This document shows, in pieces, positions 1 to 37,557 of a DNA stretch of 37,557 nt (the first letter of the stretch is position 1; each line of letters opens with the position of its first letter). The notes under the pieces are model-generated. The model was not told the DNA's origin. It saw only the letters and a list, made by a program, of their open reading frames with translations, and did no database searches. The position numbers and the translations under genes were made by a program. The stretch comes from Stramenopiles sp. TOSAG23-2 (Eukaryota), in NCBI GenBank assembly GCA_900128395.1, contig LT649324.1, positions 1 to 37,557 of the forward strand, written 5' to 3'.

Positions 1-3000
1 TTTACGTATACAGAAATTCCTTCTATTGTTAAAATGTCCCCAGCATTTGGTTCTATTATGGGTGGAACTACTTCGAGTCTTATAGTTGGTGAAGGCTTTG
101 AAAAGACCAAAAAATGTCGATATGGCGATGAAATAGTTGATGCGGCTGTATTTGGTAGCGAGGGGGATGAAGATGGCTCTGTGGAGTGCGCTTCTCCTCC
201 AGGTCATGGTAGGCAAGCTATTTCAATATCTACTGATGGAGTTATATTTAGCTCTCCGCTTCCATATGCATTTGCTGGCACCGCTTTTGTAACGGGTGTC
301 TACCCGAACAAAGCGCCTGCTACAGGTGGAACAGAAATACGGTTGAGAGGTATGAATTTTACAAACTCACGCGCATTGTCTTGTAAATTTGGAGACGTAA
401 TGGTCCATGCACAATGGCATTCGCCTCAAGAAATCCGTTGCCTGACGCCGCGCCATGTACCATCAACAGTACTTATCGAAATGTCAAATAATGGGATTGA
501 TACCACCGTTAGTGGCCATCAATTTACATTCTATGCAAATCTTGCTGTGAATCGAATTTATCCAAACAATGGGCCTGAAGCTGGTGGCACTACCGTGCGC
601 ATTTCTGGCTTAAATTTTATCCAAACATCTTCCATTATGTGTAAGTTTGGAAATGTTAAAACAAGGGTGACCGAATTCATTTCGTCCTCTGAAATCGTCT
701 GCATCACTCCGCCGTCCCCTACGGCAGGTGTTACTTGGAGTGTCCCTGTTGAGATTTCAAATAATAATTTAACATTTTCTGGAAACGGCGTGCGCTTTAC
801 ATATGATCCGCGCGCCGTTGTCCTTGCACTGACTCCCTCCTCCGGCTACGATAAAGGTGGATCTAGAGTCATGGTATATGGATCCAATTTTCAAAATTAC
901 CCCGCATTATCATGCAGCTTTGGATCTGTGCAAGTCCCAGCATATTTCCTTTCAAGGAGTGAGATTGAATGCATTAGTCCACCACATCCAGCGCGTGCAA
1001 TTTTGCTAGAAATATCATTGAACGGTTTTGATTACACATTTTCGCAACAAATATTTAACTACGTTGAACCACCCGCTGTAAAAAAGATTTGGCCACTCAG
1101 TGGCCCTGGATTTTCCGGTGGCACGTTACTAACAGTAACGGGGAATGGGTTTGTAAATTCGCAGCATTTACTATGTCGATTTGGGCAGATTATCATGCCA
1201 GCGGCGTATTTAAGTGATACTACGCTGACTTGCCGGAGTCCGCCGGGACAACCGGGCCTGGTTTCGTTTGAAGTGTCGACCAATGCAATTGATTTTTCAA
1301 CTGATGGAAAGCGGTTTCTGTATTATCGTGATGTCGCTGTATCATTTGTCCGGCCTACAAGAAGTTTAACAACTGGGCAGATCCCTGTGTTTTTCCGTGG
1401 CACAAATTTCATGAATTCATCTTCCCTTGGTTGTAGGTTTGGGGAAAATAAAGTGCGCGCTGTATTCGTTTCGCCATCATTATTGGTATGTGTAGCTCCA
1501 GCACGTGAAATTGGTTCTCACAACGTTTCCTCCATCGTGACGGCCGAGGTGACGAACAATGGGCTGGATTATTCTGGTAGCAACACTAAGTTTCAGTATA
1601 GGCAATTTTGCCCACCAAGTAAATATTGCCCGCATTTACAAATATTAATGGCGCCAAATGGGACAGCTACTGGTACTGGTAAGGGTCAGTTCAACTTCAC
1701 TCTGTGCAAACCTGGTGAATTTCAACCGAGGCGCTCGCAAAGTAGATGTCTGAAATGCCCTGTGGGATTTGTATGCCCTGACTTCGGGATGTCCAAACCC
1801 GACCTATGCCCGGCTGGATTCGTCTGTCAAGCGTTGGGGCTACGTGAGCCAAAGATTCGCTGCCCGGCAGGGCATTATTGTATGGCAGGTACGAAAACGG
1901 ACGATCCCGCCGACTTCGCGGGCCTGCGCGCCCACAGTAAATGGTCTTCGACTACCACCGATAATGCGCGATTGAATGGATATCGGGGGAGTGAGAATTA
2001 TGCGTGGTTACGTGAACCCGAAACGGGTTTAGTAAATTTCAATAAAAGCACACGTGCGTGGTTATATCTTCCTAGGCCTCCACCAGCTACCGGTGAATCA
2101 AGGCCAGAGCATGAGCCTATGATGTTAACCGGTGGTCTCTCGCGTACCACCGGTCATGAATATGGGCCTATCAATATATTGCAATATCGGCATTATAGGA
2201 AAGTGAGGCATGATCGCTCGTTGGTGTATCCGACAACCCCCGAAAGCTTGGCCAGCAGAGGTTTGTTGCCGGACAATGAAACGCTTCTTGCAGAAATGCC
2301 ATTTCCATGTCCCATCGGTACATACTGTCGCACTGGAGCAACACATAATGATACTGTACAAAGGAATTTCTCCAGACCACAAAAATGTCTAGACGGTTTC
2401 TTTTGTCCGTTTGGATCCAATTCACCAGAAGGCAGTGGGCCGTGCCCAACTGGTTTCTATTGCCCAAGACGTACGGAGAAAAACGGACCTTTGCAAAAAC
2501 AACAGGTAACACTGTACGAAGCTATAGTTTGCCCGGAAGGTATGTATTGCCCTGGTGTTGGTAACACGGGCCCAATTGACTGCTATCCGGGGACGTACAA
2601 CCCCTTTAAAGGGCAATCAAATTGTACAACTTGTCCATCTGGCCATATCTGTCCTGGTTGGAAAAGGACGCAGCCATTGATTTGCCCCGCGGGTTTTGTA
2701 TGCATGTCTGAGGGCTTATCTGCTCCTGTTGTCCAATGCCCGGCAGGTTACTTTTGTCGTGCTGGTACGTTTACAATGCAACAGAACGAGACGTATGGAT
2801 GGCAAGACAACAATGAAGCCACTGGTATATGGAAGGTGGTGAATTCGTATGATATCGAAATGCAACGCCAAGCATTGTTATTGAAATTAAAATCATCGGC
2901 ATACAATGGCTATTCGTCGACATATGAATATGTAGCTACAGCGACACTCCAGCCACTTGCATGTGCCCCTGGCACTTTCTGCTTCGGCGGGGTTGCACAC

Positions 3001-6000
3001 CCAACAACGATTGATTGGATACCGTCCAAACCTGAGGGTGCAACAGCCCCACAAACATGTACTGAAGGCGCATATTGTAAAAAGGGTACTCCTACTGCCG
3101 CTGGTACAGGCCCTTGTTTTCCTGGTCATTACTGCCCTCCCGGTTCGAGTCACCCAACCCAGGCGCCAGTTGGTAATTTTGCAAATCGTAAAGGCAGTGT
3201 GGTACCATCTTTATGTTTCCCTGGAACATGGGCGCCATTGAATGCAACGATTGACTGCAGAACATGCCCAGCAGGGCACACTTGCCAAAGTTACGGGACG
3301 TATGTCCCTATGATTTGCGATCGGGGGACGTATCGATCACTTGCAGATTCTGTTACGTGCAGATTTTGTCCGGAAGGTACGTGGAGTCCAGATTTTGGTT
3401 TGCAAGATATATCAATGTGCGAGCCTTGTCCGGCGGGGCGTATGTGTGGTCTAGAAGGTATTTACGACCTTGCTATGAGTAAAGAGTGCCCTGATGGTCA
3501 TGTATGTGGGGAAGGGACTAATAAAGCTACGCAATTTCTCCATCCTTGTCCAGCTGGGTACTGGTGTGATCCGGAGCAACCACCTTCAATGCAATACGCG
3601 GGAACATGCTTGAAAGGGGCGTATTGTCGTCGTGGCACAAAAGGCTACTTGAAAGGATATTTTAAGTGCCCTACGGGGTATTACTGTCCGCAAGGTACAG
3701 CCTCTGCATTGCCGCGAGAAACCCGTTGCCCTTACCAAACAGTATCGGCAGTTGGTGCCAGTCAGGTTATTCAATGCGAGATAGACCAGGTGGATGTCTG
3801 TGATAAATTGGCTGGACGTTCGTATTTATCTTCATTTGCGTACACATCGCTTGCAACTGGTGCAATAAGAACATTTTCCTCGATCAGGACAACGGGGGAT
3901 CAGACCGGTGAGGTTGAGATTTCCCGTAAGATCTTACCAGTAAATTTGACGGCCTCATCTGAAAGATGGAACAACGATACGGTGGACATATTCCGCTCTT
4001 GCCCATTCAATGTTTCGGTTGCTGGGGGGGAATATATTACCGTTATCGGACGAAATTTTCAAGATGTTTACACGCTTAGGTGTTTGTTTCGTCCAATAGC
4101 TGATGTTTTAGATCCTTTGACCATAGCTACTTTTGATCAAAGCTTAGCAGCGTACGAATCTAGAACACGCTTACGTTGTCGTACGCCACTGTTCTATGGG
4201 AACGAATCGTGGGCAGTTCACGTTTCAAATAATGGTGTTACCTTTTCAGATACGTTTGCAGAAATTTTACCGGTCAATGTAACGTCCGAGTTAGCACATT
4301 TAAATACAACCGATCCAGAGTCGTCATGGTTAAATGAAAAGGATCAAAAGGCTGTGTTTAAAAGGCGCACGTACATTGACGAATGCTTGTGTGTAGAAGG
4401 GAAATACTTGGGTGCTGCGCAATTGCTTAAACAGCCCGGTGAAAGTGAAGAAGATTTTATCGCCCGAAAGCAAGTAAGCAACAACTATTTATACCAATGC
4501 AAATTACTAGTAGAAGAGCAAGAAGCTGTTCGTGTATATGAATTGGATTGGTTCAGATTGCCGGTACTAAATTTGGCTGAAATTTCGTTTAATTTTGGGC
4601 ACTTGCCAACTGAAATGAAATATGGCGATCATTATACGATTGCAATTTATGTTTCGCCATCGGTGTGCGAAGAACAGCGATGTGTTGGAGGTGGTTCTCG
4701 TGATCGCGTTGTCAGCCTCGATGTAGTGGACAGGGAATATGGAGTGGTGGATAAGTCTACAAAGACACCTTGGTGGTGGAAAACAGGACCTGAAGCAGAT
4801 GGGTTTGATGATGATATGATTACAAATGTATTAGATGCATTTCCTTGCACGCAGCCAGTTCCTATGCCTGATTCGTTCTTATCCACCGATGTGGATAAAC
4901 ATGGCGTAAATAAATTTCAAATGTTTGCGTTGGAGGATGTTATCTTCAAAGTAGAAGTTCACATCATTCACGCATTGTTTATGTCCGCTACACACTTTCT
5001 AAAAAATATGAGTGTGGTGGAGTTGTTTGCACCAGATCGGGCAAATCGCACCGAAGGCATTGAAGCGGCGCAAGTTCAAATGCGCAAAGTAGAAAAGTCT
5101 ATTTCATGGGCTAGAGAGCGTGTCCCAATGCAATTTGTGTTTTTGGCATATTATTCAAAGGAGGATCATCAAGCTAATGTTGCCGCGCCAATGAATTTGC
5201 CGCCAAGATATCGGGAATACGAGCGTGGTCGTGTTTTGGTAGGATTTATGAGAGAAACTGGATCTGAAATTGCACCTGTTGTGCTTGATTCACTAATTGA
5301 TATACCTGAAGTACTTGTTGATGGTAAATTTGTGCGTAAGCAAAAGGGTGTGAAACCAGGTGTGGGTTGGTGGGATCCACCAGCAAGTCTGCTTGAGGTC
5401 GGGCATGCAATGAAGAGGAAATATCGAGAAACGTTTCACAATTTTCAACTTGCTGATCAAAGTCTATTTTTTACGTTTGATAAAATGTTTTTGCCATATA
5501 TGCCGTACTTGTCAAATTGCGATGGATTTGATTCATATGTTCCCATTTGGCGCCTGTTTGAGCATCCAGATTGTGAGCTTCCAGAAGTTCCAGACCCAAC
5601 AGTAGCTGTAGTACAAGGGTTGGGCGATACTGTTTACACGCGTGTTGACGAGCGTCGGCAAATGCCACCCTTTCCGCACCAGGATGACATTGTAGAGATG
5701 AGAGGTTTGGATGCAATTATAAAAGGAGTAGCTAATCCTACAGCAGATATTTGCGAATATGGTTTTACTTGCTATTATGAAGAGGATTTGACCCAAGTAG
5801 AAGTCAATCCGCGTTGGTATGAAGCGCCAGATGGATCAGAATTATTTAGTATTGTGCGCACTCCGATTGCAGTGACAGAGTATCTGAATCAGGCACAAGT
5901 AGATGCCCCGATGAGGTATGCTGAAGGTGATCCAGAACTTGAAGGGAAAGAAGTTAGGCGACCTGTACCAACTGATACCCTTTTCGCCTATATGAATGTT

Positions 6001-9000
6001 GAACGAGAATTACAATATCGTGGTGCCGATTTAGGCGGAGATGAGCCTGAACCTATGTATAATGTTAGGGGAGCTTATAATCATTTATTTGATGATATTA
6101 TGAACAATATACATTACCCAAAGGGTGGCGAAGATGCGTTTATTCCTATCGGCGTGAATGGTGAATCACGCGGGGAATTAACGATGGAGTGTTCCTCAAG
6201 ATGTTTTCCTAGATCTGTATCATTAGGGATAACGTATTGGCAATTCAGTAATTATCAAAAGGATCTTTTATCTGCTGAATTGGAATTGGATGAGTGGGAT
6301 AAAAATACTGAAGAAAAAGAATATGAATTTGGGTTTAGTATGGTCCCGCTAAGTTATTTAGGTTTAATTATTGCATTCGCTTTCAGTATAGATATTTTCA
6401 TTGTGTTGTTTGCGGCACTTGGGGTTTTTTCCATATTGATTTCGGCCTTATTTTATTTAAATATTAGACAATCAACACGTCTGGAAACTCCACCAAAATT
6501 CAGAATGTCAAGCTATATATCTTTAGTTATGCCGCCAGCGATATCGGGTGTTATGATCGGGTCGATTCCAATACTTTTAGTTTTATGGTTTTGGTATGTA
6601 ATTTTATATGCTGAGTTTTGGTATGGTTTTGTCGGCACTGCCAAAGCGGCAGTGCCGGAAATACCGGGAATGGGACCTAATTTTTTGTTCGATGGCTGGC
6701 CGAACCACTGGATGGAAAAAAAACTCGAGCCTGCAAATAGGGATATAGTACGGCATGGCCGTTTTGGTCTTGTACTGCTTGCAGTCGGGATGTTCTGTGT
6801 TGTTTTGAGTGCTAAAATATTTTTGCCTAAGCGTGTTTCAAAACGTGAAAAAGAGATTGAAATGAAGCGTGACAAGCAGGCGCAAAAAGAAACTGTGTGG
6901 GTTCCAACGCTGTGGAAACGCAGCAATTTCATTTTTGCATCAGTTATGATGGGTCTGTTCTCTACCATCCTCATAGAATTGTCATTTTGGTCGGACTTTG
7001 GGGATAATGTGTGGTATTTAATTTTATTATTCCGTCCTGCCGGTATTGTTCTTGATTTAGTCATTGAGGGGCAATTAGGAGAATCGTTGCTAGCGGCGCC
7101 TTTGGTAGCTACATTTTCGTTATGTACGGATATTGTTACACTGGGTTCGGATAATTTCTTGGATTTCATATTGTGTTTTATTGTTGAATTTGGCATGCTT
7201 TTATTTGAACGCTGTTTTTGGGATCCTGGTTTTGGAATGTTTTTCGAGGTTCTGACCGAAAAAATGGCTGAATTAATCGCATTTCTCAAGAAGAAAATGA
7301 AATTGAAAGGAAAGAGTAAAATTGAGGAGCAAGCGGCGCGTGAGGCAGCAGCTGCAGAACAAATGAAAAATCGTGATGCGGGAGTAGATTATAGTACTGG
7401 TGATACTGTTGAACCAATTTTAGGATCGTTTTCAGGCTATTCTGGGGATGCATTTGGTGTAGTTTATACAAGTATTTACATGATCATGTTCATATGGTTC
7501 CGAGAACCAATACAACTACCAATATTGTATGGTATCAAAATTCAGGATATGTTGTATTATTTTGCGTTTGGCGTTGTTTCTACGCCATTTCAATTTGTTT
7601 GTGATGTTTTGATTCATCAATCGTTGGAAATTTTCTGGGGTTGGAAGATTCATGATTATTTAATCTATACGCGTTATCGTTATTTACAGCGGGAAACACG
7701 TTGGAAAGGTTTAGAAGACTCCTTAGATGAATGTATCGAGGAAGGATGTCGAACACTTGACCAAATGTGCTTCTCTTCTCAATTTTATTTAATGCATACA
7801 ATTGCTACGTTTGGTCAGATGAATATTGTTTTTGCGATGGAAGTGCTTTTACGATGGAAATGGAACTTTTTCGGCGACCGTGCGTCTTTTGTTATTATTG
7901 CTGGATCATGTCTGACGTGCTTACTCATGTTCAATTTTACACAATGGGTGATTAACATGACTGGGTATTATAAATTGAAACACGAAGATACAGCATGGCA
8001 TTCTACATTAGGTGGTCCAGACGAGGAGGAGTTTGGAATTCCAAGGTGGGATGAGCTAGATAAAATTAAAGGTGCATCGCATGAGGCATATTTGATGAAT
8101 CAAAAAATTACATCGGAAACGTTTCGGTATAAGTTTTTGGATTACAATCGGCCATGGTTGGTCAGTCAATTGCCAGCTATTTTAACGCCGAGGACATTAA
8201 GGCGGAGTCGCCCTTATTTAATAGCACAACTAACGAAAATTTTAGGTTCTGTGAATCCCGATGTCTCATCAGACTCAGACTCGGATGATGATGGTAGGCC
8301 GAAATTTGGCCCTGTAGCACTTTCGACCACCTCGCGTTCGATCGCGCGTCTGTGGCTTGCACAAGCACGTCGTAGAAAACGCTTGCGGGAGGTTGTCCAA
8401 CCATTAATAAATCGCGCTCGCAGGAATGAATGCGAAAAATGTCTGAGCAGACAGCAGCTACAAGTCGAGCTTGTGATTCCGATTGAAGTTTTAGGAGATC
8501 GTTTTGAAAAGGAGCACCCAGATGATGAATTTGATCAAGTTGCTTGGAAACAATTCTTCAATAAAAATGCAAAATTTAGAACGTTATGCTTGAAGTGCAT
8601 TCAGGAAGAGCAAAGCGTTGCACGTGAGAAAGCCATGAGAGCGTTGCAAAATGCTGAAATTTCTGATTCAGACGATGATGAAATGGGTGCAAGATTTGGC
8701 CCAGTCTTTTTGAGCGCTGCTAGTAATGCTATTTTGCAAAATTGGTATAGAAAGGCATCGGATACTGTTCGAAAACGTGGTGGAAAGACTGCTGCGCAAG
8801 TATATATTAGTGATGACGATGAGGATGATGATGCGGCTGTTGGATGGGCGAAGAAGAAATTAAAATTAAGCTCAGCATCGAAAGCTATTGCAATCAAATG
8901 GTTACGAATGGCGCGAGCAAGAAACCCAAGAGTGACAAAGAAAGGTAAGCGTGAAGCCCTTAAAGCTGGGCGCACTAAACCTAGAGGTCGCTACATGGGT

Positions 9001-9042
9001 GCTGGAAAAGGCGCTCCAAGAAGTGCTATCCGACATAAATAA
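1..9042 (+). CDS. Giant multipass membrane protein (5'-partial): about 6 IPT/TIG Ig-like repeats, many GCC2/GCC3-type Cys-rich repeats, a further TIG domain, large ectodomain, about 10-11 TM helices, cytosolic tail
   Basis: Frame +1 is open from base 1 (FTYTEIPSIVK then Met at 34), so the true start is upstream. TIG repeats of the form 'P..GP..GGT.V.I.G.NF......C.FG.....A......I.C.TP......V..EIS.NG' at about 1-1600; 'CP.G.YC..G' repeats at about 1610-3810; hydrophobic helices at about 6350-7980; stop TAA at 9040-9042. Confidence 0.85.
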   Translation, partial: FTYTEIPSIVKMSPAFGSIMGGTTSSLIVGEGFEKTKKCRYGDEIVDAAVFGSEGDEDGSVECASPPGHGRQAISISTDGVIFSSPLPYAFAGTAFVTGVYPNKAPATGGTEIRLRGMNFTNSRALSCKFGDVMVHAQWHSPQEIRCLTPRHVPSTVLIEMSNNGIDTTVSGHQFTFYANLAVNRIYPNNGPEAGGTTVRISGLNFIQTSSIMCKFGNVKTRVTEFISSSEIVCITPPSPTAGVTWSVPVEISNNNLTFSGNGVRFTYDPRAVVLALTPSSGYDKGGSRVMVYGSNFQNYPALSCSFGSVQVPAYFLSRSEIECISPPHPARAILLEISLNGFDYTFSQQIFNYVEPPAVKKIWPLSGPGFSGGTLLTVTGNGFVNSQHLLCRFGQIIMPAAYLSDTTLTCRSPPGQPGLVSFEVSTNAIDFSTDGKRFLYYRDVAVSFVRPTRSLTTGQIPVFFRGTNFMNSSSLGCRFGENKVRAVFVSPSLLVCVAPAREIGSHNVSSIVTAEVTNNGLDYSGSNTKFQYRQFCPPSKYCPHLQILMAPNGTATGTGKGQFNFTLCKPGEFQPRRSQSRCLKCPVGFVCPDFGMSKPDLCPAGFVCQALGLREPKIRCPAGHYCMAGTKTDDPADFAGLRAHSKWSSTTTDNARLNGYRGSENYAWLREPETGLVNFNKSTRAWLYLPRPPPATGESRPEHEPMMLTGGLSRTTGHEYGPINILQYRHYRKVRHDRSLVYPTTPESLASRGLLPDNETLLAEMPFPCPIGTYCRTGATHNDTVQRNFSRPQKCLDGFFCPFGSNSPEGSGPCPTGFYCPRRTEKNGPLQKQQVTLYEAIVCPEGMYCPGVGNTGPIDCYPGTYNPFKGQSNCTTCPSGHICPGWKRTQPLICPAGFVCMSEGLSAPVVQCPAGYFCRAGTFTMQQNETYGWQDNNEATGIWKVVNSYDIEMQRQALLLKLKSSAYNGYSSTYEYVATATLQPLACAPGTFCFGGVAHPTTIDWIPSKPEGATAPQTCTEGAYCKKGTPTAAGTGPCFPGHYCPPGSSHPTQAPVGNFANRKGSVVPSLCFPGTWAPLNATIDCRTCPAGHTCQSYGTYVPMICDRGTYRSLADSVTCRFCPEGTWSPDFGLQDISMCEPCPAGRMCGLEGIYDLAMSKECPDGHVCGEGTNKATQFLHPCPAGYWCDPEQPPSMQYAGTCLKGAYCRRGTKGYLKGYFKCPTGYYCPQGTASALPRETRCPYQTVSAVGASQVIQCEIDQVDVCDKLAGRSYLSSFAYTSLATGAIRTFSSIRTTGDQTGEVEISRKILPVNLTASSERWNNDTVDIFRSCPFNVSVAGGEYITVIGRNFQDVYTLRCLFRPIADVLDPLTIATFDQSLAAYESRTRLRCRTPLFYGNESWAVHVSNNGVTFSDTFAEILPVNVTSELAHLNTTDPESSWLNEKDQKAVFKRRTYIDECLCVEGKYLGAAQLLKQPGESEEDFIARKQVSNNYLYQCKLLVEEQEAVRVYELDWFRLPVLNLAEISFNFGHLPTEMKYGDHYTIAIYVSPSVCEEQRCVGGGSRDRVVSLDVVDREYGVVDKSTKTPWWWKTGPEADGFDDDMITNVLDAFPCTQPVPMPDSFLSTDVDKHGVNKFQMFALEDVIFKVEVHIIHALFMSATHFLKNMSVVELFAPDRANRTEGIEAAQVQMRKVEKSISWARERVPMQFVFLAYYSKEDHQANVAAPMNLPPRYREYERGRVLVGFMRETGSEIAPVVLDSLIDIPEVLVDGKFVRKQKGVKPGVGWWDPPASLLEVGHAMKRKYRETFHNFQLADQSLFFTFDKMFLPYMPYLSNCDGFDSYVPIWRLFEHPDCELPEVPDPTVAVVQGLGDTVYTRVDERRQMPPFPHQDDIVEMRGLDAIIKGVANPTADICEYGFTCYYEEDLTQVEVNPRWYEAPDGSELFSIVRTPIAVTEYLNQAQVDAPMRYAEGDPELEGKEVRRPVPTDTLFAYMNVERELQYRGADLGGDEPEPMYNVRGAYNHLFDDIMNNIHYPKGGEDAFIPIGVNGESRGELTMECSSRCFPRSVSLGITYWQFSNYQKDLLSAELELDEWDKNTEEKEYEFGFSMVPLSYLGLIIAFAFSIDIFIVLFAALGVFSILISALFYLNIRQSTRLETPPKFRMSSYISLVMPPAISGVMIGSIPILLVLWFWYVILYAEFWYGFVGTAKAAVPEIPGMGPNFLFDGWPNHWMEKKLEPANRDIVRHGRFGLVLLAVGMFCVVLSAKIFLPKRVSKREKEIEMKRDKQAQKETVWVPTLWKRSNFIFASVMMGLFSTILIELSFWSDFGDNVWYLILLFRPAGIVLDLVIEGQLGESLLAAPLVATFSLCTDIVTLGSDNFLDFILCFIVEFGMLLFERCFWDPGFGMFFEVLTEKMAELIAFLKKKMKLKGKSKIEEQAAREAAAAEQMKNRDAGVDYSTGDTVEPILGSFSGYSGDAFGVVYTSIYMIMFIWFREPIQLPILYGIKIQDMLYYFAFGVVSTPFQFVCDVLIHQSLEIFWGWKIHDYLIYTRYRYLQRETRWKGLEDSLDECIEEGCRTLDQMCFSSQFYLMHTIATFGQMNIVFAMEVLLRWKWNFFGDRASFVIIAGSCLTCLLMFNFTQWVINMTGYYKLKHEDTAWHSTLGGPDEEEFGIPRWDELDKIKGASHEAYLMNQKITSETFRYKFLDYNRPWLVSQLPAILTPRTLRRSRPYLIAQLTKILGSVNPDVSSDSDSDDDGRPKFGPVALSTTSRSIARLWLAQARRRKRLREVVQPLINRARRNECEKCLSRQQLQVELVIPIEVLGDRFEKEHPDDEFDQVAWKQFFNKNAKFRTLCLKCIQEEQSVAREKAMRALQNAEISDSDDDEMGARFGPVFLSAASNAILQNWYRKASDTVRKRGGKTAAQVYISDDDEDDDAAVGWAKKKLKLSSASKAIAIKWLRMARARNPRVTKKGKREALKAGRTKPRGRYMGAGKGAPRSAIRHK

Positions 9043-9342
9043 AAAAGCTTTTCGCGTTCGTATACGCATGTATCATATCATACATTTATACTTCGTTTTC
9101 GTATGAATATACTCGTAAATTATGCGTAAACTAAATTATACGAAGCGTACTTCGTATATATTTATGTGAAGAGTACAAATAAAATCGTTAAATTATAAAT
9201 AAGAGAACTATTTTAAATTATATTATACCGGTACGAGTATTTTTTTATATTATACTCGGTCTGTAATTATACATATATTATTTTTTATAAAAAAATATAC
9301 TCGTACGAATGTATGTATATGCATATATCAAATCACATCATA

Positions 9343-10314
9343 TCAATGCTCTCCAAAAGATTCTAAACTGTTACACTCGATATTAAAAAAATTTTTTACT
9401 ATCCTAGTTTTTTGAAATAATTTCTTAAAATATGGATGTGGGTGTATCAATGGTTTTGACGGTGACCAAGATTGAAATTTATTCAAAAATTGTCTGACAT
9501 CATTATAGTTATTTCTATTTGATACATTCATTACTTTTGATTCAATTGATTTTCTAACAAATGAATAATGGTACATAACCAAGTCCGTACGAGGGCATAC
9601 ATACAATAACCTGCACTCGGCTAGCCGTCTAGTTGGATCAATCATAAATGGATAAGGGACAGATAATCGAAATTTCATATTTTTGCTTATTTCATACATA
9701 ACAGGGACACAATTTTCTTCATCCAAAGGTAACAATTCGCACTCTGGGTATTTAAAGAAATACCTCATTTTTGCCAAGACACCTTCATACCCCCGTTTCT
9801 GCACTAACTGTTTCAGATTAAACAGTTCATTTGTTAAATAAAATTCATCAGTATCCATTGACATAAAATGCGTACATGCCGCTTTTTCACAAGCAAGTCG
9901 CCCCATTTCTCTCTTTGTCATTTCGTTGAAAAACGTATCTGAGATTGTCTCCGGTGTTGCGCCACCAAGATCTAAACCGGTTGCCCTACTTGAAACCAGT
10001 TGTTTCTTCTCTTCTAGACTAAATGTTTTCGGTATGTACGGTATCAACTCATCTATTAACCCTGCGTTGCGTAACTTAAAAAGACAGGGAAGTAAACTTT
10101 CGTTGCATTTAATACCAAAATTACTAGTTTCCTGGTATACGACACAGACATAGTCAACATTTTGTTTGATCGACAATATTGACGCTTCTAGCAACTCTTC
10201 CCCATCAAACAAATTGTACGCAGCACCTAATTTCATTTTCTTTGGGAATGGTTTCCACCAAGGTTTATTTACGTCTTGTGATTTAGCAACATTGTAATTT
10301 ATAACAGCTGTCAT
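9343..10314 (-). CDS. Putative GT-A fold (GT2-like) glycosyltransferase
   Basis: 323 aa ORF; N-terminal 'YNLFDGEELLEASILSIKQNVDYVCVV' resembles the GT2 nucleotide-binding strand-helix-strand, DxD motif 'FMSMDTDEFY', late 'MYHYSFVR' His motif. Confidence 0.65.
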   Translation of the reverse strand: MTAVINYNVAKSQDVNKPWWKPFPKKMKLGAAYNLFDGEELLEASILSIKQNVDYVCVVYQETSNFGIKCNESLLPCLFKLRNAGLIDELIPYIPKTFSLEEKKQLVSSRATGLDLGGATPETISDTFFNEMTKREMGRLACEKAACTHFMSMDTDEFYLTNELFNLKQLVQKRGYEGVLAKMRYFFKYPECELLPLDEENCVPVMYEISKNMKFRLSVPYPFMIDPTRRLAECRLLYVCPRTDLVMYHYSFVRKSIESKVMNVSNRNNYNDVRQFLNKFQSWSPSKPLIHPHPYFKKLFQKTRIVKNFFNIECNSLESFGEH

Positions 10315-11456
10315 ATGTGTGTCCGTGTATATTTAGCAAAGTAATATCGTGTGCAACAATGATAGAGATGATAAAATACAGAAATGTTTATTAAAGAAGA
10401 ACCAAAGTGTAATTTTGTTGTTCAATCTAATACATACAACCAACAATGTGGGTATTGTAGCAACTGCATTCCATTATTTTAAAATGTATATTTAATATCT
10501 TAATCTGTTTTATTATTTATTAGATTTATATATTAGCTTTATTATTAATTTTTTGAGCTACCACCACACTACCAGGTAACACGCTACCACTACCACAGCA
10601 GGTATTTTATTTATTATTTGAAATGTGCGATTGAAAAAAAACACATCCCGCCTATCAAATATAATAATTTATACTTGAAAGGGAAATTAGAATATACCAT
10701 GCACAAACTCATTTTTAAAGTTTATAAATTCGTATTATTTTAGTACAACAAGCTACAATGGGCCAGTTACAGTCATAATAGTTAATAGTATATATATACT
10801 GTAATGTAAAAAGTAAAAGGTAAGACTATTTATATTGTTGATATTGTAGCGACGAGCTGGTATGTGTACATAGTACATAGATAGCTGGATAGGCACATAG
10901 ACATTAGACAGACTATTATTACAGCTGGAGCGGGCCGTTTGCACGTTTGCATCGTTTTGGCCGTTTCCGTGCATATACTAGTCGGATCCTCTCTTACTCT
11001 AGTCATATTTATTATTTTGTTCGTTGATATTGGTGCTACCAGCTATAATACAGTATTATTTCTCCCTGGCTAGCCAGCTAGCTGAGCTAGCTAGCCATCT
11101 GCGGCCAGCCAGTTTATATTAATTATACTACAGTACGAGCTGTTATTAATATTTCAGTTATAGTATTTTAACAGCATAATAATGATAATATAATAACATA
11201 ATAACAAAAACAACAATGTATTATTATTCCCTGCCCTTATGTGTGTGTATTTATTATTTAATATTTATATATTTATATTATAAATAGTCTAATAAAACTA
11301 TTCTAAAAGGATTCAACAATTATCTACAAGAAAGAAATTCCATTCTCAAACTTACATATTACATATATATATGCACACATATCAATAAAACAAATCGAAA
11401 GGGATAGAAGTTTTAATATAAAGTAAACAAAAGTAGATCAATTAACTATTGAAATA

Positions 11457-13793
11457 ATGGGTGCTATATGTTCCTGCTTTAAAGGGAAAAAGAAAGAAGA
11501 AGGCATGAAGGATATCAAACGTAATAGAAGTTGCACTGATAGTATATTTTGTATACTTTTCGGTATTGCATTGGTAGTAGCTGCAATCATTATTATAGTT
11601 GGTATGTCCAATGGTAATATTGAATCTTTATACTATGGCACTGATTCAACTGGCATGACATGTGGTTCTCAGAACAATAATTTAAAAACTAACGAAAATC
11701 ATGCGGATTTAACGGAAACAAAACGTATTGTTTATCCAAGGCTAATGGAAGACATGTTACGACAATCAACAACAGTTTCGACAGATCCAAACGATTACAA
11801 ATTTTATGGTGTGTGTGTGCCAAAATGCCCAAAAGCTGGTGAATGGATCTGTTCAACAAAAGGGAATTCCATAAAAGCAACAGAGAAAAAAACAGATGCT
11901 GACTTGGCTGCGTGCAAAACAGCTGCGGGAGGTGGTAATTTTCTAGCAGATTATGCATATCCAACTACTGGAACTCTCAGTAGTTGCCCTAGCCTTATGG
12001 CAGAATGTCATTATCAAGCATTTGACACAGAAGAGATATTTTTTCGATGCATAAATAAATATCCAAACGGGGTTACAGAAGAAGTCCGGCAATGTGCTGA
12101 TCCAGTAAGCGTAGATTGGGATGATCCAAAATGTGCTAAAGTTGTAACCAACTCTTCAAGCACCAATGGCGTAACTTTAGGGGGTAACGTGGAAGATTTA
12201 ATTGCAAAACAGGTTACTAGCGCAGCGGCGCTTGCGCTGCGAACGTTTGGAGATGTTGTGACTGCCTTCCCGATCATTTTTGTGGTTGGGGGTCTTGGTG
12301 CACTAATTGTTGGTGTCATATGGCTTGTGTTGATGAGGTACACTGCAAAGTGTATAGTTTGGACAACCGTTATACTTTCATTACTTTCTTGCCTTGGATT
12401 TACAATGATTTGTTGGGTAAAAGCAGGGTTTATCGCGGTACCAAATGCCGTGACAGATGCTGCTTCAGCTGCCTCAGCTGAAGCAACTGTATCAGCCCAA
12501 AGTCAACTAGCAGTCGCTTCGGAAACAAAAATGGTTTGGACAGCTGCGGCATATATTTCAACTGTTGTATCACTAGTGTTTCTAATTGTGATAACATTTT
12601 TATGGAGAAAAATCAAATTAGCAGCAGCAATTATATCAGAGGCATCAAGTGCAGTAGCGTCTATGCCTATGATCGTGCTTTTTCCAGTTCCAATAATGGT
12701 AATCCTATTGGGATGGTTTATTGTTTGGTTATATGCTATGGGAAATTTATGGACAATGGGTGATGTATCGGCAAATACATTAAACGAGGCTACTGGCATA
12801 TCGAATTCTACTGTGTCTGCAACACAGATTAAAGAATTTAAGGAAAATGAGTTCAAAAATTATTTAATGGCAATACATACTTTTTTAGGGCTTTGGGTCA
12901 TGAACTTTTTCCAAGGGGTTTCTACTATGACAATATGCGGTGCCTTTGCTGGGTGGTATTGGACAGTGCCAGATGAGTCACCAAGCTCAAATGCATGTTG
13001 TGGGAGAAAACATGTTTATTTGCGACGAGTCCAAAAGAAGGCAGATGGTGAAACCGTTGAAAAGTTTCCAGTATTTGCTTCATTTAAGCGTACTATTCGC
13101 TATCACCTTGGATCGGTTGCACTTGGATCATTGATTATAGCACTCGTACAATTTGCTCGTATCGTTCTCGAGTACATTAATAAAAATACTAAAAACCTTC
13201 AAAAGAAAAGTTGTATCATTAGAGCCTTAATGTGTTGTGTAAGATGTTGCATGTGGTGCTTTGAAAAATGTGTAAAATATATTACAAGAAGTGCCTACAT
13301 AATCATTGCAACTCAAGGGAAATCATTTTGCAGTGCTACATTTACAGTCTTTCATATTTTACTCAACCACACGACTACAGTCGGAGTAGCTACTGTTGTG
13401 TCAAGTTTAGTTATTTTATTAGGAAAAATTGTTATCATGGCAACTTGCTCTATTGCTGCATATTTAGCTTTGAGTTCAGATGCAGCAATAAATAATACTG
13501 TACTTCCAGTGATTTTCACTGCAGTACTAGCTTATTGTGTTGGAACGGTCTTCTTAGATGTATATGATATGGGCATAGAGACTATTATCATTTCATTTTG
13601 TATTGATACAGATGAAAATTCTGAAGGAAATTACATGTATCCGCCTTCTCTTGCAAAGGCTATGGGTACGAAAGCGCGTACTGCCGAAAACGATGCCAAA
13701 GGAGAAGAAAACAAAGACGAAACGTCATCATCATCATACAAATTACCTGATGACCAAGTAGACAAACAAGAATCTGATGGAGATTTTATTTAA
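11457..13793 (+). CDS. Choline transporter-like protein (CTL/SLC44/Pns1 family)
   Basis: 'RSCTDSIFCILF', 'YGTDSTGMTCG', 'CVPKCP', 'RYHLGSVALGSLIIALVQFARIVLEY', 'CCMWCFEKCVKYITRSAYIIIA..GKSFCSA', 'IETIIISFCID' are canonical CTL motifs; about 10 TM helices. Confidence 0.95.
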   Translation: MGAICSCFKGKKKEEGMKDIKRNRSCTDSIFCILFGIALVVAAIIIIVGMSNGNIESLYYGTDSTGMTCGSQNNNLKTNENHADLTETKRIVYPRLMEDMLRQSTTVSTDPNDYKFYGVCVPKCPKAGEWICSTKGNSIKATEKKTDADLAACKTAAGGGNFLADYAYPTTGTLSSCPSLMAECHYQAFDTEEIFFRCINKYPNGVTEEVRQCADPVSVDWDDPKCAKVVTNSSSTNGVTLGGNVEDLIAKQVTSAAALALRTFGDVVTAFPIIFVVGGLGALIVGVIWLVLMRYTAKCIVWTTVILSLLSCLGFTMICWVKAGFIAVPNAVTDAASAASAEATVSAQSQLAVASETKMVWTAAAYISTVVSLVFLIVITFLWRKIKLAAAIISEASSAVASMPMIVLFPVPIMVILLGWFIVWLYAMGNLWTMGDVSANTLNEATGISNSTVSATQIKEFKENEFKNYLMAIHTFLGLWVMNFFQGVSTMTICGAFAGWYWTVPDESPSSNACCGRKHVYLRRVQKKADGETVEKFPVFASFKRTIRYHLGSVALGSLIIALVQFARIVLEYINKNTKNLQKKSCIIRALMCCVRCCMWCFEKCVKYITRSAYIIIATQGKSFCSATFTVFHILLNHTTTVGVATVVSSLVILLGKIVIMATCSIAAYLALSSDAAINNTVLPVIFTAVLAYCVGTVFLDVYDMGIETIIISFCIDTDENSEGNYMYPPSLAKAMGTKARTAENDAKGEENKDETSSSSYKLPDDQVDKQESDGDFI

Positions 13794-14260
13794 GTTTATT
13801 ATTTATTACTAAAATGAAAATGTCATAATATGATATTCATCATTCCTATCATACCATATGATTACCAGGTAGCTACGAGTACTGGCACATAAATTGTGAG
13901 AGATCAGATATTGATATTGGCTCAAAACACTGTATTCACTTGAGAGTAGGAATTGTCATGGGTAGAAATAAATAATTAAAATATCACACGCGTACTTTAC
14001 TAAAATTATGATACTATTATATACACATGTACATTTATATTATCAATAAATATATAATCTTTAACTTATAAATAAGAGAATTTTTTATATATTTAATATT
14101 TTAGTATTTATTAGTGTATTATCTATGATAGGATAATACATTTTATAATAATTTTAAATAATCTCAATTATTTTATTTTAAACTGACAAAAATATATGAT
14201 ATTAAATATTTATATTACATATATAATGACATACTATGATATGTATCATTATTGTCTCAT

Positions 14261-16759
14261 TTAAAATAATGGCTGCCAAGGTGTTGTATTCACTTTTAAC
14301 TTTGGTGGGCAGAGATCAGAGGTGCTGAGTCGCCCTGTCGCCTCACTACGAGATGGTAAAGCTGCCATTGGCGGTTGGCGGTGATTTCTCTTTGGTATGA
14401 AATGTCTATCGGATGTTCTGAAATGAGTATTATGACCGGTACCACCTAACATTGTTAAAATATGCTCCAATTTAGACCTAACGAAGCTCATATGCCTATG
14501 AGCTTCATCGTGTATATCTAATAGTTTTCGTGATGATCTATCAAATTCATGTAAAAGATGTTCCATATCAATACGGCATTTGTCTTTTGGTTCACCATTT
14601 GAGAATGCAATCATCACATTTTGTGCTTTTATTAATATTGTATTGACTTTCGTTTCCATTACTATTTCGCTTTCAACATTGCTATGTGCATGTTCCAAAT
14701 CGTTTATTGTTGCGGTTAAAACATTAATTTTATGATCAAGTTTTTTATTTTCTTCCAATGCTAATGTTACTTCTCTTTCACTTCGATTTTTTAAGACTGT
14801 AAGTTGCTGCATTTCTTCCTTTAATCGTTTGACTTCTTCTAGTTGTTTTGTGTTTTTTAGCTGATTCTCTGACTCTTTTAATTTTTCGTTCCCGATCGCC
14901 TGTACAGATTTGACAACTTGCATTTCTTTTTTCTGCAACGAAATTTTGAGTAGTTTTTCATGTTCTTCCTTCTGCTTTTGTAAAGCTTCGTTTTTTTCTA
15001 ACGTTAATTCAACTACTTGTTGTTGCAAATCTTCTTTTTCTTTTTCGTGTTGCTGTTTCAACATTCTTATGCTTTTTTCTTTATCTTCAATACTAAATGC
15101 TTCTAGAGATGAAAGTGACTTTTCGTATTTTTCTTTATCTTTTTCTATTGACTCATGTTTTTTCTTTATGTTTGTATTTATTCCATCTAGTTGGTGCTGC
15201 AATCTTTGTTTATATATCTCCATTTGTTTAAGTTGTTCGGCATTCATAATTTCATATCGTGTTATAAAATTACTAGCAATTCTTCCGGGGAAACGTAAAA
15301 GAAAAAGTTCGAAGTCATCTAACGATGTAATCGTTTTTTGTTCGTCCAGGACTTCAAATGCAATTTGTAATTCTGATTTATTTATATTATCTGGTAATCC
15401 TATTTTCTTACATAACTCTCTATTTCTTAAAATATAAGCTCCAACTATTTTTTCATTTAATGCATCCATTTTATAATTATTTTGTGAAGCAGTGGCCACG
15501 TGTCGTATTTTTAAATTTAATATTCCTGCTTTTGTATTCTCATTTGTATGATTTACACGATGCACCATGTCTAGCCGAATACTTTCCCATTTCATGCTAT
15601 TAGTTTTTAGATATTTGTCAACAGTGAAATGCGCTTCGCATATGACATCGTCTACACTTGTCATATTGGTGTCATCATCCATAATTCGGATGATAATCTC
15701 AGATATTAATGCGCTTTTATACAAAATATGGCTTTGGGATAAATCAAATTGCAAAATATTATTATGAGAATCATCCCATTTTGGATTCCGATCCATATCC
15801 TTCGCCGGCAAAGTTGTTTGTCTTCGTGAATTTAATTCTTTTCCATTTATCCATGGTGCTTCTATTGATACATACGGATTCATTTTGGTATCTTCTGACC
15901 GCAACTCGGTGTGTTTCACGCTATGTAGTTCTGTGGCGTTAAGTATCATTATTTCTAGCATTCCTGGTACAATTTCAGTAGATTGTGGCTTTCGTTTTAA
16001 AGCTTCATGTTGCTCAAATAATTCTTGGTAAAACAAAGAAATAGGTTTTTCTTTATCTTCCTCGTATTTTAGTTCATATGCTTTTATCTTTTCATTAGCT
16101 ATATTTAGTTTGTGTTCATATTCTTCTTGCTTGTTGGAAAATTCTTTTTGCTTACCCTCATACTGTTCTAATTTTTTTTCGCCATCTTCTAATTTTTTCA
16201 GCGTCTTTTCCAACTTTTTTTGCGACTTGTTAATTTGCTTGGCTGCCATTTTTGACAATTTTTCATTTATTCGCTGTTTCTCGGCACCCAAAGTAGAGTC
16301 AAAGTCCTTTCTCAATGTAATGATGCTCTTCAAAGCCATTTGTGCTATATGCTGCTCAAACTCTTCATAAGTTATATTTTCATCGCCATTATCATCAATA
16401 GACTTAAACATTTTTTCAAAGTATTGTTCTGCCACTTCTGTGTCATCATCAGCTTCTGATAAACCGAAAAATTTTCGTACTTGTTGATTTCCTTTCATAG
16501 CGGTCATAAATTCATTTGAATCTATTTCTCCACTATTGTCTTCATCAATAGCCTGAAAAATCATCTGCAGCTGACTTCCACGTCTTCCCTTATTTGAGCG
16601 TTTTTTTTTCGCAGAAATAAGATCTATGTCTACAGATGATGTTGCGTCGACATCTTGTTCGTCTATCATCTGGGCGTTGGCAGTAGCCATCTTTAATTTT
16701 ATGATGGACTTACGTGCATTTTTCATTTTTCTCCACTTTGACAGTCCAGATGACGACAT
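14261..16759 (-). CDS. EF-hand pair + C2 domain + long coiled-coil protein
   Basis: EF loops DEDNSGEIDSNE and DDNGDENITYEE; C2 motifs 'GMLEIMILNATEL', 'MNPYVSI', 'NPKWD', 'IRIMDDD....DDVICEA'; K/E/Q-rich heptads flank the C2 domain. Confidence 0.85.
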   Translation of the reverse strand: MSSSGLSKWRKMKNARKSIIKLKMATANAQMIDEQDVDATSSVDIDLISAKKKRSNKGRRGSQLQMIFQAIDEDNSGEIDSNEFMTAMKGNQQVRKFFGLSEADDDTEVAEQYFEKMFKSIDDNGDENITYEEFEQHIAQMALKSIITLRKDFDSTLGAEKQRINEKLSKMAAKQINKSQKKLEKTLKKLEDGEKKLEQYEGKQKEFSNKQEEYEHKLNIANEKIKAYELKYEEDKEKPISLFYQELFEQHEALKRKPQSTEIVPGMLEIMILNATELHSVKHTELRSEDTKMNPYVSIEAPWINGKELNSRRQTTLPAKDMDRNPKWDDSHNNILQFDLSQSHILYKSALISEIIIRIMDDDTNMTSVDDVICEAHFTVDKYLKTNSMKWESIRLDMVHRVNHTNENTKAGILNLKIRHVATASQNNYKMDALNEKIVGAYILRNRELCKKIGLPDNINKSELQIAFEVLDEQKTITSLDDFELFLLRFPGRIASNFITRYEIMNAEQLKQMEIYKQRLQHQLDGINTNIKKKHESIEKDKEKYEKSLSSLEAFSIEDKEKSIRMLKQQHEKEKEDLQQQVVELTLEKNEALQKQKEEHEKLLKISLQKKEMQVVKSVQAIGNEKLKESENQLKNTKQLEEVKRLKEEMQQLTVLKNRSEREVTLALEENKKLDHKINVLTATINDLEHAHSNVESEIVMETKVNTILIKAQNVMIAFSNGEPKDKCRIDMEHLLHEFDRSSRKLLDIHDEAHRHMSFVRSKLEHILTMLGGTGHNTHFRTSDRHFIPKRNHRQPPMAALPSRSEATGRLSTSDLCPPKLKVNTTPWQPLF

Positions 16760-17018
16760 TTGTAGTTACAGGGTTACAGTTGCTGCTATATACAATGGTT
16801 TTTACAAACTAAAATATGCTTCTTCTTGTTGCTAATGTAATTTTTTCTTCTTGGCGCTATATTATACACTAAAGTTTTGCTTGTTCGTATATCGTTTTCT
16901 TGCAACTATTGCATTTTTCCCACTGGAGTAGGTTTCTTCTTTTATTTTTTGCTATTAGTTGCATTTATATTTATGATATTTTATATATATTTTTTATTAT
17001 GTATATTATATTATTCTA

Positions 17019-17048
<30 letters not shown>
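17019..17048. repeat. (ATT)10 microsatellite
   Basis: Perfect trinucleotide run read directly in the divergent intergenic region. Confidence 0.85.
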
Positions 17049-17049
<1 letters not shown>

Positions 17050-17741
17050 CAGTAGCAGTATTATACCTGGTAATGCTAATCTATTATTATAAATCCCTGA
17101 TTATAATAATGGATAATTCTAATAATAATGATTCCTACCAGGTATTCAATATTATTATACAGTTACATGTGCACATCAGGGTTTTTATTTTAATTTTACT
17201 GTGATAGCTCGGTTTAACTTTTACACTTTAAAGCCCCGTGGGATTCCATAGTGTGCTGACCAATTAACTAGAACCATGTTAGTGAAAATGATGCGTTACG
17301 TACTGGGTTCTGGAACAATGCTGTGTACGTAGTAAAAATACGCATATGGTTCAAGATGATAGCTAGAGAATAAAATTTACAAGGTAGACAGCGTTATATG
17401 TATGTATCAATAGGCTTTCCAGCTTTTCTATTAGCTCTATACAGTATAACTATCTATTATAGTTTATTATACCTGTAATCTAATAGCACCAATCTGGCAA
17501 TACTTATAGGTATTATTTATACTAATATTAAAAAATATTATATATATTCGCAATAATAATATATAATAATACTTATTATTGTTGTGGGTACTTTAGTCAA
17601 CCAAACAATAGTATATGGTTTTCTAAATATGTATATAGTCTATACAATCTGTGATTATAAGTGCATTGTAAATATCTTAAAGGTAGAAGGAATCACAGAC
17701 ATTTTTCTTTCTGCTTTGTGGTCCCGTATATAAAAAAAAAT

Positions 17742-20700
17742 ATGTATAGCTACCTTGTCTTTCGTGGTAATAGCAGTAATTTGGTTGAAGATGCTCTTCT
17801 ACGTCGTCCATGGTGGAAAGGAGTTGTTAACGTGCCAATACTTGATTCTGCAACCTCGGATATGAAGAAAATATTATTACATAGGAAAGATGAGAGCATA
17901 AAAGAAGCTTTTGAGAAACAATTATTCAATTTTTGCTGGAAAAGTTTTACGCAAGTAAAATATTGTATATCACCAAAAACTGGACAAGTCCATACAACTA
18001 CTTTACACTCAATAGACCCAGTACCAGAGTATGGACGAAGTGATAATAATCCACATAAGAGGCAATTAGTCAATCACTTTGCAAATATAGAACCGCTTTG
18101 TACAAAAAATGGACTACTAACTAGTCTGAAATCGTATTATCCACCCTTGAAACTGGGTTGTTTTGATGCCACCCCCACGACATTTGTATGTACCAGTAAT
18201 ACCAAGGATAAGTCGTGGCAAGCATTTGTTGAACATTTTAAAGACATAGCAAGGAAAAAAATGAAACTAATATCAATACCATGGAAACATTGTTCTGAAA
18301 ATATGTGGATATTAAAGCCTACAAATAGCAATCAAGGTAGGGGAATAGAAGTATTTAAAGAACTGACCAAAATAAAAAGCTTTATGAGAGGAAAACCGAA
18401 AGGTGAAGAGTGGATTTTCCAAAAATATTTAGAACGCCCACTGCTTTTATGGGGCAGAAAGTTTGATATACGAGTTTGGGTAACAGTAACAGAAAATTTT
18501 GAGATTTACATACATAACGAAGGATATTTACGAACATCTTCCGAATCCTATACAACAGATTTAGACAATACAAAAAATGGTGGGACAACAAAAAGTATGG
18601 TACATTTAACAAACTTTTGCATGCAAAAACATGGACCAAATGTCGGCAAATACGAAGATGGAAACACACTGTCTTTTAAGGAATTTCAACAATATTTAGA
18701 TGATTTTCATGCCGATGACCAAGTAAATTTCAGACATGAAATTTTTCCCAGGGTCAAACAATTATGTGTAGATGCCATATTATCGGCACATTTGGAACTG
18801 GAAGAAGGCAATAGAGGTAGGCACAGTGCTGAGCTATTTGGTTTTGATTTTATGGTGGATGAAGATTATCGTACTTGGCTTATTGAAGTAAACACCAACC
18901 CATTTTTAGGCACACAAAATGAATGGCATGGAAAGCTAGTCTCTGACATGATTGAAGGCTTTACGCAATTAACCATTGATCGGTTGTTTCCAAAGCCGAA
19001 GGAATACAAAAACAATTCAGATATTAATACAGATTTAATTCATAACTGGAAATTGTTGTACAACAAAGAATCAAATTTTTTAGAAGTATCACTGCTTCCT
19101 AATAGTAAACGAGAGCAGCTAGGCGTCGGGGCGTGGTATTTCCCTAGATCAGTACCCGAAATAGTACAACGTCAGAACAACGGAGAGCGATTTGAAGCGA
19201 CGGAGCAAAATATGAATTCTGAATCAAGTAGGAAATTCCTTAATTCAGGTGATCGTGCAGCTAGTGAGGCTCGAAAGCGGGTAAGAAAGCGTGCAATGAA
19301 ATTAAAAGAAAAAGAAAAGAAGCAAGACGCACTAATAGAAGACATGATAACTGCAACTAAACGTCTTCGAGCAAAACAACGACAGAAAGAAAGGCGAGAA
19401 CGGCGTATTGCATTTGTAAAACGATGTCGGGATGAACCCTCGCTTTCAAAAGATGCAAAAGAGCAAAAAAAGAATACACAATCAAAAGATTCTATGCAAA
19501 GGGTTGCTTCTCCAGAATCCCCTACAACCATATCTGCTATTGAAATTGTAACAGCAAGCGATACTTCAATATCTAAATTGTCATTAGTAAAGACAACTCA
19601 AGTAAATTTATCTGATGATAAAAAAAGCTGTAAAACTTCAGGTAGAAGCTTGAAAAGTCAAATGACCGCTACAAAACGCCCATCCACAATGCCTGCTCTA
19701 ACCAGTCATGTTACAAAAAATAAAATCAAATACAGGGACGAAAATACTACAAATAAAAAATATGGCAATAGAACAAATAACGCAATAACTTCAAAAAAAA
19801 TTAAACGGGGCCCTGCCGTTGTTACAAATAAACTAAAATTATTAGATATCAGTCCACGAGAACTTGCGAAGGAAAGCATTAAAAAAATCAATGACATATT
19901 GTTTCCAACAGCTAACCAGTTGATCAACAATAATATGGATGAAGTATTGCTGGAGGATAATAATAAACGTGGACACCCATTTATAAATGCTTTATATGAA
20001 AATGGATTGAACGAAAGTAACCAGAAACAATATGGCGATTTATTAGATGCCATCAATCATTTACAAGGTTGTCCAACTTCAAATTCTGTGTTAATCTGTA
20101 TGGCGCAACGTGGAGTGATTGAATTATTATGGCCGATTTGTGGAATAGAGAGAACAGAGCCGTTCTCTAAAGCGATGCAATCTACTTTAGGAAATTCATA
20201 TATATCATTGATTCAACAAGCTGAAGATGTATTGATAAAAATAGCAGATTTATACAGGGTGCAATTGCATATTCGTCGGCAAGCTAAAATGCCGCAATTG
20301 ATCCAAATTGTATATCGGAGCGTAACACCATTGATCATATGTGAGAGTAATGATCGGAATGAAGTACAACTTTTTGCCTTGCGAGTTGTTTTGCATAATT
20401 GCAAAAATGTAAAATCAATATGCCAAAAGTGTTTATTGGATAGTTATGTTTTCCACGCAGCTGTATACTTAAATGCATATCGGGCGCATCCAAGCGCTTG
20501 CCATATTGCAAAAGAAATATTGGAATGTGCTACTGACCAAAGTCTGAGTCAAATAAAGCAGTTCCTCAACGTTGCAGATAGTAAAACAGATGGCATTGAA
20601 AGTAATAACCATCATTGTTGCAACAATGAAATTACAAATCCGGACAGTCTTTATGCAAAAGAAACGTTACACTCTCTATTCAGTAATGAAGAAATAATGC

Positions 20701-21467
20701 GAAATAGTCTTACTTTCATACTTACTTATATGGAAAATCGTAAACTGCAAAGGGCAAAGCAATTAGAAAAGAAGGAGAAATTGAAGAAGAAAAAGCTGAA
20801 AGAAGAGGAACAAAAACGGCTTGAAAAGGAAAAATATAATAAATGGGTTCAGGAGCGTGCTCAATTTGCACTAGAAAAGCGGGGTAAAATGTCTCAATTA
20901 CAACAGCAAAAAGCTATGAGAGAAGAGCAGAATCGTCGAGAAAACAAACGCTTAAAAGAAATGGCTGATCAACAAAGGCGGGCAAGGGCAGAAAGATTGA
21001 AAAACAATTGGAAAAAACGTGAAGAGGCTAAACGTATGGAAAAGTTGAGAAAAACAGCCGAGATTAAAGAAGCGCAAATTCAATTAACAGAGCTAGCAAT
21101 ACAACGACGGGAGGAGAATAAACGAAACTTAAATATGTGGCTTGACAGAAAGAAAAGACAAGATGAGATTAATCGTATAAAATTAAATCAACAGATAGAG
21201 CGATCAAATATGGCACGTGAGGTTATAATCCACCAACGGCAACAACGTTTGACAATGCTATTGTTAAATAAAGCTGTTCAAAAAAACAATTCACTATTAA
21301 CAAGTAATCGAAGTATTAAAAAAGGTGTAACAAGTAACAAGCGTAAAAAACGAGTAAAAACTCGTCATCGAAATAAATTTGCAACAGTTACAGCCGCCAA
21401 TAAAAATAATAATTCTGGTTCTATCATACTTGCTTTACCACCATTAGGTAGAACTCATGCCGGTTGA
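17742..21467 (+). CDS. Tubulin-tyrosine ligase-like (TTLL) enzyme, probably glycylase-like, with C-terminal helical/coiled-coil extension
   Basis: ATP-grasp TTL motifs 'NHF....L.TK.GL', 'WILKP..SNQGRGI', 'QKYLERPLL..GRKFDIRVWV', 'HLTNFCMQK', 'ELFGFDFMVD....WLIEVNTNP'. First ATG is 17742 (ORF track begins at a GTG, 17661). Glycylase versus glutamylase assignment is inference. Confidence 0.9.
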   Translation: MYSYLVFRGNSSNLVEDALLRRPWWKGVVNVPILDSATSDMKKILLHRKDESIKEAFEKQLFNFCWKSFTQVKYCISPKTGQVHTTTLHSIDPVPEYGRSDNNPHKRQLVNHFANIEPLCTKNGLLTSLKSYYPPLKLGCFDATPTTFVCTSNTKDKSWQAFVEHFKDIARKKMKLISIPWKHCSENMWILKPTNSNQGRGIEVFKELTKIKSFMRGKPKGEEWIFQKYLERPLLLWGRKFDIRVWVTVTENFEIYIHNEGYLRTSSESYTTDLDNTKNGGTTKSMVHLTNFCMQKHGPNVGKYEDGNTLSFKEFQQYLDDFHADDQVNFRHEIFPRVKQLCVDAILSAHLELEEGNRGRHSAELFGFDFMVDEDYRTWLIEVNTNPFLGTQNEWHGKLVSDMIEGFTQLTIDRLFPKPKEYKNNSDINTDLIHNWKLLYNKESNFLEVSLLPNSKREQLGVGAWYFPRSVPEIVQRQNNGERFEATEQNMNSESSRKFLNSGDRAASEARKRVRKRAMKLKEKEKKQDALIEDMITATKRLRAKQRQKERRERRIAFVKRCRDEPSLSKDAKEQKKNTQSKDSMQRVASPESPTTISAIEIVTASDTSISKLSLVKTTQVNLSDDKKSCKTSGRSLKSQMTATKRPSTMPALTSHVTKNKIKYRDENTTNKKYGNRTNNAITSKKIKRGPAVVTNKLKLLDISPRELAKESIKKINDILFPTANQLINNNMDEVLLEDNNKRGHPFINALYENGLNESNQKQYGDLLDAINHLQGCPTSNSVLICMAQRGVIELLWPICGIERTEPFSKAMQSTLGNSYISLIQQAEDVLIKIADLYRVQLHIRRQAKMPQLIQIVYRSVTPLIICESNDRNEVQLFALRVVLHNCKNVKSICQKCLLDSYVFHAAVYLNAYRAHPSACHIAKEILECATDQSLSQIKQFLNVADSKTDGIESNNHHCCNNEITNPDSLYAKETLHSLFSNEEIMRNSLTFILTYMENRKLQRAKQLEKKEKLKKKKLKEEEQKRLEKEKYNKWVQERAQFALEKRGKMSQLQQQKAMREEQNRRENKRLKEMADQQRRARAERLKNNWKKREEAKRMEKLRKTAEIKEAQIQLTELAIQRREENKRNLNMWLDRKKRQDEINRIKLNQQIERSNMAREVIIHQRQQRLTMLLLNKAVQKNNSLLTSNRSIKKGVTSNKRKKRVKTRHRNKFATVTAANKNNNSGSIILALPPLGRTHAG

Positions 21468-21674
21468 AAAAGTAGGTTTTTTTTTGTTTTTATTATAACC
21501 CCATTCGTAAAAAGTAATTTTTCTTTAAAAATTTATTTTTAAAAAAAAAAAATAATATATATATATACGACTCGTATTTCATACTGGCCAGGGTATAATT
21601 CATTGTATTCCTCGCCAAATGCGCACTCTTAATGCATACTGCAGCAGTATATTTTAAAAAAATATATTCTTATT

Positions 21675-22694
21675 TTACGAAGTCCAACCTTTGACTTCAC
21701 TCCAATCGTTATCAGCAGTCGTCCATTCTACTCTAGATGATTCGGGTATTTCAATAAAATCTTTATTCAATGATGATGTCTTTTTCTTTTTCTTCCTCGC
21801 TCGTTTTCGTCTTTTAGTACTGCTGTTGCTGCTGCTATTATTTGTGGTGTTCATACTATGATCTATGGTTTCTTTACTTAAATTATCATTTACAGCAGTA
21901 GCAGAAGTTGATAGCGTCGAATCTTTTGAAAGTTCTGCTTCCATTTCTATTTGTTTTTCCTGTTCTACCTTTGAAAATAATCTACCATTCACTTGTGGAC
22001 AAAATACATAAGTTAGACTTTTTTTTGAATCTACTTCTTTGGCATCAAGGAGTGTAGTTTGATGTACATAAGTTGGCCATAGTTTTTCCATGAATTTTTT
22101 TTTTTTCACCAATACAAGTCCTGCAGATTTAGCAGATTCGACATGTCTCCACTCAGTATATGGAAGAAAATTTTTCATTGTCAAGAAATAATAGCATCTT
22201 CGTTTAATATTTAAATAAAATGCAGATGATAAAAACGCCTCTCGAATCAAATTCCTATTAAGGTGCGTTCTTTGTTCACCCGTGTGAGGATAATTAAATA
22301 CTATGGCATCAAATTTTTTATTATCAATAAACTGAGATAGTATTGTCGCATCAACACCGTGTCTCACAATAACATTAGGAAATTTTTTTATTTTATCTAC
22401 AAAATTATTATGATATTTTTCCTTCACTGTTTTATATGAATCATATGTCGTCGCCATGACCAATTTAAATGGTTTACGCGGATGTGTCTTCTTTCTTTGT
22501 ATTAAAATAGCGTTGGAAAAACTCATATCCCCTTCCCCAAGAATCAATAAACTTTCACAGTTGTTAAAATCATTAATATTAAATGCTTTGTTATTTTTAT
22601 TATTATGACCACTACTACTACCATCACTCATATTCTTCCTCTTCCGCTTCTTCTTTGAATTATTTTGTCTGCCATCTAGTGTATTATCAAACAT
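21675..22694 (-). CDS. DUF2431 / Bmt5-like rRNA (uracil-N3) methyltransferase domain protein
   Basis: 'LLILGEGDMSFS', 'ATTYDS', 'HGVDAT', 'FDAIVFNYPHTG', 'NRNLIREAFLSS' match DUF2431 (Bmt5/FDXACB1). Basic NLS-like stretches at both ends. First ATG at 22694. Confidence 0.85.
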   Translation of the reverse strand: MFDNTLDGRQNNSKKKRKRKNMSDGSSSGHNNKNNKAFNINDFNNCESLLILGEGDMSFSNAILIQRKKTHPRKPFKLVMATTYDSYKTVKEKYHNNFVDKIKKFPNVIVRHGVDATILSQFIDNKKFDAIVFNYPHTGEQRTHLNRNLIREAFLSSAFYLNIKRRCYYFLTMKNFLPYTEWRHVESAKSAGLVLVKKKKFMEKLWPTYVHQTTLLDAKEVDSKKSLTYVFCPQVNGRLFSKVEQEKQIEMEAELSKDSTLSTSATAVNDNLSKETIDHSMNTTNNSSSNSSTKRRKRARKKKKKTSSLNKDFIEIPESSRVEWTTADNDWSEVKGWTS

Positions 22695-22905
22695 TATTAG
22701 AAAATATAGTATTATGCAACGCGGTAGGTCACAAGCCCTATAACTTTTCACTTTTGTGTTTTAGAATATTTCCCGTATATTAATGTTTTTATTTCAAAGA
22801 AAGATCTTATTATACTGTGTTGCTATTGCGCTATTTATTATTATTACATCTGTATATATATTTATTATATTATATATAATAAGAAATTATTATTTGACTA
22901 TCCCG

Positions 22906-22907
<2 letters not shown>

Positions 22908-22940
<33 letters not shown>
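22908..22940. repeat. (AAT)11 microsatellite
   Basis: Perfect trinucleotide run read directly. Confidence 0.85.
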
Positions 22941-22941
<1 letters not shown>

Positions 22942-23103
22942 TTTTAATATGATCGCCAATCAATCCCCCGGCCTTCCCATCAGCTGAGATTTCCAGGAGC
23001 GGTGGTGCGGTGTGGTAGACCTGGTAGAGCTACACAACTGCTGAGATGATACGGTGATGTGTACTCTAACTCTGGTACTGTCGTCTGTAGCAGGCTGGGC
23101 AGG

Positions 23104-23480
23104 CCCAGTTAATTTTTTTCACAGGACGATACTTTAGCATTGGAATAGCATAGAGGTCCAAAATATCGCATGAAAAAGTATCGTCCTGTGATGCTGTGTC
23201 CATGCTAGATAAAAGATGAAAAAATGAGATTTATCGTTCGATAAAATTGTTCTAAATTTTGGGAATCTGAAAATATAAATATGGAAATCATGATATTTAA
23301 AAGTTTTTCTAACTATAATAATTATTTATTATATTTAATATTTACGGATATTTTTATAGTATATTTCATGTATGCCATAAAATTGGAATATTTGGCAGGA
23401 CGATACTTTTTCATGCGATATTTTGGACCTCCATGCTATTCCGATGCTAAAGTATCGTCCTGTGAAAAAAATTGACTGGG
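23104..23480. mobile_element. MITE / non-autonomous DNA transposon, 377 bp, 85 bp terminal inverted repeats
   Basis: 23104-23188 is the reverse complement of 23396-23480 with 3 mismatches; ends CCCAGT...ACTGGG; CAGG directly flanks both ends (23100-23103, 23481-23484); AT-rich non-coding interior. Confidence 0.85.
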
Positions 23481-23830
23481 CAGGCCGGGCCCTTAATAAT
23501 TATGCATCCTGCATCCTGAAACCTTAGTACATATCATATCGATAGGATAAATTTTCATATTGTAATTAGTATAAATATTATTATCGTTTAAATTCCTTAA
23601 TAGATATTTCTCGGAACTCGGAACTCGGAACAAAACTATTATTATTATTACTGCTGGACTGGACTGTGCCTGGACTGGTGGACTAAATACATACAGTACA
23701 CTGTAAGAAAATTATTATTTAAAATGATATATATTTAAATGAAAAAAATAGAAAAGATAAAGGATAAACCAAAAATTGGAAGCAAAGTTTATTTTTGTTT
23801 CCTTTTTTTCTATATTTTCAATCGTCCATA

Positions 23831-24979
23831 ATGGTACTTAGAGGATCAAAAATTAAACCAGATGACTCCCTAGAAGATGCTCAATTGGCTATTAAAAGGG
23901 CTAATAAATATTTAAGACAAACAAGAAAAGAATTAGAAAAAGCCAAAAATGTTGGAATTGATACTTTAAAAACAATAGAAAGGAAAGATTCTGATGGTAC
24001 AAGTATCGTAACAAAGGCAGAGCTTACTGACATTTTAGGTGTGCTGTTAGATACCATTAGAAAACAGGAAGAAGAAAAAAGGAGGGCAGAAATTGCTGTG
24101 AGAAATGCAAATGAAAATTTACGAAAAACTCTTTTGCAGTTACTTTGTGGTGGAATAGCAGGTGCAACAGCACGTTCTTTTGTTGCGCCGATTGATCGTG
24201 TAAAAATATTGATGCAAACACAGCAATTAACTGTGAAAGATGGAAAGCAACGCTATAATTCTGTTATGCAATCGTTGCGGTATATTGTGCAAAATGAAGG
24301 TATTTCTAAATTATGGCGAGGAAATGGCACGAATTGCATTCGTGTTTTTCCGTACGCAGCGACACAATTTGTTAGCTACGATAAATATAAAGCTATGCTT
24401 TTATTAGAGGGTGGAACTATGACCATCTTTCGTAGACTATTTGCTGGGGCATTAGCCGGAGCAACTGCAACGTCGTTGACGCACCCATTGGATGTTGTTC
24501 GACTTCGTTTATCCGTCCAGCCAGAATTGCATGGTTTTAAAGGAGCAATACGTAGTGTCTACATGGAGCAAGGTATGAAAACGTTTTTCAAAGGTTATAG
24601 TGCTACACTTTTAAGTCTAGCGCCATTCATTGCCATAAATTTCGCAACGTTTGATCAATTAAAATTTGTAACATATAAAACATTTCCAATATTGGAAGAT
24701 AATATAGGTGTAACATTAGGATTAGGTGCTTGTGCAGGATTGTTTGCGCAATCAATTTGCTTTCCTTTAGATACAATACGACGCCGTATGCAATTACCTG
24801 GTCAACACTATTCATCTGTATTGAATGCTTTTAAAACAGTTTTTCAAACGGAAGGTATGAAAGGATTTTATAAAGGAATGGCACCAAATGCAATAAAAGT
24901 TATACCTAATAATGCAATAAGATTTGTAGTATATGATTATTTGAAAACACGTTACCAATTGAAATCAAAAAGAAAATAG
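23831..24979 (+). CDS. Mitochondrial carrier family (SLC25) protein, adenine nucleotide/CoA carrier-like, with N-terminal coiled coil
   Basis: Three Px[DE]xx[KR] signatures (PIDRVK, PLDVVR, PLDTIR), 'LWRGNGTNCIRVFPYAATQF', 'RRRMQ', 'GFYKG'. First ATG at 23831. Confidence 0.92.
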   Translation: MVLRGSKIKPDDSLEDAQLAIKRANKYLRQTRKELEKAKNVGIDTLKTIERKDSDGTSIVTKAELTDILGVLLDTIRKQEEEKRRAEIAVRNANENLRKTLLQLLCGGIAGATARSFVAPIDRVKILMQTQQLTVKDGKQRYNSVMQSLRYIVQNEGISKLWRGNGTNCIRVFPYAATQFVSYDKYKAMLLLEGGTMTIFRRLFAGALAGATATSLTHPLDVVRLRLSVQPELHGFKGAIRSVYMEQGMKTFFKGYSATLLSLAPFIAINFATFDQLKFVTYKTFPILEDNIGVTLGLGACAGLFAQSICFPLDTIRRRMQLPGQHYSSVLNAFKTVFQTEGMKGFYKGMAPNAIKVIPNNAIRFVVYDYLKTRYQLKSKRK

Positions 24980-25195
24980 CATTTATAATGTATATACATG
25001 TATATTTATAGAATATTAAGCAAATGAGCATGAAACATATATTACACAATGTAAAATTAGGAGGTATACTTTTGAGGATCGGAGAGTATTTAATATTATA
25101 CACAGTAATTATGTATTATTTGAGTGCAGAGCTTTTTTTGACCTGAAAGTTTTTTTAGGGCTTACATTTCCATCACCAATCCTATATTAAGTATA

Positions 25196-25394
25196 ATTTT
25201 ACATACACTATTTCAGGGTACTTTTCCTATAAAGAGGTAAATAACAAAACGTAAAGTTCCCATGTTCCCATGTATGAAAAATAAAATAGAGTCTATTTTA
25301 CATACACTATTTCAGGGTACTTTTCCTATAAAGAGGTAAATAACAAAACGTAAAGTTCCCATGTTCCCATGTATGAAAAATAAAATAGAGTCTA
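25196..25394. repeat. Perfect tandem duplication, 2 x 99 bp
   Basis: 'acatacactatttcagggtac...aaaatagagtcta' begins at 25201 and again at 25300 with no mismatches seen. Confidence 0.92.
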
Positions 25395-25753
25395 AAAACA
25401 CTCTCTATGAATCTACATTAGTATGATACATATCATACTATCATAAAGATCCCCATATAGGCTCAACAACATATCATGCGTTGCGTATTATAACATTTAA
25501 CATTAGGTTTACACGGTGCCCTCGTCTATTTCGTGCACTTCACTCTTGAGGAGTGAAGCGACGAATAAAATTAGTTTAGGTTTAAAGAAAAGTCTAGGAC
25601 CTGCTTATAGACTTACAAAATATAAGAAAAAAATATGGTGCCGGGTCGGAAGAATATCAAAAGGCACTGGCGAGTTTAAAATAATAATTACATACTGTAC
25701 TTTCTAACCTATCTATCAACTACGAACGTACAATACTCGTATGTTTGTACTTA

Positions 25754-25771
25754 CAGAGAGGATCCTCTCTG
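25754..25771. repeat. 18 bp perfect palindrome CAGAGAGGATCCTCTCTG flanked by GTACTTA direct repeats
   Basis: Read directly; GTACTTA at 25747-25753 and 25772-25778; same 16 bp core recurs at 34334-34349. Confidence 0.8.
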
Positions 25772-26372
25772 GTACTTAGTCTATTTATATTAGCATAAAT
25801 AGTAAAAAAATGGTAGTATATATTATAGTAGGTACGAACTCGTAATAGTTGTTATATACAGCATATTTGTTGCTTGTTCTTGTTATTTTAATTTCATTTT
25901 AATGCTGTGTCTATGTCCGTATTAATGAAATTAATACTTTTAAATGTTTTTAAGCCTTCAGCCTTTTTTTTTTTTTACTTTTTACCTTGCTGGCTGGCTG
26001 GCTTTTAGTTTGCTGTTACTGTATGACTATTATATTAAAATATTAATATTCTGGACTATTAATAAATACTCGTATGCTGGTATGCCTGTGGCCAGCCAGC
26101 CAGCTGGTACACGCACTTGTCTTTTTTTTTTTCCAGATTTTTTATTATTAGCATTTACATGTATGGGTGCGTATAAATACAATCATACATATTTATTACA
26201 AGCTTTTAATCATAAGCTGCTTGAGCAAATCTTGTCAAACGGTTAAATATAAATATAGATGATACAAGGGACATGTTTTTTGACCTGGATACTTGTACAC
26301 ACGATCAACAGATACAATAAAACAAACCTGTTCCACCTGCTGCGAAAACGTGATTTATAAGATATAGATAAT

Positions 26373-29273
26373 ATGTTTCGAAAATCTTCTAAAACGAAAC
26401 AAGATATTGATGAGGACGAGGAACAGCCATATAGATGGGTTGATATGTTCCAATTTATAACTCGTTCAAATTTTGATAATGAATCTGAAGATTACACATA
26501 TTTACAAATAATGTTTGTGTTGTTCAATGGTGGTATTATTAATGACGAAGATTCGAAGCCATTGTATGTATCAAATTCAGAAACTTACAACAAAGGATTG
26601 AAAATATTAAAGAATACGCAAAAAAATATACAAAAAGTAATGCCAGATAATAACCATTACATTGCAATATTAAATGCTGTAATAGATATCTTAGATCGAA
26701 CTGATTATCTTTCATATCAACCGCTTCTTCATACTATGATATTATTGTCTAAAATTTATGATGCATTGGTTATGACAACTGCGTATACATATTATGGCAT
26801 TTCTTACCCAGGATATCGTTATTTCAATCCTAAGACAGGATATTTAAGTAATACTTTAGTTAATGTACAAAAAAAGGCAACTAAAAAATTATTTGGTGGC
26901 CAAAGTGATGCGAATGATAAAGATCATATTGCAACTACACGTGTAGCTGTTCAATTCCAAAATGTCATGGAGTATATGGATGATCATATAGATAGTGAAC
27001 ATATAACAGAGTATATTCAAATGGAAAATAAAGAAAGAGAAAAGGAAGATAATAGGCAACGATCGGAACATATACTAGTTAAATCAGAAGTACTCGAGGA
27101 ACTAGAAAAAAGATTACGATTGAGTTTTAAAAAAAGATTTGAATCTTTTGTAAAAAATGATAAACATGGTATTGAAAGTGTGCACTTTATCGATTTTGTA
27201 CGTAAAGCCAATATCATGAAAACGGATAGAAGCAAATTTAAAATTAAGAAAGAAAAAACATTAGAAAAACAAAGTTCCGGGTTTCGTGGGTTGAAAAAAA
27301 GTAAAAAGACAGCACTAAATGTGCTTTGGGGTATTAAAAAAAAATGTTCCTATCCGAATTGTAAAGGTGAATTTTCTAAACGAAAATGGGTTCGTAATAC
27401 TTTTTTCAACGATGTCTACTGTCCCACATGCATGGATAAGAATTTAAAAAAAAAAACTAAAAAATGGAAGAAAAAAGTTGGTCGTATGAATAAAAAAAGA
27501 ACGAAAAATAATCCAGAAGAGGAAGAAGAACAACATGATGATGATGATGATGATGATGGCCTCGTAGACAACAATGTAAATGATGTGGATCCATATAAAT
27601 GTAATATAGAGGGTGGAGAAGATGTTTACGAATTTGTGTTCGATGGGCATTTAAAAACAGCATATGTCATCATCAATAATGAAGATAAAATTGATGATAA
27701 AAAAACTATTAAAAAAAAGAAAGCAAAAGTTGAAGAATTGAAAGTGGAAATGGATGCAATATTAACAAAAGTCGCATATATCGATGATGGAAAATCAAAA
27801 ATGGTAGCATTGAGAAATGTTATTAAATCTGCAAATGGTATTTTAGACAAGGCATTTAAGAAAAATCATGACTGGAGAAAACGATTGCTTTTAATTGATC
27901 ATTTTGATGGGAGAGTATCAAATAAAGGGCCGTTTAATAATGGTGATATGGTCATTTATCAAAATCAAAATAGCCATACATATAAAGAAGGTATGGTTTT
28001 AAAACGACAAAAAAAGGTACCTGCCCGTCAACAGAACTCCAATGAAGGTAGTGATAAGAAGCTCCCAAAGCCATTGAGCTATTTGGATGAAAATGGAAAT
28101 CTGGTTGAAGACAAAGCAGCGAAATATATTTTATTGATTAATGGGATAGAAACCCCTGTTTATAGCTCGCGTGCCGTGAAAAACCATCATGTTACAATTT
28201 TTTCGTACATGCGACATTTTTTTAAAAATGACTCAATTGGTAATAGAATCTCTGGAGCATTTTCTAATTTTGGGGAAGATGATAGTGATTTACACCATGT
28301 CAGCAGAAAACAATTTTGCATTGAATTAACTAAATGCTTATCGATGGTAGATAAGCTTGATTGGTCGCAAAGTTGTCAAGAAAAGTATCTTAGTTTTGTA
28401 ATCGAAACGTTAATTGAGGTAGAGAAAATATATATTGTAAGATTATTATCAGAAGAAATACATAGTGAGTTGAAGAAAAGAACATCTCAAAAAATAACGA
28501 CACATGGCCTTGGTACACTTGCATATGTAATGACCGGGGAACACAAGAATTTTACAGATTTGAATAAGTATATAAAAATAGCTGATAACGATAATGATGG
28601 TTATTTATCATCGAGTGACTTTGTACGGTTTGGTGCACGACCTTTGCTGGAGCAATATGTGACTGATGACGGTACAGTAGGCGATGGACTAGGCAATAAT
28701 GCCAATGCAAAAGGCAAAAAGAAAAATATTAGTAAAACTGAGAGTGCCAAAATCAATACTAGTAAAAATGAAAGCGTGAATACTAAACCAGTAATGAAAG
28801 GCGATACTGCGAATATTATTGGAGAGGAAAAAACAACTGACGCCGATGTAAAGAAAAAGGATTTTAAAAGTGAAATTGAAAAAGTAGTGACTTACGATAA
28901 CTTTCCAATATTACAAAAGGAGATTATTAATAGAGTTCGTAGATTGAAAGGTATTCATAATCCGGTCTCTGTTACAGGTGTCGAAAATAATATAGAAGAA
29001 ATTGAAAATCATTATGTAGAACTTTCTAGAGTAATGCTACGAGAAGACGAAGTCGAAGAAAAAATTTTAGAATATGAGCGTAAATTTGATATTCACGAAA
29101 ATATGGGAAAAGATGAAATTGCCAATAGACGGATGATGCTATATAAACGCTGTGAAACTTTAAACATTATGTATGGTTGGTGCAATCCAAAATATTGGGA
29201 GTATGATCACGATTTAGAATTGTATGCGGCAATGGCTGAGGAGCAAGTGAGAAGAGAACATGGAGAAGCATAA
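26373..29273 (+). CDS. Uncharacterised 966 aa protein (possible Zn knuckle, SH3/Tudor-like segment and single EF-hand loop)
   Basis: Long ATG-initiated ORF in AT-rich DNA; CxxxxC...CxxC at 27345-27431; 'PFNNGDMVIY......YKEGMV'; DNDNDGYLSSSD at 28584-28619. No family recognised. Confidence 0.75.
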   Translation: MFRKSSKTKQDIDEDEEQPYRWVDMFQFITRSNFDNESEDYTYLQIMFVLFNGGIINDEDSKPLYVSNSETYNKGLKILKNTQKNIQKVMPDNNHYIAILNAVIDILDRTDYLSYQPLLHTMILLSKIYDALVMTTAYTYYGISYPGYRYFNPKTGYLSNTLVNVQKKATKKLFGGQSDANDKDHIATTRVAVQFQNVMEYMDDHIDSEHITEYIQMENKEREKEDNRQRSEHILVKSEVLEELEKRLRLSFKKRFESFVKNDKHGIESVHFIDFVRKANIMKTDRSKFKIKKEKTLEKQSSGFRGLKKSKKTALNVLWGIKKKCSYPNCKGEFSKRKWVRNTFFNDVYCPTCMDKNLKKKTKKWKKKVGRMNKKRTKNNPEEEEEQHDDDDDDDGLVDNNVNDVDPYKCNIEGGEDVYEFVFDGHLKTAYVIINNEDKIDDKKTIKKKKAKVEELKVEMDAILTKVAYIDDGKSKMVALRNVIKSANGILDKAFKKNHDWRKRLLLIDHFDGRVSNKGPFNNGDMVIYQNQNSHTYKEGMVLKRQKKVPARQQNSNEGSDKKLPKPLSYLDENGNLVEDKAAKYILLINGIETPVYSSRAVKNHHVTIFSYMRHFFKNDSIGNRISGAFSNFGEDDSDLHHVSRKQFCIELTKCLSMVDKLDWSQSCQEKYLSFVIETLIEVEKIYIVRLLSEEIHSELKKRTSQKITTHGLGTLAYVMTGEHKNFTDLNKYIKIADNDNDGYLSSSDFVRFGARPLLEQYVTDDGTVGDGLGNNANAKGKKKNISKTESAKINTSKNESVNTKPVMKGDTANIIGEEKTTDADVKKKDFKSEIEKVVTYDNFPILQKEIINRVRRLKGIHNPVSVTGVENNIEEIENHYVELSRVMLREDEVEEKILEYERKFDIHENMGKDEIANRRMMLYKRCETLNIMYGWCNPKYWEYDHDLELYAAMAEEQVRREHGEA

Positions 29274-29389
29274 AAAAAGAGTGTGTGTCAATAAATATAC
29301 GAAGTATGATACGAGCTCATATTGAGATATTTATTTTTACGTATGCATATGTATGCATAGTATCATACGGCCATCGTCCATCATTCTCT

Positions 29390-30340
29390 CTATTGATTTT
29401 CTTTTGTTGGTTCTTTCATACCAGCTGTACGCTCAGCACCAGGTGTACGTATTGGACCAGTCGGTCTACCACTATATGCTGAATTAGGCTTTATACAATT
29501 CCTTATTACCATCATGAACACAATCATTATAGTTGGAAAATATTTTTGGAGAAAACCTGGTTGACTAACTGCACCAGCTCCAAAATATTTTGTTCCAACA
29601 ATAGTTATTGATTCCTTTTGCGTGGAAGAGGAACCAATTGGATGTACACTTAATATAAATTGATCTGGTCGTGTTATTATAAATTGATACCAACAGTTGT
29701 CTTCTTCTCCATGCCAATAGCCTTCGCTCATATGTATATCTGGTGGTGCTTTCTGATTGCCCTCAGATAGTAATGCTGGTATTTTCTTGAAATCAAAATC
29801 GAATAATGTTGCCATGTTACTATTTATTTCACTATCCTCCGATTCCTCATCAAACCCATCTCCATCGTCAGCAGCATTATTGTCACCGGTTAAAAATGAG
29901 CCGCTATTACCATTTCCATCATATCTTACTCGTAATTTTAACATGTTTATATGTCGAATTTTTTCAGCATTTATGTATTCTTCTTCGTAATATTTACCGA
30001 CTAAAGCATTTGTTAAGTTATCGCTACGTAAACTGTAAAATGCAACTTGAAAAGTTATTTCACCGTCTTCCCCGTCCGAATCTGATGGTAAAGCACCGAA
30101 AAGATCTTCCTCATCATCTTCACTCGTATCATCTGTTTCTTTGGGATTCTCTACACCAGAAGACGAGCCGTCAATAATTGCGGCCGTCTTTTTCTGTAAT
30201 TTCCAATCACCCTCAAAAAAAGTTCTAAACGTGAATTGAGTGTCTTTCTTTGCACCAAATATTGAAAAGATTGAACTATCCACGTGCAAAATGGAAGTAA
30301 ATAATATGATTCCACTAAATAATAGTACGATATTTTTCAT
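29390..30340 (-). CDS. Secretory-pathway type I membrane protein of unknown function (C-terminus reminiscent of EMC10)
   Basis: Signal peptide MKNIVLLFSGIILFTSILHVDS; beta-rich luminal part with acidic loops; C-terminal 'PGFLQKYFPTIMIVFMMVI' TM helix and short tail. Confidence 0.7.
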   Translation of the reverse strand: MKNIVLLFSGIILFTSILHVDSSIFSIFGAKKDTQFTFRTFFEGDWKLQKKTAAIIDGSSSGVENPKETDDTSEDDEEDLFGALPSDSDGEDGEITFQVAFYSLRSDNLTNALVGKYYEEEYINAEKIRHINMLKLRVRYDGNGNSGSFLTGDNNAADDGDGFDEESEDSEINSNMATLFDFDFKKIPALLSEGNQKAPPDIHMSEGYWHGEEDNCWYQFIITRPDQFILSVHPIGSSSTQKESITIVGTKYFGAGAVSQPGFLQKYFPTIMIVFMMVIRNCIKPNSAYSGRPTGPIRTPGAERTAGMKEPTKENQ

Positions 30341-30850
30341 GATTTTTGCTCCTTTTCGTCTATATGTATTTAAATGTATGTATAGGCATAGGCATAGGTA
30401 TGTATAGATATAGATATCGTCAAAAGTTCAATAGCGTTTTTACATATGTAATGTAATATAATACTTTCTATAACTTGTTTATGTTTTATAATATTTATTT
30501 ATTCATTAAATTATTATTCCTCCTGTGGTGGAGGAATTTCGTTCATCATCAGCACAAGCGAAGTAAGAAGAACTCTGGAACTCTGGGAAAACTCAGCAAC
30601 TAAAACCAAGTATAATATTATTCTACCATTAGAATTATATGGGAGGGAAATCCTGGAAATCCCTTAAAGAATGAAGAAATTGTTGTTGTTGATGAGTGGT
30701 GTTTTGTTGAAGTGGTGTTGAAAGTTGAATATATTATATATTTTTTTTATCAGTTGCAGTATATATATACTGGTATACAATTGGAAATATGAATAGAAAG
30801 AAATTTTATTTGTGTTTAAAAGTATTAAAGCAGCAAGGAAACATAATACA

Positions 30851-31627
30851 ATGGACCATTATGAGGAACCTTCAACATATATACATGGCGTTGGAAATGA
30901 AGTGATAATCTTCCTAATGATATGTACAATTGTTTGGGCAACAATTGGCATTTATATATATTATAAAATATGCCATAATAGAAATGCAACAATAGAAGCT
31001 ATACTAAGTGATGAATTTAGAAGCTTAATTAGAACACAAAGAAGTGAGAATACTACCGATAATAATAATGATAATGCCAGCTTGCGTCCACCTAGTAGAA
31101 ATTATGGAAATGAAAATTGCCCTATATGTTTAGATACACTGTCCAATATTTCTATTACAACCAATTGTGGTCATGTTTTTGACTTAACTTGTTTTGGAGC
31201 ATTTTGGGAGCATCAATATCGTACTACAAATTTATCATGCCCTTGTTGCCGTACAAGAGTCAATATGATTCACCCAAATTTTGATATTGCACAATTTCCG
31301 CGTGAATTTCAGCATGTGGGTCGTTACAATCGCTCATGTGGTGGTATACCACGTACATTCAGCGAGATTATTTTTGATATGCCAGAGTTGATAAGACAAT
31401 TGAGAAATGCATTTTTTTCAAGGGATCTGTTATCAATAGCTTTTAAATTACGAATTTGTTGCCTTGGCATTATTGGATTTTTGTACCTTCTCTCTCCATT
31501 GGATCTAATACCTGAAGTAATTTTTGGTATATTTGGATATGTTGATGATATATTGTTATGGTTTATCGTTTTATGGATAATGACATCTCAATTCAGAAAT
31601 AGATTGCAAAGTTTGTGGAACGATTAA
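30851..31627 (+). CDS. RNF170: RNF170-like ER membrane RING-HC E3 ubiquitin ligase
   Basis: N-terminal 'IHGVGNEV' plus TM, RING 'CPIC...TNCGHVF..C...CPCCR', 'RYNR..GG.PR......DMP.L.R', DUF1232 motif 'YLLSPLDLIPE.IFGIFGYVDD'. First ATG at 30851. Confidence 0.9.
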   Translation: MDHYEEPSTYIHGVGNEVIIFLMICTIVWATIGIYIYYKICHNRNATIEAILSDEFRSLIRTQRSENTTDNNNDNASLRPPSRNYGNENCPICLDTLSNISITTNCGHVFDLTCFGAFWEHQYRTTNLSCPCCRTRVNMIHPNFDIAQFPREFQHVGRYNRSCGGIPRTFSEIIFDMPELIRQLRNAFFSRDLLSIAFKLRICCLGIIGFLYLLSPLDLIPEVIFGIFGYVDDILLWFIVLWIMTSQFRNRLQSLWND

Positions 31628-31764
31628 AAAATATTACGCCATATATATGTGTAAAATTTTTATAACTACGATAAAATACAAATATTTTTATTAAAATATT
31701 ACTCGTATTAAATTAAAAATATTATAAAATTTAATTTTAATTCCTCTCATATTATGATAAATTC

Positions 31765-33807
31765 TCATCGATCCCTTGTAATATATTTTTTGGCTTTTTC
31801 ATTTCTAAGATCTTTTTGTAACCCTATAATTAATTTCGTCAAGTGTAAATTTTCCTCGTTTACCTTTTCTAATTCCACTACTGTGCTTTGATGCAATCGT
31901 TGCATCCCGTCCAACTGTCGTGTTAGTTCATTATTTTCATTTTCTATTTTTTCAACTGTCTTTTGCAATTCTTCTTTTGACATCATTTGTGTAATTGCTT
32001 TATTAAAAATATCAAATATAGTCGTCTCTGCATTCGTATAATCATTATCAACTAAATTTACTAAATAATACGATTCGCGTATATCTTGCAATACTTTCTG
32101 TGCCTTTGTATATTTCTCCTTCTCTTTCTCTTCCACAGATGTTGGTCCTTTTTTATAAATATTTTCCCACATTCTCCAAAGCTCAAATGCTTCTTCTGAC
32201 CATACGCGGAAACTAGCAGTATCAACTACAGTCGGTTGGATAATTTCACGACATGGGAAAACACCCCAGGTCACTGCATTTGCACCTTCATTTACATTTA
32301 ATGTTTCTTCCCCGTTGACATTCCTTGCATGGTAAGATAATAATGGATATTTCGGCATTAATTTCAATAAAATATCTAACATGTCTTTGTTACAAAAAAA
32401 TTCCACGTATGCTTTTTGAAATACGTAACCACCTTCACCACCCCATCCATGAATTGGATCAGCAGAAGGTGCAGCGTTTACACTTGGTTGACTATTGATC
32501 GTTAAGAATCCTGCATTGTTCATTGTATTCAAATTTCGTAAAATTCGACTTGATTCCCCGGTCAACGCTTGATCGCACCATGGCAACATTTTAATTTTAC
32601 CCGATAGAAATTTTAAAAATACTTTTTTTACATCCAAGACTGATTGCGGCAATCCCCATTGTTTCAATTGACTTTTCTTTGGACGTTTATATGCCAAATA
32701 ATAATCAGTCAATTCACCATATGCAGGTGACCTATTGTCTCCCCATCTACCATTTGGAAATTCATCCCAAGTAGCAGTCCGTGATAAATAACTAGCCTCC
32801 CGTTGCTTCCAGAAAATTGGCCTTACATCTTCCTTCGCATTTCGTTCCATATAGGGTAATTGGCGTTGGGAATTTTTTGGCAACATCCCTAATCCTTGCA
32901 AAATTTGCGTAACGGCTACTGCTAAATTCATCGTGTAAAAATGCAAGGATCTGAAACCAATACTATTCTCTTTGCATTCGATTAACAAACGTTGCATTGT
33001 TTTGACCCCCAATTCAACACCATATGCTTTCACTGCTTCGTCGTTGTCTTTAATTTTCTTTAAAGATAAACGAATTTCTTGTGGAATAGCAGTTTTACAC
33101 CAGGACGTAAATTTCTCAAAACTACGATAATTTTGTATCGGTAAATATCCTGGTAATATTGGTATATTGATTCCATATTCTTTCACGCGCTTGATATAAC
33201 CTATGTAATTATCGACATCGAAAAAAAATTGAGATATCATAAAATCTGCACCAGCATCGCATTTTTCCTTTAAAAAGGCTAAATCTTGATCCTTTGTTTT
33301 AGTTGATGGTGGCAAATGTGTACTATTCCATCCGTCCGTATGAACTTCTGGATAACATGCCACTGCTACGCAAAAATAATCACCATGTTCCTCTCGTATT
33401 AATTTCACTAATTCAATAGCATTTGTAAATCCACCTGGACATGGCTGCCACTTCGATTCTCCTATTGGCGGATCTCCCCTCAATGCTAAGATATTTTGTA
33501 TCCCCGCCTCACGGGCATTTTTCAATACACGTTTTAAATCACTTCTAGGCAAGTGGCAAGTTAAATGTAATAAAACATCTAACCCATACGTTTGTATTTC
33601 ACGTCCAATTTTTAACCACAAATTCTCGTTTTTAAATGCACTTCTCCACGTCAAAGTGACAAAAGTTGGTCTTAAATTTGCATTCATATCACTTACACGA
33701 TTCAACAAATTCGATATGCCCGCTTCTGTTTTTGCGGGAAAATATTCAAATGACACCGTCGTTCCTCCATCTTCATAAGTTTTTAAGATTTTATCAATAA
33801 TTTTCAT
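31765..33807 (-). CDS. MTHFR: Methylenetetrahydrofolate reductase, eukaryotic two-domain type, with extra C-terminal coiled coil
   Basis: Catalytic motifs 'SFEYFPAKT', 'LHLTC', 'NILALRGDPP', 'ACYPEVH', 'AGADFMISQFFFD', 'LHFYTMN'; regulatory domain 'EDVRPIFW', 'WDEFPNGRWGDNRSPAYGEL', 'TINSQPSVN', 'GYVFQKAYVEFF', 'NAVTWGVFP.REIIQPTVVD'. Confidence 0.97.
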   Translation of the reverse strand: MKIIDKILKTYEDGGTTVSFEYFPAKTEAGISNLLNRVSDMNANLRPTFVTLTWRSAFKNENLWLKIGREIQTYGLDVLLHLTCHLPRSDLKRVLKNAREAGIQNILALRGDPPIGESKWQPCPGGFTNAIELVKLIREEHGDYFCVAVACYPEVHTDGWNSTHLPPSTKTKDQDLAFLKEKCDAGADFMISQFFFDVDNYIGYIKRVKEYGINIPILPGYLPIQNYRSFEKFTSWCKTAIPQEIRLSLKKIKDNDEAVKAYGVELGVKTMQRLLIECKENSIGFRSLHFYTMNLAVAVTQILQGLGMLPKNSQRQLPYMERNAKEDVRPIFWKQREASYLSRTATWDEFPNGRWGDNRSPAYGELTDYYLAYKRPKKSQLKQWGLPQSVLDVKKVFLKFLSGKIKMLPWCDQALTGESSRILRNLNTMNNAGFLTINSQPSVNAAPSADPIHGWGGEGGYVFQKAYVEFFCNKDMLDILLKLMPKYPLLSYHARNVNGEETLNVNEGANAVTWGVFPCREIIQPTVVDTASFRVWSEEAFELWRMWENIYKKGPTSVEEKEKEKYTKAQKVLQDIRESYYLVNLVDNDYTNAETTIFDIFNKAITQMMSKEELQKTVEKIENENNELTRQLDGMQRLHQSTVVELEKVNEENLHLTKLIIGLQKDLRNEKAKKYITRDR

Positions 33808-34332
33808 TTTTATAAATAATAATATACAAATAATCAGATTAAATTTTATTGTAATATTTACTAAAACAATTGTTCCAAAAGATTCTTTTCTTTCTTTCTT
33901 CCTAAATGATACACTTCTTGTATCTATAAATATATGTTATATATACGCACACACTTACTATATTTTGTTGTATTCGTTTGGTATGTCATTTCACGTATAA
34001 TAATCGGAATTCTATAATGTAAATGTATATATAATCGAATAATTTTTTATTATTATTCAATAATTATTTATTATGAATCTCAATAATAAATACCTGGTAT
34101 ATTACAGTATTACTTATTGTTGCACGCGCAAGAAGAGCTAGCTATTTGTTCTAATTGTATTCCCATGGTAATAATATTTTATTATAAGCAACATAACACC
34201 ACAAAATATTTTTATGCTACTAATTGGTATACTGTAACTAGTAATAAATACACCTATTAATTGAAATTAATGAGGAAAGAAGAAAGAAACTATAAAACAC
34301 TGGGATGCAAATGCCTAATCACTAATAAAAGG

Positions 34333-34350
34333 TAGAGAGGATCCTCTCTA
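34333..34350. repeat. 18 bp perfect palindrome TAGAGAGGATCCTCTCTA
   Basis: Read directly; shares its 16 bp core with 25755-25770, and a partial copy GGATCCTCTCT lies at 10984-10994. Confidence 0.8.
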
Positions 34351-34731
34351 AACTACGGTGGTAAGTATTACAATATTAATACGTGATATATTAATAAATA
34401 AATAAAGGCCAGCTGGTGTGCCTACCTATAATACTCTGGACACCAGAGATTTTCCTTGCCAGTACCCTGACAAGGAAAACTAGTGCCTACCAGCCTTTAC
34501 CAGCCAAATAATAATACATACAATCATAGTATAATACTATAATAATAGTAAGTAATAAGAATAAAACAAAAAAAATAATAATAATGAATAAACGCTTTTA
34601 GACTATAATATTACTTTATATTAAATACATGTGATGAGATAGGTATATATTTTACTAAAATTTTCACAATAAGCAACTTCAGTCATATAAGCATATATAT
34701 ATATGATAGTAGTAATAATAACAGCAACAAA

Positions 34732-35643
34732 ATGTCATTAAAACAAATTTCAGAGTTATTGGAACGTGTAGAGCGTGTGGAGGAAAAGTATGAACCACAG
34801 ACACAAAATGTTATTGAAGATTCTTGGGCTAGTCGTCGTTCAAAAGTATTTGCTGCATTACAAGGTGTTACAAAAGAGATGGATTTACTAGACGAAGCTA
34901 TGCAAAAACATGATAGCTTTCAAATACCGCAAATTAAACATAAAATTAGAAAAGCTCATCAGATTATACGTGAAGTAATTAAACGTATGAGAATGGTATA
35001 TGAGAAAACAGCGAAAAAAGCAAGTCGAAAAAGAGGTGCTAAAAAGCAAGAAGTAGAGAAGGAAGTAGCAAGTATGAAAAGCGATTTAACAGAAATTAAT
35101 TTAGAAGTTGAAAGAAGCATTAATGAATTTCATAAAAAGTTAGGTTTAGGTGGTGATGACAAAAGTGATTTAGAGATGGCTGGTATAAATAGTATGAATA
35201 TAGAATTAACAAATTTGATGGGCGGCTCAGAGGACGACAATAATAATGATAATCCTTTTATGTCAGATAAAAAATCAGGAGGTGGACAAAATGATAATAC
35301 AGGTATAAATAATCTTGGTGCGTATGAAGAACAAGTATTAGAACAAGTCGATAAAGAGCAACAGGAACTTGATAATCAATTAGATATGTTAGAGTCTTTA
35401 ATGCCTCAGATAAAAGAAATGGCAAATGTGATAGGTGAACAATTAGATGTGACAAATGCATTGGCAAAGGACGTTACTAAAAAGGTCCAAAAGGCTGATG
35501 ACAAATTAACAAATGTAGGTAAACAAATGGATGAATTTCAAAAAGAAGCAAAAGCGGCCAATCATTTATGTTACATCATTGGTTTTATAATTTTATTAGG
35601 TCTTGCTGGGGTTATTTATAATTTAATGCGTGGTACAGATTGA
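34732..35643 (+). CDS. Tail-anchored SNARE, Qc/SYP7-like syntaxin
   Basis: N-terminal helical bundle, acidic linker, SNARE heptads 'QQELDNQLDMLESLMPQIKEMANVIGEQLDVTNALAKDVTKKVQKADDKLTNVGKQM', C-terminal TM 'LCYIIGFIILLGLAGVIYNLM'. Confidence 0.85.
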   Translation: MSLKQISELLERVERVEEKYEPQTQNVIEDSWASRRSKVFAALQGVTKEMDLLDEAMQKHDSFQIPQIKHKIRKAHQIIREVIKRMRMVYEKTAKKASRKRGAKKQEVEKEVASMKSDLTEINLEVERSINEFHKKLGLGGDDKSDLEMAGINSMNIELTNLMGGSEDDNNNDNPFMSDKKSGGGQNDNTGINNLGAYEEQVLEQVDKEQQELDNQLDMLESLMPQIKEMANVIGEQLDVTNALAKDVTKKVQKADDKLTNVGKQMDEFQKEAKAANHLCYIIGFIILLGLAGVIYNLMRGTD

Positions 35644-36141
35644 GATTGTATATTATATATATATTATATGAAGTACGACATATCGAGTCGGCCACGCAGA
35701 TTTATATATATATTATATATATAAAATAATAGTAGTAGAGAGTTAAAGTAGTTTTAAAATTAAAAATACAATAACAACATAATACCTGGTAATATCAAAA
35801 CCAGATATTTTTTCACATTATGATAGTACATTTTTGGTAGTATACCAGGTATATTCTTCTGTATAGAAAGAGTCTGACGACGCAGACTATTCTTCTGTGT
35901 AGTGTATCCTGCCATACAGTATACCTTAACCTATTACTATACCAAAATAAAAAATATGGAGAAATTATTAAAAAAAATACTAAAATATAGTAGGAAATAA
36001 TATTAATATGCATTTAAATATATAACCATGTACTGTTGGACAGACAAGATAGTATATATTGTATATCAAAATTGTGGAACGAGGTAAGTGTACATATTTT
36101 GAATTATAGTCACATCCTTCCTTATCTATATATAAAGCAAG

Positions 36142-36624
36142 ATGACAACAAAATTAACAGTTGATGAAGTTATAAAAGAATTAAAACTGGAAAAAAAAGA
36201 AAATCATAATATCGATACAATTATTAAAGAAATAAGAAAAGAGTATACTTCAAGTGATACAGTAGTTGATTTATTAAAGTATTGGACAAAGCAATACGAG
36301 ACGTCATCAGTTCACAATTTAGAAATAGACATTATATCTGATGATAACCGTTATTTTAAAATGATTAAGCCTGAGGATATGGCATTTACCCGGAATTGTT
36401 GCTTATCACTGAAAGAAGTTGATTATATAAAAAGTTTATTAGTTGCATTGACAGTGGGTACAGTTTTATTTTGTATCAATTATTTAAATTTAGTTATTAT
36501 GGGGAAAATGGATACGGAAAAATGGGTCAAAATGTCTGTCACGTATTGTGTTCCTTTTTGTACAGCTACCTATGGTCAAATGATTCCAATTTTGAAAAAG
36601 CCCAAAAAGCAATATAATATATGA
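36142..36624 (+). CDS. Small membrane protein with C-terminal NrtS-like (bacterial small nitrate/nitrite transporter) domain
   Basis: 160 aa; last ~60 aa 'KSLLVALTVGTVLFCINY...KWVKMSVTYCVPFCTATYG' match the NrtS pattern as I recall it (ALxVGTxLxxIN ... TYxVP[YF]xVxxYG, two TM helices). Not verified by HMM. Confidence 0.75.
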   Translation: MTTKLTVDEVIKELKLEKKENHNIDTIIKEIRKEYTSSDTVVDLLKYWTKQYETSSVHNLEIDIISDDNRYFKMIKPEDMAFTRNCCLSLKEVDYIKSLLVALTVGTVLFCINYLNLVIMGKMDTEKWVKMSVTYCVPFCTATYGQMIPILKKPKKQYNI

Positions 36625-36862
36625 GCTATGTGTGTGTGCTGTGTTTGTATGTGTTTTTATGTAATTGTCTGTCTTTACTTCGAATAATTTAAATTTAAAA
36701 TATTAAATACATGTAGGAGTAGGAATTATCATGAGTAAATTGAAAAAAAAATCTTATTTATTATATATGTGCGTAAATTAAATTATATTAAATATGATGA
36801 TTGATTTTCTTCACACATCATCAGGTTTATTATGGATTTCCAGGACTTCTCTTTCTCTTTTT

Positions 36863-37555
36863 TCACTTCTTCTTTGTATTACGCGTGCTATAATTACTCC
36901 TCAATTCTTCAGCACGTTTTAATTGCAATTCATGCAATCGATCTTCATTTAATTTTATAGTATTTTCAACATTAAACAATTGTGCACGACCATCACTGCT
37001 TTTTTTTTCCAATGATTGCAATTTACGTTCAACAATACGTTGATAGGTCCTTTGTTTTGATTTAACACGATTTTCTGCATTATTACTAAAATGCTGTTGC
37101 AGCATTGCAGCATCTTCATCTTGTTTTGTTTTCTGTTGTTTGCTCTGGCTCAAACGGCGACGCTTGCGTTCTTCCAATCGTTTTGCTAATTTTTCATGTT
37201 GTGCTTGTCGCTTTACTTCCAATTGTTGAGCTGCTTGTTCTTGGTACAATTCCATACGTTGTTGCGATAGCTTGATACGTTCCAATTCTAATCGTTTCAA
37301 CTCTTCATCTTGAAATTTTGCCGTATCGATTAATTTATCATAATCTGTATATGATGTTGCAGCACGTTTTAATTCATCTTTAAAGGATGGTATTTGGGAA
37401 TTATTGCTATTATTGTTTGCATCGTTTAAAAACCCGTTTTTGCCAAGTTTTGTTAAAAAACCTTCATTCATTATTCCACCATTATTATTGTTGTTGTTGT
37501 TGTTGTTGTTGTTGTTATTATTATTATTATTATTATCACTATCATCATCATTATC
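36863..37555 (-). CDS. Coiled-coil protein of unknown function, C-terminal part (5'-partial)
   Basis: Frame remains open upstream of the Met at 37471 to the window edge (DNDDDSD, poly-N, GGI, MNEG); K/R/E/Q-rich helical sequence; stop TGA at 36863-36865. Confidence 0.7.
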   Translation of the reverse strand, partial: DNDDDSDNNNNNNNNNNNNNNNNNNGGIMNEGFLTKLGKNGFLNDANNNSNNSQIPSFKDELKRAATSYTDYDKLIDTAKFQDEELKRLELERIKLSQQRMELYQEQAAQQLEVKRQAQHEKLAKRLEERKRRRLSQSKQQKTKQDEDAAMLQQHFSNNAENRVKSKQRTYQRIVERKLQSLEKKSSDGRAQLFNVENTIKLNEDRLHELQLKRAEELRSNYSTRNTKKK

Positions 37556-37557
37556 AA

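What the first reader, a model, noticed from the sequence alone, without database searches (positions are those of the whole stretch)
36142..36624. Bacterial NrtS-type mini nitrate-transporter domain in a eukaryotic nuclear gene
Seen: the C-terminal ~60 aa carry two TM helices with ALTVGTVLFCIN and TYCVPFCTATYG, preceded by a ~90 aa soluble helical extension; the gene is intronless, has host-like AT content and sits between clearly eukaryotic genes (next to a SNARE). Established: NrtS is a family of very small two-helix membrane proteins described as a nitrate/nitrite transporter in cyanobacteria and found in other bacteria; characterised eukaryotic nitrate/nitrite uptake uses NRT1/NPF, NRT2, NAR1/FNT and CLC. 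Inference: this could be a horizontally acquired, ameliorated NrtS giving a protist an undescribed anion transport or sensing route. No nitrate-assimilation genes are in the window, so the substrate may differ.
Basis: partly seen in the sequence, partly recalled or inferred. Interest (0 to 1): 0.75.

Follow-up and report, generated by a model that had tools for sequence, protein, structure and literature searches.

The report
Bacterial-type NrtS gene in marine protist
A marine single-celled eukaryote carries a conserved gene whose membrane part belongs to a tiny bacterial nitrate/nitrite transporter family, fused to a new soluble head, so it was most likely acquired from bacteria, though its actual cargo is untested.

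Summary
ORF 36142-36624 (+) encodes 160 aa. Residues 99-148 match NCBIfam NF038050 (NrtS) at 58 bits (cutoff 25, E 6e-16) and keep the family's invariant residues. The model shows a confident two-helix hairpin behind a roughly 95-aa helical extension that has no relatives outside the protein's own cluster.

The gene is eukaryotic in context. Its neighbours are eukaryote-type genes, and its GC3 and codon usage match theirs. Three independent metagenome contigs are colinear through the gene and its flanks. In those variants the ORF has no indels while the spacers have many. Poly-A metatranscriptome contigs from two studies match the ORF exactly.

In domain trees the protein pairs with one unnamed low-GC-type sequence, and the pair sits beside the cyanobacterial NrtS clade with moderate support (92/85). 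No broad eukaryotic family was found. A Trichoplax protein belongs to a different subfamily.

Horizontal acquisition of an NrtS-type hairpin is therefore well supported. Nitrate/nitrite transport is inferred from family membership only. Actinobacterial relatives sit next to MerA-like and metal-related genes, so the family's substrate range is uncertain. The host lineage is unknown. I rate this a new variant of a known kind, of moderate interest.

The parts
36142..36624 (+). Complete ORF, 160 aa plus stop: NrtS-domain membrane protein with an N-terminal extension
   Evidence: ORF; NrtS 58 bits, cutoff 25; conserved, indel-free in three independent contigs; exact poly-A RNA contigs over 36198-36520
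36142..36306 (+). aa 1-55: lineage-specific three-helix soluble unit, predicted cytosolic
   Evidence: H7-17, H23-34, H38-55, pLDDT 72-80; only own-cluster fragments P0001-P0005 match it; no Pfam family above cutoff; charge distribution
36307..36369 (+). aa 56-76: low-confidence or disordered linker
   Evidence: pLDDT <50 for aa 56-73; the substitutions in variant L083 and in P0001 cluster here
36370..36399 (+). aa 77-86: short helix before the membrane hairpin, ending at the vicinal cysteines C86-C87
   Evidence: H77-86; Cys positions 86, 87, 111, 136, 140
36415..36501 (+). aa 92-120: helix 1 of the hairpin, with conserved A102, V105, G106, L109, I112 and N113
   Evidence: pLDDT 93-97; invariant and nearly invariant columns
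36436..36585 (+). aa 99-148: stretch matched by the NrtS profile NF038050
   Evidence: (78.9 bits against my own domain HMM, and the only such domain in all six frames of the window)
36514..36597 (+). aa 125-152: helix 2 of the hairpin, with conserved T134, Y135, V137, P138 and the clade motif G145-Q146
   Evidence: (G145 and Q146 invariant in the window/P0094/cyanobacterial alignment)
36592..36621 (+). aa 151-160: lysine-rich C-terminal tail (net +4), which predicts that both termini are cytosolic
35644..36141 (.). Upstream spacer (GC 0.26), fast-evolving: presumed promoter and 5' UTR
   Evidence: GC; 6-9% mismatches and 18-19 indel events against 0 in the ORF
36625..36862 (.). Downstream spacer (GC 0.25), fast-evolving: presumed 3' UTR
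34732..35643 (+). Upstream neighbour: tail-anchored coiled-coil protein, probably a Qc/syntaxin-like SNARE (context only)
   Evidence: no Pfam SNARE hit; Atlas 0.92-0.95, SNARE clusters, all Eukaryota; L081 starts inside its 3' end
36863..37555 (-). Downstream neighbour: coiled-coil ORF with a poly-N tract and no known family (context only)
   Evidence: (colinear in L081-L083)

Best explanation
This is a real, constrained and probably expressed nuclear gene of an AT-rich marine protist. Its C-terminal 55-60 residues are a true but divergent member of the bacterial NrtS family, a two-helix membrane hairpin. That module was most likely acquired by horizontal transfer from bacteria. Its nearest resolved neighbour is the cyanobacterial NrtS clade, and its composition has since fully converged on the host's. 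In the eukaryote it gained a roughly 95-aa N-terminal extension (a three-helix unit, a flexible linker and a short helix) that has no detectable relatives.

Inferred mechanism: the hairpin inserts with both termini in the cytosol. Several copies pack through the conserved small-residue face of helix 1 (A102, V105/G106, L109) and through helix 2. The conserved polar residues N113, T134 and Y135, which lie a similar distance from the connecting loop in the two helices, then line a pathway for nitrate, nitrite or a similar small anion. The cytosolic extension would add regulation, targeting or partner binding.

Shown here: the gene, its family membership, its eukaryotic linkage, its constraint, and the presence of its sequence in poly-A RNA libraries. 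Inferred: the transfer and its donor, oligomerisation, the substrate, the topology, and the role of the extension.
For: Family membership:
- NF038050 scores 58 bits against a cutoff of 25.
- Both invariant positions and 8 of 9 nearly invariant positions of a 109-sequence alignment are kept.
- The domain is 49% identical over 59 aa (E 1e-19) to the NrtS of Picosynechococcus sp. PCC 7003, with an identical 13-residue run.
- The hairpin is modelled at pLDDT 92-97.

Eukaryotic gene:
- Neighbours are a CTL choline transporter, TTL, a mitochondrial carrier, MTHFR with MTHFR_C, a RING protein, a TIG giant protein and a SNARE-like protein.
- GC3 is 0.242 and RSCU r is 0.73, both within the neighbours' range.
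- Contigs L081, L082 and L083 are colinear with window 35543, 35633 and 36264 respectively, through to 37557.
- In DNA run X6, the contig on the gene has depth 4.28, against 3.1-5.3 for contigs on the neighbours.
- No relative is found on viral contigs.

Constraint:
- The ORF has 0 indels and 0.4-2.8% mismatches in three variants. The spacers have 5-19 indel events and 2-9% mismatches. The neighbouring CDS has 0.6-1.6% mismatches.
- The protein's own cluster has 53 members, and all 15 listed are 160 aa.

RNA: poly-A metatranscriptome contigs from two studies match 36198-36494 and 36279-36520 with 0 differences.

Transfer:
- 286 relatives were found, and those with organism names are bacterial apart from one Trichoplax entry.
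- In the careful tree (77 of 234 rows), window + P0094 form a pair at 99/89, and together with 14 cyanobacterial-type rows they form one side of a branch at 92/85.
- The AU test rejects placing the pair with the actinobacterial INQLD type (p 0.016).

Oligomer: 9 of 144 relatives are natural tandem fusions of two hairpins, and the Synechococcus locus L012 has two adjacent NrtS genes.

Topology: the C-tail carries a net +4 charge.
Against: - No transport assay exists for this protein. The only functional study of the family that I know of (Maeda et al. 2019, cyanobacterial NrtS1/NrtS2) was not readable here, so its content is recalled.
- At 58 bits the window protein scores about half of the canonical 107 bits, so it is divergent.
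- The tree rests on 52 columns, the key branch (92/85) is not starred, and the quick and careful trees differ in detail. I defined the AU-test group after seeing the tree.
- In the 80 mostly actinobacterial loci, the recurring neighbours are MerA-like oxidoreductases (14 of 80), ECF sigma factors (11), PpoB2 (8), DUF1326 (8) and DUF3179 (6). None of the 15 largest neighbour clusters that I printed and looked at is a nitrate-assimilation gene. The canonical Synechococcus pair is not next to nitrate genes either. The family label may therefore overstate substrate specificity.
- No nitrate-assimilation gene lies in the window, and the host genome could not be searched.
- RNA libraries can contain DNA, and the runs were chosen because they hold this gene, so expression is not proven.
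- DNA run X3 covers the ORF far less than its flanks, and one weak joint skips the gene.
- Only one NrtS gene is seen here, whereas the cyanobacterial system is a pair.
Confidence: 0.55

Rival explanations
1. The gene and its origin are as above, but it does not move nitrate or nitrite. The NrtS-type hairpin would be a generic small membrane module. Here it could conduct another small ion, take part in metal or thiol handling through its cysteines (C86-C87, C111, C136, C140), or simply anchor or sense for the cytosolic N-terminal domain.
For: - Actinobacterial relatives lie directly beside, and on the same strand as, MerA-like flavoprotein disulfide reductases (within 100 bp in L014, L068 and L073) and PpoB2/DUF1326 pairs.
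- One relative (P0143, 589 aa) carries the hairpin in front of an adenylate/guanylate cyclase domain (203 bits), which is a sensor or anchor use.
- A subgroup that includes the Trichoplax protein has Cys-rich N-terminal extensions.
- No nitrate genes lie near the gene here or in L012.
- The window protein scores only 58 bits against 107 for the canonical proteins.
Against: - The window protein groups beside the cyanobacterial clade whose named members are all annotated as NrtS, not with the metal-linked actinobacterial type.
- The MerA-like neighbours score below NCBIfam's MerA cutoff (292-370 bits against 454), so even the metal link is soft.
- The family cysteine at position 140 is common but is not among the columns conserved at 90% or more.
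- No Mer-type or other transporter family matches the protein at E<=1.
Confidence: 0.3
2. The gene is an ancient eukaryotic or plastid-derived (endosymbiotic transfer) gene that was inherited vertically and lost or overlooked elsewhere, rather than a lineage-specific horizontal acquisition.
For: - Composition is fully host-like, so the gene is not recent.
- It has a divergent sister, P0094, with low-GC-type composition, 40% identical over 65 aa, that could come from another eukaryote.
- A position beside the cyanobacteria would also fit plastid ancestry if the host is an alga.
- Eukaryotes are thinly sampled in the searched collections, and very small proteins are often not annotated.
Against: - HMMER over 1.84 billion representatives found no other protein sharing the N-terminal extension.
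- It found no eukaryote-named relative of this subfamily.
- The Trichoplax protein pairs with Dehalococcoidia-type sequences at 69% identity (99/82), which points to a separate origin or a contaminant.
- The source of P0094 is unknown.
Confidence: 0.1
3. The feature is an artefact: a bacterial contaminant read-through, a chimeric assembly join, or a chance ORF.
For: - The source run is very small.
- None of the Logan contig pieces listed bridges the ORF to a neighbouring gene.
- Run X3 shows little cover over the ORF.
Against: - Three independent metagenome contigs of 3.1-3.4 kb carry the gene in the same context.
- The ORF is indel-free and as conserved as the neighbouring CDS, while the spacers decay.
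- Codon usage is host-like.
- Exact poly-A RNA contigs exist in two studies.
- The profile E-value is 6e-16.
Confidence: 0.03

Closest known systems
Cyanobacterial NrtS1/NrtS2 nitrate/nitrite transporter (NCBIfam NF038050; Maeda, Aoba, Nishino & Omata 2019, Plant Cell Physiol 60:2180, PMID 31198965). I saw the citation only in reference lists; the paper's content is recalled, not read.
   Same: Same profile family, above the cutoff. Same two-helix hairpin of about 56 residues. Same conserved residues. 49% identity to the Picosynechococcus sp. PCC 7003 protein. Nearest clade in the tree.
   Different: The host is a eukaryote. The protein is 160 aa, against 74-107 aa for most named cyanobacterial hits. 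It has a 95-aa N-terminal extension that has no homologues. One gene is seen here, rather than an adjacent pair as in L012. It scores 58 bits against 107. Several clade-typical residues differ: INY instead of INHG, T141 instead of V, and Y144 instead of H.
Actinobacterial and other soil-bacterial NrtS-like proteins, including tandem two-hairpin forms (P0007-P0011; loci L001-L080)
   Same: The same domain. These give the best single pairwise identities, up to 56-58% over about 50 aa. Many also carry N-terminal extensions.
   Different: They have the INQLD-type motif and lack the GKM loop and the G-Q end motif. The AU test rejects grouping them with the window protein (p 0.016). Their gene context is MerA-like, PpoB2, DUF1326 and ECF sigma. 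Their extensions are Pro/Arg-rich and unrelated to the window's.
Characterised eukaryotic nitrate/nitrite carriers: NRT2/NNP (MFS), NPF/NRT1, NAR1/FNT and CLC (from established knowledge, not tested here)
   Same: Possibly the same substrate class.
   Different: They are unrelated in sequence and fold. Those carriers are polytopic proteins with 6-12 or more helices, whereas this is a two-helix hairpin that must oligomerise. No Pfam family of those types matches the protein.
Trichoplax sp. H2 hypothetical protein TrispH2_006948 (RDD41268.1; P0050, 136 aa)
   Same: It is the only other NrtS-domain protein I found under a eukaryote's name. It also has low-GC-type composition and an N-terminal extension.
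   Different: It belongs to a different subfamily. It pairs with the Dehalococcoidia locus L063 at 99/82, and its best identity, 69% over 52 columns, is to P0086. It shares their Cys-rich N-terminal architecture, which is not the window's. I did not test whether it is truly placozoan or comes from an associated bacterium.

Membership tests
NrtS (NCBIfam NF038050, nitrate/nitrite transporter NrtS) | Profile match at or above the curated cutoff of 25 bits | tested here: met
   58.0 bits, E 6.2e-16, aa 99-148, model positions 3-52 of 56. The canonical Synechococcus pair scores 106.6 and 106.8 bits.
NrtS (NCBIfam NF038050, nitrate/nitrite transporter NrtS) | Two transmembrane helices forming a hairpin of about 56 residues | tested here: met
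   AlphaFold2 helices 92-120 and 125-152 at pLDDT 92-97. Both segments are free of charged residues.
NrtS (NCBIfam NF038050, nitrate/nitrite transporter NrtS) | Family-conserved residues (G in helix 1, I-N, T-Y, V-P-F) | tested here: met
   G106 and P138 are invariant. A102, V105, L109, I112, N113, T134, Y135 and V137 are conserved at >=90% and kept here. Only position 141 differs, T where the family has V (109 sequences).
NrtS (NCBIfam NF038050, nitrate/nitrite transporter NrtS) | Small protein with at most a short N-terminal extension | tested here: inconclusive
   The window protein has about 95 aa before the domain. The median over 144 relatives is 21.5 aa and only one is longer, at 129 aa. 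Extensions vary across the family, so this is an extreme of the range, not an exclusion.
NrtS (NCBIfam NF038050, nitrate/nitrite transporter NrtS) | Two paralogous subunits encoded side by side (NrtS1/NrtS2, as recalled for cyanobacteria and as seen in L012) | tested here: inconclusive
   Only one NrtS domain occurs in all six frames of the 37.6-kb window. The rest of the genome is not held. P0094 could be a second subunit or an orthologue, but its source is unknown.
NrtS (NCBIfam NF038050, nitrate/nitrite transporter NrtS) | Placement inside or beside the characterised (cyanobacterial) clade in a family tree | tested here: met
   Window + P0094 together with 14 cyanobacterial-type rows form one side of a branch at 92/85. 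The cyanobacterial rows alone form a clade at 99/96, so the window protein is sister to that clade, not nested in it. The tree uses 52 columns and 77 of 234 rows.
NrtS (NCBIfam NF038050, nitrate/nitrite transporter NrtS) | Nitrate/nitrite transport activity | not testable with these tools
   This needs complementation or uptake assays.
Small mercury transporters (MerT/MerF/MerE type), considered because of MerA-like neighbours in bacterial relatives | Profile match to a Mer transporter family | tested here: not met
   No such family appears among the Pfam or NCBIfam matches of the window protein at E<=1. HMMER's filters drop most matches above about 0.1. The neighbours themselves score below the MerA equivalog cutoff.
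Any family with a solved structure | Sequence or fold match to a PDB entry | tested here: inconclusive
   phmmer against PDB gave 0 hits at E<=10. Foldseek gave none at E<=1e-3. VIA-align wide gave a best Z of 6.3, generic helical hairpins below the tool's stated noise level for helical models.

The most novel reading that the evidence does not exclude
A marine protist has domesticated a cyanobacterial-type NrtS hairpin by fusing it to a newly evolved cytosolic three-helix domain. The result would be a eukaryote-specific, regulated mini-channel for nitrate or nitrite that works as a homo-oligomer. With P0094 it would mark a small, so far unrecognised eukaryotic branch of the family, a fifth and structurally minimal route for inorganic nitrogen anions in eukaryotes beside NRT2, NPF, NAR1/FNT and CLC. 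The weak joint that skips the gene in one metagenome would then reflect presence/absence variation of an adaptive accessory gene in natural populations.
Probability: 0.25. Interest if true: 0.65.

Novelty: new variant of a known kind. Interest (0 to 1): 0.45.

Why it matters
NrtS is one of the smallest transporter families proposed, and I found it named only in bacteria. None of the six literature searches I ran on the family turned up a eukaryotic NrtS in the held library.

A conserved, host-adapted copy in a widespread marine protist shows that even a 56-residue membrane module can cross domains, be kept, and acquire a new soluble domain. If it carries nitrate or nitrite, it adds an unrecognised uptake or efflux route to marine eukaryote nitrogen budgets, and a marker that current annotation pipelines for eukaryotes would miss.

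The bacterial side of the analysis also matters. A large actinobacterial branch that the NrtS profile recovers sits beside MerA-like and metal-related genes, not nitrate genes. The family-wide functional label therefore deserves experimental scrutiny.

Tried and rejected
- **Word-index searches:** searches with the whole protein and with aa 92-160 found only the protein's own cluster.
- **Pfam:** only sub-threshold chance hits (Put_Phosphatase, DUF4898), and no NrtS model matched.
- **Rfam:** no RNA family in the window.
- **Own genome:** not held.
- **Atlas on the protein:** best scores 0.81-0.82 (bacterial NrtS-like clusters), below the 0.9 that the tool treats as more than a lead.
- **Complex prediction:** two copies of aa 88-160 returned 'no answer' (score 0.01, my alignment was not used, partner fold uncertain). 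This says nothing either way about oligomerisation.
- **Fold searches:** Foldseek against PDB gave no match at E<=1e-3. VIA-align wide gave only generic hairpins with Z<=6.3. PDB by sequence gave nothing.
- **The search for related loci with the 109-sequence alignment:** failed for lack of a conserved stretch. I repeated it with 15 closer sequences. That biases the 80 loci toward the actinobacterial type.
- **Viral origin:** no relative on viral contigs. Spacers of 0.1-1.4 kb and the gene content fit a eukaryote.
- **dN/dS among population variants:** 2-10 substitutions per comparison gave values of 0.24-1.39, which cannot be read. I used the contrast in indels and mismatches between ORF and spacers instead.
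- **Quick-tree placement:** the placement inside the cyanobacterial set was not upheld by the careful tree, which puts the window protein beside that set.
- **MerA call:** my first reading of the bacterial neighbours as MerA was softened to 'MerA-like', because they fall below the equivalog cutoff.
- **Cover in run X3:** the low cover of the ORF may be a filter or sampling effect, since only about 55% of the run was read.
- **Small word shares in six RNA runs:** these were not used as evidence, except for the two runs I laid.
- **Literature:** the 2019 NrtS paper is not held. The citing papers I opened give only the reference, or use it for 'Nrt' in general. Searches for NrtS-like terms returned plant 'NRTs' only.
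- **Supplements:** I did not request any.
- **Host lineage:** I could not determine it with the tools left.
Full report
**1. The observation**

The window holds an uninterrupted ATG-initiated ORF at 36142-36624 on the + strand, encoding 160 aa. An AlphaFold2 model built on a 109-sequence alignment has mean pLDDT 77.8 and shows these parts:
- three short helices (7-17, 23-34, 38-55; pLDDT 72-80);
- a low-confidence stretch (56-73);
- a short helix (77-86);
- a very confident helical hairpin (92-120 and 125-152; pLDDT 92-97).

Both hairpin segments are free of charged residues, and the C-terminal tail LKKPKKQYNI carries a net +4 charge. By the positive-inside rule (established knowledge) both termini, and so the N-terminal extension, should face the cytosol.

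**2. Is it an NrtS domain?**

Pfam has no matching family, only sub-threshold chance hits. NCBIfam NF038050, 'nitrate/nitrite transporter NrtS', matches aa 99-148 at 58.0 bits against a curated cutoff of 25, E 6.2e-16, over model positions 3-52 of 56.

An exhaustive HMMER search of 1.84 billion representative proteins found 286 hits at E<=1e-3. Every hit outside the protein's own cluster falls on aa ~72-160, the hairpin region. The first 95 residues are matched only by near-identical fragments of the same protein (P0001-P0005).

In a 109-sequence alignment, G106 and P138 are invariant. A102, V105, L109, I112, N113, T134, Y135 and V137 are conserved in at least 90% of sequences, and all are present here. 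Only position 141 deviates, with T where the family has V.

The protein is 49% identical over 59 aa (E 1e-19) to the protein that NCBI and UniRef hold for Picosynechococcus sp. PCC 7003, which UniRef names NrtS. The two share an identical run, VALTVGTVLFCIN.

A canonical Synechococcus locus (L012) carries two adjacent NrtS genes of 85 and 90 aa. Each scores about 107 bits over the whole model. The window protein is therefore a true but divergent member.

**3. Is it a eukaryotic gene and not an artefact?**

*Context.* The other ORFs of the window encode the following:
- a 3002-aa TIG-domain protein;
- a CTL-type choline transporter;
- an EF-hand protein;
- a tubulin-tyrosine-ligase family protein;
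- a BMT5-like methyltransferase;
- a mitochondrial carrier;
- a RING/DUF1232 protein;
- MTHFR with the eukaryote-type regulatory domain.

The immediate upstream neighbour is a tail-anchored coiled-coil protein. Pfam does not call it a SNARE. The Atlas places it with syntaxin-like SNARE clusters at 0.92-0.95, all Eukaryota.

*Composition.* The gene's GC is 0.28 and its GC3 is 0.242, inside the neighbours' GC3 range of 0.21-0.36. Its codon-usage correlation with the other genes is 0.73, against 0.67-0.87 for the other short genes.

*Occurrence.* The stretch is found in marine and seawater metagenomes: 20 of the 24 listed runs hold part of it, from 15 studies.

*Linkage.* None of the Logan contig pieces listed bridges the ORF to a neighbouring gene, which left linkage open. 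Three independent contigs carry the gene at 99, 98 and 94% protein identity: L081 (3356 nt), L082 (3236 nt) and L083 (3106 nt). They are colinear with window 35543-37557, 35633-37557 and 36264-37557 respectively. L081 therefore runs from inside the 3' end of the SNARE-like gene, through the NrtS gene, and across the downstream gene.

*Depth.* In DNA run X6, the contig on the gene has depth 4.28. The contigs on the neighbouring genes have depths of 3.1-5.3.

*Viral origin.* No relative is encoded on viral contigs.

**4. Constraint and expression**

| Region | Mismatches | Indel events |
|---|---|---|
| NrtS ORF | 0.4%, 0.8%, 2.8% | 0 in all three contigs |
| Upstream spacer | 6-9% | 18-19 |
| Downstream spacer | 2-4% | 5-7 |
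| Neighbouring coding sequence | 0.6-1.6% | 1 per contig |

These figures compare the window with L081-L083. The ORF evolves like the adjacent protein-coding gene and unlike the spacers. With only 2-10 substitutions per comparison, dN/dS (0.24-1.39) cannot be read.

The protein's 90% cluster has 53 members, and all 15 that were listed are exactly 160 aa.

Poly-A-selected metatranscriptome contigs from two separate studies match the ORF with no difference and no gap: X16 over 36198-36348 and 36344-36494, and X17 over 36279-36520. This fits expression and the absence of an intron in that part. It is not proof, because RNA libraries can hold DNA and the runs were chosen for holding this gene.

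**5. Where does the domain come from?**

*Named relatives.* Those found in prokaryote genomes are mostly Acidimicrobiia and other Actinomycetota, with some Dormiibacterota, Chloroflexota, Acidobacteriota and Cyanobacteriota. In that scan 205 of 268 candidate stretches were confirmed and 80 were kept. The search patterns came from actinobacterial-type sequences, so the ranking is biased.

*Quick tree.* A quick tree of 234 domain rows placed the window protein inside a 16-row set with all four cyanobacterial rows, at SH-aLRT 95.

*Careful tree.* A careful tree used 77 of those 234 rows: the 16, plus 54 drawn at random, plus 7 that I added by choice. Five long-branch rows were excluded (P0091, P0068, both domains of P0037, and P0089). 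It refines the picture as follows:
- the window protein pairs with P0094 (99/89);
- the 14 cyanobacterial-type rows form their own clade (99/96);
- the 16 together form one side of a branch at 92/85, which is not starred.

*AU test.* The test rejects uniting the pair with the 34 INQLD/INHLD-type rows (p 0.016). The caveat is that I named that group after seeing the tree.

*Shared motifs.* The window protein shares the loop motif GKM and the terminal G-Q with the cyanobacterial clade.

*Clade profile search.* A profile of this clade found 571 proteins. Among the 120 listed, all 23 rows that carry an organism name are cyanobacteria.

*P0094.* It is a 116-aa protein of low-GC-type composition from a 911-nt contig of unknown origin. 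It is 40% identical to the window protein over 65 aa. It may be an orthologue in a related protist or a paralogue.

*Other eukaryotes.* Of the 20 relative clusters whose sources I looked up, one bears a eukaryote's name: Trichoplax sp. H2, RDD41268.1. That protein pairs with the Dehalococcoidia locus L063 at 99/82, and its best identity, 69% over 52 columns, is to P0086. It shares the Cys-rich N-terminus of those sequences, so it has a separate origin or is a contaminant.

*Conclusion.* The pattern is patchy. One protist population, perhaps one more unnamed sequence, and hundreds of bacterial lineages carry the domain. This favours horizontal acquisition, with a donor related to the cyanobacterial NrtS lineage. 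The host-like composition shows the transfer is not recent. The tree has only 52 columns, so I hold the donor assignment at moderate confidence.

**6. How it most likely works**

*What is known about the family.* From my own recollection, NrtS1 and NrtS2 of a marine Synechococcus restore nitrate and nitrite uptake to a transport-null cyanobacterium and appear to act together. The paper (Maeda et al. 2019) is not held in the library. I saw only its citation, in two reference lists.

*Oligomerisation.* A two-helix hairpin cannot form a pathway alone. Two observations argue that hairpins pack against each other: 9 of 144 relatives are natural tandem fusions of two hairpins, and L012 has paired genes.

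*Packing face and polar residues.* The conserved positions in helix 1 (102, 105/106, 109, 112/113) fall on one face with small residues, which is typical of tight helix packing. The conserved polar residues N113, T134 and Y135 lie a similar distance from the connecting loop in the two helices. This last point is my inference from the helix boundaries of the model, which gives no coordinates.

*Proposal.* I therefore propose a homo-oligomer (or a hetero-oligomer with a P0094-like partner) that forms a small-anion pathway. The cytosolic N-terminal unit would provide regulation, targeting or partner binding. I put nitrate/nitrite as the substrate at about 40-45%.

**7. Evidence against the nitrate reading**

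- **Bacterial neighbours.** In the 80 bacterial loci, none of the 15 largest neighbour clusters that I printed and looked at is a nitrate-assimilation gene. The recurring neighbours are below.

| Neighbour | Loci (of 80) |
|---|---|
| MerA-like disulfide oxidoreductase (one with an HMA domain) | 14 |
| ECF sigma factor | 11 |
| PpoB2 | 8 |
| DUF1326 | 8 |
| DUF3179 | 6 |

- **Tight linkage.** In L014, L068 and L073 the MerA-like gene ends within 100 bp upstream, on the same strand. In six loci a PpoB2 or DUF1326 gene lies within 100 bp (or overlaps the match) on the same strand.
- **Softness of the MerA call.** The MerA-like proteins score 292-370 bits against the equivalog cutoff of 454, so 'MerA-like' is as far as I can go.
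- **Signalling fusion.** One relative, P0143, places the hairpin in front of an adenylate/guanylate cyclase domain at 203 bits.
- **Canonical locus.** The Synechococcus pair lies among phosphoribulokinase, GlcD, an epimerase and CsaB genes, not nitrate genes.
- **Cysteines.** The window protein has five (86, 87, 111, 136, 140), including a vicinal pair just before helix 1.
- **Window and host.** No nitrate-assimilation gene is in the window, and the host genome could not be searched.

These points keep alive a rival in which the module handles another ion, or serves as a membrane anchor or sensor.

**8. Comparison with what is known, and novelty**

The protein passes the family's profile, fold and conserved-residue tests and sits beside the characterised clade. 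It differs in three ways:
- its host domain is Eukaryota;
- it carries the second-longest N-terminal extension among 145 proteins compared;
- it appears, so far, as a single gene rather than a pair.

It is unrelated to the polytopic eukaryotic nitrate carriers NRT2, NPF, NAR1/FNT and CLC (established knowledge; none matches). No solved structure resembles it beyond generic hairpins. None of the six literature searches on the family turned up a eukaryotic NrtS in the held library. Subscription journals are largely missing from that library.

I rate it a new variant of a known kind.

**9. Verdict**

The gene is real, conserved, host-adapted, probably transcribed, and of bacterial ancestry. Its function is inferred, not shown.

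Interest is moderate (0.45). Gene transfer into protists is common. What is notable is a 56-residue transporter module crossing domains and gaining a new domain, in an organism widespread in the sea, and the hypothesis is directly testable.

Three things remain open:
- the host lineage;
- the oligomer prediction, which gave no verdict;
- run X3, where cover over the ORF is low and one weak joint (35671 to 36717, 22 letters on the shorter side) may hint at presence/absence variation, or may be a repeat artefact.

Noticed in passing
L001-L080 (bacterial loci), e.g. L014:2427-3926, L068:849-2213, L073:1375-2577, L018:3228-3935, L038:3328-3951: Actinobacterial-type NrtS-like genes repeatedly sit beside MerA-like flavoprotein disulfide reductases (14 of 80 loci; below the MerA cutoff) and beside PpoB2/DUF1326 pairs (8 of 80 each), often abutting on the same strand. 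No nitrate-assimilation genes are nearby. The family-wide 'nitrate/nitrite transporter' name may not fit this branch.
   Followed up: partly
P0143 (589 aa, metagenome protein): An NrtS-type hairpin at the N-terminus is fused to repeated segments with weak PAS similarity and to an adenylate/guanylate cyclase catalytic domain (203 bits). Here the module is used as a membrane anchor or sensor.
   Followed up: partly
P0050 = Trichoplax sp. H2 RDD41268.1 (136 aa, on a 333,560-nt contig): This is an NrtS-domain protein under an animal's name. Its best domain identity is 69% (to P0086), and it pairs with the Dehalococcoidia locus L063 in the tree. It shares their Cys-rich N-terminus. It is either a second, independent transfer into a eukaryote or sequence from an associated bacterium.
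   Followed up: partly
window 34432-34480 and 36717-36747: These short spacer stretches reach depths of 2,458 and 10,374 in metagenome run X3, against about 20 for their flanks. They also appear in RNA contigs. The first contains two hairpin-forming inverted repeats. They may be a dispersed short element or a motif shared with abundant organisms, and contigs break at them.
   Followed up: partly
window 35671-36717: In DNA run X3 the ORF bins have depth 0-2.2 while the flanks have 14-24. One contig joins 35671 to 36717, skipping 1045 nt that include the whole gene, but with only 22 letters on the shorter side and at 90% likeness. This may be presence/absence variation or a repeat artefact.
   Followed up: no
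window 1-9042: The 3002-aa TIG/IPT-domain ORF has GC 0.44 (windows up to 0.49), against 0.28-0.38 for every other ORF in the window. Its codon usage still correlates with theirs (r 0.83).
   Followed up: no
window 36086-36111: A GTAAGT...TATAG stretch of 26 nt lies 31 nt upstream of the start codon. It could be a very short 5'-UTR intron or chance, and no RNA contig covers it.
   Followed up: no
P0043, P0053, P0086, P0147, P0148, P0050: A subgroup of NrtS-domain proteins has an N-terminal extension with four or more Cys/His residues in a zinc-ribbon-like spacing. Pfam names no family for the three I tested.
   Followed up: partly
window 37480-37540 (- strand ORF 36863-37555): The downstream neighbour begins with a long poly-asparagine tract encoded by a TTG/TTA trinucleotide run on the + strand. 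It is a coiled-coil protein with no known family.
   Followed up: no
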